64,000 nt of DNA from Thermovirgaceae bacterium (lineage in GTDB: Bacteria > Synergistota > Synergistia > Synergistales > Thermovirgaceae), in NCBI GenBank assembly GCA_040767805.1, contig JAXGNU010000003.1:1-64000 (forward strand). The letters run 5' to 3'. A program made the position numbers and the translations under genes. The notes beneath the pieces were generated by a model. It was not told where the DNA came from, ran no database searches, and saw nothing but the letters and a program-made list of their open reading frames with translations. Positions 1-64,000 of the stretch are shown here, in pieces; position 1 is the first letter of the stretch; the number at the start of each line of letters is the position of its first letter.

Positions 1-27
1 AAACAACCACCAAGACCAATGAAAGGC

Positions 28-64
28 AGGGGGCGCGGGATCTCCCCCCGCGCCCCCTTTTCTC
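28..64. terminator. Intrinsic terminator hairpin downstream of the EF-G-like gene
   Basis: GGGGCGCGGG/CCCGCGCCCC inverted repeat followed by a T-run on +; lies just past the EF-G-like stop codon. Confidence 0.65.
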
Positions 65-86
65 TTTCAGCTTTTGGTAGGGCCGG

Positions 87-2168
87 CTATTCCTCGGCCT
101 CCTGGACCTCGGCCTCGGCGATGATCTTTTTAGCGATATCGTGGGGCACTTCCTCGTAGTGGGAGAGTTCCATGGTGAAATTGCCGCGGCCGGAGGTCAT
201 GGACCTCAAGATTATCGCGTACCGGAACATCTCGGCCAGGGGGACCTGGGCCTTAACGACCTGGAGCCTCCCCCGGCTGTCTATCCCCAAGATCTTGCCT
301 CTGCGGCTGTTGAAGTCCCCCATGACGTCCCCAAGGTAGTCCTCGGGCACCACCACTTCAACGTTCATTATGGGCTCCAGGAGTACGGGAGAAGCCTCGG
401 CCATGCCCTTTTTAAAAGCCAGGGAGGCCGCTATTTTGAAGGCCATCTCCGACGAGTCGACTTCATGGTATGAACCGAAGAAAAGGCTGGCCTTGAAATC
501 CACCGCCGGGTAACCGGCGAGGACCCCCTTGAGGAAGGCCTCGCGAAGCCCCTTCTCCACCGCGGGGATGTAAGATTTCGGGACCACTCCCCCGACGATT
601 TTATCCTCGAACTGGAATCCCTCACCGCGGACAAGGGGTGAGAATTCGATGTGAACATCACCGTATTGCCCCCTGCCGCCGGTCTGCTTCTTGTACTTGC
701 CCTGGGCCTTTGAGGACTTCTTTATGGTCTCCCGGTAGGGCACCTTGGGCGTCTCGGTGTCGAGCTCGACCCCGTACCGCTCCTTGATCTTGGAAAGCAT
801 GACGTCCAGGTGCAGGTCGCCCATGCCGGAGAGTATGCTGTCGTTCGTCTCGGGGTTCTTCTCGAAATGAAGGGTCTGGTCCTCTTCGAGCATCTTGTTC
901 AGGGCGTTGGCCAACTTGTCCTCGTCGGCCCTGCTCCTGGGCTTGACCGCTACGCTGAAAACAGGCTTGGGGAACTGGATGGCAGGGAATTCGAAGTTAA
1001 CTCCCTTGACGCCGAGGGTGTCTCCCACGACGGTGCTGTGCAGCTTCGGTATAGCCACGATGTCCCCCACCACCACTTCTTTCGCGTCCACCGATTCCTT
1101 GCCGCGCATGATCTTGAAAGCGCTGACCCTCTCGTCCTCCCCCCTGGACACGTTGTAAAGGGGGTTCTCGCTCGTGGCGGAACCCGAAAAGACCCTGATG
1201 AAGGAGAGTTTGCCCACGTAGGGGTCCACCATGACCTTAAAACAGAAGGCCGAAAATTTCCCCGCCGGGTCGGGCTCCACCATAACCTCATCGTCGCCCC
1301 GGAGTGCCTCCCTGGGATGCGCTTCCAGGGGGCTGGGGAACACCTCGGCTATGGCGTCGAGCAGCTGGCCGATCCCCACGTTGGGTGGGCTGGCTCCGGG
1401 GATCACCGGGAAGAGCGACCTTTCGCGGATAGAACACCTTAGCGCCGGGATCAGTTCCTCCGTGGAGAGCTGCTCCCCCTCCAGGTACCTCATCATCAGG
1501 TCGTCATCGGCCTCGACAATCCTCTCGATGAGGGTCTCTCTCGCGGCGGCAGCGTAATCTGCCATCTCCGGGGGGACGCCGGTCTCCTGGTACTCCTTAC
1601 CGCCGTCGCCCTTGTACATGAAAGCTTTCTGCCTCAACACGTCGACGATGCCTTTGAAAGCGGCCTCCTTGCCGACGGGGAGGAAAAGGGGGACCGCCTT
1701 TTCGGAGAGGTAGTCCTGGATCTCCTTGAGGGTCCTATCGAAATCCGCGTTCTCACGCTCCATCTTGCTTATGAAGAAAGCCATGGGCATCTTCATGTCC
1801 TCACCGAATTCCCAGGCCTTCTCGGTCTGCACCTCGACGCCGTGGACGCCGCTGATCACCACGATGGTGGAATCGACGACTCTCATGGAAGATCTCAGTT
1901 CACCTATGAAGTCCGCGTAACCGGGACAGTCAAGGAGATAGATCAGCTTGTCGGCGTGCTCTATCGTAAGAAGCGAGGAATTGATCGAGATCTGCCTCTT
2001 GTGCTCTTCGTTGCCAAAATCGCTTACCGTGTTGCCATCCTCCACCTTGCCCATCCTGGTGGTAAGACCCGTATCAAAGGCGATAGCTTCGGCCAGGGCG
2101 GTCTTGCCGGAACCGCCATGGCCTGCCAGGGCCACGGTCCGTGTTTTCCCAGGGTCACGAGCTGCCAT
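87..2168 (-). CDS. fusA: Elongation factor G (EF-G-like paralogue)
   Basis: 693 aa; GHGGSGKT P-loop, DCPGYADF, SGMGDLHL, PKVPYRETI, KQTGGRGQYG, HEVDSSEMAF motifs. Confidence 0.92.
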   Translation of the reverse strand: MAARDPGKTRTVALAGHGGSGKTALAEAIAFDTGLTTRMGKVEDGNTVSDFGNEEHKRQISINSSLLTIEHADKLIYLLDCPGYADFIGELRSSMRVVDSTIVVISGVHGVEVQTEKAWEFGEDMKMPMAFFISKMERENADFDRTLKEIQDYLSEKAVPLFLPVGKEAAFKGIVDVLRQKAFMYKGDGGKEYQETGVPPEMADYAAAARETLIERIVEADDDLMMRYLEGEQLSTEELIPALRCSIRERSLFPVIPGASPPNVGIGQLLDAIAEVFPSPLEAHPREALRGDDEVMVEPDPAGKFSAFCFKVMVDPYVGKLSFIRVFSGSATSENPLYNVSRGEDERVSAFKIMRGKESVDAKEVVVGDIVAIPKLHSTVVGDTLGVKGVNFEFPAIQFPKPVFSVAVKPRSRADEDKLANALNKMLEEDQTLHFEKNPETNDSILSGMGDLHLDVMLSKIKERYGVELDTETPKVPYRETIKKSSKAQGKYKKQTGGRGQYGDVHIEFSPLVRGEGFQFEDKIVGGVVPKSYIPAVEKGLREAFLKGVLAGYPAVDFKASLFFGSYHEVDSSEMAFKIAASLAFKKGMAEASPVLLEPIMNVEVVVPEDYLGDVMGDFNSRRGKILGIDSRGRLQVVKAQVPLAEMFRYAIILRSMTSGRGNFTMELSHYEEVPHDIAKKIIAEAEVQEAEE

Positions 2169-2266
2169 TTAACGATACCTCCCTCAAGTGAGAAACAAAA
2201 TTGATACATCCTTCCGGCTTCATGTCGAAAAGAGTTTTTTCAACGGCTCCCTAGCACGCAGGAATA

Positions 2267-2295
2267 ATCTTAAGTGGCAAGGACCGGGCCGTCAA
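2267..2295 (-). promoter_or_regulatory. Putative sigma70 promoter of the EF-G-like gene
   Basis: TTGACG-17 nt-TAAGAT on the minus strand. Confidence 0.5.
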
Positions 2296-2313
2296 TGAGC
2301 GCCAAGGGCCCTT

Positions 2314-3798
2314 TCACTCCCTGAGTCCTTTCAACCGATCAAGCTCACCGTCGATCGCGGCCGACACATCTTCAACGGGGGCCTGTCCCCTGATCTCCCT
2401 CATGACAAGTCCCTGCAGGTATTTTCTTTTCTTTCCCGAGGAGTCCGACCCGGAAAGGACCAGGGCCGTCTCTTCCGGGTGGCCCTCCAGGACTCCCCTG
2501 ACGGCTTCGGTCAGCAGGTCACCCTTGATTCCCCCGGGTACAATCCCGGTTTTTCTCATCGCTTCTTCAAGCCCCAAACCCCCGCGACCCATGATTTCCA
2601 GCACGTCCCGGGCGGCCGTATGGGACAAGGACCCCTCGTCGACCTTCGCAAGAAGGACCCCCAGGGATCGTGGGGTGAAGGGCAGCGCCCCCGCCTCGAG
2701 GCCGGTTTCGTTGAGGATCCTGAGGACCTCGGTCTTTACCCAGTTGGCCGCCGATGCCCTGCTCGCGCCCTGGGCGACGGTCTCTTCCAGGAACTCGGCC
2801 AGGTCGAGCCGTTCCGATAGGGTTGCCGAGTCCTCGGGGCTCAGACCCCATTCGGCCTGGAAGCGCTCCCTTTTCTCCCAGGGGAGTTCCGGGAGGTCCC
2901 TTTCGACGGCGCGGACAAAACCGTCATCGATGACCAGGGGGGGGAGGTCCGGCTCGGGAAAGTAGCGGTAATCCTGGGCCTCTTCCTTACCCCTCGTGCC
3001 CCTGGTCGTACCTTTCGAGTCATCCCAGTGGCGTGTTTCCCGGTGGACCTGCCCCCCTGACAGCAGTATTTCCCTCTGGCGGGAAATCTCATATTCGAGG
3101 GCTCTCTCCATGGCCCGGACCGAGTTGACGTTTTTGACCTCAACCCTGCCGCCCAGCCTCCCGTCGGGGCACTTCTGGGAGACGTTGACATCGACCCTGA
3201 GGGAGCCCGATTCCATGTCGCCGTCGGAGGCGCCCAGGTACCTCACAAGCCGCCTTAAGGACAGGACGTACTCCCTGGCCTCCATCGGGGTGGACATGTC
3301 CGGTTCGGAGACTATCTCCGCGAGGGGTATCCCCGCCCGATTGTAATCAACCCGGGTAAGGGAGGCGCCGGAAAGCCTGCCGTCGGGGGTCCCATGGACC
3401 AACTTGCCCGCGTCCTCCTCGAGGTGGAGCCGCGTGACGCCCACGGTTTTTTTCAGCCCTCCTATGAAGATGGGCATGGCGCCCTTTTCGGCCAGGGGCA
3501 GCCCTAACTGGCTTACCTGGAAGGCCTTGGGGAGGTCGGGGTAAAAATAGTGCTTCCTGTCGAACCTGGATATCCTCGAAACGGAACAGCCCAGGGCGAG
3601 GGCGATCTTCACCCCGAGTTGAACGGCCCTGGCGTTGAGCGAGGGGAGTGACCCGGGGAGGCCCAGGCAAACGGGACAGACGAAGGTGTTGGGCTCGCGC
3701 CCGATGTAGACGGTCGGGCAGGGACAAAAGAGCTTCGAATTCGTTGATAGTTGAACGTGTACCTCCAGGCCTATGACGGTTTCAAAAGCAGGGACCAT
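2314..3798 (-). CDS. gatB: Asp-tRNA(Asn)/Glu-tRNA(Gln) amidotransferase subunit B
   Basis: IGLEVHVQL, RKHYFYPDLPK, HLEEDAGK, DYRYFPEPDL; start at ATG 3798 overlaps the gatA stop (TGATG). Confidence 0.96.
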   Translation of the reverse strand: MVPAFETVIGLEVHVQLSTNSKLFCPCPTVYIGREPNTFVCPVCLGLPGSLPSLNARAVQLGVKIALALGCSVSRISRFDRKHYFYPDLPKAFQVSQLGLPLAEKGAMPIFIGGLKKTVGVTRLHLEEDAGKLVHGTPDGRLSGASLTRVDYNRAGIPLAEIVSEPDMSTPMEAREYVLSLRRLVRYLGASDGDMESGSLRVDVNVSQKCPDGRLGGRVEVKNVNSVRAMERALEYEISRQREILLSGGQVHRETRHWDDSKGTTRGTRGKEEAQDYRYFPEPDLPPLVIDDGFVRAVERDLPELPWEKRERFQAEWGLSPEDSATLSERLDLAEFLEETVAQGASRASAANWVKTEVLRILNETGLEAGALPFTPRSLGVLLAKVDEGSLSHTAARDVLEIMGRGGLGLEEAMRKTGIVPGGIKGDLLTEAVRGVLEGHPEETALVLSGSDSSGKKRKYLQGLVMREIRGQAPVEDVSAAIDGELDRLKGLRE

Positions 3799-5267
3799 CA
3801 AAAACACCCCCCGGCGGCAACAGGGGGACGCCCGAACTTTTCCTCGATCACGGCGGCGCATTCTATAAGCCTTTGATCCTGCCAACGAGGGGCCACTATC
3901 TGTACGCTCGTCGGCAAGCCGGACCTTTCCAGCCCGGTGAAGACCGTCATGCCGGGGAGCCCCGCGAGATTCACCGGCAGCGTGAAGAGATCGCTTTTGT
4001 ACATCCCGACGGGATCATCGTCGAAATCACCTTTCCTGAAGGGAAGGGACGGTACGGTCGGCATGAGTATCACGTCGACGGAAGCGAAGGCCCGGTCGAA
4101 CTCGGCACAGATCTTTTTTCTCACCTTCAGCGCCGTCGCGTAGAAGGCATCGTAGTAGCCGGAACTGAGAACAAAGGAACCCGTGAGGATCCTTCTTTTT
4201 ACCTCGTCACCAAAGCCGACATTCCTGGTTAAGAATAACTGGGAGACGAAGTCCGGCGCGTCCATCCTGAGGCCGTACCTGGTCCCGTCGAACCGCGCAA
4301 GGTTTGAACTCGCTTCGGCCGGGGAAATAATATAGTAGCAGGGCAACCCGAAGGCCACCGACTCCTCGAGGGTGACCTCAGCCAGGGCGCAACCCGACTC
4401 CCCAAGCGCCAGGGCCGCGTCCTCGATGGCCTTGGTGAGGGGTTGTTCAAGGGAGCCTTCCCGGAACTCGCGGACGACACCGATCCGCATCCCCTTTATG
4501 GAAGGGTTCAGGGCCCCTTCGATAAACCTGGGGCGTTCTCCCTCCCTGCTGGTGGAGTCCCGAGGATCGCAGCCGTAAATTACGTCCATCGTGAGGGCCA
4601 TATCGACGACGCTCCTGGAGAAAGGCCCTACTTGGTCGAGGGAGGACGCGAAGGCGACCAGGCCCCAGCGGCTGACGGAGCCATAGGTGGGTTTGAAGCC
4701 GTGGACCCCGCAGAAGGCCGCCGGCTGGCGGATGGATCCACCGGTGTCGCTGCCAAGAGCGATGGGGACGTACCCGGCCGCGACCGATGCGGCGCTCCCC
4801 CCTGAACTACCGCCCGGCACCCTGGAGGGGTCCCGTGGGTTCGACACGGGGCCGAAGCGGGAGTGCTCGGAGGAACTGCCCATGGCGAACTCGTCCATGT
4901 TGGACTTCCCCACTATGACAGCGCCCGCTCCCTGCAGCATCTCTACCACGGCGGCATCGTAAGGGGGCTTCCAGTTTTCCAGCATCCTGCTCCCGCAAGT
5001 GGTCCTGACGCCCCGGGTGCACAGGTTGTCCTTCACGACGACCGGTACCCCCGCCAGCGGGCCCGGGTCGCTCCCAGAGGCGACTAGGCCGTCGATGCGG
5101 GCGGCCCTCTCGCGGGCCTGGTCCCCCAAGACGGTTATAAGGGCGTTCAGACGTGATTCCTGGGCGGTGATCCTCTCCAGCGAGGCCGACACGACTTCCG
5201 CCGCCGAACATTCGCGACCCGCGACGGCGGAGGCAATGGCGGCGGCACCCATGGGCTCACGACTCAT
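3798..5267 (-). CDS. gatA: Amidotransferase subunit A
   Basis: Amidase signature GGSSGGSAA, GSDTGGSIRQPA, SSNLARFDG; lies between gatC and gatB. Confidence 0.96.
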   Translation of the reverse strand: MSREPMGAAAIASAVAGRECSAAEVVSASLERITAQESRLNALITVLGDQARERAARIDGLVASGSDPGPLAGVPVVVKDNLCTRGVRTTCGSRMLENWKPPYDAAVVEMLQGAGAVIVGKSNMDEFAMGSSSEHSRFGPVSNPRDPSRVPGGSSGGSAASVAAGYVPIALGSDTGGSIRQPAAFCGVHGFKPTYGSVSRWGLVAFASSLDQVGPFSRSVVDMALTMDVIYGCDPRDSTSREGERPRFIEGALNPSIKGMRIGVVREFREGSLEQPLTKAIEDAALALGESGCALAEVTLEESVAFGLPCYYIISPAEASSNLARFDGTRYGLRMDAPDFVSQLFLTRNVGFGDEVKRRILTGSFVLSSGYYDAFYATALKVRKKICAEFDRAFASVDVILMPTVPSLPFRKGDFDDDPVGMYKSDLFTLPVNLAGLPGMTVFTGLERSGLPTSVQIVAPRWQDQRLIECAAVIEEKFGRPPVAAGGCF

Positions 5268-5565
5268 CGGGGACCCCCGCTCCGCTGATCGGAGGGACGA
5301 TGAAAAACGGGCCTTCTCTCAAAGTACCGGCCTCGAGGGCCTCGTCCCTGTTTTCCCAGCGTACCGGTTCATCGCCCCTGAGGGGGCAGGGAGAACCATC
5401 GGGGTCGAAAAAGGGGTCCGTACCCTCGACGTCGCACTTCTCAAGGCCTTGGAAGTGCCCGATCAACGCCCTGAAAAATTCGACCATGGCTTCGGTCTTT
5501 TCATCATCTATTTCGATCCCCGATAGGACCGCTACCCTTTTTACGATCTTGCCGTCGATCACCAT
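5257..5565 (-). CDS. gatC: Amidotransferase subunit C
   Basis: About 102 aa directly upstream of gatA; DVEGTDP..LRGDEP..FFIVP pattern. Confidence 0.85.
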   Translation of the reverse strand: MVIDGKIVKRVAVLSGIEIDDEKTEAMVEFFRALIGHFQGLEKCDVEGTDPFFDPDGSPCPLRGDEPVRWENRDEALEAGTLREGPFFIVPPISGAGVPDES

Positions 5566-5566
5566 G

Positions 5567-9142
<3,576 letters not shown>

Positions 9143-9165
<23 letters not shown>

Positions 9166-10138
9166 AAGGCTCGCCCCTTTCAGGTGATGATCTGAACTCC
9201 TCGAAGGCCTCGCTCATCCCGCGCCAGTCAGAGGTCCCGGATAGGGTCTTCCTGAACCGCGAAGCTCCGCTAAACTCTCTAAACATACCCGAGAGTAAGC
9301 GCTTGAGCAAGACGACGGCCGCTTTTTCCCCCTCTTCCCGGAGCATCCTCTCTCCCAGGGAGGTCACCAGGTCCACCCTGGAACCGGTTGTGGGCGCCAG
9401 CAACCGCTCATCCACGGGAAAACCGCAACAGTGGAGGGTCGTCGGTATCAGGAAGGGATCCTTCAGGGCTCCCCTGGCGATGAAAACGGCCGAACAGCCT
9501 TCATCAAACAATCCCAGGGCATCGTCGGCCGAAAAAATATCGCCGCTGGCGGCTATCATACCGGGGAAGGCCTTGGCGGAGCGGATGATAGCGCTTCTAT
9601 CCGCCCGGCCTCCGTACTTCTGAGCGGGCGTTCGACCGTGGATACAGACATTAGAGGCGCCCGCCTCCAGCAGCATCCCCGAAAAAGAAAGGGTATCCAT
9701 GTAGGAGGCGGGAGGCGACTTCCTGGTCTTCACCCATACGGGAAGTCCTAGGGGTGTCAGGGCCCTGACCATGGCGGCCGCGGTCTCGGGCCGTTCCAGG
9801 AGGCTCGAACCCGCACCCTTTCTTGTCACCTTCGGCATGGGACAGGCCATGTTGATGCTTATGGCGTCAAAGGAGGAACAACTCAAAGCCCTCCGGGCGC
9901 CTTCATAAAGGGTCGCCTCGTCCGGCGCGAAGAGCTGGAGGGCCAGGGGATTCTCCCCTTCGATCGTATTGAGCATGGAGAAGGTTTTTCGGCTTCCATG
10001 GACGAGCCCGGCACAGCTGATCATCTCGGTGTGGGTCAGACCGGCCCCCATACTTTTGAAAAAGAGCCTGACCGAAGGGGTCGTTATACCCGCCAGGGGA
10101 GCCAGCCAGACGGGGTTTTCCACAATCACCCCGCCCAC
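9143..10138 (-). CDS. dusB: tRNA-dihydrouridine synthase (DusB-like)
   Basis: LAPLAG, INMACPMPKV, IHGRT motifs. Confidence 0.85.
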
Positions 10139-10172
10139 CCGGGCTGGGAAAGATCCGGCATCGAAAGAGATC

Positions 10173-10943
10173 TCAGATCACACCCCTATTCCTCTCGTAG
10201 ACCATTCTCAAGCCTTCAAGGGTCAGCCACGGTTCGACCGTGGTGATCGTTCGTGATATGGGCGCTATTATATCGGCTTGCCCCCCGGTGGCGATGGCCT
10301 TGGCCTCTTCTCCCAGTTCATCCCTTATCCTCTCCACCAGGGAATCCACCATCCCCGCGAAGCCGTAAAGGAAACCGGACTGCATGGAATCCCTGGTATT
10401 CCTCCCGATGACGCTTTCGGGCAGGTCAAAGGACACCTTGGGCAACTTCGCCGCCTTCCCGAAAAGGGCCTCCATGCTGACCACCAGGCCCGGCGCTATG
10501 GCCCCCCCGAGGTACTCGCCGCGGGGCGAAATGGCATCCACCGTGATGGCCGTCCCGAAGTCGACGACCAGCAGGGGAGGGCCGTAAAGCTCTATGCCGG
10601 CGAGGGCGTTGACCAGGCGGTCGGCTCCCACTTCGGAGATGTTTTCATACAAAACGGGTATGCCGAAATCCGAACGGTTGGTGACCTTGAGGCATTCCAC
10701 CGAGAGGTAGCGCCGGATGCACTCCTCCCAGGGGGCGTCGAGAGGGGGTACCACGCTGCAAAGGGCGGCCCCGGATACTTCTGCCGGCCTTATCCCGGCA
10801 AGGGACAGCAGGTTGAAAAGGCAGATCGCCAGTTCATCGGAGGTATGCCTCTCGGAGACGAGCCTCCAGCGCTGGACCAGTTTTTCTCCGTCGGTAACCC
10901 CGAGGACGGTGTTGGTGTTCCCAATATCGACGACCAGGAGCAT
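10173..10943 (-). CDS. coaX: Type III pantothenate kinase
   Basis: VDIGNTN, GADR, VDFGTA, GGAIAPG, IATGG. Confidence 0.95.
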   Translation of the reverse strand: MLLVVDIGNTNTVLGVTDGEKLVQRWRLVSERHTSDELAICLFNLLSLAGIRPAEVSGAALCSVVPPLDAPWEECIRRYLSVECLKVTNRSDFGIPVLYENISEVGADRLVNALAGIELYGPPLLVVDFGTAITVDAISPRGEYLGGAIAPGLVVSMEALFGKAAKLPKVSFDLPESVIGRNTRDSMQSGFLYGFAGMVDSLVERIRDELGEEAKAIATGGQADIIAPISRTITTVEPWLTLEGLRMVYERNRGVI

Positions 10944-10985
10944 AATACCACCTCCGGAAGAAGTGCCGCTTGGCTTGGCCCCTTT

Positions 10986-12389
10986 CTAGAGCAAAGCCAG
11001 GAATAAGGCAATAGGGACCGCGAAAAGGGCCGCGTGAAGCCTGCGAAATCCCAGGCCGGCGAGGACCAGGTAAGCCGTCAGGGCTACCCCGGAAAGGGAG
11101 AGCAGGCCGGAATAGGGAGCTTCCCAGGGCACCAGCGAAGCGGTCAGGTCCGCGAACTTCCCCCAGGCATAATAAAGGCCCTCCCCAGCTTCAGCCAGGA
11201 ACCAGCCTCCGGGTATACCCGCCAGGGACGGGACCGCGAGGAAAAAGGACAGGGGTAAAAGGACGGTGAAAACCGGGACGGCCAGGAAATTTATGATCAT
11301 GCCGGCGACCGGCACTGAGCCGAAAACCCCCGTCACCATTCCAGCGGTGGCAAACCAGAGCAGGATCGGCGACGCCATCCGGCCGCCTTTCCCTCCACCA
11401 CTGAAAAGGCAGGAAAGGATCAGCGCCGCCGTCATTGAAAGCCTCCACCCCAGGTCCCAGAAGAACCAGGGGCGCCAGAAGAGCAGGAACAACCCCGCTA
11501 CCGAGACAGCGTTCAGCGTCGAATAAGGTCTCCCCAGCCATCTCCCGATGAAACCGGCCTGGATCATGAGGGCGGCCCTCAGGGCGCTGGCCGAGGCCCC
11601 CGCGCAAAGTACATAGATCCACATGACCAGCGACGCTGCCGGTATCCTGAAGGGGCCCGCGGGAATAAGGAGGAAGATGACCAGGACAACCATGCCCGTA
11701 TGAAGGCCTGAGACCGCCAAGAGGTGAGAGGTGCCCCACGCGGAGTGCCTCTCCGCCAGGTCCGGGTCCCTCCCGCCGAGAAGGGCCGCAAGGAGATGGC
11801 CCCTCATCAGCGGGGGCAAGTTCATCAGAATCCTTTCCCTCAGGGCCCTCCTGAGACCCAGGACTCCGGCCCGGCTTTCTCCGATCAACTGGACATCGGG
11901 GCGCCTGATCTTGCCGACGGCGCCCTTGGCCTTCCAGAACCTGGCTTCGTCGAAGTCCCCTTCCTTCGTTGCCTTTTCCAGGGCTTGGGCCACCCCGTCG
12001 ACCTGGACCCGATCGCCCTCCAGGAACAGGGAGGAGGGCGGCAAGTGCGCCACGTACTTGCCACCCGGGGTGTCGACGAGGATTACTCTTCCCCTCCCCC
12101 ATGGCCTTTCATAGAGCACCGTCCCCGCGGAAGAAAGATGAAAGGGCTCGCTATCTTCCCGGTGGACGCGGGGGATGAGTGTCACCGCGCCGGCGAGGGT
12201 GAAAAGGACCACCAACAGGAAGACCGCGGCGCCACCCGGTGGGATCCCGTCGAGGGAACCGGCCAGCACGATAAACATGGCGGCCAAAAGCGCCGCCCCG
12301 AGCGAGACCGGAAGAGGGGCTCCCTTCGCGTCAAGGAAGAGAAGAAGGCAGTTGGCCGCGAGCGCCACGAAGGCCGGCGCCCCGGCCAA
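10986..12389 (-). CDS. comEC: ComEC/Rec2 family competence membrane protein
   Basis: GTSHLLAVSGLH, ASALRAALM, multiple hydrophobic segments; adjacent to comEA. Confidence 0.85.
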   Translation of the reverse strand: MAGAPAFVALAANCLLLFLDAKGAPLPVSLGAALLAAMFIVLAGSLDGIPPGGAAVFLLVVLFTLAGAVTLIPRVHREDSEPFHLSSAGTVLYERPWGRGRVILVDTPGGKYVAHLPPSSLFLEGDRVQVDGVAQALEKATKEGDFDEARFWKAKGAVGKIRRPDVQLIGESRAGVLGLRRALRERILMNLPPLMRGHLLAALLGGRDPDLAERHSAWGTSHLLAVSGLHTGMVVLVIFLLIPAGPFRIPAASLVMWIYVLCAGASASALRAALMIQAGFIGRWLGRPYSTLNAVSVAGLFLLFWRPWFFWDLGWRLSMTAALILSCLFSGGGKGGRMASPILLWFATAGMVTGVFGSVPVAGMIINFLAVPVFTVLLPLSFFLAVPSLAGIPGGWFLAEAGEGLYYAWGKFADLTASLVPWEAPYSGLLSLSGVALTAYLVLAGLGFRRLHAALFAVPIALFLALL

Positions 12390-12394
12390 AGGGC

Positions 12395-13060
12395 CTAGGG
12401 GGATACCGTTACCAGGTCCCTGATCGCCGACAGTTTCTTTTCCCCTATTCCCTTCACTGAAAGGAGATCCTCCACGCTGGAAAATCTTCCCCGCTCCTCT
12501 CTGTGCCTGATGATCTCCCCGGCAAGCTTGGGCCCGATGCCGGGGAGTGATTCCAAGGCGGCGGCGCCGGCCTTGTTAATATCGATGAGGCCGACGGGAT
12601 GCCCCTGGGAACCACCGCCTTGGTAGACGGGGGGGGGACCCGGGGCATCGCCTTTACGCGGGACATGGACATGGATCCCGTCAAAAAGGGGGGACGCCAT
12701 GTTGAAGGCCTCCGGATCGGCTTCGGCACTGAGACCCCCGGCTTGCTCGACCGCCTGGTAAACCCTGGTCCCGCCGGGGAGCCTGTAGACGCCCGGCCTC
12801 ATGACGGCTCCCGTGATATAAATTACCCATCGGTCTTCCAGGGGGTCTTCCCCGGGTTGACCCGGCCTGGGGATATCCGCCGGGGGCGAGGCACCCGTCG
12901 TGGAGAGGGGGGCAGGTCCTGCCACCTGGCCCGAGGGCTTACTGTCCCATCGGCCCGAGAATAACGAAACCAGCAACCCCGCCAGGACCAGGCACGCGAT
13001 CCCTCCCGCCAGAAGGAACAAACCTCGCCTAGTGCTGGGGATCTCCATGGGACCCTTCAC
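12395..13060 (-). CDS. comEA: ComEA DNA-binding protein (SLBB plus HhH)
   Basis: N-terminal TM, ITGAVMRPGVY, IDINKA..LPGIGP..VKGIG. Confidence 0.9.
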   Translation of the reverse strand: MKGPMEIPSTRRGLFLLAGGIACLVLAGLLVSLFSGRWDSKPSGQVAGPAPLSTTGASPPADIPRPGQPGEDPLEDRWVIYITGAVMRPGVYRLPGGTRVYQAVEQAGGLSAEADPEAFNMASPLFDGIHVHVPRKGDAPGPPPVYQGGGSQGHPVGLIDINKAGAAALESLPGIGPKLAGEIIRHREERGRFSSVEDLLSVKGIGEKKLSAIRDLVTVSP

Positions 13061-14388
13061 CTCCGGAGGTCTACCTTTCGATCCGGTTCCGGTTCACCGG
13101 TCAGGTGCCAGTTCCCGGCACCGGTGATCTTCACCTTGGTGAAAAGACCCATCATGGCAGGGTCGCCGGGAAAGAGGACCACCTTGTCGGAAGGCGTCCT
13201 GCCCTGTAAGAGCCCTTCCCCTTTAGGCGCCGGGCCATCGACTAGGACGGTGAAGGTCTTCCCGACCTGGCCCTGGTTGATCTCACGGGCGATCACGGCC
13301 TGGGCGGTGTTGATCTCCTTCAGCCTTCGCCGTTTCTCCGACGCTTCCACCTGGGCACCCATACGGGCCGCCGGCGTCCCCTCACGGGGTGAGAAGGCCG
13401 CGGTATGGATCAGGTCGAACCGGAATCGTTCTACAGCCTTTACCGACCCATGAAAGTCCGAGAGGGTCTCCCCCGGGAAACCCACAATGAGATCACTGGT
13501 AACGGCCGCGTCGGGGAGGCCTGACCTTATCATGTTGATTATCGCGGCGTACCCTTCGACGGTGTAGCCCCTGTTCATGACCTGCAGGACCCGGTCGCTC
13601 CCTGACTGTATAGGGAGGTTGATGGAGGGACAGATGTTTTCATGCCCCGCCATGACCTCCACTACATCCCGGGTCAGGTCCCTCGGGTGGGACGTGGCAT
13701 ACCTCAACCTTTCCACTCCCTTGATCAGGGCCACATCCCTGAGAAGGCTCGAGAAAACATAACCGTTGTGGAAATCCCTGCCGTAGGTATTGACGTTCTG
13801 GCCGACAAGGGTTATTTCCCTGACGCCGTCTGATACGAGGCGTTCCACCTCACCGAAGATATCGTTGGGATTTCTTGAGACGAATCGCCCCCTCACGTGG
13901 GGCACAATACAATAGGTGCAGAAGTTATCGCACCCATGGGCGATCGTGATGAAGGCTTTCCACGGGTTGGAACGGGCCAGGGGCGCCTCGGGCAGGTCAT
14001 CGAGGAGGGTCGGGTTCTCGTCGAGGAGCACTGCGGCCTTGCCGGTAGCCATGACCTCCCCCAGCGCGGCCGGGAGCCTCCCCAAGCTCCGGGGCCCGCA
14101 TACGAGCCTCACCGAAGGGAAGCGTTTGAGCAAAAGGGGACCCACCCTCTGGGCCATGCATCCCACCACGGCGATGACGGGGCCACCCCGGGGGGAGGCC
14201 AGCCTTCCAATATCGCTCCAGACCTTCTGCTCGGCCTTTTCGCGGATGCTGCAGGTGACGAAGAGGACCACCTCGGCATCGTCCTCGGGCGCCTCCACCC
14301 AGCCCCGTGACGTCAGGGCCGTTCTGATCCTGTCCGCATCGTAGACATTCATCTGGCACCCGAAAACGTTGATGCAGAAACGATACAA
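13057..14388 (-). CDS. miaB: tRNA-2-methylthio-N6-dimethylallyladenosine synthase
   Basis: FGCQMNVYD, TCSIREKAE, CDNFCTYC radical SAM motif, C-terminal TRAM; TTG start after GGAGG. Confidence 0.93.
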   Translation of the reverse strand: MYRFCINVFGCQMNVYDADRIRTALTSRGWVEAPEDDAEVVLFVTCSIREKAEQKVWSDIGRLASPRGGPVIAVVGCMAQRVGPLLLKRFPSVRLVCGPRSLGRLPAALGEVMATGKAAVLLDENPTLLDDLPEAPLARSNPWKAFITIAHGCDNFCTYCIVPHVRGRFVSRNPNDIFGEVERLVSDGVREITLVGQNVNTYGRDFHNGYVFSSLLRDVALIKGVERLRYATSHPRDLTRDVVEVMAGHENICPSINLPIQSGSDRVLQVMNRGYTVEGYAAIINMIRSGLPDAAVTSDLIVGFPGETLSDFHGSVKAVERFRFDLIHTAAFSPREGTPAARMGAQVEASEKRRRLKEINTAQAVIAREINQGQVGKTFTVLVDGPAPKGEGLLQGRTPSDKVVLFPGDPAMMGLFTKVKITGAGNWHLTGEPEPDRKVDLRR

Positions 14389-14484
14389 GTCATGGCCTCC
14401 ATGTACAATAGTATCTGTGAAGGGTGCTCTCCACCACGAAATGATACCACCTTGGCACCCGTGAACGGGAAAGGGGTCCGGATC

Positions 14485-14988
14485 ATGCACCGAGGAAAAG
14501 TGGTCGCGACGGTCCTGTTGATACTGCCTATCGCCTTCGTCCCGGCGGCCTCACCGGGGTGGGCCTCGAAAGACTCGGGTCCCCTCCCGGATATCCTGGG
14601 ATGGGACTCGGGCGACCTGGCAGCGGTGGAATACGAAACGCCCACGGAACAACTGGGCTGCAGGATGGAATGGCTTTACAAGAGACAGGCCGATAACCAC
14701 TCGATCCTCGTGGTCTGGGTGAGAGGGCCCGGCACCCTCTGGCAAGGCTTCCCCGAGGGGGAGATAAGCGCTGATGACGGACCCATCGGTTCAGGCGCCT
14801 CGTACAGTACCTTGGATATAGGCGGCCACAGGGCAGTCCTGGAGTGCCACCCCCTTACGGGGAGGGCGCTTTCGGTCGCTGTGGCCCCTGACTTCACCCT
14901 TACCTTCGAGACAACCTTCGAGGACGTCGAACTGGATGCCTTCGCCCAGGCGTTCCTGGAGCAGCTTGGTGACCGAGGGGAAAGGTGA
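14485..14988 (+). CDS. Hypothetical exported protein
   Basis: Signal-peptide-like N-terminus MHRGKVVATVLLILPIAFVPAA; SD AAGGGG; fills the intergenic gap. Confidence 0.6.
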   Translation: MHRGKVVATVLLILPIAFVPAASPGWASKDSGPLPDILGWDSGDLAAVEYETPTEQLGCRMEWLYKRQADNHSILVVWVRGPGTLWQGFPEGEISADDGPIGSGASYSTLDIGGHRAVLECHPLTGRALSVAVAPDFTLTFETTFEDVELDAFAQAFLEQLGDRGER

Positions 14989-15000
14989 GGGCGTGATACC

Positions 15001-15762
15001 CTAGGATCTCCTGAACCACTTCTTACCCAGGTCGTCCAGGTAGCCCTCGGCCGACAACGCCTCGAGGGCGGCGTTGACCTCCTCCAGGAGTACCCCGTCG
15101 ATCTTCCTGACGGCGAAGCCCATCGCTTCAGCGGTTATCCGCCCGGAGAAGGCCACCATGAGCCCCTCCCCAAGGACTGGATCATCGGCCAGGTACCTTT
15201 CGACGGAGACGCCGTCCATGAACGAGGCGTCGGCTCCCCCCTCCAGGACTCTCCTGAGGGCTTCCCCTGCACGCTGGAACCGGAGGATCTCCACCTCGCC
15301 CATGGATGTCAGGTACTCATCCTGTATCGTCCCCGCCTGCACGGTGACCCTCCTGCCTTTCAAGCGATCTGCATCCCCCGGCCAGGCTTCCCCCTTCCTG
15401 GTGACGATGGCATCGTGAGTAAAAAAGTACGGCCTGGAAAAATCGGCCCTTTTAGACCGCTCAGGCGTAACGCTGAGGCCGGCGGCGATCATGTCGATCT
15501 TCCCGGCGGAAAGGGCGGGAAGCAAGGCATCAAAGGCCATATCGACGAAGACGGCCTCCTTGTTCAACCTGGAAGCCACGGTCCTGGCGAGGTCCACGTC
15601 AAAACCAGCCAGGTTCCCGGTATCGTCTCGAAAAGCGAAGGGCGGGAATGAAGATTCGGTCCCAATTCGCAAAATGCCACCCTGGGTGTCCGAGGCCGAG
15701 GCGGTCCCGTAAAAGGACAGTGCCAAAACAAGGGCCAGCATCACCTTGGAAACTTTTCTCAT
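15001..15762 (-). CDS. Polar amino acid ABC transporter substrate-binding protein
   Basis: Signal peptide; FPPF, GFDVDLA, FDALLPAL, VTPERS..DFSRPY (SBP family 3). Confidence 0.9.
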   Translation of the reverse strand: MRKVSKVMLALVLALSFYGTASASDTQGGILRIGTESSFPPFAFRDDTGNLAGFDVDLARTVASRLNKEAVFVDMAFDALLPALSAGKIDMIAAGLSVTPERSKRADFSRPYFFTHDAIVTRKGEAWPGDADRLKGRRVTVQAGTIQDEYLTSMGEVEILRFQRAGEALRRVLEGGADASFMDGVSVERYLADDPVLGEGLMVAFSGRITAEAMGFAVRKIDGVLLEEVNAALEALSAEGYLDDLGKKWFRRS

Positions 15763-15957
15763 CTTATTACAAACCTCCTGTAAGGATCGTTCCCCACCTG
15801 AAGGGAAGGACCTAATAGGCCGCCGGGGGAAGGGGCCCCGGCCGGCGTGGCGGAATACTTCCAAACCTTCCACGAGGCGAAAGGCCCGCTTCTATCGGCA
15901 GGTTCCGAACCGGAAACCGCGACAGCGGTGTCCGTCGAAAAAGGGGGGGGTACTGTC

Positions 15958-15988
15958 AAAAGGCCGGGAGGCCCCAGGGGCCTCCCGG
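15958..15988 (-). terminator. Intrinsic terminator after rubredoxin
   Basis: CCGGGAGGCCCC/GGGGCCTCCCGG inverted repeat followed by TTTT on the minus strand. Confidence 0.7.
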
Positions 15989-16013
15989 GTGATCACTTCC
16001 GGTTAAGCCTCTT

Positions 16014-16178
16014 TTAGTCGATGGGTTCGAACATGTCCTTTGGGACACCACAGACCGGGCAGACCCAATCATCGGGAAGGTCTTCAAAGGCGACACCTGG
16101 CTCGATCCCTCCATCAGGGTCTCCGACTGCGGGGTCGTACACATAACCACAGACAGTACACAGGTATTTCTTCATCAT
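16014..16178 (-). CDS. Rubredoxin
   Basis: [10 protein letters not shown]...[14 protein letters not shown]; forms the last 54 aa of the 16014..17234 ORF. Confidence 0.95.
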
Positions 16179-16277
16179 TCTTCCCCCTTTGACGGAATCT
16201 CTTTGACCGCGGTTCTTCCGATTATAAGAGGGCTTACGGTAAAATACAACGCAGACAGAGAATCGGGAGGTGTAATT

Positions 16278-17267
16278 TTGCTTCTGATCACCGGCGGTGC
16301 CGGCTACATTGGAAGCCACGTCGTCCACGGACTCCTTGACCGGGGTCGGGAGGTACTGGTCCTGGACAATCTCAGCCGGGGGCATGAAGAACTGATCGGC
16401 AAGGCCCTCTTCGAAGAGTGCGACCTGAGGGACCTGGCCCAGGTCAGAAAGGTACTGGGCAAGTATCCCATTGACGGGGTGCTTCATTTCGCTTCCCTCA
16501 GCCTGGTGGGTGATTCCATGTCGGACCCTCACCCTTATTATCGTAACAACATAGGGGGGACCATGAACATGATCACCGCCATGCTCGAGGCCCGCGTCGA
16601 AAGGATCGTTTTCTCCTCCAGCGCCGCCGTTTACGGGGAACCGAGGGTCATGCCGATAAGGGAAGAAGCACCTAAAGCTCCCACCAACCCCTATGGTGAG
16701 ACGAAACTGTTCATCGAATCCATGCTCCGGAGATCCTTCGAGGCCTATGGGATCAAAAGCGTCTCCCTGAGGTACTTCAACGCAGCGGGTGCTGACCCCA
16801 AGGGGAGGACCGGGGAAGACCACGACCCCGAGACCCACGTGGTGCCCCTGGTCCTGGACGCCGTTCTTGGGAAGATCGAGGCATTCACCGTTTACGGCAA
16901 CGACTACCCCACCCACGACGGGACCTGCGTAAGGGATTACGTCCACGTGAGCGACCTTGCCGACGCTCATATAGAGGCGCTGGAGGGCCTGGAAAAGGGG
17001 AACTTCGGGTGCGAGGCTTTCAACCTGGGGAACGGCAAGGGCTTTTCGGTGCTCGAGATCGTATCGGCGGTACGCTCCGTCACGGGCAGGGGATTCCCCC
17101 TTAAGTTCGCCTCGAGGAGACCCGGCGATCCGGCCGTCCTCGTGGCTTCCCCCGCCAAGGCGGAAAGAGAGCTGGGGTGGAAGCGCCGCTTCACCGATAT
17201 CGACGAGATCATAGAGACGGCCTGGAGATGGCACCAGAAGAGGTTCAGGGGCGGGCGCCGGCCTTGA
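16278..17267 (+). CDS. galE: UDP-glucose 4-epimerase
   Basis: [47 protein letters not shown] after GGGAGG. Confidence 0.93.
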
Positions 17268-18371
17268 AGACCTTTCTCTCCAGGGAGGAAGTCAGGCACA
17301 CGGTCCTTTCCGCGGAGACGTAGAAATCGTCCTCCAGTCTCACGCCGCCCTTGCCTGGGAAATAAATCCCAGGTTCAACGGTAACCACATCCCCCGCGGA
17401 GATCACATCGCCCGAGCGGGGCGACAGCGTCGGCGGTTCGTGAAGTTCGAGGCCCAAGCCGTGCCCGAGCCCATGGATAAAGAGGCCGCCGAAACCAGCC
17501 CTTTCGATGACTTTCCTGGCGGCCGCATCGATCTCCGAGGCCGGCCTCCCCGGTTCAAGGAGTGCGATGGCTTCGGACTGCGCCTCGGAGAGCAGTTCGT
17601 GGGCATCCCGCACCCATTGCGGCGGCTCTCCGGGGGAGAAGGTCCTGGTAATATCGCTTAGGTAACTCCTGTGCCTTGCGCCGAAGTCGACGAGCACGTT
17701 CTCGCCAACCTCGATAACCTTCTCTCCAGGTCTCCCGTGGGGCAAGGCGCTCCTCGCCCCCGAAGCGACGATAAAATCCTGCCCGCCCCACCCCCCTTCG
17801 GCCCCTTTCAAGCGCATCTCGTACTCCAGCCTGGCCGCGATCATGCTCTCGGTCATGCCGGAAAGGAAGAATGAAAGGGTTTCGTGGAAGGCGTCGGCGG
17901 CGATCCGGGCCGCTTCCTCCAAGATCTTCGCCTCTTGGGGGTCCTTCTTCCTCCTGATGGCTGAAAACTCGGCCGTGAGGTCGAGCAGTTCCTTTCCGCA
18001 AGGCCTTTAAGCCCATCGTGAAGATCACAGGTGACCCGCCGCGCCTGGAAGCCCACGCTCCTTACGCCGGGCCTGGACGACAATTCTCTCTCCACGGCTT
18101 CCAGGATGGAGCCGGGTCCCTGGTCCACGACGGTGAGGTCCGTCTGCTCCGAGGCCTGGTCCAGGTACCTCCCGTCGGTGACCAGGAGGGCCTCTCCGCC
18201 CAATATGAGCAACGCGGAGCTCGAACCCCGGAAACCGGAGAGGTGGAAGCAGGTTTCCCAGTTGTACCCCTCCCGGACCAGGACCAGGGCGGCATCGACG
18301 CCCTTTGGCTTCATGAGCCGCCTCAGGGATGCCAACCTCTCCTCAAAGTGTTCACGGACGGGCTCTTTCAT
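17245..18371 (-). CDS. Xaa-Pro aminopeptidase (M24B), one frameshift near 17995
   Basis: Creatinase-N domain (LSGFRGS, TDGRY) in ORF 17853..18371; catalytic domain ([26 protein letters not shown]) in ORF 17245..17922; one added base joins them. Confidence 0.85.
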
Positions 18372-19357
18372 TGTGGGGACCTCCCTTCGGCCAGTAGACC
18401 CCAGAGCTCCTCCTTCGTCTCGACGGGGACGTCTCCCTCGCCCCGGACCATCTCCCCTATCACTGAGCAGGCTATCCCTGAACCTTCCAGGGCTTCCAGG
18501 GCTTCATCGAGGTGCTTTCGGGGTATAACCGCCACGAGGACGCCCGAGGAGATGAGCCTCAAGGGGTCAAAACCGAGGCACTCCGAGCAGGACAGGGTAA
18601 GCCGGTCAACGGGGACCGCCTCCCTGTCCAGGGAGACTCCCAGGCCGCTCAGTCGAGTGATCTCTCCCAGGCCGCCGAGGAATCCCCCCTCGGTGGGATC
18701 ATGCATGAAGACGGCCCATTCCCTCAAGATCCTCGATTCAGGGAGCACGTCCATCGAGGCCGACCATTGGAGGATCCCGTCGATCTCCTGCTCCGAGAGG
18801 CATCGGCGGAGGAGTTCCCTTCGATCATTGGCAAGGATGCACATCCCCTCTATGCCTACATGCTTTGTCATGACCACGGCATCGCCGGGCGCGATGTCCC
18901 GCGCGGAAAGGACCCTCTCGGCCATCCCCATCATGGTCGCGCAGAGCACTGGGTGATCGTACCGGTCGTTTATTTCCGTGTGCCCCCCTACCACGGCGAT
19001 CCCGGCTTCCTGGCACGCTTCATGGATCTCTTCAACGAGGGAAGTGATCTCTTTCGGCGTTGACCCCTTGGGGAAGATCAGGGTGGAGATCAAAAAGGCC
19101 GGGTCGCCGCCCTTGGAGGCGATATCGTTTGAATTGACGACCACCAGGAGCCTTCCGGCCCCCCGGTCGGCCCCGACGATGGGGTCAGAAGCGACCACCA
19201 GGTACTTCCCCGCGGGCCATCGGATTACGGCCGCGTCCTCTCCAACGGCGGGTCCGACTAGGACCTCGTCCCTTTTGGCGCCGCCATAGGCCAGGACGGC
19301 CTTTTCCAGGATCTCCGGCGCCAACTTTCCCGAAGGTGGCTCCCTGTTCGCCATCAC
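18368..19357 (-). CDS. AIR synthase (PurM/HypE-like) family protein
   Basis: GEDAAV, SDPI, NDIA, VVGGHTE, MHDPTEGG. Confidence 0.85.
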   Translation of the reverse strand: MMANREPPSGKLAPEILEKAVLAYGGAKRDEVLVGPAVGEDAAVIRWPAGKYLVVASDPIVGADRGAGRLLVVVNSNDIASKGGDPAFLISTLIFPKGSTPKEITSLVEEIHEACQEAGIAVVGGHTEINDRYDHPVLCATMMGMAERVLSARDIAPGDAVVMTKHVGIEGMCILANDRRELLRRCLSEQEIDGILQWSASMDVLPESRILREWAVFMHDPTEGGFLGGLGEITRLSGLGVSLDREAVPVDRLTLSCSECLGFDPLRLISSGVLVAVIPRKHLDEALEALEGSGIACSVIGEMVRGEGDVPVETKEELWGLLAEGRSPQ

Positions 19358-19367
19358 CTTATCACTC

Positions 19368-19913
19368 CTATCCTTCGTCCCTGATGCTCAGGACGCAACC
19401 GCAGTAACGCTGCCTGTAAAGCCCCAAACGGCGGCTTCTCTCAACGGAGAGCTTGAACCCGCCTTTTTTCCTCCAAACCCTGAATACCCAATCAAGGCAG
19501 TGCTCTCGGCAGACCTCGGCGCCGATCCTTTCGATGAGGGCTACATCCTTGTGAGGGCTTATCGTAAGGGTCGTCGACAAGGAACCGATGCCCAGGGTAA
19601 GGGCCTGACCCGCGGCGGCGGTCAGCTGGGCCCGGAAACAGAGCGGGCACCTTTCGCCGCCCTCTGGGGCCAAGAGGTGCCCCCTTACCGCCTCCAGCCA
19701 CCGGAGCGGTTCGTAGGACCCTATTACGCGATCGCTCCCCAGGGCCCGGGAAAGGGTTTCCACGTCACGCGCCCTTCTTTTGAACTCGGAGTAGGGGTGA
19801 ATATTGGAGCCATAAAAGAAACCCGTCACCCTGTGCCCCTCTTCGATCAGGCTTTGCCAGGGGACCGTGGCGTCAGGGGCGCAGCAGACGTGCAGCAGGA
19901 TATCGCGGCTCAA
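19368..19913 (-). CDS. queH: Epoxyqueuosine reductase (cobalamin-independent)
   Basis: LLHVCCAPD, NIHP, RCPLC, ISPHK, YRQRYCGC. Confidence 0.92.
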   Translation of the reverse strand: MSRDILLHVCCAPDATVPWQSLIEEGHRVTGFFYGSNIHPYSEFKRRARDVETLSRALGSDRVIGSYEPLRWLEAVRGHLLAPEGGERCPLCFRAQLTAAAGQALTLGIGSLSTTLTISPHKDVALIERIGAEVCREHCLDWVFRVWRKKGGFKLSVERSRRLGLYRQRYCGCVLSIRDEG

Positions 19914-20725
19914 TCGGGGTCGTCGCCTCCATCGGGATCGAGGTCAGGGGGACCCAGGACATTCGAGGCGAAAACCAGGTACCCCGTATGGCCGATCATG
20001 GTGTCCTCGGGGCGGATCCTCCTGCTGTTGGTCTTGTAATACCGGAGGAGTATCTCCGAAACCTGGACGTCGAAGAAAAAGTGATCCTTGAGCCCGTCCA
20101 GGGTTTTTTCCACCTGGTTCACCGTGGGGACCAGGACGCCCAGCCTGTTTCCCGGCGCAAGGGCTTCCTTCACCCTGCCGAGGTAATCCCAGGGGTTGGG
20201 GACGTCGAGGAAAAGAGCGTCAGCGCCGCGCTCATCGAAGCCTTCGGCGATATCCCTGATCTTGAAATCCACCCGGTGGGCGACGCCCCATTTTTCGCAG
20301 TTGCGCCGAGCCAGCAGCGAGTACTCCTCTTTTTTCTCATAGGAGACGACCCTTCCAGCGTCGCCGACGAAGTGGGCCAACACCGAAGTGAAGCCCCCCG
20401 AACCGGTGCCGCATTCCACGACCAGCGCCCCCGGGCCGATGTTCAGGGAAACAAGAATGAAACCCGTATCCTTGGGGTAAAGGATCTGGGTCATTCTCCT
20501 GACCCTTCGGCTGTACTCCTGGATATTCGGGCGCAAAAGGCAGAAGGGCTTGCCCATGTTGGTATAGGCCCAACTTCCGAAGGGCTTCCCTATGATATCG
20601 TCGTGGAGGAGCTGGCCCAGGCGCGAATCCTGCCTGCCGCCGGGCGTCGCCTTGATGATGAAGCTGTCGCCCTTGGGCGGCGCCCACAGGAAGACCAAGT
20701 CCGCCGTTCGTATCAACTCTCCCAT
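19910..20725 (-). CDS. trmI: tRNA (adenine-N1)-methyltransferase, TrmI/Gcd14 family
   Basis: TQILYPKD, ECGTGSG, FLDVPNPW, GHTGYL. Confidence 0.88.
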   Translation of the reverse strand: MGELIRTADLVFLWAPPKGDSFIIKATPGGRQDSRLGQLLHDDIIGKPFGSWAYTNMGKPFCLLRPNIQEYSRRVRRMTQILYPKDTGFILVSLNIGPGALVVECGTGSGGFTSVLAHFVGDAGRVVSYEKKEEYSLLARRNCEKWGVAHRVDFKIRDIAEGFDERGADALFLDVPNPWDYLGRVKEALAPGNRLGVLVPTVNQVEKTLDGLKDHFFFDVQVSEILLRYYKTNSRRIRPEDTMIGHTGYLVFASNVLGPPDLDPDGGDDPD

Positions 20726-20778
20726 GACCTCTCCCCCGGGCTCTTCGAAGCCCTCAGTATTGTACATCAGCGCGGGGG

Positions 20779-20813
20779 ACAAAAAGGGACGGTGTCGACT
20801 CCCCCCGTTCCCT
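20779..20813 (-). terminator. Probable terminator after the TonB-dependent receptor
   Basis: GGGAACGG...CCGTCCC stem followed by a T-run on the minus strand. Confidence 0.5.
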
Positions 20814-20841
20814 CGATCCCACTGCTCCCGTTTTGGGCGCT

Positions 20842-22695
20842 CTAGAAACGCCTCTCCCAGGACAGTCGGAATCCTCGCTCCGGCCCGTAGAAAAACCATC
20901 CATTAGAGTTGAACGTATAGGACTCGTCGAAAAGGTTCGAGAGGGAGAGGGTGATACTGTCTTCGCCGGACCGCCAGGAAACACCGAGATCGACTATAAA
21001 ATAGTCCTCCTGGTCACCCCCCTGGTCACCGGCCCAGTTAAGGGAGAGCTCGGCAGTCCACGGCCCATCCCGGTATTCAAGGGAACCGCCGACCTCCCAT
21101 CCGGGTATACCGTCGCTCCTGGCCCACCCCGACAGGATGTCCACCCTTTCCTCCGGGACCTGCCACGTTCCGCTGAGGCCCAGGACCCACCTCGGCCCCA
21201 ACCTCCACTTTTTTGACGCCTCTATTCCGTAGGATCTGAACTCGGCCAAGTTAATGTAGGTGCTCGGGGACCCAAATTTATCTTTTATCTTGTCATCGAG
21301 GACCGTGTAGAAAACGCCGATATGCCAGGAGTTGACGCCGGGGATCTTCAAACCTGCTTCGTAACTCCAGCCCTTTTCCGGCTTTAAGTCGGGATTCCCT
21401 TTTACCTTATAAGAAAATTTCGGAAAATATGAGTCGGCGTAAAGTTCGTAGAAGGTCGGCATCGCGAAAACCCTCGAAGCGGAAATATAGAACATGTTCC
21501 CCTCCGCGCCCTGCCTCAGGAGGCTGACCTTGGGGATCAGTTCTTCGTGATCGTTGTTTTCCTGCCTCCAGACCTCGTACCTGAGCCCGAGGTCGACCAG
21601 CCAGTCACCGACGGGGTATGACACCTCCACGAAGGGCGCCACGTTGTACCGGCTCCTCGATACCACGGCGCTATCGCCGCCGTCAAAAAACTCCGTCTTT
21701 TCAGATCGGTAGAATAGGCCCCAGGCGGCCAGGGCGTCGCCCAGGATTGTCCGGCCTCCGAACTCTGTCGTGAAAGCGCTGTCTTTGTAATAATTCCCTT
21801 CACCCGTTAGAATGTCATACTTCTGGGTATCGTAGCCGGTCAAAAGGTACAAGGATTCTGCGTCATAGCGGAATGAATATCGACCATACTCTTTTTTCTC
21901 GTCATTCAGGTCCGCTCCGGATGGAAAACCGGGGGTCAAGTATTTGTAGCGGTTTTCTCCGGTAGTGGCTCTGAACACCCACCTGTTTCCCCTCAAAACC
22001 AGGCCATAGCCATCTCCTTTGTATCCCAGTGAATCGAACCGATTTTCTGGCACGGTATCATATAAAAGCCTTCTCCGGCCCTCCTCGATCCGTTCGTACC
22101 AGATCCCGGCACTAAGATCGTCCCCAACCGCATTGCCTGAAACATAGTACCTCCGCCAGTCATTGGAACCAGCTTCCGCCAGAATCATTCCGTCTGATTT
22201 TTCAGGCTTTTTCGTGATGATATTGAGGACACCGCCGGCGGCCATGGAACCGTAAAGGGCCGAGCCTCCGCCCTTGACTACCTCGACCCTCTCGATATTC
22301 TCCAACGGAAAGGTTCTGAAATCGACGGTCCCGAAATCCGCCCCTATCGAAGAACGGTAAAGGGGGATCCCGTCGTTCAGCACCAGGACCTGGTTCGTGA
22401 AACCCCTGAGCCATAACTGGGATTCCTGGGCCACGCCGCTTTTCTTTTTCAGGGTAATACCGGGGACTTTCTGTTCCAGGAGCGCCCCCAGGTCGGTGGC
22501 GCCGCTTTGGTCGATCTCCTCGGCCGTGATAACGTAGGTAGGCGCCGGTATATCGAAAAGATCTGTGTATACCCTGCTTCCCGTGACGATCTCCGGTTCG
22601 ACCAGGGCAATATCCGCCCGGGCGCTGCTGTGTCCTATGAACACCCCTGATACGACCGCGATACAAACCACTGCTGTTGCCAGTACTTTTCTCAT
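20842..22695 (-). CDS. TonB-dependent receptor, probably cobalamin transporter (BtuB-like)
   Basis: Signal peptide, EIVVT-like TonB box, plug motif NIERVEVVKGGGSALYG, GNPDLKPEK, C-terminal Phe; directly downstream of a cobalamin riboswitch. Confidence 0.9.
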   Translation of the reverse strand: MRKVLATAVVCIAVVSGVFIGHSSARADIALVEPEIVTGSRVYTDLFDIPAPTYVITAEEIDQSGATDLGALLEQKVPGITLKKKSGVAQESQLWLRGFTNQVLVLNDGIPLYRSSIGADFGTVDFRTFPLENIERVEVVKGGGSALYGSMAAGGVLNIITKKPEKSDGMILAEAGSNDWRRYYVSGNAVGDDLSAGIWYERIEEGRRRLLYDTVPENRFDSLGYKGDGYGLVLRGNRWVFRATTGENRYKYLTPGFPSGADLNDEKKEYGRYSFRYDAESLYLLTGYDTQKYDILTGEGNYYKDSAFTTEFGGRTILGDALAAWGLFYRSEKTEFFDGGDSAVVSRSRYNVAPFVEVSYPVGDWLVDLGLRYEVWRQENNDHEELIPKVSLLRQGAEGNMFYISASRVFAMPTFYELYADSYFPKFSYKVKGNPDLKPEKGWSYEAGLKIPGVNSWHIGVFYTVLDDKIKDKFGSPSTYINLAEFRSYGIEASKKWRLGPRWVLGLSGTWQVPEERVDILSGWARSDGIPGWEVGGSLEYRDGPWTAELSLNWAGDQGGDQEDYFIVDLGVSWRSGEDSITLSLSNLFDESYTFNSNGWFFYGPERGFRLSWERRF

Positions 22696-22800
22696 CAAGC
22701 CGTCCCTCCCGAATAAATTTGGGCGGCCCGACACGCCAGGCCGCCCCCGAGGGACGATCCACTGTCGTGCCACGCCCGCGCATGACACCTGGTCCTTCTC

Positions 22801-22940
22801 CCTTCGGCTGGTCTCCTGGCTCCCGTTCATCCTACTCCCGCGCCTTCCCGGCAAAAGCCAGTGGCAGAACGTGCGGTTTCGTCCCGGTCACAGTGGCGGG
22901 GCCGCTCCGGCGTCTCACCGGATTCCCGTCACCAAAGGGA
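22801..22940 (-). promoter_or_regulatory. Cobalamin riboswitch
   Basis: Minus strand GGGAATCCGGTGAGACGCCGGAGCGGCCCCGCCACTGTGA...GCCACTGG...GGGAAGG...GAGCCAGGAGACCAGCC (B12 box). Confidence 0.93.
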
Positions 22941-23024
22941 ATTACCCTAGGTCCCAACAAGGGTAAGAATACAATAGCCCGGGGGACAAGTCAAAGTATC
23001 ACCTTCCTGGGGCGCTGGCGCCGG

Positions 23025-23669
23025 TCACTCCAGGCGGAATATCACCGGCACGATCAATTCCTTGGGGGTATGGGGTGAAAAACCCCACTTTTTCACCGCC
23101 GCCAGGGCGGAAGCGTCCAATAAGGGATAACCGCTGGAGGCCGTCACTTCCACCGAAAGGATGACCCCACCGGGCCCAAGCCTCACCAACAGGCGCGTCT
23201 CGCCCTGCTCCCCTCTCCTCCTGCTGGCCAAGGGGTAAACCGGCTGGAACCTGGTTATGACATCGGCCGTGGTCGCCATTCGGGGCCGGAGATCTCCCGG
23301 CTCCACTCCTCGCGGTGACGGCAGCGGACCCTTAGGGGCATCCCCGGCGTTATTCAATACGGCTCTCCCCGGCGGGGTCGGCGGGCTCACCTCACCGGGG
23401 GAAAGGGCGGGGGATTTTGAGGGACTGTCCTGCCTCGGCTTCCTTACGGCCTGGGATTCCTTTGAATGAGAAGGCGCGGCTGCCGCCGGGGCGGCGTTTT
23501 TTTCAGGGGCTTCGGGCCGCGACATCCTTTTGGGAGGACTCCCGGCTTCAAGGTCGAGGACGATCAGGGCGGGCCCCGGTGTCACCGCTTCGGGGAAGGT
23601 CAGCGGCAAGCCCAACAGGAGGGCGTGGAAGCAAAGGCTGAGGATGAAAAAGGGGATCCACCTTTTCAT
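23025..23669 (-). CDS. tonB: Energy transducer TonB
   Basis: TM with SxxxH, Pro-rich linker, YPLASRRRGEQG..SSGYPLLD. Confidence 0.88.
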   Translation of the reverse strand: MKRWIPFFILSLCFHALLLGLPLTFPEAVTPGPALIVLDLEAGSPPKRMSRPEAPEKNAAPAAAAPSHSKESQAVRKPRQDSPSKSPALSPGEVSPPTPPGRAVLNNAGDAPKGPLPSPRGVEPGDLRPRMATTADVITRFQPVYPLASRRRGEQGETRLLVRLGPGGVILSVEVTASSGYPLLDASALAAVKKWGFSPHTPKELIVPVIFRLE

Positions 23670-24061
23670 TGCTCGGCGCCCGGGTCCACGAGAAGACCCG
23701 CTGTATCCACGCCCGCATTTCTCAAGGCGTCCAGGAAGGAGACGACGAAACCGTAGCGAACCTCCCTGTCGGCGGCTATGATGATCCTCTTCCCTTCCCT
23801 GAAAGAGGCCAGGGCCCTTTCGATCGCCTGCTCCTTGGTCAAGGCCCCGCCTTCGGAGAAAAGACCCCCATCCCTATTGATGGAGATCGTGAAGGACTTC
23901 CCTGAAAACCGCTCACCCGTGGCGCCGGGAAGGTTCACCGGGAGGAGCGGCTCGGAAAAGACCGCCGTCAGCACGAAGAAAATAATGAGCATGAACAGCA
24001 CATCCACGAGGGGGGTCAGCTCGACCTCCGGAAGGTTTCGCCTCGCCCTGGTGCGTCTCAC
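23666..24061 (-). CDS. exbD: ExbD/TolR
   Basis: ELTPLVDVLFMLIIFF, ADREVRYG. Confidence 0.9.
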   Translation of the reverse strand: MRRTRARRNLPEVELTPLVDVLFMLIIFFVLTAVFSEPLLPVNLPGATGERFSGKSFTISINRDGGLFSEGGALTKEQAIERALASFREGKRIIIAADREVRYGFVVSFLDALRNAGVDTAGLLVDPGAEQ

Positions 24062-24945
24062 GGTTTGCCTCCCTGGAAGCTCCGGGCGGCTTCAAGGAGG
24101 ATCCGGGCGGCTTCCACCACCCTTGGCCCCGGGTGGAAAAGCAGGTCCGCCGAAATGGAGACCACCTTCCTTTCCCTGATCGCCGCTATGGGAAAATCCT
24201 TCAAGGTCTCAAGGAGCGATTCCGGCGTGACGGACATCCCCCTTTTTGTAGCCGGGACCAATATTATATCGGGATCTCTTGAAACGATACCTTCAGGGTC
24301 CATCTGGGGAAAGGTGTAATGGATGTCCGACGCGGCGTTTGGGATGCCTATGGCCCTCATTATGTCGTTGATATAGTTTACGCCTCCGGCCACGGTGAGA
24401 GGGTCGTGCCACAGGACGACGAGCAATGACGGCGCTCCCCCGGGAAAGGTCCGGGCTACCTCTTCCCTGACGGCCTTGAGCCCCGCTTCCATGCTCTCCA
24501 GGACCTCCCCGGCCCTGTTCTCCATCCCGAGCCTGGCGCCAAGGGCGGCGATACCGCTTTTAACCCCGTCCAGTCCCCTGTGGATCGTCAGGGGCAATGT
24601 TGCCACGCCGAGGGACTCGAGCCTTTCCAACAGTTTGCCGTGGAACGTGGCGATGCCGATCACCAGGTCCGGGGAAAGGGAAAGGATCTTTTCCAGGGAA
24701 GGATCGAAGTACCCCCCCACCGAAGGAAGATCCTTGACCTCTTCCGGCGAGACATCGTGGTCGGTGACCCCTACCACCCTTCCTCCGGCCCCGATGGCGA
24801 AGAGGCTCTCGGTGATCGAGGGAGCCAGCGATACTACCCTGTCGGCTTCTCGGGAGGAGCCCGGCGAAACCGGTCCGGGGGAACAGGAGAGGAAAAACAT
24901 CAGGGAAGTGGCGGCGCCTAGCCTAAGGATGCCGGCCTTCATCAT
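24058..24945 (-). CDS. Helical-backbone periplasmic binding lipoprotein (BtuF-like)
   Basis: Lipobox-like FLSC, RVVSLAPSITE, EKILSLSPDLVI, HPGPR. Confidence 0.82.
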   Translation of the reverse strand: MMKAGILRLGAATSLMFFLSCSPGPVSPGSSREADRVVSLAPSITESLFAIGAGGRVVGVTDHDVSPEEVKDLPSVGGYFDPSLEKILSLSPDLVIGIATFHGKLLERLESLGVATLPLTIHRGLDGVKSGIAALGARLGMENRAGEVLESMEAGLKAVREEVARTFPGGAPSLLVVLWHDPLTVAGGVNYINDIMRAIGIPNAASDIHYTFPQMDPEGIVSRDPDIILVPATKRGMSVTPESLLETLKDFPIAAIRERKVVSISADLLFHPGPRVVEAARILLEAARSFQGGKP

Positions 24946-25555
24946 TCCCCGGTACCGATCTCAACACTTTCTCGCGGACCATGAAGTCCACACCCCGCCA
25001 GAGCATCTCCTCGGCCCTTTCAAGGCGCACGGAGAAGAAGGCATGGAACAGGATGAGCGGCACGGCCACGGAAAGTCCCGCGACGGTGGTAAGGAGCGCC
25101 TCCCAGATCCCGCCGGCCAGAACGGCGACGCTGGAACCCGACAGGCCCGGGAGGTTCCTGAAGACATCTATCATGCCTATCACGGTCCCCAGGAGCCCCA
25201 GCAGGGGCGTTACCCTGGCGATGGTCGCCAGGGACCCCAGGCCCCGTTCCCATCGGAACACCTCACGTCTTACTTCCTGTTCCAACAGGATCTGCATGGC
25301 CTCATGGTCCACTTCCCAATGGTCCACGGCGACCCTGAACAGCCGGTGAAGGGAACTGTCCTTCGCCCTGACGAGGTTCGAAGCTTCTTCCTTTTTCCGG
25401 TGGTATATCAGTTCACCGAGGGAGAGTTCCAGCGACGGGGCATCGGTGGAAGCCCTGGAGATGAACCAGAATCTCTCAAACACGATGGCCCCTCCCAATA
25501 CGGAGAGCCCCAGGATTATCCACATTACGGGTCCGCCCAGGTCCATGAATTCCAT
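24923..25555 (-). CDS. exbB: ExbB/TolQ/MotA proton channel
   Basis: GGPVMW, TPLLGLLGTVIGMI, EALLTTVAGL. Confidence 0.9.
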   Translation of the reverse strand: MEFMDLGGPVMWIILGLSVLGGAIVFERFWFISRASTDAPSLELSLGELIYHRKKEEASNLVRAKDSSLHRLFRVAVDHWEVDHEAMQILLEQEVRREVFRWERGLGSLATIARVTPLLGLLGTVIGMIDVFRNLPGLSGSSVAVLAGGIWEALLTTVAGLSVAVPLILFHAFFSVRLERAEEMLWRGVDFMVREKVLRSVPGNDEGRHP

Positions 25556-25569
25556 GGTTACGCCCTTTC

Positions 25570-27513
25570 CTACTGGACTACCAGGCTTCTTACGGCGGCG
25601 GCGAGGTTTTCGGGGTCAAGGCCCATGGCGGAAAGGACCTCCGAAGAAGACCCGGAATCCCCGTACCTCGTGACGCCGAGGGTCCTAAGAGGGCAGCAGC
25701 TGCCGGTTTTAAGCAGCATGGAGGCCACGATAGAACCCAGCCCGGTGGAAGCGTGGTGGTCCTCAAAGGTCACTATCCTGCCCGTACGAGCGGCCTGGGC
25801 GATGGCGGAAGGGTCCATGTGCAGCGGGCATCCGGCATGGTAGACCGATACGTTGAAACCCTGGTCCTTTAAAAGTACATGGGCCTCCAGGGCCCTCCCT
25901 GCCATATGGCCCGTGGCGATGATCGCTCCGTCATCGCCCTTCCTGAGCAGGTCCACGGCACCGTATCGGAAAACGTAGCCGCCGGCGTAAAAGGGCTCCC
26001 CCTTCTCGTCGGTCACCACCGGTATCTTGCTCCGCCCCATGGCTATGCAGATGTTCCCCGGTTCGGACAGGGCCCAACGGGTCATCCTGTCCGCCTGGTT
26101 GGGATCGGCCGGAATGAGGAGCCTCCAATTGAACAGGTTCCTCAAAAGACCGATGAAGTCGATACACTGGTGGGTCTCGCCATCCTCACCTACGTCAAGC
26201 CCGACGTGGGTCAGGGCGAGTTTCAGGTTTGTCCGGTTTATATCGTTCAGCCTTTGCTGGTTATAGGCCTCTCCCAGGCCGAAAACGCCGAAATCGGCCC
26301 AAAGACTTACGGCTCCGGCGATGGAGGCCGCGCCAGCGACGGTCGCGGTGGAATGCTCCTGGATGCCCGTTTCGATGAACCACTCCGGGCAGGCTTTCGC
26401 GAAACCCTCAGTTTTGACGGAGCCGGCGAGGTCACAATCGAAAACGAGCAAGGGATCGCTTCCCGGGGACTGGTAGTTGAGCCTGCCTACCTCCTCGAGG
26501 GCTTTGCCGAAACTCGACCTGTTGTCGGTTCTTTCCCCGGTCCCGTAGTTCCTGGGTTCACCCGTCACTATGGAAGGGACCCGCGATCTTGGCTTTTTCG
26601 GACGGTCAAAGGAACAGGAAGAACGTCGTCCGAGGGCTTTCTCGAGCATAGCCGGTGACGCGCCGAGTTCCGCCATGGCCTGCAGGTAGCGCTCTCCCGA
26701 GGCAGCCTTGCCGTGGTAATCGGGAACACCTTCCATGAAGGAGACCCCCTTACCCATCACGGTATGGCAGATCACCACCGTGGGCCTTTCGCTGGACCTC
26801 GCCTCGGCCAGGGCCTTGTACAGGGCCCTGGGGTCATGGCCGTCGCATTCCGTTACGCTCCACCCGTCTACCTTCCAGAGGCCCGGCAGGTCTGCCTTCA
26901 TGATGTCCCCGGTCCTGCCGGAGATCTGGATATCGTTGAAGTCCACCAGGGCCGTTATCCCCGACAACCGATAATGGGAAGCGATCCTCCTGGCCTCCGC
27001 CACTTGACCCTTGACCTGTTCCCCGTCGCTCATCAGCACGTAGACATGGTCATTCCTGCCCCTGGCCCTTATAGCCAGGGCGAAACCCACGCCCGCCGAA
27101 AGTCCTTGCCCAAGGTTGCCACTCCCCCAGTCGATCCCCGGCACGACCCTTTCGACATGGCCCTGGAAGGGACTGCCAGCCTGTCGGAAGTGAGCCAAGG
27201 CGCTCTCGGTGTGAATAAAACCGTACATGGCGAGGGCGGCATAGGCTCCCGGAGAGGTATGACCGTGGCTTATCACGACGAAATCGCGCTCAAGACCGGC
27301 GTAGTTTTCCGGAGTGATGTTGGCCGCGCCGTAGGCGAGCAGGTACATCTCCATGCTGGAGAGTGAGCCGGCGGGGTGGCCACTACCGGCCGCCGAAGTC
27401 ATGGTCACCGCCCAGGCACGGCTCTCCCTCGCCGCTTTATTTATCAGGGCGACATCATCGTCCTGGAGGAGCATCTCCGGGAAACCTCTGAAGGCGCTCT
27501 TCAGATCTTTCAT
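25570..27513 (-). CDS. tkt: Transketolase
   Basis: GSGHPAGSLS, SHGH, GNLGQGLS, SDGE ThDP motif, GEDGETHQ. Confidence 0.9.
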   Translation of the reverse strand: MKDLKSAFRGFPEMLLQDDDVALINKAARESRAWAVTMTSAAGSGHPAGSLSSMEMYLLAYGAANITPENYAGLERDFVVISHGHTSPGAYAALAMYGFIHTESALAHFRQAGSPFQGHVERVVPGIDWGSGNLGQGLSAGVGFALAIRARGRNDHVYVLMSDGEQVKGQVAEARRIASHYRLSGITALVDFNDIQISGRTGDIMKADLPGLWKVDGWSVTECDGHDPRALYKALAEARSSERPTVVICHTVMGKGVSFMEGVPDYHGKAASGERYLQAMAELGASPAMLEKALGRRSSCSFDRPKKPRSRVPSIVTGEPRNYGTGERTDNRSSFGKALEEVGRLNYQSPGSDPLLVFDCDLAGSVKTEGFAKACPEWFIETGIQEHSTATVAGAASIAGAVSLWADFGVFGLGEAYNQQRLNDINRTNLKLALTHVGLDVGEDGETHQCIDFIGLLRNLFNWRLLIPADPNQADRMTRWALSEPGNICIAMGRSKIPVVTDEKGEPFYAGGYVFRYGAVDLLRKGDDGAIIATGHMAGRALEAHVLLKDQGFNVSVYHAGCPLHMDPSAIAQAARTGRIVTFEDHHASTGLGSIVASMLLKTGSCCPLRTLGVTRYGDSGSSSEVLSAMGLDPENLAAAVRSLVVQ

Positions 27514-27597
27514 CAGGCAAACCTCCCAGCAATATCAATGAGTGGACAGGGTCGTCCTCTCGTCCCATCAAGGATTATAACCCTAACGGAGGGGCAT

Positions 27598-27624
27598 AAA
27601 AAACGGCGACCTACGGTCGCCGCA
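27598..27624 (-). terminator. Intrinsic terminator after alr
   Basis: CGGCGACC-GTA-GGTCGCCG plus T-run on the minus strand. Confidence 0.7.
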
Positions 27625-27663
27625 GGGTTCCTTTCAGTTGCCGATGACGGCCTTCGCGGCCCT

Positions 27664-28785
27664 CTAGATGTAAACCCTCGGGACTCTTGGACCGAAAAGG
27701 CTGGATACCTCGTAGTTGATCGTGCCGAGCAGAGAGGCAATCTCCTCGGGGGTGACCGATTCCCGTCCCTGGCTTCCCACGAGGACGACCTCATCGCCGG
27801 GGGCTGCGCCGGGGATTTGGGTCACATCGACCATGGTCTGGTCCATACAGATGCTGCCTACGATGGGCGCCCTTTGCCCCCTTATGAGGACCGAGGCCCT
27901 CATCGAGAGGGGTCTGGTGTAACCGTCGTGATAACCGATCGGGAGGATGGCTACCCGCTCCGTCCCCCTGGTCATGTACCGGAGGCCGTAGCCGATGCCG
28001 CTGGAGGGCGGCAATTCCCTGACGACGGCCACCGAGGTCTTGACCTCGAAGACGGGCTTGATATCGACGCTCCTTTTGCAGTATTGGGAAGGCCACATCC
28101 CGTACAGGATGAGCCCGGGCCTCACCGCGTCGAGGTGCATTTCGGGGAAATTCACCGTTCCTGCGCTGTTGCACACGTGCCTCAACCTGAACCTGACATT
28201 CCGGGAGCGCAAGGTATCCAGCACCTCGCCGAACCTCCCGAACTGGATACGGGTGTACTCGGGGTTTCTTTCGTCGGCACAGGCGAAATGGGTGAAGATC
28301 CCTTCCAGATCGATCCCGGGGAGGTGAAGGATCTTATCGACCGCCCCGGGGACTTCCTTCGGGAGAAAACCGATTCTTCCCATCCCCGTGTCAACCTTGA
28401 GGTGCAGCCGGGCCGTCTTGCCCTGGTTCACCGCCGCCCTGCTCAGGGCCTCCGCGAAGGAAAGGTCGGTACACGCGGCGGTTATGCCCATGGCCACGAA
28501 GGTCTCGGCCGCCTCTAGCGGCGAAGGGCCCATCACGAGCGTGGGTTCGCTTATACCGTTTTCCCTTAATTCCACAGCCTCATCGGGCGTGGCCACGGCA
28601 AAACGCTGACAACCGACCTCCTGGAAAACCTTGGCGGCCTGTCTCGCTCCGAAACCGTAGCCGTTGGCTTTTACGACCGCCATGAGACTGCAGCCCCTGT
28701 CCACGGATCCTGAAAGGGCCCTGAAATTGAAGGCGAGGTTCTCCAGGTTGACCTCCATCCTGGTAGGTCTGAGGGACAAGATCAT
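27664..28785 (-). CDS. alr: Alanine racemase
   Basis: AVVKANGYG, KVDTGMGRIG, VRPGLILYG, GSICMDQ. Confidence 0.95.
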   Translation of the reverse strand: MILSLRPTRMEVNLENLAFNFRALSGSVDRGCSLMAVVKANGYGFGARQAAKVFQEVGCQRFAVATPDEAVELRENGISEPTLVMGPSPLEAAETFVAMGITAACTDLSFAEALSRAAVNQGKTARLHLKVDTGMGRIGFLPKEVPGAVDKILHLPGIDLEGIFTHFACADERNPEYTRIQFGRFGEVLDTLRSRNVRFRLRHVCNSAGTVNFPEMHLDAVRPGLILYGMWPSQYCKRSVDIKPVFEVKTSVAVVRELPPSSGIGYGLRYMTRGTERVAILPIGYHDGYTRPLSMRASVLIRGQRAPIVGSICMDQTMVDVTQIPGAAPGDEVVLVGSQGRESVTPEEIASLLGTINYEVSSLFGPRVPRVYI

Positions 28786-28863
28786 ACCCTCCTTTCAAAG
28801 GAAGGGGGCGGGAAACCCCGGCCCCCTTTGAAGCGAAAGGTTATTCGCCTTGTAGGTAAGGAT

Positions 28864-30239
28864 CTATTTTAGCTCTCCGCTTTTGCGCTTGGCGTCGAAA
28901 TCCTTGACCATCTTGCGCATCTCGTTGGAGACCCAAAGGAGCGCTACAAGGTTCGGAGCCGCCATGAGGCCGTTCATGGTGTCCGACAGGTCCCAGAGGT
29001 TGGTGAGGAACTGCCCGCCGCCGCCGATCGCGCCGACCAGGCATATCGCGATCCAGAGGAACTTGTAGATTGGGGTGATCTTCAGGCCGAAAATGTAAAC
29101 CGCACCGGTCTCACCGTACCAGTACCATCGAGTATGGTCGAGAAGGCGAACATGGCGAGGCCAAGAGACAATATCCATACACCCGGGGTTCCGAGAACCG
29201 ACTGGAAGGCCGTCAGTGTCAGCTGCGCGCCGGTCAGGTCGGGCCTTCCCGTGAGGGTGCCCGTGGCGATGACGCTGATGCCCGTTATGGAACAGACCAC
29301 GATGGTGTCCACGAACACTTCGAAGAGGCCGTATGCGCCCTGTCTCACGGGGTGGTCTGTGATGGCCGTGGCGTGGACCATCGGAGCAGAGCCGAGACCC
29401 GCCTCGTTGGAGAAGACCCCGCGGGCGACGCCCTTGGTGAGGGCCTGCTTGACCGACCATCCGGCTATAGCCCCCGGTATCGCCATCGGGTCATTGAAGG
29501 CGTAGCAGACAGCCTGGCCGATGGCATGGGGGATCAGGTTGGCGTGCAGAAGGATGACCGCCCCTCCGCCGATTATGTAGAAGATGGCCATGAAAGGTAC
29601 CAGGTAGGTGGTGACGTCCGAGATCCTCTTGACCCCGCCGATGATGACGAGGGCTACAAGCACGACGATGACGATGCCGGAGATCCAGCAAGGCACCCCG
29701 AAGCCCAGCTCAAGCGCCTGGGCGGTGGAGTTGGCCTGGGTGGCGTTGCCGATCCCGAAGGCCGCGAAGGTGGTGAAGAAGGCGAAGAGCCAGGCCAGCC
29801 ATTTCTGGCCCGTGGCCTTCTCCAGGACGTGCATGGTGCCGCCGCGCCAGTTCCCACCCTCGTCCTTTTCGCGGTACCTCACCGCGAGGGCCGCCTCGGT
29901 CATCTTGGTGGTCATCCCGAAGATGGCTGTGATCCACATCCAGAAGAGGGCCCCGGGGCCCCCGAGGTGGATGGCCGTCGCGACACCCGCGATGTTACCG
30001 GAACCCACCGTGGAAGCCAGGGCGACCGACAGCGCCGCGAAGGGGGTGATGGTACCCTCATCCCCCTGCTTCTGGCCTATCTTGCCGAGAACTTCCTTGA
30101 ACATGTACACGAAATACCTTACCTGGGGGAAACCAAGGATGATAGTAAGATAGATGCCTGTACCGACGAGCAGCGCGAGCATGGGGGGACCCCAGACTAT
30201 GCCGTTGACGACACCATTAATAGCCATCAAGCCTTCCAT
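28864..30239 (-). CDS. Sodium:alanine/glycine symporter (AGCS family), one frameshift near 29130
   Basis: GSGNIAGVATAI, GGPGALFWMW, RGVFSNEAGLGSAP, VFVDT; adding one G restores ILGWYWYGE and joins the C-terminus. Confidence 0.9.
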
Positions 30240-30390
30240 ATCAAAAATCCCTCCTTCTTCTCTGTCCTGCTGCACAAAAACCCAGGATCAAAGTGCCATT
30301 TCAGCCGCGCAGCCTCTCCGAGTCATTACCACCCCCTGTCTCTGATCTCAGTTGTTATACAGGAGCAGTTTGATTAAATCTCCAGGTGAA

Positions 30391-30399
30391 ATTATACCA
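30391..30399 (-). promoter_or_regulatory. Extended -10 promoter upstream of the agcS-alr pair
   Basis: TGgTATAAT on the minus strand between grdD and the symporter. Confidence 0.45.
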
Positions 30400-30438
30400 T
30401 AAAGGACTGCTCTTGTTTTCACTTACTGTTCCTCCAGG

Positions 30439-31593
30439 TTAAATGTAGCCATCGCTTCTGAGTACTTCTTCGGCTTCCTTGAAGTATCCTGGAGGGGACC
30501 TTGACCACCGGGCCGGTGCATCCCATGGCGGATTCGGCGTAGAGACCCCTTTTCCAAAGAGCCTTGACGGCATCCTCGATGGAGAGGACGTCGACGCCGT
30601 GGATCTCATCTTCGGTGGGCTCCTTGGGAGCATCTTCACCTCTTCGATCCCCTCATGCCTCGACGGGCGAAGATCCGCGAGGATGTCCGAGAGCCGCACC
30701 TTTCCGCGAAAGCAAGGTATTCGGCTACTCTTTCAGGAAGGGACCCGGCCGCCGCCGCCGCGGAAAACAGCAGCGCTCCGGCGATGACCGGGGCACCGGA
30801 AGCCCTCGAAATGATAGAAACGATGAAGGGCCACCCGCTACCGACGGAGGGCCCGTAACCCCACCCCGTAGCCTCGTACCCGCCCCCGGTCGTGAAGGCC
30901 GAGAACATTTTTATGAGCACGTTGCCGGTCAACGTATCGGTGACGCAGACATCGACAGCGCCGGCCAGGATATCGTTGCCCCTTAGAAGCGTCCCGCCGT
31001 CCTTCCTTACGCTGCTCCCGAAGGGGATCGGGAACCCCTTGTCGTGAAGCTTCTGGAGCGCCCTGAAGGCCGTCTGAGCCCCGTCGATGTTCAGGATCCC
31101 CACGGTGGGTTCGGCCAAGCCAAGGGCCTTGGCGGTGGCTATCCCGTAAACCGCGTTCCTGACCATGGCCTCGATCCTGTCAGTGGCGGTGGTGCCGGTC
31201 GTGGAGGCTATGAACATCGGCCTTCCCCGTGCCGGCGTCATAGCCCTACCAATGGTCGTCACCCCCAAGGGGAAGGGTAATGAAGGGCGACGGCCGCGCT
31301 GATATTCCCTTCCTTAAGGGCCGATTCCATGGCCCGGGAGATGTCCCCTCGCAATCGGGCGTTTCGATCCACCTCAACCGGTCAAAACCTTCGATCCTTG
31401 GCCCGATCATCACCACTTCAAGACCCGGCCTTGCTTCCTGGGCCGCGACAGCTCCCCGGGCCAGTTCCTCGGGGCCGAGTTCGCTCCCTGAAGCCATGAG
31501 CCCTACCCTCGTCCGCGGCCCCCCGCTTTTGGCGGACTCCACTATCTCGCGGAGGGCGTCGCCGATGATCCTTCTCGTTTCCGTCCGGTCGGC
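30439..31593 (-). CDS. grdD: Glycine reductase complex C, alpha subunit (PlsX-like); multiply frameshifted, start unresolved
   Basis: Fragments GSELG, HYPFPLGVTTIGR, STTGTT, LLRGND, GWGYGP, SRASGAPV and MGCTGPVV recovered across about 5 single-base indels. Confidence 0.85.
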
Positions 31594-33128
31594 GTGCTGC
31601 CGGCTGTTCCTTCGAAAGGTCCTCCAGGACTTCCAGGAGTATTCCTCGGACCTCCTCCAAAGTGACCCCCCTGGTTTCGCCGGGCTTACCCGAGGAGGGC
31701 TCGATGATAAAGGAAGCGCCGTCGGAGAGGTTGGTCAGCCTGGCCAAGAAGAGGCTCCCCTTCCCGATTATCATGACTCGCCCGTATTTTCCTTCCTTGA
31801 TGGCCTCACAGGCATGGCCGATGAAAGGGACCCCCGAGGGGATATGACCCTGGGTATGGGCGAAACCAGGGATACCCTTGCTCTCGACGAAGGAAGACAT
31901 CTCATCCTTGCCGAGCTCGCCCTTCATGACGGCAAGGGCGGCTATCATCTTGAAGTTGGCCGTCGGCACGTCTCCCGCGCCGGCCGGTACGGTGATCTCC
32001 GGGATCTGGAGTTCGGCGGCGAACTTATCGACGTCGCCGAAGGAAAGCCCTATCTTCTGCAGAGGTTCATAGACCAGCGCCGAGGTGATCGCCGCGGGGA
32101 GGCGCCGGCACCCACCGAGTGTTTCCCGAGGGCATCGAGGCCTCCATGACCGGGCACGTGCCGTCATCTACATCCAGGAGGACGGCGAAGCTCCCGAGAC
32201 AGTCTTCCAGGGCAGGCATGTCCTTCCTGACATGGTCCCGGCTGTTCATGTAAAGTTTTGGAACGGCTCCCCTGCCAGGACTACCACGTTGGGTCTCGCC
32301 CCGCTCGCTACCTGGGTCGCCCCGGCTATCACCGCGTTGACAGGTCCTGCACAAAAACTCCTGATGTCGAAGCCCGAGGCATTCACGCACCCGGCGATCT
32401 CGCAATGGCCTTGGCGAGTTCCCCCCGCCCCGCTGGTTCATGTCGCCCGCGGCTTCCTCGGAGCATTCGATGACGTAGTCGATGTCGGCCGGGGAAAGGC
32501 CGGTGGACTTTAAAAGGTGAAGAAGAGCCAGCACCGATCCTGCCTTGCTGGCAATATTTTCAAGAAGAACGTGCGCGGAGAGTGATTCGTCGAGATCATG
32601 CCCCTTCCTGCAACAACCGGCCACCCTGCCTCGGGAATAAAGTGGAAGGGCACCGTGTTCTTTCGTTTCCTTCTCTATCTCTGAAGAGGCATGACCTTTT
32701 TCCAACCGCGTCAGGATCTTCTCGTTCATGAGCGGGTGCCTGGCCATGACTTCGCGGACTTCACCGGCGAAGGACTCTTCGAGCCAGATAATATCGAAGA
32801 CATCGCAGATATCCATCAAGCCGAGGAACTCCTTCTCGGGCATGATCTCGCCGAATTTGCCGTACCGCGAGGCGCCATCGATCCTGTTACCGTACATCGG
32901 GGCGGGCTGCGCCTTCAGGTCATCCAGGTCCATCCCCCCTATATAGGCTTGGTTGGGGGCGTAGGCACATGCTTCTTCATAGGACTGCATGCTTTTACAC
33001 AGTTTTTTTATGTACTCCGTCTCTCCGTGGGTGATCCTCTCAATGTACGGGGTGACCCCGTAGTGAAGCCCCAGTTCCGGGGTATGGTTTAGGCAATAGG
33101 AATAACCCCTGATAGCGACACGGGCCAT
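31594..33128 (-). CDS. grdC: Glycine reductase complex C, beta subunit; multiply frameshifted, stop unresolved
   Basis: IECSEEAAGDMNQRGGGN, FCAGP, VPKLYMNSRDH, GFAHTQGHIPSG, GKGSLFLARLTNLSDG across about 5 indels. Confidence 0.88.
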
Positions 33129-33157
33129 GGGCCGCTCCTCCCTCCGTTTCTATAGAC

Positions 33158-33187
33158 GGATGGCCCGGATAAGGATCCGGGCCATCC
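33158..33187. other. Perfect 13-bp stem-loop between grdB and grdC
   Basis: GGATGGCCCGGAT-AAGG-ATCCGGGCCATCC with no adjacent T-run. Confidence 0.7.
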
Positions 33188-33195
33188 CTGGGTAC

Positions 33196-34503
33196 TTAAT
33201 CGTTAAAAACCGTCTGGTCCTCTACGGGCGTCTGGAGAGCCTTGAGGGCTTTCTCCACGATGGCACGCCTGATCTTCTTCTCCTCCTCGGGGGTCTTCGT
33301 CGGGTCCCCCAGGGGGTGAGGGATGGCCACCGCAGGCACGATCCTGTTCGCTCCAACGGTGAGTGAAATGGGCACTATGGTGCAGACGTGGACGACGGGA
33401 AGCCCCGCCCTTTCGATCTCTTTGACGATCGTTGCGCCGCAACGAGTGCAGGTCCCTCAGGTGGAGGTCACTATCACGGCGTCCACGTTGGCGTCCTTGA
33501 GCTTCTGGGCGATCTCCGTCCCAAAACGCCTGGCGTTGCCCACGGAGGTGCCGTTGCCGACGGTCGCATAGAAAGTCTCGTGAAATTTCTTGAAGGCACC
33601 CTCTTTTTCAAGGTCCCGCATCACGTCGACGGGCAGGACCCTGTTGGGATCGTCGTTCGCGTAGGTGGGGTCGTAGCCGCCATGGGCCGTCTCATGGGTC
33701 GAAGAGTTTATTGTCATGACGCCGGCCAGGCTGTATTCTCCGTACTTCGACGCGCTCGATGCCTCGATGTGGTCGGGGTTGCCCTTCGGTACGATGCCGC
33801 CGGAGGTCACGAGGGCGATGGTCGCGCTCTTCATGTCAGCCACCGGCGGGTTGGGAGGCACCCTGTCAAAGGTCGGCATGGGATATTCCGTTGTGAAGGG
33901 CTCTCCCTTGAGCTTCTTCACGAACATATCCACGGCCCTCTCGGCCCCGATCTTGTCCATGAAGAAGTTCACCCTTACGCCTCTTTCGATGTAGCCTTCA
34001 TCATCGGGCTTGCCTATCGGCTCGCCCTTGAGTTGCTTGAGAAGAAGGCGGGCCATGGCAGGAACCGCATCCTTCATGCCCCTGGCGCTGTCAGCTGTTC
34101 TGGCGATGTAGGTCGACTTACGGTACATGTCAACGCCGGGGTTCTCCTCGTACATACCCGACACGGTCGGTAGACCGAGGTTCTTCCTGACCGCTTCGCA
34201 GACGGCGCCGCAGGCGGTGCCGTAACGGCCGGCGTTGAAGGCCGGCCCGGCGACGACCGCGTCGGGAGAAAAGGACGCGATCAGGTCCAGGACCTCCTTC
34301 TCAGCCTTTTCAAGGTTATCGGCGAAGTAGGTGTCCCCGCAGATCACCGTTCCCACGATCTCCGCGTCAGGGGCTAAGGCCGCGTTAAAGGCTTGGCCGG
34401 GTCCTACGAAACCCTTCCTGGATTCCGGCTTATGGCCAGCCATCTCTTCACCGCCGATGCCTGCGAAGAACTGGTTGATATAATGGACTACCTTGTACTT
34501 CAT
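33196..34503 (-). CDS. grdB: Glycine reductase selenoprotein B (Sec at UGA 33457-33459)
   Basis: HYINQFFAGIGGEE N-terminus; in-frame TGA gives TST-U-GTCTRC and the frame stays open to TAA at 33196; hairpin CGTTGC-GGC-GCAACG 12 nt after the UGA. Confidence 0.96.
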
Positions 34504-34537
34504 ATGATCATTTCCCCCCTTTCTTCGGGGCTGCCCT

Positions 34538-35014
34538 CTAGAGGGTGTACTTCCCGTACTGTTCACGAACTCCCTTGACGGCGTTGGCGAGGCTCTCGGT
34601 CTCGAGCACCATCTCCATCATGCCGATCTGGTCGGCCCATACCGACGGGTCGGCCTCGTCCCGGATCTCCTGTTCGAAAACGTGGTATACCGCGAGTCCC
34701 AACGGGACTCCTGCCAGGGGACCTGCGAAGGTGGGATCGCCGTTGGTCACCGTTTCCGCGTAGATTTCGGCTCCCTCGGCATCGGAGGAACCCAGGATCA
34801 CTACCAGGTTCTCCGCCCCGTACTTCTCAGCCGCGTCCTTGACGCGCTGCTGGTTCTGCAGGTCCATGGCTCCCGCGGCGGTTCAGACGAAGCACTCCGT
34901 CACGGAGAAGACGATATCCCCCCCGCAATTCTTCAGGCTTTCCTCCATGGCGGGGGCGGCCACTCCATCCCTCTCGCCCAGAAGGAGCACCTTCTTGCCA
35001 GCGAGTTTGCCCAA
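34538..35014 (-). CDS. grdA: Glycine reductase selenoprotein A (Sec44, UGA at 34883-34885)
   Basis: TTG start after [39 protein letters not shown]; 158 aa. Confidence 0.96.
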
Positions 35015-35057
35015 ATCAGGCACCTCCTTTAAAGTCAAAGATTTTTAGTGCTGATAC

Positions 35058-36344
35058 CTAGATAGTGTAGGCGCCGATCCGGCTGAAGCCGAGTTCGCTG
35101 GTCGCCCCGGTTATCGCCTGGATCTCCACCTCGATGGAACCGTCCTCCCTCAGGGAACCCTGGAAACCCCCGGCGATCACATTGGCCGTGTCGGGGAGCC
35201 CAATGATCCTCTCCATCCTTGGCAGCACGATGATCTCGTTGGCGTTGGCCGCCGTAACGACGGCATCGGCTTCGGGACAGGCGTCGGCCAGGGACTGGCT
35301 GGCCCCGTCCCTGCCCGCGTATTCGTCGGTTACCAGGACGGTCTTGATCCCGCCCTGTTCAGCATTGCGGCAGTTCATGATCAGGTCCGTATCGGGGTTG
35401 CCGAAACCTTCCTCGCTGATGATCACGCCTTCGACACCAAGCATCTTGGCCAGTTTCACGGCATAGGAGGAACTGCGCTTCTTGTCGGCGAGGGTGGTAT
35501 TCTCGTTGGTGATGACGCAGCCGACGAAGTTGAAATCCTTGCCGTGCCTTTTGTACATGTGCTGGATTATTGGGTTGTTCTGGTGAGAATAGGTATTGTT
35601 CTTGTCACAGGCGGAAACACAGTTACCGGAGACGATCGCCCCGTCCATGACCTCGTTGGGGTGAATTAGGGTAGGGATGATCCTCTTGGCATCGACACCG
35701 TAGACATAGGTATCGTGTAGAAGCCCCTGGGACTGCAGCATGTACAGGTAGGCCACCTTCGGGAGCCCCGGGAAGGACGTCATGGCCTTGGCGAGGTCCG
35801 GCAGGCAATAGCTTTCGACCTCTCCCCCGGTCGCGCCCTTGGCGGCAGCCGCTAGGTAGTGTGCCGTCTTCAGGCCGGCGAGCCGGCAAGCGGACTCGTA
35901 TTCGTGCTTTTCCAGGCCTTCGACGGGTTCGACGACCAGCACCACGTTGAGGGTCTTGGAAAAGGGCGTGTATTCCGCTCCCGGACCCGACATGTCGATG
36001 ATGCCTTCCTGGAAACCCACGATCTTCCCGCAGGTTACCACGGCGGCGCCGCTTAGGACGAGGGTGATGCCTTCACCCACCGTCTCAACGTCACCGATAA
36101 AGCCCGGGAACACCTCTCCAGGCCCTTCAAGTTTGCACCTCGGCTCCACCACGTCCTTGACCGGCAGGATTCTAGTGCTCTCCCCCGGCAAGGCAAGCTC
36201 AACCTTGGCGCTGGAGAACCTCTGGTCCTTCATCACCATGTCGACGATCTCACGTCGGTTCACCCTTAAAACCCCGTCTTTGAAGGAAGTCTTGTCTCCG
36301 TCCAGAAGGGACTTTACGGCTACTCTCTTGAGTTTAAGTTCCAA
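35058..36344 (-). CDS. grdE: Glycine reductase component B alpha/beta proprotein
   Basis: PVKDVVEPR, GIIDMSGPGA, GNCVSACDKN, EEGFGNPDTD; operon position. Confidence 0.93.
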   Translation of the reverse strand: MELKLKRVAVKSLLDGDKTSFKDGVLRVNRREIVDMVMKDQRFSSAKVELALPGESTRILPVKDVVEPRCKLEGPGEVFPGFIGDVETVGEGITLVLSGAAVVTCGKIVGFQEGIIDMSGPGAEYTPFSKTLNVVLVVEPVEGLEKHEYESACRLAGLKTAHYLAAAAKGATGGEVESYCLPDLAKAMTSFPGLPKVAYLYMLQSQGLLHDTYVYGVDAKRIIPTLIHPNEVMDGAIVSGNCVSACDKNNTYSHQNNPIIQHMYKRHGKDFNFVGCVITNENTTLADKKRSSSYAVKLAKMLGVEGVIISEEGFGNPDTDLIMNCRNAEQGGIKTVLVTDEYAGRDGASQSLADACPEADAVVTAANANEIIVLPRMERIIGLPDTANVIAGGFQGSLREDGSIEVEIQAITGATSELGFSRIGAYTI

Positions 36345-36375
36345 TTAAGTTTCCCCCCTTTCGAATAACCCATCG

Positions 36376-36699
36376 CTATTCGGCCCACTCCTTTACCCTC
36401 TCCTCGATCTTTTCAGCCACTGCCTCGGCTCCACTCAGCCTGGGGCCGTCCTCCTTCCCTCCCTTGTAGAACAGGAAGGTCGGCACCCCCATGACTCTGA
36501 GGGATATGACGAGCTTGCGGTTCTCGGCGACGTTGAGCTTGCAGAACTTGACCTTGCCCTCGTATTTGCGGGAGATCTCCTCCACCTTCGGCATCAGCGC
36601 CAGGCAAGGGCCGCACTGCGGACCCCAAAGGTCAACCAGCACAGGAAGGTCGCTCTTCAGGACCTCTTCTTCGAAGTTTTCCTTGTTCAATTCGATCAT
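36376..36699 (-). CDS. trxA: Thioredoxin of the glycine reductase operon
   Basis: WGPQCGPC active site, VMGVPT; 107 aa. Confidence 0.92.
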   Translation of the reverse strand: MIELNKENFEEEVLKSDLPVLVDLWGPQCGPCLALMPKVEEISRKYEGKVKFCKLNVAENRKLVISLRVMGVPTFLFYKGGKEDGPRLSGAEAVAEKIEERVKEWAE

Positions 36700-37160
36700 C
36701 TTTTCACCTCCCTTCGGTTTTCTCCGCCCTTCGGGGTTTGACGGGTGCTCCCGGGTCCATCACAGGCGCCGCCTTTAAGCAAACCGTATCTCTCCATGCT
36801 GTCCTGCAGCAGGTATACATCAAGGGCGGCAAAGTCCTCCAGGTGGCGGTTTTCCACGGCGGGCTTCACGGGGTGAACACCCTCCGCCCTGTAAAGATCG
36901 ATGGCTCTCTCGAGAATGGAAAGCGATCCAAGGTCGATGCCCCTTTTTTCGTCGGGCAGTCCGACGAGGACGCTCCTGAAGTGTTGCTGGGAGGGCTGGA
37001 TGTTCCCATAAAGGGGATGGGTCAAAAGCAGCCACCCGGCATGGACGCGATCTCTCGCAAGGGTCAGCACGTTAAGGGGGCCACCCTCAACGAAGGTGGC
37101 TTTCAGTGAGAGGTCTCAAAGCCGGGCGTTATTCGTGAGGCAGTCGATCTCCTGGAACAC
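36696..37160 (-). CDS. grdX: GrdX family protein with in-frame UGA at codon 15 (candidate selenocysteine)
   Basis: GTG at 37160 after AGGGGG; reads MFQEIDCLTNNARL-TGA-DLSLKATFVEGGPLNVLTLARDRVHAGWLLLTHPLYGN; TNN and LLTHPL motifs of GrdX; first gene of the grd operon. Confidence 0.8.
37080..37100 (-). promoter_or_regulatory. SECIS-like hairpin inside grdX
   Basis: GCCACCUUC-GUU-GAGGGUGGC 9-bp stem (one G-U pair) starting 15 nt after the UGA; loop begins with GU. Confidence 0.65.
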
Positions 37161-37162
37161 TG

Positions 37163-37191
37163 AAAAACCCCCTATTCATTGAATAGGTGGG
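37163..37191 (-). terminator. Riboswitch expression-platform hairpin (terminator or SD sequestrator)
   Basis: CCTATTC-AAT-GAATAGG stem plus TTTTT; the 3' arm overlaps the grdX SD. Confidence 0.55.
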
Positions 37192-37374
37192 TCCTCTGTC
37201 CAGAAATTCTCCTACGGGAGGACACTGACGCCGAAAGGGCCTCCCGCGCCTGTCCAGAGACTTGTCCGGCCGCAATCCTTTGGCCTGAGAGTTTCGCGAT
37301 CCTGTCGATCGCTTGCCCCTTCGGCTCCCCCGCTCGAGGGAAAAGCACGGGGGTATCTCTTGCGGCCTTCATCC
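37191..37374 (-). promoter_or_regulatory. Glycine riboswitch (one complete aptamer plus a degenerate second domain)
   Basis: GGATGAA-GGCCGCAAGAGA...GCCGAAGGGGCAA...AAACTCTCAGG..AAAGGATTGCGGCC then CTCTGGA...GGACAGAG; upstream of the grd operon. Confidence 0.85.
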
Positions 37375-37389
37375 AAAAATTCCTTGTTG

Positions 37390-37418
37390 ATTTTCTCATG
37401 ATGAAAGGGAAAGGTCAA
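37390..37418 (-). promoter_or_regulatory. Putative promoter of the grd operon
   Basis: TTGACC-17 nt-GAAAAT just upstream of the riboswitch. Confidence 0.45.
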
Positions 37419-37428
37419 CGAGGCGGTG

Positions 37429-37456
37429 AAAAAAGCGGGGGCTTCAAGCCCCCGCC
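37429..37456 (-). terminator. Intrinsic terminator after the NSS transporter
   Basis: GCGGGGGCT-TGA-AGCCCCCGC plus TTTTTT on the minus strand. Confidence 0.8.
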
Positions 37457-37483
37457 GGGTCAAAGACGAAATAGAGGCGGTTC

Positions 37484-38812
37484 TTACCACTTGAGCCCCG
37501 TGATGAAGATATAGGCTATGGCGATCGGGGCCACGACGCGGCATGCCCATAGCCAGACCGTGTAAAGGCCGAAGGGTACCGTGCCGTCGTTCGTGACTTC
37601 CTGCTTCGCGCCCTCGGTCCAGAACCAGCCCACGAAGAGGGCTATGAACAGGCCCCCGAGGGGGAGAAGGATGTTGGAAGCCAGGAAGTCGGCGGAATCA
37701 AGGAAATCCCTTCCCGCAAGGGTGGGGAGCTTCCCGGCGACGCCCAACACGGAAGGGATCCCCAGCAGGAAGATGCAAAAACCCATGAGCCAGGAGGCCT
37801 TGGTCCTGCTCCACTTCATCTCGTCGATGAAATAGGCGGAAACGACTTCCAGCAAGGAGATGGCCGATGTGAGGGCGGCGACAAAGAGCAGAACGAAGAA
37901 CAGTGCCGACCAGATCATCCCCCCGGGCATCTTCCCGAAGACGTTGGGAAGGGTTATGAAGGTGAGCCCCGCACCGGCGCCGGGTTCGATACCGAAAGCG
38001 AAGACGGCGGGAAAGATGACGAGGCCCGCCAGGAAGGCGACGGCGGTGTCAATGAAGCAGACCTGGAAGGCCGCACCGGGAAGGGTCTCCTTCTTACCCA
38101 CGTAACTGCCGTAGGTGATCATGCACCCCATGCCCAGGGAGAGTGAAAAGAAGGCCTGGCCGAGGGCCGCCCCGAAGGCGCCGCCGGTCAACTTGCTGAA
38201 GTCTGGTTTAAGGTAGTAGGCGATGCCGGCGCCGGCGCCGGGAAGCGTCACGGCTCGGACGATCAGGATGAGCAGTACGACGAAGAGGGAGGGCATGAGG
38301 ATCCTGCAGTACTTCTCGATCCCTTCGCCGATTCCTTTATAGATAATGTAGATGGTGACGAACATGAAAAAGGCCTGCCAGGCTATCACGAGGGGTACGT
38401 TGGTCACGAAGGAACCGAAGGCCTCCCCGGCGTCGGCCTGCATAAGCCCGGTGAAGGATTTGAGCACGTAGGCCATGGTCCAGCCGCCGATGACCCCGTA
38501 GTAGGAGAGAATGATGAAGCCGGCGATTACCCCCATCCAGCCCACGATGGGCCACGCCCCGCCCTTGGTCTTTCGAAAGGCCCCGACGGCGTTAAGCTGA
38601 GAGTTGCGGCCGATGGCCATTTCGGCGAGCATGACGGAGAACCCGATAACGAAGACAAGGATCACATAGATCAGGACAAAGGCCGCCCCTCCATGCAGAC
38701 CGGTGATGTAAGGGAAACGCCAGATGTTCCCCAGGCCCACCGCGGAGCCAGCGCAGGCAAGGATGTAACCCCACCTGGTACCCCACTGTTCGCGTTGCGT
38801 CTCGTTGCTCAT
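37484..38812 (-). CDS. Sodium-dependent amino acid transporter (NSS/SNF family)
   Basis: REQW, AGSAVGLGNIWRFPY, QAFFSLSLG. Confidence 0.92.
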   Translation of the reverse strand: MSNETQREQWGTRWGYILACAGSAVGLGNIWRFPYITGLHGGAAFVLIYVILVFVIGFSVMLAEMAIGRNSQLNAVGAFRKTKGGAWPIVGWMGVIAGFIILSYYGVIGGWTMAYVLKSFTGLMQADAGEAFGSFVTNVPLVIAWQAFFMFVTIYIIYKGIGEGIEKYCRILMPSLFVVLLILIVRAVTLPGAGAGIAYYLKPDFSKLTGGAFGAALGQAFFSLSLGMGCMITYGSYVGKKETLPGAAFQVCFIDTAVAFLAGLVIFPAVFAFGIEPGAGAGLTFITLPNVFGKMPGGMIWSALFFVLLFVAALTSAISLLEVVSAYFIDEMKWSRTKASWLMGFCIFLLGIPSVLGVAGKLPTLAGRDFLDSADFLASNILLPLGGLFIALFVGWFWTEGAKQEVTNDGTVPFGLYTVWLWACRVVAPIAIAYIFITGLKW

Positions 38813-38944
38813 GCTGATATCCCTCCTTTTGAAACTAGGCTTGGACTGCCTCAAAACTGAACTCAAGGCTCGCTCAACTGGATACTCCCTTTGCTTCCCT
38901 TCCGCGCGAACACCTCCTTCGCTTTACCTCATAAACCTGATGGA

Positions 38945-38973
38945 ATTATAAAGCCCACCCTTTCTTTTGGCAA
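38945..38973 (-). promoter_or_regulatory. Sigma70 promoter of the NSS transporter
   Basis: TTGCCA-17 nt-TATAAT. Confidence 0.65.
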
Positions 38974-39085
38974 TCGCAACAGCACCTCGGCCCGGGAAGG
39001 TTTTAAAGTCCCTCAGGGTCATGATTGCAGCGCATTATATAACAAAGGGTGAGCCAGTCAATGGGGAAGGCTCATTATGTCCTGG

Positions 39086-39880
39086 TTAACTCCATCGACG
39101 GTAAATCTCGGGCCTCCTTGAAGAGACCACCTTGTGCTCGCTCCGGGCGGCCTCCACCCTGGAGAGGTCAAGGACCACCCTCTCGAAGCGAGGCGTGTCG
39201 TCCAGGTGCAGGATCAGGTCACCAAAGGGGTCGACCACGAGGCTCTGCCCTCCGAAGGAGGAGTTTTTACCCCTGTCGCACCGGTTGACGCCGACGACGA
39301 AGACCTGGTTCTCGATGGCCCTGGAAATGAGAAGGGCCCTCCAGAGGCGGGCGTACTCGGCCTTCCACGCTGCCGGGACGAAGAGGATCTTGGCTCCGCC
39401 CGAAGACAGGCAGGTCGCCAGTTCCGGGAACTCCGCGTCAAAACATATCATGACGCCGCAGGGAAGCCCTCCCATATCAAAAGAACCGGGAGACACGCCG
39501 GGGGAGAGGATATTGGGTTCGTCCAGGCCGGGATAGAGATGGACCTTGTCGTAGCGGAAGGCGATCTCTCCTTCGGGAGAGAAGACAAGGCATCGATTCC
39601 TCGGCCCGGCAGCCGTCGACAGGGCCATGCTGCCCCCGATTATCCAGGTCTCGTTCCTGCAGGCCGCCTCGGCCATGGACCCCACGAGGGGGTTGTTCTC
39701 ATCGATGAGGACATGGGGCCCCAGGAGAGGGAAGGCGACGTTCCACAGTTCGGGCAAAACCAGCACGTCACAGCCGCTCCTCGCCCCGTCGCGGACCTGT
39801 CCGAGCACGTACCTTGCGTTCCTGGCCGCGTCCTCACGGATCACCTCAAGTTGAAGAAGGCCCACCCTCAATCGTTCCAT
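39086..39880 (-). CDS. Carbon-nitrogen hydrolase (nitrilase superfamily amidase)
   Basis: VLPELW, YDKVHL, ICFDAEFPE catalytic E-K-C triad, RAIENQ. Confidence 0.9.
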   Translation of the reverse strand: MERLRVGLLQLEVIREDAARNARYVLGQVRDGARSGCDVLVLPELWNVAFPLLGPHVLIDENNPLVGSMAEAACRNETWIIGGSMALSTAAGPRNRCLVFSPEGEIAFRYDKVHLYPGLDEPNILSPGVSPGSFDMGGLPCGVMICFDAEFPELATCLSSGGAKILFVPAAWKAEYARLWRALLISRAIENQVFVVGVNRCDRGKNSSFGGQSLVVDPFGDLILHLDDTPRFERVVLDLSRVEAARSEHKVVSSRRPEIYRRWS

Positions 39881-40002
39881 GCTCGTCCCCTCAATGCTAG
39901 ACTACCCCCTGGGACACGAAGGGGCAAGTTCAATGATAAACTAGGGTGAAGGTCGGGCCGGTGCCCGTTGGCAACGGCCCGGGGGAAGGGAGTGGAGCGG
40001 CG

Positions 40003-40230
40003 GTGTGCCTGGCAATCCCGCACAGGGTGATCGCATTGAAAGGACCTAACAAGGCCTTGGCCTTGGCCGGCCCGGTGGAAGTCGAGATAAGGACCGACCT
40101 CGTCCCTCACGTCAAAGAGGGGGATATGGTGCTCGTCCACGCGGGCTTTGCCATCGAAAGGCTCCTCGAGGAGGAAACAGGGGAACTGGAAAAACTATGG
40201 GAGGAGATCCGTGAGCTTGCAGGCCCATAG
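40003..40230 (+). CDS. hypC: Hydrogenase maturation chaperone HypC
   Basis: GTG start gives MCLAIP; VLVHAGFAI. Confidence 0.93.
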   Translation: MCLAIPHRVIALKGPNKALALAGPVEVEIRTDLVPHVKEGDMVLVHAGFAIERLLEEETGELEKLWEEIRELAGP

Positions 40231-41323
40231 GCCCGGTGACCCGAGAGAGCGTATAGAACTCCTTTCAAAAGCTTTGAGCGAGCTGGCCGACCACCCCATA
40301 AAGGTGATGGAGGTCTGCGGTACACACACCGTCTCCATTTTTCGCCAGGGGTTGAGAGTCTTGCTTCCGGCAAATATCACCCTCGTCTCGGGACCGGGGT
40401 GCCCGGTCTGCGTTACGTCCCAGGGTGAGATCGATGCCGCCCTTTCCCTGGCCGGCCGCGAGAATACCACCATTGCGACCTACGGGGACATGCTCAAGGT
40501 CCCGGGAACCGAGACGACCCTGGCGGAAGAGAGATCCCGGGGAGCCGACGTGAGGGTGGTCACCTCGGCCGACCAGGCCCTTTCGCTGGCCATGAATGAC
40601 AGGGCCCGTTCCGTGGTTTTCCTGGCGGTCGGTTTCGAAACGACAGCCCCGGCCACGGCCTCGGTCGTCCTGGACGCCTGGCGGGAAGGCCTCGACAATT
40701 TCATGGTCCTCGACCTGCACAAATCGGTACCGCCGGCCCTAGGAGCGCTCGCCTCCGACCCCGATGTGAACCTCGATGCTTTTCTCCTCCCCGGTCACGT
40801 GAGCGTCATCACGGGGCTCGCGACCTACCGCTTCCTGCCGGAACGATACGGCATCGCCTGTGCTGTGGCGGGCTTCGAGGCGGAGGGAATAATGACGGCC
40901 CTGGTGGAAGTGGCGAGGCAGATTCGAAAAAAAAGGCCGAGGGTGGCATCGCTTTACAGCCGGGCGGTGAGGCCCCAGGGCAATGTGGCCGCCAGGAACG
41001 TCATGGATAGAGTGTTCACCCTGGGCGACGCTCCCTGGAGGGGGCTCGGGGAGATTCCCTCCTCGGGCTTTTTCCTCAGGAAGGAATTCGCGTGCTTCGA
41101 CGCCGTGGAAAGGCTCGGGGTGGCGGTGAAAGAGACCCCGCCCCCAGCGGGGTGCCGCTGCGGGGAGGTCCTCAAGGGGTTGATCGACCCGCCGTCCTGT
41201 GATCTCTTTGAAAGATCGTGCACCCCCGCGCATCCCGTCGGACCCTGCATGGTCTCGACGGAAGGAAGTTGCGCGGCTTATTACCGTTTCCAAAAGAGGG
41301 GGTACTCGGCCTGGAGAGACTGA
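40211..41323 (+). CDS. hypD: Hydrogenase maturation protein HypD
   Basis: MEVCGTHT, GPGCPVC, GFETT, PGHVS, GPCMVSTEGSCAAYY. Confidence 0.96.
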   Translation: MSLQAHRPGDPRERIELLSKALSELADHPIKVMEVCGTHTVSIFRQGLRVLLPANITLVSGPGCPVCVTSQGEIDAALSLAGRENTTIATYGDMLKVPGTETTLAEERSRGADVRVVTSADQALSLAMNDRARSVVFLAVGFETTAPATASVVLDAWREGLDNFMVLDLHKSVPPALGALASDPDVNLDAFLLPGHVSVITGLATYRFLPERYGIACAVAGFEAEGIMTALVEVARQIRKKRPRVASLYSRAVRPQGNVAARNVMDRVFTLGDAPWRGLGEIPSSGFFLRKEFACFDAVERLGVAVKETPPPAGCRCGEVLKGLIDPPSCDLFERSCTPAHPVGPCMVSTEGSCAAYYRFQKRGYSAWRD

Positions 41324-42297
41324 GCATCGGTCATGGGGCGGGCGGGAGCCTCACCCAGGAACTCATCGACCTCGTAAAGGGCCGTTTCGATGGCAGCACC
41401 TTGGCCGACGGCGAGGACTGCGCGATCCTCCCGGGCGGGTTCGCTGTGACCATCGACGGCTTCACTGTGTCACCCCTCTCCTTCGAGGGGGGTGACATAG
41501 GGAAACTCTCCGTCTGTGGGAGCGTCAACGACCTGTCCGTAAGGGGCGCTAAGCCGCTCTACCTGGCCCTCGGGGTCATCGCCGAAGAGGGCCTCCCCGT
41601 AAGGGAGCTGTTAGGATACATGGAAAGCGCCGCCGCCATATGCCGGAGCCTCGGTGTCGAACTCGTGACGGGCGACAGCAAGGTGGTCCCCAGGGGCCAG
41701 GCCGACGGTCTCTTCCTTTCAACCTGCTGCCTCGGTAAGATCGTACGGGAAGGCCCGTTGGGAGCCATTAACTTGCGTCCCGACGATGCCGTCATTCTCA
41801 CTTGCCCGCCCGGGCTGCACGGCGCCACCATCGCGGCTCACCGCTACGATATCAAGGTCAGGGGCCTGTCCTCTGACTGCGCCGCTTTGTGGCCCATGTT
41901 GGAGGGCATTCTTCCCGTGAGCGGGCTCCGCTGCATGCGCGACTGCACCAGGGGCGGTCTCGCCACGGTGCTCTGCGAATGGTCGGAAAGGGCCGGGCTC
42001 GGGATCGAGATCGACGAGTCGCTGATACCCTGGGACGAGGCGGCCCTTTCGGTTTGCGACATCCTCGGGTTCGAGCCGTTGCACATGGCCGGGGAAGGCT
42101 GCGCCGCGGTGGCCGTGGAAGAAGGGGAAGCTCAAAAAACGGTGGCGCTGCTTAAAAAACACGACCTTGGGGAAAGGGCCTCGGTCATCGGCCGTGTGAC
42201 GAAGGAACACCCGGGCCTGGTGGGTATCAGGACCCTCTCGGGCGGCACCCGCCTGGTGGACAAGCCCGTCGGGGAACTGCTGCCTAGAATATGCTGA
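41311..42297 (+). CDS. hypE: Hydrogenase maturation protein HypE
   Basis: HGAGG, GGDIGKL, GDSKVV, MRDCTRGG, C-terminal LPRIC; start uncertain (CTG at 41311). Confidence 0.95.
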   Translation: MERLSIGHGAGGSLTQELIDLVKGRFDGSTLADGEDCAILPGGFAVTIDGFTVSPLSFEGGDIGKLSVCGSVNDLSVRGAKPLYLALGVIAEEGLPVRELLGYMESAAAICRSLGVELVTGDSKVVPRGQADGLFLSTCCLGKIVREGPLGAINLRPDDAVILTCPPGLHGATIAAHRYDIKVRGLSSDCAALWPMLEGILPVSGLRCMRDCTRGGLATVLCEWSERAGLGIEIDESLIPWDEAALSVCDILGFEPLHMAGEGCAAVAVEEGEAQKTVALLKKHDLGERASVIGRVTKEHPGLVGIRTLSGGTRLVDKPVGELLPRIC

Positions 42298-42387
42298 TTT
42301 GGCCGTTCTTAGACGCGAAACGTTGCACCTGGGGCCTGGCCGACTATCCTTGTCCCCGCCTATGTTCGCCTCCACGACCTTTCGATA

Positions 42388-43743
42388 CTACCCCAGCCCT
42401 AAGACTTGCCGTGCGATCTGGAAATAGATTAAAAGTCCCACCACGTCGACAACAGTGGTAATGAACGGCCCCGAGACTATGGCCGGGTCGAACCGTAGGG
42501 CCCTGGCCGCAAAAGGTAACAGCACCCCCACCAGGTTCCCTATCATGACGACGGCCACCAGGGAGATGGCCACCACTAAGGCGACATCCATCCCTGTGCC
42601 TAACGATACAGCCCTGAAAACACCGAAGAGCGCGAGGACGGCTCCCAGGATCAGGCCGGTAAAGGCTTCCCGCAGCAACACGCCGCCGATGTCGCGCCAC
42701 TTGATCTCGCCCAGGGTCATCCCCCTTATCATCAGTGTCGAGGACTGGGTCCCCGTGTTTCCCCCAGTGTCTATGAGGAAAGGGATAAAAAAGGTCAGGG
42801 CGACCACGCTGGAGATGATCGATTCATGGTGCTTCAGTATCGATGACGTGATAGCCTGGGTCATTATGCAGACCAGAAGCCATGTCAGCCTCTTCCTGGC
42901 CAGGGTGAACAGCCCTATCTCGAGGTACTTCTCCTCGAAAGGCTGTATACCTGCCATGCGCTCGAAGTCCTCGGTGGCCTCCTCTTCTACGATGTCGAGC
43001 ACGTCGTCGAAGGTCACTATCCCCACGAGGCGGTTCTCCAGGTCCACCACGGGGATAACGTGAAGGTCGTAGCGGGACATGACCTGCGCCACTTTTTCCT
43101 GGTCCGTCAGGGTCGTGACGAATACCGGGTCGTCGTCCATGAGGTCCGAGACGAGCGTCTCCGGTTGGGCCAGGATTATATCCTCCAGTTCCACGACCCC
43201 CCGAAGGCGGCGTTCACCATCCATGACGAAACAGGTGTAAATGGTCTCCTTGCTCCGGGCCACCTTCCGGATATGCTGCAGGGCTACGGCCGCCGTCATC
43301 GATGACTTGAGGCCGATATACTCCGCGGTCATGATCCTCCCCGCGGAGTCCTCGGGGTAGTTCAGCAGGTGGTTCGCGATCTTTCTCTCCTCGGGGGAAA
43401 GGTGCTGCATGAGCTTCTCTACCGTTTTCGCGGGCAGTTCGTCCAGCAGGGCGGTACGGTCGTCATCGGACATCTCCTCGATGATCTCCGCCGCTTCCTT
43501 CGCGGTGAAGCAATCGAGGAGTTCCTCCCTCTCCGCGCCTTCCATGTGTTCGAAAACATCGATAGCTAGATCCTTCGAAAGAAGACGGAAAATGAGTACC
43601 CTTTTTGCCTGGGGTGCTTCCACGAGAATCTCCCCTATGTCGGCCGGTTCCATGGTGGAAAGGGTTTCCTTGATCTCGATGAACCTGTGTTCCGACAAAA
43701 GGTCTTCTATCTGGCTGTAAAAACGGTCCAGTCTCTCTTTCAT
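42388..43743 (-). CDS. mgtE: Magnesium transporter MgtE
   Basis: YPEDSAGRIM, CBS pair, DTGGNTGTQ, DPAIVSGPFITT. Confidence 0.95.
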   Translation of the reverse strand: MKERLDRFYSQIEDLLSEHRFIEIKETLSTMEPADIGEILVEAPQAKRVLIFRLLSKDLAIDVFEHMEGAEREELLDCFTAKEAAEIIEEMSDDDRTALLDELPAKTVEKLMQHLSPEERKIANHLLNYPEDSAGRIMTAEYIGLKSSMTAAVALQHIRKVARSKETIYTCFVMDGERRLRGVVELEDIILAQPETLVSDLMDDDPVFVTTLTDQEKVAQVMSRYDLHVIPVVDLENRLVGIVTFDDVLDIVEEEATEDFERMAGIQPFEEKYLEIGLFTLARKRLTWLLVCIMTQAITSSILKHHESIISSVVALTFFIPFLIDTGGNTGTQSSTLMIRGMTLGEIKWRDIGGVLLREAFTGLILGAVLALFGVFRAVSLGTGMDVALVVAISLVAVVMIGNLVGVLLPFAARALRFDPAIVSGPFITTVVDVVGLLIYFQIARQVLGLG

Positions 43744-44040
43744 GGTCCAAGCACCCCCCGATCGACATGGCCATGCAAGGAACCCGCAGTCCCGTCTCAG
43801 CGCACGGAAGGCACGCGCTTCGGGCTTGGATTTGCACGTCCAGTTTTTCCTTGTCGAGGGTGAAATCCGGCGGCGGGAAGGTTTGAACTCTGCCGGGAGG
43901 GAAGAAACAAAACAGGGGCGGTACCTTATTCGTCCCCGGCCATCACCCTCTTTTTCATGGTCCCGTGACGTTGGAACCCGGTACTATGACACTCTTCCAT
44001 TTCCATCTCCCTCGTTACAGCTGGATGCTGCCCGTCTTTA

Positions 44041-44069
44041 ATGGTATACCAGCCAGGCCGCGAGGTCAA
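44041..44069 (-). promoter_or_regulatory. Putative promoter about 300 nt upstream of mgtE
   Basis: TTGACC-17 nt-TACCAT directly after the terminator. Confidence 0.5.
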
Positions 44070-44070
44070 C

Positions 44071-44106
44071 AAAAAGGGCGGGTCCCATGGGACCCGCCCT
44101 TTTTTT
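44071..44106. terminator. Bidirectional-type intrinsic terminator
   Basis: AAAAAGGGCGGGTCCC-AT-GGGACCCGCCCTTTTT perfect palindrome. Confidence 0.85.
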
Positions 44107-44130
44107 CGATGGTACCCTCGAAATAGCACT

Positions 44131-44913
44131 TCACAGTTCCATGGAAAGCCGGGTTATCGAAAGGCTCCTGCCTGACGCATCATCAATATCTATCGCCACG
44201 GCGTCCATCCGTAGGTCGCCTTTACAGACCTCGAACCGAGTGGGCATACCCGTCAGGAAACGATAGATGATGGCTTCCTTGTCCATCCCGATGACTCCAC
44301 CGTGCCCGCCCGTCATCCCCACGTCGGAAATATAAGCCGTGCCCCCTTCCAGGATGCCCTCATCGGCGGTCTGGACGTGGGTGTGGGTACCGAGCACGGC
44401 GGATACCCTTCCGTCAAGGTACAGGGCCAGGGCCCGCTTTTCCGAGGTCGCCTCGGCATGGATGTCCACCAGTACCGGGGATCCTTTTAAAAGAAGGAGT
44501 TCCTCGTCGGCCCTCCGGAAAGGGCAATCGATGGGCTGCATGAAGACTCTCCCCTGGAGGTTCAGGATTCCAAGTTTGAGGCCCTTTTTTTCAATCACCG
44601 TCGATCCGATTCCCGGCGCGGCCGGCGGGTAATTAGCCGGCCTGACCAACCGTCTCTCGGCATCCAGAAGGGGCAGGGCCTCCCTGTTGTCCCATATGTG
44701 GTTGCCGCTTGTCATTGCGTCCAACCCCTGCCGGAACAGTTCTTCCATGACCTTTTCCGTCAATCCGAACCCTCCGGCCGCGTTCTCCACGTTGGCCACG
44801 ATGAAATCGAAAGGCCCCCATTCGGCCCTCGCCCGGGGGAGCAGGCCCGCCAGCGCCCTCCTGCCGGGGTTGCCGACGATATCCCCCACGAAAAGTACTT
44901 TCAATGCCTTCAC
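44131..44913 (-). CDS. ymdB: YmdB-like metallophosphoesterase
   Basis: GDIVG, NVENAAGGFG, TSGNH, DIHAEATSEK, GTHTHVQTAD; directly after rny. Confidence 0.92.
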   Translation of the reverse strand: MKALKVLFVGDIVGNPGRRALAGLLPRARAEWGPFDFIVANVENAAGGFGLTEKVMEELFRQGLDAMTSGNHIWDNREALPLLDAERRLVRPANYPPAAPGIGSTVIEKKGLKLGILNLQGRVFMQPIDCPFRRADEELLLLKGSPVLVDIHAEATSEKRALALYLDGRVSAVLGTHTHVQTADEGILEGGTAYISDVGMTGGHGGVIGMDKEAIIYRFLTGMPTRFEVCKGDLRMDAVAIDIDDASGRSLSITRLSMEL

Positions 44914-46443
44914 CTACTTGGCGTATTCCACCGAGCGAGTCTCCCTTATCACGGTCACCTTGATCTGTCCGGGGTACTTCATCTCGCTCTCTATTTTCCT
45001 GGCGATATCATAGGCAAGCTTATGGATAGAGCCGTCATCGAGGCTGTTCGGCGCGACCATGACCCTGATCTCCCGACCCGCCTGGATGGCATAAGCCTTG
45101 GTCACGCTCTTGAAGGTCTTGGCTAGCGTTTCAAGGGTCTCGAGCCTCTTGATGTAGGACTCCAGGCTCTCCCGTCTCGCCCCCGGCCTGGACGCGCTGA
45201 CGGCGTCGGCCGCCGATACGATCACGTCGTAGACGGAGGTCATCTCCTGGTCCTCATGGTGAGCCGCCACGGCGTTTACCACTTCGGGGGTTTCACCGAA
45301 CCTCTTGGCCAGGTCGCGGCCGATAAGCGCATGGGGTCCCTCGACCTGGTGGTCGACGGCCTTGCCAATATCGTGCAGAAGGCCGGCCCTCCTGGCGACA
45401 TGCTCATCGATGCCAAGCTCGGCGGCCATGATCCCCGAAAGGTGAGAAACCTCAAGACTGTGGGAAAGGGCGTTCTGCCCGTAGCTGGACCTGAATCTCA
45501 GTTGACCGATCAGTTTGACCAGTTCAGGGTGCATGGATTTGATCCCTGTTTCAAGGAGGGCTTCTTCGCCGGCCTCCAGGATCTTTTCTTCCACGTCACG
45601 CTGAGCCTTTTCCACGATCTCCTCGATCCTTGCAGGGTGGATCCTTCCGTCGAGGACAAGCCTCTCCAGTGAGAGACGCGCCACCTCTCTCCTCACGGGG
45701 TCAAAACTGCTCAACGTCACCGCTTCCGGTGTATCGTCCACGATGAGGTCAACTCCCGTGTAGGTCTCAAAGGCACGGATGTTCCTTCCTTCCCTCCCAA
45801 TTATGCGCCCCTTCATCTCGTCCGATGGCAAGGTAACAACGCTCACGGACATTTCAGAGGTATGATCCACGGCACACCTCTGGATGGCACTCACGACAAT
45901 TTCTCTGGATTTCCTTTCGGACTCTCTTCTCGCCTTCTCCTCGAGGTCCTTGAGTCTTAACCCTATAAGGTGTCCTGCCTCTTCTTCCACTTCCTTCAGG
46001 AGGAAATCCTTGGCGTCTTCCCTTGACATGCCGGCGATCTCCTCGAGTCGTTCCATCTGCTTCCTTCTCACTGACTCGACATCTTCGAGGCGGGACGCTA
46101 GTTCCTCCTGTTTCTTGCGGTACTCCTCCTCCCTCTGGAGTATGGACTCCATTTTGGAGTCGAGGTTCTCCTCCTTCTGTTCGAGTCTTCGCTCGGCGCG
46201 CTGTTGTTCGGCGCGCCTTTCCTTGATCTCGCGTTCGGCTTCTTGACGGAGGCGGTGGATCTCCTCCCTGGCCTCCGTTAACATCTCCCTTTTCCGCCTG
46301 TCGGCTTCCTGGAAAGCATCCTTCAAAAGCTGGTCGGACTGCTCCCGGGTCCCCTTGAGCTTCCTGTCGCTCAAAATTTTGTAAAAGAGGAAGCCGATCG
46401 AAAGACCGACGGCGAAAGCTGCTGCAAGTATTACAGGCAACAT
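44914..46443 (-). CDS. rny: Ribonuclease Y
   Basis: N-terminal TM, coiled coil, KH ([12 protein letters not shown]), HD (LLHDIGKA). Confidence 0.96.
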
Positions 46444-46540
46444 TCGGACATCACTCCTTATTCCGTTGTCAAGTTTCATTAATTGTCAATCTATTCGGCA
46501 GTCGCAATAGGCAAAAAAGCGTCCTGATGTATTCTACAGA

Positions 46541-46984
46541 TTAGGAGGCTTCACCACAAGTCCGCCGGAGAGCTTCCCTTATGACGGGGTAGGAGAACCC
46601 CCTACGGGACAACCTCCCCCAGGCCTTCTCCATCTCAAGATCAGGCCCCCAGTGGCGGATCATGGCCAGGGCTTTCCCAACCTCATCTTCCTGGTCAAAG
46701 GCTACCATGCTCTCCACAAGATCCCCTTCAATGCCCCTTTTCAGGAGCTCCACCTTCATCCTTTTAAAGCCGTATTCCCCGTGGGTTGAAATAAAGAGCT
46801 CGCAGTAGCGCCGGTCATCGATGTATCCCGACTCTTCTAGTTCTCGACACACTTTCTCGGAAGTCCGCCTCGAAGCCCCCCTGGCAACGAGCTTTCTCTT
46901 GAGCTGGCTGCAGGTCACTTCTGACCGGGAAATCAGCCTCATGGCATATTCAAGCAGGCCTTCGAAACTATCGTCCCTTTTCAT
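46541..46984 (-). CDS. recX: Regulatory protein RecX
   Basis: GYIDDRRY, ELLKRGI, LSRRGF. Confidence 0.85.
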   Translation of the reverse strand: MKRDDSFEGLLEYAMRLISRSEVTCSQLKRKLVARGASRRTSEKVCRELEESGYIDDRRYCELFISTHGEYGFKRMKVELLKRGIEGDLVESMVAFDQEDEVGKALAMIRHWGPDLEMEKAWGRLSRRGFSYPVIREALRRTCGEAS

Positions 46985-46987
46985 AGG

Positions 46988-49063
46988 TCACGCCGTCCCC
47001 GCCAGTTTCAGCTTCGTCCCCAATTTCCTGAAAACTTCCCGCCGAAGGTCGGGGTAGCCCGACAATACCGGGTCCGACCCGACAAGCGTGAAGGCATCTT
47101 CCCTTGCCTCCTCCAGGAGGTCCCTGTCCTTCACGAGGTCCGCCACCTTGAAATCGGTTATGCCATGCTGCCTTACCCCACATATCTCACCCGGACCCCT
47201 GAGGGCCAGGTCCCTCTCGGCTATCTCAAAGCCGTCCGAAGAAGTGCGCATCGCTTCGATCCGGGCTCTTCCATCCTCCGTACCGGGCTTGCCGACAAGA
47301 AAGCAGAAACCGCCCACCTCGCCCCTCCCCACCCTGCCCCTGAGCTGGTGAAGTTGCGACAGGCCGAAACGATGGGCATCCTCGATCACCATGACTGTGG
47401 CGTCCCTCACGTCGACCCCGACCTCGACGACGGTCGTGGATACGAGGATCGACAGCTCTCCACTGACAAACCTCTCCATGGTGGACTGTCTTTCCTCGGG
47501 AGGAAGCTGGCCGTGAAGGATGCCGACCTTCTCCCCGGGGAACCGTTTTGAAAGCGTTTCGTGGCGCCTGATGACGGGCATCAGCGGGAGCTTGTCGCTC
47601 TCCTCGATCACTGGGCAGACCCAGTAGACCCTTCTTCCCTGGGCCGTCTCATTGGCAATAAACCGGGCGAGCCTGGGATCATCGGGGTCGCGTAGGTACC
47701 TGGTCTCTGTCGGGGTCCTCCCGGGGGGGAGTTCATCGATCACGGAAAAGGCTAGGTCGCCGTAGACGGATAGGGTCAGTGTCCTCGGTATGGGGGTGGC
47801 GGTCATAACGAGCACGTGAGGATGGCCGCCTTTGGCCGTCAGGGCCCCTCTCTGGAGGACGCCGAACCGGTGCTGCTCGTCCACCACCACGGCGGCCAGC
47901 CTCCCGAACTGTACCGTCTTCTGTATAAGGGCGTGGGTCCCCACCACGATACAGGGCTCACCGGAGGCAATATCCGCGAGGATCCCTTCCCTTTGCGGAT
48001 CGGGGAGGGATCCAGTGAGAAGGTGAACGGGGACATCCAGGGCTGAAAGCCAGCCGGATATCCTCTTGAAATGCTGCCTTGCCAGGATCTCGGTGGGGGC
48101 CATGATCGCCCCCTGGAAGCCGCTGTCCACAGCCGCGATCAGGAAGGTCACCGCCACAACAGTCTTGCCGGAACCCACATCCCCCTGGAGCAGCCTGTTC
48201 ATAGGGACATTGCCCGAACTGTCGGCGGCGAGTTCGCCCAGGACCTTCTCCTGGGACCGGGTCAGCGAAAAGGGGAGGACACCCGAACGGAACCGTTTCA
48301 TCAAGGGCCCTTGCCAATCAAGGGGTTCCCCTCCCGTTTCTTCCCGGTACTCCTGCTTCCTGATGGCAAGGGCTACCTGGAGGAGGAAGAGCTCCTCGTA
48401 GGCGAGCCTTTTCCTGGCCAGGGCCCATTCTTCCCTGCCCGAGGGGTAATGCATCTGGGTGACGGCAGGCATCCGGGGCATGAAACCCTTGGACTCCCGG
48501 ATAAAGGGGGGCAGGGGGTCGGCGAGATCACCGGGGAAAGCCGCGAGGGCATCGGAGATCAGCTTCCGAAGCCACTTCTGGTACAAACCCTCCGTCCCTG
48601 GGTAAACGGGGACCACCGTTCTTTGGTCAGAGGGATCGTCCTCATCGATCAGTACCTCGAACTCCGGGTTGGTGTATTGCAAAAGGCCCCCTCTTCTCTC
48701 GACCTTCCCGTAAAAGGAGGCCCTCGTACCCGGTGCCAGGACCCTCTCCAGGCCTTTCCGGTTGAACCAGACAGCCTGGGCGAGGCTCGAGCCGTCGCTG
48801 AGCAGGGCCGTCACCAGGGTGAGGTTTCTCCTCCTGGTGGGTTTCCTTTCGATGGCCAACACGGTGGCGACGGCCGAGGAGAATGAACCGGCCTGGAGGG
48901 AACCCAGGGGGGCGGGCGCCCCCCTGTTTTCGTAACGACGAGGGAAAAGGTACAGGAGATCCTCGACGGTCTGCACCCCGAGCCTGAGAAGCCGAGAGGC
49001 CCTCACGGGCCCGACCCCCTTCAGGAACCTGACAGGGGTGTCCCTCGTCAGGCTCTCCGTCAC
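46988..49063 (-). CDS. recG: ATP-dependent DNA helicase RecG
   Basis: LLQGDVGSGKT, DEQHRFG, MTATPIPRT, QLRGRVGRG. Confidence 0.96.
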   Translation of the reverse strand: MTESLTRDTPVRFLKGVGPVRASRLLRLGVQTVEDLLYLFPRRYENRGAPAPLGSLQAGSFSSAVATVLAIERKPTRRRNLTLVTALLSDGSSLAQAVWFNRKGLERVLAPGTRASFYGKVERRGGLLQYTNPEFEVLIDEDDPSDQRTVVPVYPGTEGLYQKWLRKLISDALAAFPGDLADPLPPFIRESKGFMPRMPAVTQMHYPSGREEWALARKRLAYEELFLLQVALAIRKQEYREETGGEPLDWQGPLMKRFRSGVLPFSLTRSQEKVLGELAADSSGNVPMNRLLQGDVGSGKTVVAVTFLIAAVDSGFQGAIMAPTEILARQHFKRISGWLSALDVPVHLLTGSLPDPQREGILADIASGEPCIVVGTHALIQKTVQFGRLAAVVVDEQHRFGVLQRGALTAKGGHPHVLVMTATPIPRTLTLSVYGDLAFSVIDELPPGRTPTETRYLRDPDDPRLARFIANETAQGRRVYWVCPVIEESDKLPLMPVIRRHETLSKRFPGEKVGILHGQLPPEERQSTMERFVSGELSILVSTTVVEVGVDVRDATVMVIEDAHRFGLSQLHQLRGRVGRGEVGGFCFLVGKPGTEDGRARIEAMRTSSDGFEIAERDLALRGPGEICGVRQHGITDFKVADLVKDRDLLEEAREDAFTLVGSDPVLSGYPDLRREVFRKLGTKLKLAGTA

Positions 49064-49557
49064 TGATGGCTCTCCCCTTCCTTTTCGCTCTCTCCTTCCT
49101 CCGCGGGGGCTTCCAGCGAATTCAGCAACGATCCGAACTTGGCAAGCAAGCCTTTGAACTCCGCCACGAACTGGTAACGAACCTGCCTCAATCTCTGGAT
49201 ATCCCGCTTGTGGGCGTCCACCCTGTCCTTGGCGCCGAGGACGATCTGGTGCGCCTGGGCCTCGGATTCGGCGATTATGGCCTCAGCCTTGCCTTCGGCG
49301 CTGCTCACCCTCTCCTCGGCGCTCTTCTGCGCAAGGACGAGCGCCTCTTGCAGCGACTGCTTAAGTTCGGTGTACTCCCGGATCTGCTCGTCAAACCTGG
49401 AAAGCTGCACTTCCAGGGTCTTTATTTTTTCCGAGTAAACCTGCAGGCTTTCAGCGACTTTCTCCAGGAAATCCTCGACCTCTTGGGGGTTATAGCCTCT
49501 CATGGCCTTGCTGAAACTGATCCTCTCGATATCAAGAACGGTCAATAGGTCTGCCAA
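49060..49557 (-). CDS. DivIVA domain protein
   Basis: LTVLDI..F.KAMRGYNPQEVEDFL plus coiled coil. Confidence 0.88.
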   Translation of the reverse strand: MADLLTVLDIERISFSKAMRGYNPQEVEDFLEKVAESLQVYSEKIKTLEVQLSRFDEQIREYTELKQSLQEALVLAQKSAEERVSSAEGKAEAIIAESEAQAHQIVLGAKDRVDAHKRDIQRLRQVRYQFVAEFKGLLAKFGSLLNSLEAPAEEGESEKEGESHQ

Positions 49558-49580
49558 TTTTTTCCCTCCCTGCCCGCGGG

Positions 49581-50276
49581 TCAGTATGTTCTATCTCCGA
49601 AAATGGCGCTCCCTATCCGCACCATGGTGCTTCCTTCCATAACTGCGTACTCAAAGTCGCCGCTCATCCCCATGGAGAGGATCGGCAGCGAAAGGCCCAA
49701 CCGCGATTGCGTTTCATCCCTCAGTGCCCTCAGGGAGGCATAAAGCGTCCTGGTTCCCCTCTCGTCCAGGCCAAGGGGCAGGACAGTCATCAAACCCTTG
49801 AGGTCGAGGTTTGCGCACCCCTGCAGGATACCTTCAGCCAGGCCCTCTAGGGCGTCCCTTGACGCGCCGAACTTGTCAGGGTCTTCACCGATGTTCACTT
49901 CAAGGAGGACATCGAGCCTCCTCCCGGCGGCGGTACAGGCCCTGTCCAAGACCGATGCCAGTTCAAGGGAGTCCACGCTCTGGACGCAGTCGAAGACCTC
50001 GACCGCTTTCTTGGCCTTGTTCTTCTGGAGGTGCCCCACGAGGTGCCATGGAATGCGCGATCTTGGCGCCGAGGGATCCCATTTCGAAAGGGCTTCCTGC
50101 ACCCTGCTCTCACCAAGGGCGACTACGTCGCAGCGGGCAGCCTCTTCCATCTCATCGGTCGAACGGGTCTTGGTCACGGCTACTATGCCGACCCTGTCGC
50201 CTTCAAGGCCGCAACGGGCCGCCGCCCTGGCGATCCTCTCCCGGACCGAGGTTATGTTATCCGCTATGGAACTCAC
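49581..50276 (-). CDS. yggS: PLP homeostasis protein YggS
   Basis: VAVTK, WHLVGHLQKNK, SMGMSGDF, VRIGSAIFG. Confidence 0.93.
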   Translation of the reverse strand: MSSIADNITSVRERIARAAARCGLEGDRVGIVAVTKTRSTDEMEEAARCDVVALGESRVQEALSKWDPSAPRSRIPWHLVGHLQKNKAKKAVEVFDCVQSVDSLELASVLDRACTAAGRRLDVLLEVNIGEDPDKFGASRDALEGLAEGILQGCANLDLKGLMTVLPLGLDERGTRTLYASLRALRDETQSRLGLSLPILSMGMSGDFEYAVMEGSTMVRIGSAIFGDRTY

Positions 50277-51196
50277 CAGATCCGCACCTCCCCCTCGGCG
50301 GCGTCGGCCCCCGACGCTATCACCAGGTCACCCGGCTCGAGCCCCTTTTTGACCAGGAAACGCTTCCCCGATACCGGTATTCCCGTCACCTCCACGGCGA
50401 CGGACCTGTCACCGGTTACGAGGAAGGTCATCTTTTTCCTGTCCCTTAAGGTGACGGCGCTCTCCGGGATGAGCACCCCCTTCGCGTCCTCGGCGTGGAG
50501 CAGGTACGAGACCCTCCTGGAGAGGACGTCCGCCGACGAGAAGAACGGAAAGGTGAGATAGACCTTGTAAATTGGCCCCAGGTCGTTCACCGCGCGGACT
50601 TCCGCCCTGAAGGAAAGGTCCGAGGCGGATCTTTTTATCTCGAGATGGTCCCTGTCGCCCGGGTCCCATTCAAGGGCCGATTTCTCCACGTAGGCCACGC
50701 ACCTCAGGAATTGTGGCTGGGGTATGAATTTACCGATCTCTCCCCCCAGGGAGACCTTTTGGCCTTCGTGCAGGAAACGGGGCGGTCCCGGTTCGGGGAG
50801 CTTCGAGCTTCCGGGCCAAAGGACCCCATAGGACCAGCCGCCTTCGGCCCCGTCGAGGGCCGCCATGAAAAAACCCGGGCTGGGCGACTTCACCTGTCTC
50901 CTGCCAGCGGGAGAGGCCACTTCCGCCACCACCTCTCCACGGGCGCAATAGACGGGGCCCCTGCCCCGGGGGTAGGACACCGCGCCCTCGGCGGGCGAGG
51001 CCATCACCGTTTCTTCCCAGATCAGTACGCCTTCCAGCGGGATGTCCAGGGAAAAGACCACCGGTTCCGCCACGGCCAGTTCAGGCCTGAGGCGGAAATA
51101 ACGATCCCACCAGGCCTTGTAGACGAGGATCGCGCCAAGGACTATGCAGACGGTGAAGAAATAGTAGAACACCTTCGTCGCGGTTTTCCCTTTCAT
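50273..51196 (-). CDS. Membrane-fusion (HlyD-like) hypothetical protein
   Basis: N-terminal TM, SPAEG barrel-sandwich-like segment, GVLIPESAV..KGLEPGD C-terminus. Confidence 0.6.
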   Translation of the reverse strand: MKGKTATKVFYYFFTVCIVLGAILVYKAWWDRYFRLRPELAVAEPVVFSLDIPLEGVLIWEETVMASPAEGAVSYPRGRGPVYCARGEVVAEVASPAGRRQVKSPSPGFFMAALDGAEGGWSYGVLWPGSSKLPEPGPPRFLHEGQKVSLGGEIGKFIPQPQFLRCVAYVEKSALEWDPGDRDHLEIKRSASDLSFRAEVRAVNDLGPIYKVYLTFPFFSSADVLSRRVSYLLHAEDAKGVLIPESAVTLRDRKKMTFLVTGDRSVAVEVTGIPVSGKRFLVKKGLEPGDLVIASGADAAEGEVRIW

Positions 51197-51203
51197 GTTT
51201 TTA

Positions 51204-51920
51204 TCATATCACTCCCCGGTCCACGTCGAAGGCGCCTTCCTGCTCTACGGGCAAGACCCGGGCAAGTTCCGAAATGTCTTTGATGACGTCCAGGGCCCCC
51301 GCGCTTGAAAGGACGCCGGGGCTTGTTCCACCCGTGCTCACGCCGATAAACCGGATGCCGGCACTCCTTGCGGCTAGGGCATCGATCTCGGAATCGCCAA
51401 CCAGGGTCGTTCCCGAGGCTGTGCTCCCAAGGTTTCTCAGGGATAACCATAACGGCTCCGGGTGCGGCTTGGGGTTTTCCACGTCGTCCATACCGACGAC
51501 GGAGAGGAAGTACCCTCCGAGCCCGGCACTTTCGACGGCCCGGAGCAGTTTCTTCCTGTTCGAGACCACCCCTAGAGGAAGGCCTTTATCCAGGAGCTTT
51601 TTCAAGGCCCCCCGGGTCGCCGCGAAGGGCACGATCCTCTCGTACTCAAGGGGGACCAGGTACTTTCTGTAATATTCCATCCAGGCGGGTTCATAGCGCC
51701 CCCATAACATCTCCATGGCCTTATCCATCGGGTGTCCTATGGTCGATATCACTTCCTCCCGGGTCACCTCGGCCAACCCGAAGGATCCGGCCAGCCTGTT
51801 AAGGCAATAGGTAATGCCGAGGCTGCTGTCGACCAGGGTCATGTCGAAATCGAAAAGGACGGCCCCTTTCCCGCTCCGTTCCCCTCCCGTCCAGGCTGGG
51901 TTCCTCTGGTGTTTCATCAT
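51204..51920 (-). CDS. HAD family phosphatase
   Basis: FDFDMTLVDS, VVSN, KPHPEP, VGDSEID. Confidence 0.9.
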   Translation of the reverse strand: MMKHQRNPAWTGGERSGKGAVLFDFDMTLVDSSLGITYCLNRLAGSFGLAEVTREEVISTIGHPMDKAMEMLWGRYEPAWMEYYRKYLVPLEYERIVPFAATRGALKKLLDKGLPLGVVSNRKKLLRAVESAGLGGYFLSVVGMDDVENPKPHPEPLWLSLRNLGSTASGTTLVGDSEIDALAARSAGIRFIGVSTGGTSPGVLSSAGALDVIKDISELARVLPVEQEGAFDVDRGVI

Positions 51921-52867
51921 TCCCGGTCCAGCCGGTTCAAAAGATCCAAACCTCTATCCAGGCGCGAGATATTCTCCGCCACGGTCCGGGCTACACCCAT
52001 CAAAGCCTCGTCCGTGACCCCCCCAACATGGGGAGTGAGGGTGATCATGGGGTTGGCCAGCAGAGGGTCACCAGGGTCAGCGGGTTCATCCCAGAAAACA
52101 TCGAGGCCGACGCCGGCGAGGCGGCCGCTCTCGAGGGATTCTTCCAAGGCCCTCCTGGACACCAGTTCGGCCCTGCCGACGTTGACCAGGAAGGAACCGG
52201 GTTCCAGGGCCTTGAAAAATGCCCCGGAGGCGATCTCCCTGGTCTCCTCGTTGAGTTCGAGGGAGAGCACGACAAACCTGCACCCCGAAAGGGCCTCCTC
52301 CACTCGTTCGAGGTGGTAAAACCCGTCGAGGCCCAGGGAACCGAAGGACTGCCTTTCGGTCCGGTTCACCCCCCTGACCTCCATGCCCATCCCCTTGAGC
52401 CTGGACACGACGTTCCGTCCCACGTTTCCCAATCCTATCACGCAGGCCCTCTTCTTCCACAAGGAAATACCCTGGGGGGAGAAGAGCCGCCTCTTCCGGA
52501 TGTTCTCCTGGCAACGGGCATACTTCCTTGAGTGGAGGAGGAGGTGCATCAGGGCGATCTCGGCGACACCCTCGGCGTTCCCCGTGCCCCCGGAAGGCAC
52601 GTTGCAAACGGCTACGCCCATTCTTCTACAGGCTTCGATGTCGATCCCGTCGACACCGACCCCCCACTGGTGTACCAACCTGAGCCTCGGCGCGCCCTTG
52701 AGGAGGGCTTCATCCACGTCCAGGGGACCGCAGACAAGCACCTCCGCCTCCCCCAGGCGATCCGCCAGGCCGGCCTCGTCGGCGACCTCCATTTCATGAC
52801 CTGCCAGCAGCGGCCCCACGACGCCTCGAAGTTTTTCAAAGGTTTTGGGAAAAAAAAGTATTCTCAT
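51917..52867 (-). CDS. D-2-hydroxyacid dehydrogenase family protein
   Basis: GVGVDGID, IGLGNVG, NVGR, LDVFWDEP, TPHVGG. Confidence 0.9.
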   Translation of the reverse strand: MRILFFPKTFEKLRGVVGPLLAGHEMEVADEAGLADRLGEAEVLVCGPLDVDEALLKGAPRLRLVHQWGVGVDGIDIEACRRMGVAVCNVPSGGTGNAEGVAEIALMHLLLHSRKYARCQENIRKRRLFSPQGISLWKKRACVIGLGNVGRNVVSRLKGMGMEVRGVNRTERQSFGSLGLDGFYHLERVEEALSGCRFVVLSLELNEETREIASGAFFKALEPGSFLVNVGRAELVSRRALEESLESGRLAGVGLDVFWDEPADPGDPLLANPMITLTPHVGGVTDEALMGVARTVAENISRLDRGLDLLNRLDRE

Positions 52868-53664
52868 TTTCCTGTCCGCCCAGGATCGTTTCGGAGGCGT
52901 TTATCCCTCGAAAGGCTGGCGAAAGCCTCGTGGGCGTGGATGCTTTCGTGGCTCACCACCCTGACCGAGTACCAACTGATACGGGGGTCATCATCCAGGC
53001 GCACCGCTACCTCCCTGACCACGTCCTCCACGAACCTGGGATTATCGTAGGCCCTTTCGGTGACGTATTTCTCGTCCTCCCTTTTCAAAAGGGTGAAAAC
53101 AGGGGATGAGGCGCTCTCTTCCGCGATATCGGCCAATTCCTCGATCCATACCAGGTGGTCCATTCTCACGGTTATCATCACTTCCGCCCGCTGATTGTGG
53201 GCCCCCCTTTCGGAGATCTCCTTTGAGCAGGGACAGAGGGTGTTCACCGGCACCGTCACTGTCAAGGTGAAGTCAAAATCCTCCCCGCAGGAGGCCCAGA
53301 AAACGGCGTCGTAGCGGGTGAGGCTCGGCGCACCGCTGACGGGGGCCCTCCTCGTGGCGAAGTAGGGGAAACTGAACTTCAATTCCGCCTTTTCGGCTTC
53401 TAGGTGCTCCCTAAGGGCCGCGGCGATGTGCTCCAGGTTTTGCAGGGTCACGTGGCCGTTGCAGGAATTCAGGATCTCTATGAAACGGCTCATGTGGGTC
53501 CCCCTGAAGTGCCTCGGGAGTGAGACGGACATCTCCACCATGGCCACGGTGTGCTGAGTCTTCTCGTTCCTGTCCCTCACCTGTATGGGGTAGGCCAAGC
53601 CCGTCACCCCCACGCTGTCTATCGGGATATTCCGCATATCATGCTCACTCTGTACATCACGCAT
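52864..53664 (-). CDS. folE2: GTP cyclohydrolase IB
   Basis: GTHMSRF, TLCPCSKEIS..GAHNQR, NPRFVED, ESIH. Confidence 0.95.
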   Translation of the reverse strand: MRDVQSEHDMRNIPIDSVGVTGLAYPIQVRDRNEKTQHTVAMVEMSVSLPRHFRGTHMSRFIEILNSCNGHVTLQNLEHIAAALREHLEAEKAELKFSFPYFATRRAPVSGAPSLTRYDAVFWASCGEDFDFTLTVTVPVNTLCPCSKEISERGAHNQRAEVMITVRMDHLVWIEELADIAEESASSPVFTLLKREDEKYVTERAYDNPRFVEDVVREVAVRLDDDPRISWYSVRVVSHESIHAHEAFASLSRDKRLRNDPGRTGK

Positions 53665-53719
53665 GAGAGAGACACCCTCTCCTGTCAATTGGTCGCTATG
53701 CCTTGCCCTCCCCTGGGGC

Positions 53720-54688
53720 TTATAGACCCTCGGAACCTCCGGTCGAGGCTCCCCCCGGCGACATGTTCCAGAGGTTCAGCATCTCCTGGCCCCGCCCGCC
53801 GGCCTCAACGCCTAGGAGGGCCTTCATCTCGAGAGCGTTCCGTACCGCGTTGTCCCTGAAGCAATTGTTGAACATGAGGAAAACCCTGCCCCCTTCCTTT
53901 GCGAAGACCTTGGCTTTCTCGCTGAAAGGGGCCAGTTCGTTCATATCGTACAGGTAGTTGAATCGCTCCGCCACCTTGGCATCCCTTTTGTTCCAGGCAG
54001 GGGCGTTCCTCCCATGGAACCTCATCACCGTCCCCCAGGTGGCGGTGATGTGCCATTCCGGCGGGACGGTCCATTCCAGGCTGGGTTCATCCACGGCGGT
54101 GAAGGCCATATTCTGGTCCCTCAGGAGGTCCAGGAACCTCTCACGGTTGCCCTCCTCGAGCCATGACCTATGCCTGACCTCGATGGCCACCCTCGCCGGC
54201 GAGGCCAGTTTCGCGACCCTTTTGAACCAGTTGAGGTGCCTTTCGGAAAAGACCACCCAGGGGGGGAATTGAAAGAGCAGGTAACCCAGCCTGTTCATGC
54301 TGTGGAGCACCAGGACGCGGGAGATGAACCTTTCCCAGAGCGCTACGCGGGCATCCTTGGGGATCTCCCAGATTCGCAGCCTGGATCCCTTGGAGATGCC
54401 GGGGGGGATCAAATCCTGGGGAAGGGCCGTCACTGAGAGCGTGTGGAAGGTGAAAAGACCGAAGGCCTTTATGTTGAAAAGAAAACCCGGTGCGGTCCTC
54501 GCGGCCCATTGGTAGAATACTTCCTCACCCGGGATGGCGTAGAAGGTACTGTCGACCTCGACGGTATCGAAAAAGCCCGCGTAGTGCTTAAGCCTTGAAT
54601 AGGCGTCCCTGGAATTGTCCGGGTACCACCCGCTGGCAATGAGCGACCGGTCGGTCCAGGAACAGGTACCGACTCTCAGGCCTTCCAT
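53720..54688 (-). CDS. DUF72 family protein
   Basis: VGTCSW, TVEVDSTFY, LFQFPP, IEVRHRSW, RFHGRN, FNN. Confidence 0.88.
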   Translation of the reverse strand: MEGLRVGTCSWTDRSLIASGWYPDNSRDAYSRLKHYAGFFDTVEVDSTFYAIPGEEVFYQWAARTAPGFLFNIKAFGLFTFHTLSVTALPQDLIPPGISKGSRLRIWEIPKDARVALWERFISRVLVLHSMNRLGYLLFQFPPWVVFSERHLNWFKRVAKLASPARVAIEVRHRSWLEEGNRERFLDLLRDQNMAFTAVDEPSLEWTVPPEWHITATWGTVMRFHGRNAPAWNKRDAKVAERFNYLYDMNELAPFSEKAKVFAKEGGRVFLMFNNCFRDNAVRNALEMKALLGVEAGGRGQEMLNLWNMSPGGASTGGSEGL

Positions 54689-54785
54689 GGCGTAGACCTC
54701 CGGGGGATCATGAGGCGTAAGTCTGCGGTTCCATTATAATGGAGACCAGTCGTAAGCGAAATTTTCCTTGAAAGGAAGTGCCGCC

Positions 54786-55688
54786 TTGAAACTGGAAGGG
54801 ATCTACGCCCCCATACCGACACCCTTTGATGAAAACGGGGACCTTTACCTGGAAGCGCTCACCCTGAACTTCGGCCACTGGCTGGCCACTCCCCTTGACG
54901 GCATCGTCGCCGGCGGTTCCAACGGGGAATGGCCCCTTCTGACCTTCGACGAGAGGGTCGCTCTCTTCGGCGCCTGCGCCGACCTTTCGCAGGGGAAGAT
55001 CAAGGTGGTCGCGGGGGTACACTGCCCCTCCACGAAGGAAAGCCTCCAATTGGGCCTCGAGGCCGCCAGGGCAGGCTGCGACGCCGTCCTCGTGCTGCCA
55101 CCCCATTACTACAAGGGACAGAACTCGGGAGAGGCACTCAGGGCCTACTTCACGACCCTGGCCGACTCGATCGGGATACCCGTCGTGCTTTACAACATGC
55201 CCGCCAACACGGGGTTTAACCTCGAGCCCGGTATCGTCGCCGCCCTTTCGTCGCACCCTAACATCATCGGGATCAAGGACAGTTCCGGCGATATAGTGCA
55301 GATATCCACCCTTTGCAGGGACACCCATGAAAGTTTCGGGGTCTTCGCGGGGTCGGGGAGTTTCTTCCTCCCCTCCATCGCTGTGGGGTGTTCCGGGGGG
55401 ACCATGGGCGTGGCCAACCTTTTCGCCGACGCCTGCGCCGACATCCTCGGCAGCTTCAGGGAGGGCGACACGGGGCGCGCAAGGTCCCTGCAGCTCGGCC
55501 TCATTGAGATCAACCAGGCGGTCACCAAGCGCTTCGGAGTGCCCGGTCTCAAGGCCGCCATGGACCACGCCGGCCTGTACGGCGGCCCCGTCAGGACACC
55601 GCTGCTCCCGGCGGTGGAAAAGGTCCGGGAAGAGATCGGGAGGATCCACGACCAATTCAAATCTTTTTACAAGGAGGTTTTATCATGA
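54786..55688 (+). CDS. DapA/NAL family aldolase (4-hydroxy-2-oxoglutarate aldolase-like)
   Basis: PTPF, GSNGE, LYNMP, GIKDSSG Schiff-base lysine. Confidence 0.85.
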   Translation: MKLEGIYAPIPTPFDENGDLYLEALTLNFGHWLATPLDGIVAGGSNGEWPLLTFDERVALFGACADLSQGKIKVVAGVHCPSTKESLQLGLEAARAGCDAVLVLPPHYYKGQNSGEALRAYFTTLADSIGIPVVLYNMPANTGFNLEPGIVAALSSHPNIIGIKDSSGDIVQISTLCRDTHESFGVFAGSGSFFLPSIAVGCSGGTMGVANLFADACADILGSFREGDTGRARSLQLGLIEINQAVTKRFGVPGLKAAMDHAGLYGGPVRTPLLPAVEKVREEIGRIHDQFKSFYKEVLS

Positions 55689-56233
55689 AAAGGATCCTCG
55701 GGATACTGGGGAGTCCCCGAAGGGGAGGCAACAGCGAGACGCTGGCGAGAAAGGTGCTGGACGGGGCGGCGGAAAATGGATTCGCTACGGATATCATCCG
55801 TCTCCAGGGCCTAAACCTCACCGGTTGTACCGACTGCAGGAAGTGCTGGTCGGGAGGGTCTCCCTGCGTGATTGACGACGACATGGACAAGGTCTACGAG
55901 AAGGTCCGGGAGGCCGACCTCCTGGTCTTCGCCTCACCCCTTTACTGGTACTCCTGGAGCTCCCAAATCAAACCCGTCTGGGACCGGTTCCTCCCCTTTC
56001 ATCATGCTAAGGCCCGCTGGGACCTGAAGGACAAGAAGGCCCTGCTGGTGGCTGCGGCCGGTGATGATAAACCCGAGGCCTTCGAGGGGATGCTTTTTTC
56101 ATTCAGGACGTCCTGCAGGCTCCTCGGCATGGAAATGGTGAAACCCCTGCTCGCCCACGGCGTCCATGGCATGGGAGAGGCGACGAAGGGCAATTGGCTT
56201 AAGCTCGCCGAGGAACTGGGGAAATCTCTTTAA
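55685..56233 (+). CDS. Flavodoxin / iron-sulfur flavoprotein family
   Basis: GSPRRGGNS, CTDCRKC...C, ASPLYW. Confidence 0.88.
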   Translation: MKRILGILGSPRRGGNSETLARKVLDGAAENGFATDIIRLQGLNLTGCTDCRKCWSGGSPCVIDDDMDKVYEKVREADLLVFASPLYWYSWSSQIKPVWDRFLPFHHAKARWDLKDKKALLVAAAGDDKPEAFEGMLFSFRTSCRLLGMEMVKPLLAHGVHGMGEATKGNWLKLAEELGKSL

Positions 56234-56240
56234 GAAAGGC

Positions 56241-56273
56241 AAGAGGGGGCGGCTCTAGAGACCGCCCCCTTTT
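56241..56273. terminator. Terminator between convergent genes
   Basis: AGGGGGCGG...CCGCCCCCT plus T-run. Confidence 0.75.
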
Positions 56274-57413
56274 TCATCGCTCCACCCGGAACAGGGTTTC
56301 CTCGTCAAGCCCGGTGATCACCGGGATGTAGCCGCACAAGGCCCCATCCACCGAAGGGTCGCCCGTATCGACGAGGAGGGCCTTGCCGTAAAGGCCTTTG
56401 AGTTTGGAAGGGGCCCCTAGGACCAGGATTCTCTCTTTTCCCACGGACCTGATCACCCTTGGCGACAGCTGTAGGTTTCCCCGCCCCAGGATGAAACCCT
56501 GGCCGCCTATGACGGAGACCACCAGCCAGGTCCTCCCTGGCAAAAGCAGTTCCAGGACCTCCCTCTCCGACAGGTCGACGCCGAGGGTCTTGCCGTCCCT
56601 AAGGGCATCGACACCCAAAAGGGAGTATCCGCACCCCAGCCTTTTCATGATCGCCGCCGTGGTGGTCCCCGGTCCGACTAGGTACAGGTCCCCCGGGACC
56701 ATCCTGGAGATGACCTCCCTGGCTATCCCGTCGAGTTCAACGGCCCCGCTCTTCCCGCCGCCCGACTTCCCCCCCTGGAGGAACCTCCTCTCGCAGGGCA
56801 CCAGCAGGTAACCGAAGAGCCTGGCCCGGAGAGACCCTTCTCTGAAGGCCTCCTCATCGATATCCATAACCTCCCGCTCCTCCAGCGCGACGCTCCCCCC
56901 GGTAAGGAAGAGGCCGGCCAGTTCTCCCGCCATGGTTGGGTTACGGGCGAATACGGGGGAGTGGATCTTGACCCCCGACGGGATACCCAGCGCTGGGACC
57001 CTCGTCCCCAAGACGGCCGCGATATCCCTGGCGGTCCCGTCGCCCCCGGTGAAGAGGACTAGGTCGACGCCGGCCTCCTCCATCGCGAGGGCCGACCGCC
57101 TGGTATCCTCCGCCGATGTGAGTGGGCCGATTTCTATGGGAAGGACCTCGGCGCGAAGGCCGGCCACCAGCGACTCCCGTTCTCCCATCTCCCCGGCGCA
57201 AGTCAGGACCCTCACGTCATCGGTGACGCCCCTCAACGCCGCCAGGGCCTCCCGCGCCCTCAAGGGGGACCTCGGGACGGCGCCAAGGGAACGGGCCTTC
57301 TCGAGGATACGGGCGCCGTCGGTCCCCTTGAGGCCCACGGCTCCACCCATGCCGGCGATGGGGTTCACGATCAGGCCGAGCTTCTTTCGGACCCCGACTT
57401 TTCCGCCGGTCAT
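56274..57413 (-). CDS. ATP-NAD kinase fold protein
   Basis: NPIAGMGGAVGLKGTDG, GGDGTARD, GIPSGVKIHS; ATGA overlap with the GcvPB-like stop. Confidence 0.85.
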   Translation of the reverse strand: MTGGKVGVRKKLGLIVNPIAGMGGAVGLKGTDGARILEKARSLGAVPRSPLRAREALAALRGVTDDVRVLTCAGEMGERESLVAGLRAEVLPIEIGPLTSAEDTRRSALAMEEAGVDLVLFTGGDGTARDIAAVLGTRVPALGIPSGVKIHSPVFARNPTMAGELAGLFLTGGSVALEEREVMDIDEEAFREGSLRARLFGYLLVPCERRFLQGGKSGGGKSGAVELDGIAREVISRMVPGDLYLVGPGTTTAAIMKRLGCGYSLLGVDALRDGKTLGVDLSEREVLELLLPGRTWLVVSVIGGQGFILGRGNLQLSPRVIRSVGKERILVLGAPSKLKGLYGKALLVDTGDPSVDGALCGYIPVITGLDEETLFRVER

Positions 57414-58975
57414 CTTCTTTCGAAGTACCCCCTGTATTTTTTCGTGTACTGTCGCCACGTAATAGCCCATCGGTCTGGGTCGTCCAGGTACTCGTGGTCG
57501 ATAAGGTGGATCGTGCTGCTCTCAGGGGCGCGCCTTATTGTCTCGGGCTCCTCGTAGCACTCCCTGGATATCTGTTCCATGATCCCCAGGTACTCATCCA
57601 GGTCCTCTTTGGAATAGGATTCGCTGGGCTCGATGGTGAAGGGTTCCGGTATGACCCAGGGTTCGTGGCTGCTCCAGTAATGGGTACCGAAATCGGCTAC
57701 CCTCCTCTGCACGTCGGCGGTGCCGAAACCGGTCTCTCTTTTCATCTGCTCCCAGCTGTAGCGCACCTGTTCGATCCTAGCCGGGTGACGGGGGAAACTG
57801 ATCGAGCATCCTCTTACTTCGCGCATCTTCTTCATGAAGTAGTTGTTGTTCAAGACGGCTATCCTCGAGGCCTCCTCCAACCCTTCAGCCCCGAGGGACA
57901 TTATCCAAGCGTAAGACCTGAGGACCACGGGGATCACGCCGTAGAAGGCCTTCACCTTACCGCAACTTTTGGGGAGGTTGAAGTCCAGGTAGTATCGGCC
58001 GCTCCTTTCATCCCGCCTGACGACCGGAACGGGCAGGTAGGGCTCCAGCGCGCGGTCCACCATGAGGAGTCCCGTGGCGGGCCCCCCGCAGCCGTGGGGG
58101 GACGAGAAGGTCTTGTGAAGATTGAAGAAGGACATGTCGAAACCGGCCTCCCGGGCCCGGGCGATCCCGAGGAGCCCGTTGGCGTTGGCCTGGTCGTAGC
58201 AGCATAGAGCCCCGTACTTTCGAGCCAGTTCTGTGAATTCCGCTATCCTGGAGTTGAAGATGCCCGTGTCCTCCGGGTTGGTGAAAAATATGGCGGCCGT
58301 CCTTTCCGACAGGGCGCTGCGGTAGGCTCCCAGGTCGGGGAGGCCCTCCTCGTCGGGTGGAATTATGACCACCTTGTACCCCTTCACCTTGGGGACCGCC
58401 GCGTCGGAGGGGTGCGAGAACAGCGTCGTAATGATCTCGTCGCGCCGCCCATCCTCCCCCCTGTCCCTGTGCCACGCCCTGGCCATGGTGGCCATGGCCA
58501 GGGCGCCGTGGGTCCCCCCCCCGGGCTGGATACTGCAGTAGTCGAGGCCGGAGATTTCCCTGAAGATCTCTTCCGTGCGATAGATTATTTCCAGTATGCC
58601 CTGGACCGTGGAGTGGTCCTGGCAGGGGTGAAGGTCGGTCATCTTTGGCGACCCGGCAAAGACCTCGTTGATCTTCGGGTTGTATTTCATGGTACAGGTA
58701 CCCTGCCCTATATCGATATTTAAGTCGGCCCCGAGGTTCTCCTGGGAAAGGCGGTTGAAATGCCTTACCACCTGGGGCTGGCCCAGTTCGGGCAAATACG
58801 GCGGGTCACTCCTCCTCATGCCGAGGGGTATGGAGGACAGGCCGTCGCCCACGGCCTGCTCTATCTCCTCTTCCGCTTCCGGCACCAGGAGCCCCCGGCT
58901 CCCCGGCGTGCTCAACTGGTAGATTATTGGTTCGTTCCATCTCATGTGGTGAAACGCCCTTTTCCTAAGGGTCAT
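57410..58975 (-). CDS. gcvPB: Glycine decarboxylase P-protein beta-subunit-like (divergent GcvPB)
   Basis: GTCTMKYNP, LHKTFSSPHGCGGP (PLP lysine), IEPSESYSKEDLD. Confidence 0.85.
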   Translation of the reverse strand: MTLRKRAFHHMRWNEPIIYQLSTPGSRGLLVPEAEEEIEQAVGDGLSSIPLGMRRSDPPYLPELGQPQVVRHFNRLSQENLGADLNIDIGQGTCTMKYNPKINEVFAGSPKMTDLHPCQDHSTVQGILEIIYRTEEIFREISGLDYCSIQPGGGTHGALAMATMARAWHRDRGEDGRRDEIITTLFSHPSDAAVPKVKGYKVVIIPPDEEGLPDLGAYRSALSERTAAIFFTNPEDTGIFNSRIAEFTELARKYGALCCYDQANANGLLGIARAREAGFDMSFFNLHKTFSSPHGCGGPATGLLMVDRALEPYLPVPVVRRDERSGRYYLDFNLPKSCGKVKAFYGVIPVVLRSYAWIMSLGAEGLEEASRIAVLNNNYFMKKMREVRGCSISFPRHPARIEQVRYSWEQMKRETGFGTADVQRRVADFGTHYWSSHEPWVIPEPFTIEPSESYSKEDLDEYLGIMEQISRECYEEPETIRRAPESSTIHLIDHEYLDDPDRWAITWRQYTKKYRGYFERR

Positions 58976-59008
58976 AAGGTTTCCTCTCCTTTCATCGGCG
59001 GCCCGCTT

Positions 59009-60400
59009 TCACCGGAGGATATCCGAAAGGGCCTCGACAAGCCTGTCTATGTCCTTTTTGCTCGTCTTCTCCGTGACGCAGTAGAGGGCGCTCTGCCCCA
59101 GCTCCGGGAACTCCCCCGACAGGTCCTTCCCTCCGAAAATGCCGCGGGCGAGGAGTTTTTCATTTATGTCGGCCACGTCGCGCCCGGACTTTCCGAAATC
59201 GACGACGAACTCCCTGAAGCAGGCCCCCGAGGGTTTCCCCGTCGATATGCCCGGCACCTCACCTAGTACCTTCCTGGCGTAAAGGGAACGCTGCAGAATG
59301 ACCTTCCCCAGGTCGGCCATGCCCTCAGGCCCCATGGAAGCGAGGTAGACTGCCGCCGCGATGCCCCAGAGGGCCGCATGGGTGCCGACGAACTCCTTCG
59401 CCGTCTCCCTATTGGCGAAGGAGGTCCTCTCCCAGGCCACGTCCCCGAAGCCCCACTCTTTCTCCCGGGTCGGGGCTATCCCGAAGAGGCGGGAGGGGTA
59501 CTCCTCGACGAAGCGGTTCTCGCCCTTGGTGCAGATGAACCCCCCTAGGCCTCCGCCATAGTTCATGTGGACCCCCAGGGGCTGGATGTCCCCGCAAGCT
59601 ATGTCGGCGCCGTACCTGGAGGGGGGCTCCAGGACGCCCAGCGTGGAAGGGTCCACGAAAACCACCATGAGAGCCCCGGCTTCGTGGGCTACCCGGGCGA
59701 CCCTCCCGCCCTGGTCCTCGATCGTCCCCAGGTAGGAGGGGTTCTCGAAATAGACCACGGCCACCTCATCGGTCATCTTCGACCCCAGGTCCTCGAGGTC
59801 CAGCAACCCAGAGGATCGGTCCCAACCGAACATTTCGACCGTCATCACCGGGTCGAGGTAGGTCCGCACCACCCTGAGCCTGTCGGGGTTCATGTTGCCC
59901 GCCAGCAGGGCCTTTTTCCTGCCCGTCAACCGTGAGGCCATCCTAAGCGATGTCCCGGCGGCCTGGGCGCCGTCATAGGTCGGGACATTGCATACATCGA
60001 AGTCGAGCAATTCCGCCATCATGCTCTGGTATTCGAAGAGGGCCTGGAAACGGCCGTGGTCCTCGTAGGGTTCCCCGGCGTAGGCCGTAAGGAATTCCGA
60101 CCTCCCGATGACCTCGTCGACCACGGCAGGGACGTAGTGATCGTAGCACCCCGCCCCAAGGAAACTGAGGTATTCCCCGACGGTGATGTTCCTGGACAGG
60201 AGCCCTTCCACGTGCCGCTTCAGGTCAGCCTCGGCCGGAAACGGTTCGGGAAGGTTCATCCTGGACTTCATCCTGATCTCTTCGGGGATGTCGCCGAGAA
60301 GATCATCGACGCTGTCAACGCCGATTTCCCTGAGCATTGCCTCCCTGACTCGAGGCTCCGAATTGGGGATATAGGGGTAGACTCTTTTCTTGCCCTTCAT
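59009..60400 (-). CDS. gcvPA: Glycine decarboxylase P-protein alpha-subunit-like (divergent GcvPA)
   Basis: HPY-like YPYIP N-terminus, FLGAGCYDHYVP, QALFEYQSM, GADIACGDIQPLG. Confidence 0.85.
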   Translation of the reverse strand: MKGKKRVYPYIPNSEPRVREAMLREIGVDSVDDLLGDIPEEIRMKSRMNLPEPFPAEADLKRHVEGLLSRNITVGEYLSFLGAGCYDHYVPAVVDEVIGRSEFLTAYAGEPYEDHGRFQALFEYQSMMAELLDFDVCNVPTYDGAQAAGTSLRMASRLTGRKKALLAGNMNPDRLRVVRTYLDPVMTVEMFGWDRSSGLLDLEDLGSKMTDEVAVVYFENPSYLGTIEDQGGRVARVAHEAGALMVVFVDPSTLGVLEPPSRYGADIACGDIQPLGVHMNYGGGLGGFICTKGENRFVEEYPSRLFGIAPTREKEWGFGDVAWERTSFANRETAKEFVGTHAALWGIAAAVYLASMGPEGMADLGKVILQRSLYARKVLGEVPGISTGKPSGACFREFVVDFGKSGRDVADINEKLLARGIFGGKDLSGEFPELGQSALYCVTEKTSKKDIDRLVEALSDILR

Positions 60401-60426
60401 GGCTTATTACCTCCTGCTCCGATTTT

Positions 60427-61194
60427 TCATGCCGTCCCGCCGCCGTCGACGACCAAGTTGGCCCCCGTGACCCACGGGGAGAGTCCGCTCACCAGGAAAT
60501 AGACGGCCATGGCGATATCCTCGGGAGTCCCGAGCCTTTTCAGCGGCCTGTCAGCGCTATCCTCGAGCCACTTTTTCTCGTCGATGCCCAGTTGCCTGGC
60601 CTCGTCACGGAGAAGAGGCGTGTCGGTGTCGCCAGGAGAGACGGAGTTGACCCTGATCCCCTGGGGGCCGTGATCGATGGCCATGGCTCTGGTCATGTTC
60701 ACCACCCCGCCCTTGGCGGCGCAGTAGGAGACGGCCTTGGGACCTCCCTTAACCCCCCAGCCCGAGGCTATGTTGACGATGCTTCCGCCGCCGTTTTCGA
60801 CCATGAAGGGTACGAGATGCCTCGAGACCAGGAAGACGCTTTTCAGCGTTACGGCGATGGAAAGGTCCCATTCCTTTTCGTCCAGTTCCACTATGTCCTT
60901 TCTCCTGATAATGCCGGCACAGTTGACCAGGATATCCACCCGCCCGAACCGGGCCATCACCACGGTGGCCATGTTCCTGCAATCTTCATCCCTGGTCACG
61001 TCGCACTTCACGAAAAGGCAATTCCCGCCCAAGTCGCTCTCTGCGGCCCGCCCCCCCGGCTCGTCAATATCCGCCAGGACGACCGCGGCACCCATTCGGG
61101 AAAGAAACCGGGCGCAACCCAAGCCGATACCCGAACTACCCCCGGTTATCACGGCTACCTTGCCGTCAAGCCTGAAGACGCTGTCGTCGACCAA
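60427..61194 (-). CDS. Short-chain dehydrogenase/reductase
   Basis: TGGSSGIG, NCAG, YCAAK, SPGDTDT. Confidence 0.92.
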   Translation of the reverse strand: MVDDSVFRLDGKVAVITGGSSGIGLGCARFLSRMGAAVVLADIDEPGGRAAESDLGGNCLFVKCDVTRDEDCRNMATVVMARFGRVDILVNCAGIIRRKDIVELDEKEWDLSIAVTLKSVFLVSRHLVPFMVENGGGSIVNIASGWGVKGGPKAVSYCAAKGGVVNMTRAMAIDHGPQGIRVNSVSPGDTDTPLLRDEARQLGIDEKKWLEDSADRPLKRLGTPEDIAMAVYFLVSGLSPWVTGANLVVDGGGTA

Positions 61195-61212
61195 TTCCTG
61201 TTCCTCCCTTTC

Positions 61213-61953
61213 TTATTGGAGCCCGGCGGTCTCGCCGCCGTCGATGGGTATGTTGGCCCCGGTGATATAGGATGCCTGGTCGGAGGCCAGGAAGGCGAAA
61301 AGGGCGGCGACCTCCGAGGGGTCCGCGTGCCGTCTGAAGGGGATCCTCGCGTTGACCTTTTCGAGCATCTCCGGTGAATATTCCGCCCTCTGCATGGGCG
61401 TAAGGACGTACCCGGGTGACACGGAGTTGACCCTTATCAGCGGCGCGAACTCCAGGGCCATGGTCTTCGCGAGGAGGATGACCCCGGCCTTCGAGGCGTT
61501 GTAGTCCGCGTAAAAGGGGTGACCCTCCATCCCGTTGGTCGAGGCCGTCATCAGGATTACTCCACCCGTGGACATCCGCTTTGAAGCCTCCCTGGCGCAG
61601 AGGAACATGCCCCCCAGGTTGACCCCCACGACCCTGTTCCACTGTTCAAAGGTTATGTCACTGAAACCGCTCCTGACGCTTATCCCGGCGTTGGATACAA
61701 GGATGTCCACACCCCCGAGGCGGGCGTCAATCTCCCTGAACGCCGACTCCACCGCTTCGGGGGCCGAGACATCGGCTTCAAGGAGCATTTCGGCTCCGGG
61801 CAGTTCGAGGCCCGCCCGCTCAAGGCCGGCGCCGTCCCTATCGATCAGGGCCACCCTAGAGCCCTCCTGGACGAACCTGGAGGCGGTGGCGAACCCTATC
61901 CCGCTGGCACCACCGGTGATGGCTACTCGTTTCCCGGCGAGATCCGGATACAT
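61213..61953 (-). CDS. Short-chain dehydrogenase/reductase
   Basis: TGGASGIG, SNAG, YNASK, SPGYVLT; ATG after AAGGAGG. Confidence 0.92.
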   Translation of the reverse strand: MYPDLAGKRVAITGGASGIGFATASRFVQEGSRVALIDRDGAGLERAGLELPGAEMLLEADVSAPEAVESAFREIDARLGGVDILVSNAGISVRSGFSDITFEQWNRVVGVNLGGMFLCAREASKRMSTGGVILMTASTNGMEGHPFYADYNASKAGVILLAKTMALEFAPLIRVNSVSPGYVLTPMQRAEYSPEMLEKVNARIPFRRHADPSEVAALFAFLASDQASYITGANIPIDGGETAGLQ

Positions 61954-61973
61954 CCTGCAACCCCTCCTTTTCC

Positions 61974-61997
61974 GTATACGTGGTATACTGCGTATAC
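61974..61997. promoter_or_regulatory. Putative GntR operator: three GTATAC palindromes
   Basis: GTATAC at 61974, 61983 and 61992 (9-nt period) between the divergent SDR and gntR genes. Confidence 0.55.
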
Positions 61998-62075
61998 TAT
62001 TTACCTTTTTACCTTGTGCGGGGCCTTTAGTCAACCGCTTCCTGTCACTTTATTTCTGCGTAGGGAGGAACGATC

Positions 62076-62729
62076 TTGGAAAAAAACGAGGCTCGCTGGG
62101 ACTCAACCGCGACGGAAAGGGTTTACCGGGAACTCAAAAGGAGGATCTTCCTCAAGGAACTGAAGCCCGGCCAGAGGCTCCCGGAAGGTTCCCTCGCCAG
62201 GACCCTGTCGGTGAGCAGGACACCCGTAAGGGAAGCCCTGAGGGTACTTGCCAACGAGGGTTTGGTGGACTTGGTACCCAATTCGGGCGCGCGGCTCGTC
62301 CTTCCCACCCTGGAGCAGGCCGGGGATAGTTACGAGGTGAGGGAGCACCTGGAGGCGCTGGCGGCGTCCAAGGCGGCCGCCCACATCACCCCGGTGCAGG
62401 TCTGCTTGCTGCAGGAGGCCATCGACGAGGAGGAAGAGATCTTCGCTTCCCGCGACTTGGAAAGGTACCTCGACGTCAACAATAGGTTCCACCTCATAAT
62501 AGCCGAAGCCTCGGGCAACCGCACCCTGGCGGAGCACGTGGCCCATACCCTGGCCGGCACCTACGTCTTCATGGTCTTCCTGGAATCATTTTTCGACTTC
62601 GATTCGAACCCGAGCCTGGACGAACATCGCGAGATCCTGGGCGCCCTGAAGCAGGGGGACGCCGACCTGGCCGACGTCCTGATGAGAAGGCACATCCGGG
62701 CCTCGTTGCAGGCGCTGAAGGAGCCATAA
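62076..62729 (+). CDS. GntR/FadR family transcriptional regulator (FCD domain)
   Basis: LKPGQRL..LSVSRTPVREAL HTH; NNRFH..ASGN, EHREIL. Confidence 0.92.
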   Translation: MEKNEARWDSTATERVYRELKRRIFLKELKPGQRLPEGSLARTLSVSRTPVREALRVLANEGLVDLVPNSGARLVLPTLEQAGDSYEVREHLEALAASKAAAHITPVQVCLLQEAIDEEEEIFASRDLERYLDVNNRFHLIIAEASGNRTLAEHVAHTLAGTYVFMVFLESFFDFDSNPSLDEHREILGALKQGDADLADVLMRRHIRASLQALKEP

Positions 62730-62866
62730 AATCCGTGTATACATAGATTTTTACTGTTACCGGTAAAAAAATTTTGTTAACTCGCATTATTCTTATTTTA
62801 TATCTGTTGCTTATTCGCCCCCTTTCTGTTATATACAGTGATCATCATCCAAAAGGGGTGCCTCCA

Positions 62867-64000
62867 TTGAAAGAAAGACCATCCGAGATCTTCGGGTCGA
62901 ACGTGTTCAACGACAGGGCGATGAAGGAGAGGCTCCCCAAGCAGGTATACCAGAAGCTCCAGGAGGCCGTCTCGGGCGGTGAAAAACTCGACTTCACCGT
63001 GGCGGAGATCGTCGCCACCGCCATGAAGGAGTGGGCTATCTCCCGGGGCGCCAGCCATTACACCCACTGGTTCCACCCCAGGACCGACCTCACGGCGGAA
63101 AAACACAATGCCTTCCTCTCGGTGGACGAATTGGGCCTCCCCCTGGACACCTTCGGAGGTGCCGACCTCATTCAGGGCGAACCGGACGCCTCATCCCTGC
63201 CTTCGGGGGGGATGAGGTCAACCTTCGAGGCCCGGGGCTTTACGGCCTGGGACCCCACAAGCCCCGCCTTCGTCGTGAGCGGCGATCATGGCGGGACGCT
63301 CTGCATCCCCTCGGTCTTCATCAGCGGCGATGGGACCCCCCTGGACATGAAGACCCCCCTGCTGAAAGCACTAGCGAGAATCGAGGCGGTGACCGTCCGG
63401 ATACTGAAACTCTTCGGAAACCGCAATGTGCGGTGGGTCCGGGCCACCCTGGGGGCCGAACAGGAATTTTTCCTCCTGGACGAGGAGAGGGCCTCCAGGA
63501 GGCCCGACCTGCAGTATTGCGGGAGGACCATCATGGGAGCCCCCACCCCGAAAGGCCAGCAGATGGAGGACCACTACTTCGGCTCTATCCCCCCACGGGT
63601 CATGGCCTTTATGCAAGAGGTGGGCTGCCGGATGAGCACCCTGGGCATCGTCATCAAGACAAGGCACAACGAGGTGGCCCCTTGCCAGTTCGAGTTCGCG
63701 CCCCAGTACACCGAGGCCAACCTGGCTGTGGACCAGAACCAGGTCCTGATGGAACAGATGCGCCTGGTCGCTTCGCGCCACGGGTTGCGGTTGCTCCTCC
63801 ATGAGAAGCCCTTCGCGCAGATCAACGGGAGCGGCAAGCACCTGAACTTCTCCCTGGTGGACAGCGAGGGGCGCAACCTCCTGAAACCCTCCTCAAGCCA
63901 GAGAAGGAACATTCAGTTCCTAACCCTCGTCTCGGGGCTGCTTCTTGGGATCTCTCGCTACGGGAGCCTTCTCCGGGCATCCATCGCGAACCCCGGGAAC
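62867..64000 (+). CDS. Glutamine synthetase type III, partial (runs off the window)
   Basis: Not in the ORF track. TTG at 62867 gives MKERPSEIFGSNVFN..HYTHWFHP..QGEPDASSLPSGG..GAEQEFFL..HNEVAPCQFE..HEKPFAQINGSGKH. Confidence 0.93.
   Translation, partial: MKERPSEIFGSNVFNDRAMKERLPKQVYQKLQEAVSGGEKLDFTVAEIVATAMKEWAISRGASHYTHWFHPRTDLTAEKHNAFLSVDELGLPLDTFGGADLIQGEPDASSLPSGGMRSTFEARGFTAWDPTSPAFVVSGDHGGTLCIPSVFISGDGTPLDMKTPLLKALARIEAVTVRILKLFGNRNVRWVRATLGAEQEFFLLDEERASRRPDLQYCGRTIMGAPTPKGQQMEDHYFGSIPPRVMAFMQEVGCRMSTLGIVIKTRHNEVAPCQFEFAPQYTEANLAVDQNQVLMEQMRLVASRHGLRLLLHEKPFAQINGSGKHLNFSLVDSEGRNLLKPSSSQRRNIQFLTLVSGLLLGISRYGSLLRASIANPGN

Follow-up and report, generated by a model that had tools for sequence, protein, structure and literature searches.

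A conserved in-frame UGA and a SECIS-like hairpin mark grdX as a candidate third selenoprotein gene of a Synergistota glycine reductase operon

Our analysis suggests that grdX, the leading gene of the glycine reductase operon in a Synergistota genome, is a selenoprotein gene, a reading to which we assign a probability of roughly 0.8. The gene carries a conserved UGA at codon 15 with conserved coding on both flanks, the UGA is followed by a constrained hairpin, and the genome encodes the selenocysteine (Sec) machinery. Taken together with repeats of this arrangement in other lineages and with Cys counterparts, these features make it most likely that GrdX is a real selenoprotein; from them we infer that the residue inserted at UGA15 is Sec, and also its role. 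An earlier note on this DNA had proposed GrdX as a third selenoprotein of the operon beside GrdA and GrdB, and the conserved UGA, the hairpin and the Sec machinery support that proposal at the level of sequence.

The window, i.e., the whole stretch of 64,000 nucleotides that was analysed, comes from a sludge bacterium of the Synergistota (Thermovirgaceae-like). Profile searches gave the gene order grdX-trxA-grdE-grdA-grdB-grdC-grdD, and all features described here lie on the minus strand. The leading gene of this glycine/sarcosine/betaine reductase cluster, grdX (36696..37160), is located behind a glycine riboswitch, and is followed by the thioredoxin gene trxA (36376..36699; NF047697, 121 bits, also TIGR01068), a gene for a grdE/grdG-type component B alpha proprotein (35058..36344; NF040793, 590.7 bits, below the cut-off of 780), grdA, coding for selenoprotein A (34538..35038; NF040748, 251 bits; UGA at 34885-34883), and grdB, coding for selenoprotein B (33196..34566; TIGR01917, 673.7 bits; UGA at 33459-33457). 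The grdC and grdD genes are fragmented in the window, hence some decay or assembly error is present in the operon. We know of no function for GrdX. In Clostridia, Brachyspira and Synergistota, members of its family (NF038093, PF28011) are encoded at the head of grd operons, as is the GrdX of the window; published work places the gene first in the grd operons of C. sticklandii and Brachyspira (PMC2897892) and in the same position in Cloacibacillus (PMC10838667). The GrdX proteins described so far are ordinary proteins, and GrdX is not mentioned as a selenoprotein in the literature searched.

The GTG codon at 37160-37158 sits 7 nt after a GGGGG run. From this codon the frame extends over 154 sense codons to the TGA stop at 36698-36696, with a single interruption, the TGA at 37118-37116 (codon 15); the frame and its start are thus as the earlier note had drawn them. 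The read-through protein matched positions 3-118 of the 119 positions of the NF038093 (GrdX) profile with 85.6 bits (curated cut-off, 40 bits), whereas the open reading frame from GTG 37070 matched only positions 28-118, with 73.4 bits. Read-through therefore gains 12 bits and recovers the N-terminal TNN motif, as had been claimed for the extended frame, together with about 25 profile positions. Neither the read-through protein nor the shorter form hit a family in a Pfam profile search; precomputed tables name PF28011. The start codon is GTG in all 27 clade sequences, and two relatives in the databases (P0010 and P0011) have Met at the start position. No conserved start was found downstream of the TGA: GTG 37070 (codon 31), which had been named as the start that would speak against the extended frame, reads GTA or GTT in 6 of the 9 orthologues, and so offers no rescue start. 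Codons 16-30 are in frame, fit the GrdX profile and are conserved at the protein level. The TGA-form proteins in the databases are all called from downstream starts (85-124 residues). Every TGA form being truncated by gene callers, the annotation of the clade is systematically wrong.

A sequencing error at the TGA can be dismissed, since the same codon is present in 9 of 9 orthologues, drawn from four genera and with as little as 56% protein identity, in 17 of 18 metagenome contigs (the remaining one has TGG) and in independent DNA and RNA contigs; the authenticity of the codon, for which a check had been suggested, was in this way established. The metagenome contigs were found with a DNA pattern that left codon 15 out. 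In two DNA runs, each from another study and possibly the source samples themselves, contigs were identical to the window over 36300-37500, and one RNA-library contig (37077-37270) spans the TGA with zero differences; the RNA contigs cover only parts of the stretch, and gaps in their coverage are uninformative. Within the Synergistota family, 9 of 19 genomes have the TGA at codon 15. The grdX at the grd operon is the only TGA-bearing copy in the genome, the three paralogues elsewhere being without it.

The sequence downstream of the UGA can form the hairpin GCCACCUUC/GUU/GAGGGUGGC (37100-37092, loop 37091-37089, 37088-37080), with 9 pairs, one of them G-U, and a loop that begins 24 nt past the UGA, in agreement with the earlier description. 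The fold energy of a 59-nt stretch was -17.5 kcal/mol, with a short-fold z of -1.98; since 11 of 200 shuffles folded equally well, energy alone is weak evidence. When the same geometric rules were applied to both strands of the whole genome, an equal or better hairpin followed 352 of 47,502 TGA triplets (0.74%). The resulting list of TGA codons with strong hairpins contained mostly non-coding registers that are open in this GC-rich genome, and was discarded as of no use for deriving a SelB motif. The rules for bacterial SECIS elements, as set out in PMC13188914, call for a loop of 3-9 nt, a stem of 4-16 bp, a spacing of 16-37 nt, a G in loop positions 1-2 (usually G[G|U]) and a minimum free energy of at most -7.5. 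The grdX hairpin satisfies every one of the rules given there. In the kind of SECIS search that had been proposed, none of the Rfam SECIS families (SECIS_1-5) matched at grdX, with E <= 1 over 16 kb or E <= 10 over 126 nt. SECIS_4 was the single Rfam SECIS model seen to match here, at the grdB SECIS (33456-33419; 52.3 bits, gathering score 38), and it approximates a grdB sequence profile; hence the Rfam miss at grdX says little about function.

The four-fold codons T22, V24 and G26 lie inside the hairpin and have a synonymous entropy of 0.31 each, the lowest among the invariant four-fold codons in a by-eye comparison of the table (0.5-1.99 for the others). In an alignment of 14 sequences, 96% of the cells were paired and two pairs changed on both sides, the kind of covariation for which a check had been suggested; the covariation score was 0.161 against 0.117, with 5 of 500 shuffles reaching it. 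The peptide ATFVEGG alone fixes 5 of the 9 pairs, as read from its codons. Of 18 sequences, 17 retain the U at the third position of the loop. Hairpins with a score of at least 7 were found in 13 of 14 TGA rows vs 5 of 54 non-TGA rows in the register of the window, in 7 of 7 vs 9 of 61 in a second register, and in 3 of 3 vs 13 of 65 in a third. The TGA-less sister L010 retains a hairpin at the equivalent place, with compensatory changes; this hairpin either predates the UGA, has outlived it, or serves another role. Folding of 201 nt gave a minimum-energy structure with a competing, non-conserved pairing. This competing hairpin (CGUUGAGGG/CCCUUAACG) was rejected, because codons 28-30 vary among the orthologues.

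The hairpin is built like the operon's validated SECIS in grdB (Rfam SECIS_4), where a G-first GGC triloop on a 6-7 bp stem lies 18 nt beyond the UGA; in grdX the GUU triloop follows after 24 nt on a 9-bp stem. Unlike the grdB element, the grdX hairpin fits no Rfam model. GrdA and GrdB are decoded through bacterial SECIS elements that lie within the open reading frame and are read by SelB, and grdX would follow the same decoding logic. The genome carries the genes for tRNA-Sec (77.5 bits), selB (338 bits) and selA (569 bits), all above their cut-offs, and two copies of selD, also above the cut-off, one of them with an in-frame TGA. The chemistry of Sec in GrdA and GrdB is known. In these two proteins the residue lies in fixed CxxU and UxxC motifs, according to PMC13188914. 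In contrast, the Sec of GrdX takes four lineage-specific positions, and that of the window lies outside a CxxU-type motif, as had been noted.

At least three other Synergistota lineages have a TGA at other N-terminal codons of grdX, followed by a hairpin with a G-first loop. Genus g13 has U at TNN+13 (8 genomes among the matches listed), genus g17 has U at TNN+14 in 3 of 3, and G205 (genus g50) has the TGA at the column of Cys7; their hairpins have 7-9 bp and a G-first loop, and lie 19-21 nt downstream of the UGA. The Sec columns of the four lineages are 7, 15, 22 and 23 in the numbering of the window, all within the first 23 residues. The survey of lineages covers the 150 of 310 GrdX matches that were listed, and four Sec lineages represent few events, kin not being independent. 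Cys counterparts are also found. The column of the window's U is an ungapped Cys (TNNxxLC) in 11 of 68 distinct Synergistota GrdX rows; column 7 is Cys in 4 of 4 genus-mates of G205 (TGT or TGC), in the window protein itself and in 19 of 132 family representatives; and UxxC is present in 3 of the 8 g13 rows among the matches listed. The argument for a sensor takes as a premise that no Cys counterpart of the UGA exists. At the level of the phylum this is wrong, both for the 11 of 68 rows and for the Cys/Sec pair at column 7.

The alignment of relatives at codon 15, which the note had advised, gave TGA in all nine orthologues and Cys in those 11 rows, but at this column the closest of the relatives that carry a sense codon show W, K, L, S, L and L, never Cys. 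The column is variable across the family, and Cys occurs there in only 1 of the 132 representatives, the other 131 having neither Cys nor a gap-free Sec column at this place; column 15 is therefore no universal catalytic position. In the tree, the TGG form branches from within the TGA forms (support 100/99), the K, L and S forms fall among the TGA forms without resolution, and only one loss (TGG) can be placed. The sense codons of the closest relatives and the nested TGG form indicate that Sec is dispensable at column 15.

Under the selenoprotein reading, translation would begin at GTG 37160, directly past the expression platform of the glycine riboswitch. SelB with Sec-tRNA(Sec) would bind the hairpin at 37100-37080 and insert selenocysteine at UGA15 (37116..37118), yielding a full-length GrdX of 154 residues that contains Sec; without Sec-tRNA, only a 14-residue peptide would be made. 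In an AlphaFold2 model, UGA15 falls in a short helix (residues 12-17). Sec15 would thus be placed in this helix, after the invariant TNN loop. Cys7 (TGC codon at 37140..37142) is invariant in the clade, is located in strand beta-1, near Sec15 in sequence, and may be its partner. Because the N-terminal region of Synergistota GrdX carries Cys or Sec at alternative positions, Sec15 probably belongs to a thiol/selenol site, which may be redox-active, or may carry selenium or sulfur, on an accessory protein of glycine reductase. A Foldseek search against the PDB returned no match at E <= 0.001 (best 0.27), the best Z in the VIA-align wide comparison was 3.5, and no fold was assigned to GrdX.

Upstream of grdX, a glycine riboswitch had been predicted, and an aptamer-like element is indeed present at 37192..37376 (Rfam RF03166, glycine-GGAnGA; 79.2 bits, E 2.2e-15, below the gathering score of 110). 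The RF03166 element precedes grdX in all of the 9 further loci tested, among them those of the other Sec lineages and of the TGA-less L010. A promoter-like site (37418-37390) lies upstream of it, and a terminator-like hairpin (CCTATTC/GAATAGG) with a T-run lies between the aptamer and grdX (37163..37187; stem 37187-37171, tail GGGTTTTTCA). This hairpin, which contains the GGGGG Shine-Dalgarno-like run, is probably the expression platform of the riboswitch.

The earlier note had built on this arrangement a selenium checkpoint, in which the UGA is kept chiefly as a sensor and the identity of the residue is secondary. When Sec-tRNA is scarce, ribosomes would stop at codon 15, and some 420 nt of mRNA close to the leader would be without ribosomes; through polarity or decay, the expression of trx-grdE-grdA-grdB would then fall, an attenuation-like gate that answers to glycine AND selenium. 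This explanation is compatible with GrdX being a selenoprotein, and it follows from any Sec codon so early in the gene that selenium affects ribosome traffic over the first cistron. It would fit with a replaceable residue 15, which is W, K, L or S in the closest sense-codon relatives, and a column that varies across the family, with a UGA at four early codons in four lineages of a gene that is always first behind the glycine riboswitch in the loci tested, and with the restriction of the TGA to the grdX of the grd operon. It may also be argued that the TGA was kept over four genera though 8 of 9 single-base changes give a sense codon. However, the coupling to trx on which the gate would act is not a conserved design. 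The grdX stop and the trx ATG overlap in the window, as had been noted (ATGA, 36699-36696), but the overlap is present in 2 of 27 sequences only, those of the window and of a contig identical to it; in the remaining 25 the two genes are separated by 46-69 nt, and the final 24 residues of GrdX are the translation of the region that is the spacer in the relatives. Moreover, trx has a strong ribosome-binding site of its own, GAAGGGAGG, in most loci, that of the window included. The Cys counterparts at two of the four Sec columns and the UxxC rows of g13 are the signature of a Sec that is used chemically, and the persistence of sense-codon variants means that the gate is dispensable. Folding of the locus revealed no alternative RNA structure that ties decoding of the UGA to the terminator. 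We consider the checkpoint unlikely as the main reason for the UGA, and comparison of the loci does not support a glycine-AND-selenium gate as a conserved design.

In attenuation of the trp/his type, the supply of a charged tRNA, read through a leader peptide, sets the expression of the downstream operon. The likeness to grdX would be that an early codon needs a scarce aminoacyl-tRNA and that the operon consumes the same resource. Unlike in those systems, no alternative terminator/antiterminator pairing tied to the grdX UGA was found, the "leader" forms the N-terminal part of a conserved protein, and the coupling to trx is not conserved.

A leaky stop, with a near-cognate tRNA (Trp or Cys) reading the UGA rarely and independently of SelB so that GrdX is kept low, and with a hairpin that acts, for instance, in mRNA stability or pausing instead, appears very improbable. 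The natural TGG (Trp) variant inside the clade and the similar hairpin of the TGA-less L010 would agree with it, but the geometry and the G-first loop fit the SECIS rules in all four lineages, the third-position U of the loop is kept, hairpins are strongly associated with TGA rows, and the genome has the full Sec machinery and two further Sec genes in the same operon. Least credible of all is a real stop that yields a 14-residue leader peptide and an N-terminally truncated GrdX from a downstream start, or that marks a decaying gene: the downstream starts called in the databases and the fragmented grdC and grdD are in line with it, but it would entail loss of the invariant TNN motif, and it is opposed by the unconserved start at codon 31, by the conserved, profile-matching codons 16-30 and by a TGA conserved over four genera and many samples.

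Glycine reductase is among the classic selenium enzymes, and decades of work on its operon have dealt with two selenoproteins, GrdA and GrdB. A Sec-containing GrdX, if true, would be the third Sec product of this operon and a new family in the prokaryotic selenoproteome. The repeated recruitment of Cys or Sec near the invariant TNN loop would be the first chemical hint on GrdX, whose thiol/selenol site may work with thioredoxin or GrdA. Should the checkpoint exist as well, full ribosome loading of the grd mRNA would need both glycine and a tRNA charged with the 21st amino acid, Sec. The evolution of Sec in this family would also be unusual, with Sec at four separate sites of a single small protein, its loss to Trp, Leu, Ser or Lys in close relatives, and a hairpin in a TGA-less sister, which would make grdX a good natural system for the study of the gain and loss of bacterial SECIS elements and Sec codons.

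On the minus strand of the window, a strong terminator (37456-37434) belonging to the transporter gene upstream precedes a promoter-like site (37418-37390). An aptamer resembling the glycine riboswitch (37376-37192; Rfam RF03166, 79.2 bits, E 2.2e-15, short of the gathering score of 110) and a terminator-like hairpin with a T-run (37187-37163) lie between this site and grdX, which runs from GTG 37160 to TGA 36698-36696. The glycine riboswitch that the earlier note placed upstream of grdX is supported by this aptamer and by a riboswitch ahead of grdX in all nine further loci tested, both other Sec genera and a TGA-less sister locus (L010) among them. The extension of the frame to GTG 37160 was likewise borne out, as it is open except for a single TGA at codon 15 (37118-37116). 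The gene order on this strand is grdX-trxA-grdE-grdA(U)-grdB(U)-grdC-grdD, then an amino-acid carrier and an alanine racemase. The grdC beta gene is matched in two pieces, 33128-32067 (profile positions 2-234) and 32167-31418 (positions 342-475), and grdD alpha in four stretches in differing frames (31575-31354, 31351-31259, 31277-30690 and 30637-30470), all on the minus strand; the broken region (30470-33128) reflects either assembly-error frameshifts or genuine decay.

Read through the TGA, GrdX matches the family profile NF038093 over positions 3-118 of 119 (85.6 bits), compared with only 28-118 (73.4 bits) for the ORF-track form that starts at GTG 37070. We consider it about 80% probable that SelB-dependent insertion of Sec at the UGA of codon 15 yields a full-length selenoprotein GrdX. 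In 6 of 9 orthologues the codon at GTG 37070 reads GTA or GTT, so this position, which the earlier note had weighed as the alternative start, is not a conserved one, and neither is a truncated GrdX made by re-initiation there. In the databases, proteins of the TGA forms are called from downstream starts anyway (85-124 residues); two database proteins (P0010 and P0011) have a Met aligned with GTG 37160, which supports that start.

The window genome is a MAG from Synergistota whose relatives are Thermovirgaceae-like. GrdX was found in 18 of the 19 family genomes searched, and nine of the 19, from four genera (G000, the window's own genome, to G005, G007, G008 and G012), carry an orthologue with the in-frame TGA. 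It is codon 15 in every one of them, following the N-terminus VFQEI(E/D)CLTNNA.LU. A scan of metagenome contigs with a DNA pattern of grdX codons 1-12 only, hence blind to codon 15 and the hairpin, recovered 18 contigs with TGA (17) or TGG (1) at codon 15; the alignment of related genes that the earlier note had suggested speaks for a retained TGA. Two DNA runs of separate studies, possibly the source samples, gave contigs identical to the window over 36300-37500, and one RNA-library contig (37077-37270, zero differences) spans the start codon, the TGA and part of the leader.

The hairpin described after the UGA proved exact: 37100-37092 pairs with 37088-37080 in nine pairs including one G-U, and the GUU loop starts 24 nt past the UGA. 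It satisfies every criterion of the bacterial SECIS consensus as set out in a 2026 review (PMC13188914), namely 3-9 nt in the loop and 4-16 bp in the stem, a G within the first two loop positions (mostly GG or GU), a UGA-to-loop distance of 16-37 nt and an MFE <= -7.5 kcal/mol. The operon's Rfam-validated grdB SECIS is built alike (stem of 6-7 bp, GGC triloop starting 18 nt past the UGA). In the bacterial SECIS search that the earlier note had suggested, none of the Rfam SECIS models matched at grdX. An equal or better hairpin follows 0.74% of the 47,502 TGA triplets in the window genome. Among 18 distinct clade sequences, codon entropy is 0.31 at each of the four-fold codons T22, V24 and G26 within the hairpin, and 17 of the 18 have GTT as the loop codon; the other invariant four-fold codons of the first 69, compared by eye, range from 0.5 to 1.99, all above the hairpin value. 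In an alignment of 14 sequences 96% of the cells are paired. Two pairs show compensatory change, one from G-C to A-U and the other from A-U to U-A, and the covariation score of 0.161, against 0.117 in shuffles, was reached by 5 of 500. As caveats, the peptide ATFVEGG alone, by our codon reading, fixes five of the nine pairs, the short-fold z-score is only -1.98, and a 201-nt fold favours a competing pairing over the hairpin; the competing pairing is not conserved.

Across Synergistota, GrdX occurs in 194 of the 268 genomes searched. Among the matches listed (150 of 310, which makes lineage counts lower bounds), at least three further lineages have a grdX with an in-frame TGA, the genera g13 and g17 and the genome G205. 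In g13 (8 genomes among the matches listed) U lies 13 residues past the T of the invariant TNN motif, with a 9-bp hairpin and GGG loop 19 nt downstream, and 3 of the 8 listed rows have UxxC. In g17 (3/3 among the matches listed) U lies 14 residues past that T, with, 21 nt downstream, a hairpin of 8 bp whose loop is GU(U/C/G). In G205 the TGA stands two codons ahead of TNN, in the exact column of the window's Cys7, with a 7-bp hairpin and GGCG loop 21 nt downstream; this codon is TGT or TGC in each of the four genus-mates examined. Over 68 distinct rows, which are kin and represent about four independent events, a hairpin score >=7 was found in the window's register after 13/14 TGA codons vs 5/54 sense codons, in a second register after 7/7 vs 9/61, and in a third after 3/3 vs 13/65. 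The high-scoring rows without TGA include rows with their own later UGA element in range, L010 and the TGG variant. L010 (G006:C157, 1549-1569) has Arg at column 15 and, in the same place as the window's hairpin, one of 8 bp with a GUA loop and compensatory changes; this hairpin is a remnant of a Sec codon since lost, or else a structure older than the codon. Two other TGA-free grdX loci (L128 and L129, from G203 and G204) have a strong hairpin (score 9.5) ∼40-60 nt past the TNN codons, in the register of the SECIS of other genera.

The window genome encodes the Sec machinery, with tRNA-Sec (77.5 bits), selB (338 bits), selA (569 bits) and two selD copies. The second selD (G000:C5:30458-31390, minus strand) has one in-frame TGA, and its product probably contains Sec; the TGA-free copy is at C3:158372-159280. 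An EF-Tu/SelB-like GTPase match (G000:C4:19820-21049, minus strand; 194 bits, selB profile positions 2-357) has one TGA in a 457-codon open frame. An identical open frame of ∼445 codons (104 at C5) follows the same TGA-plus-hairpin context in four copies (G000:C9:13164, C2:161367, C7:32112 and C5:48275), probably a repeated mobile element. Three GrdX-family paralogues without TGA (G000:C5:125604-125939, C2:180222-180551 and C13:10990-11325) are not adjoined by grd genes; a branched-chain amino-acid carrier, an acyl-CoA ligase and unassigned proteins are among their neighbours. Proteins of the GrdX type therefore have a role outside glycine reductase operons as well. No paper calling GrdX a selenoprotein was found in the portion of the full-text literature covered by our search. 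The GrdX passages of 10.1101/2022.07.06.499078, PMC10838667 and PMC2897892 do not call it one, and the main text of PMC13188914 mentions neither GrdX nor NF038093 or PF28011.

The earlier note also read the early UGA as a selenium sensor that gates the operon jointly with the glycine riboswitch. Such a checkpoint is possible as an extra layer, and is not the best-supported reading. In favour of the checkpoint, the residue at the Sec column is replaceable, UGA has four different positions among the early codons of the first cistron, and the window genome has it in no grdX but the one heading the operon, the three paralogues elsewhere being TGA-free. Against it, the ATGA overlap occurs in 2 of 27 sequences (the window and a contig identical to it), the remainder having a grdX-trx spacer of 46-69 nt; most sequences, the window included, have a GAAGGGAGG ribosome-binding site ahead of trx; and Cys counterparts of the GrdX Sec exist. 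The window's GrdX lacks the usual stop near codon 130 and has a 24-residue C-terminal tail (36696-36770, minus strand) absent from relatives. This tail, seen only in the window and the identical metagenome contig L071, is a read-through of the former spacer, with the trx ribosome-binding site in it, up to the ATGA overlap.

Cys occupies the window's U column (TNNxxLC) in 11 of 68 Synergistota rows (ungapped register, TNN to HPL), often with a second Cys six residues on. At the same column the nearest sense-codon relatives, with the N-terminus MFQEIECLTNN, have W, K, L, S, L and L. The W form is placed within the TGA forms (support 100/99), and the tree leaves the other sense forms unresolved. 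Among 132 family representatives (50% identity), Cys is present once at column 15, 19 times at column 7 and 14 times at column 21; judged by sequence, a universal catalytic Cys is absent from GrdX. In an AlphaFold2 model (pLDDT 92.2) Cys7 falls within strand 2-9, Sec15 within helix 12-17 and the g13 and g17 Sec columns within strand 21-23, positions that would be close in space; structure searches with the model found no solved structure resembling the GrdX fold. As read from the alignments, the beta-1 to beta-2 segment around the invariant TNN loop repeatedly bears Cys or Sec in Synergistota GrdX, and Sec15 would be part of a thiol/selenol site near Cys7.
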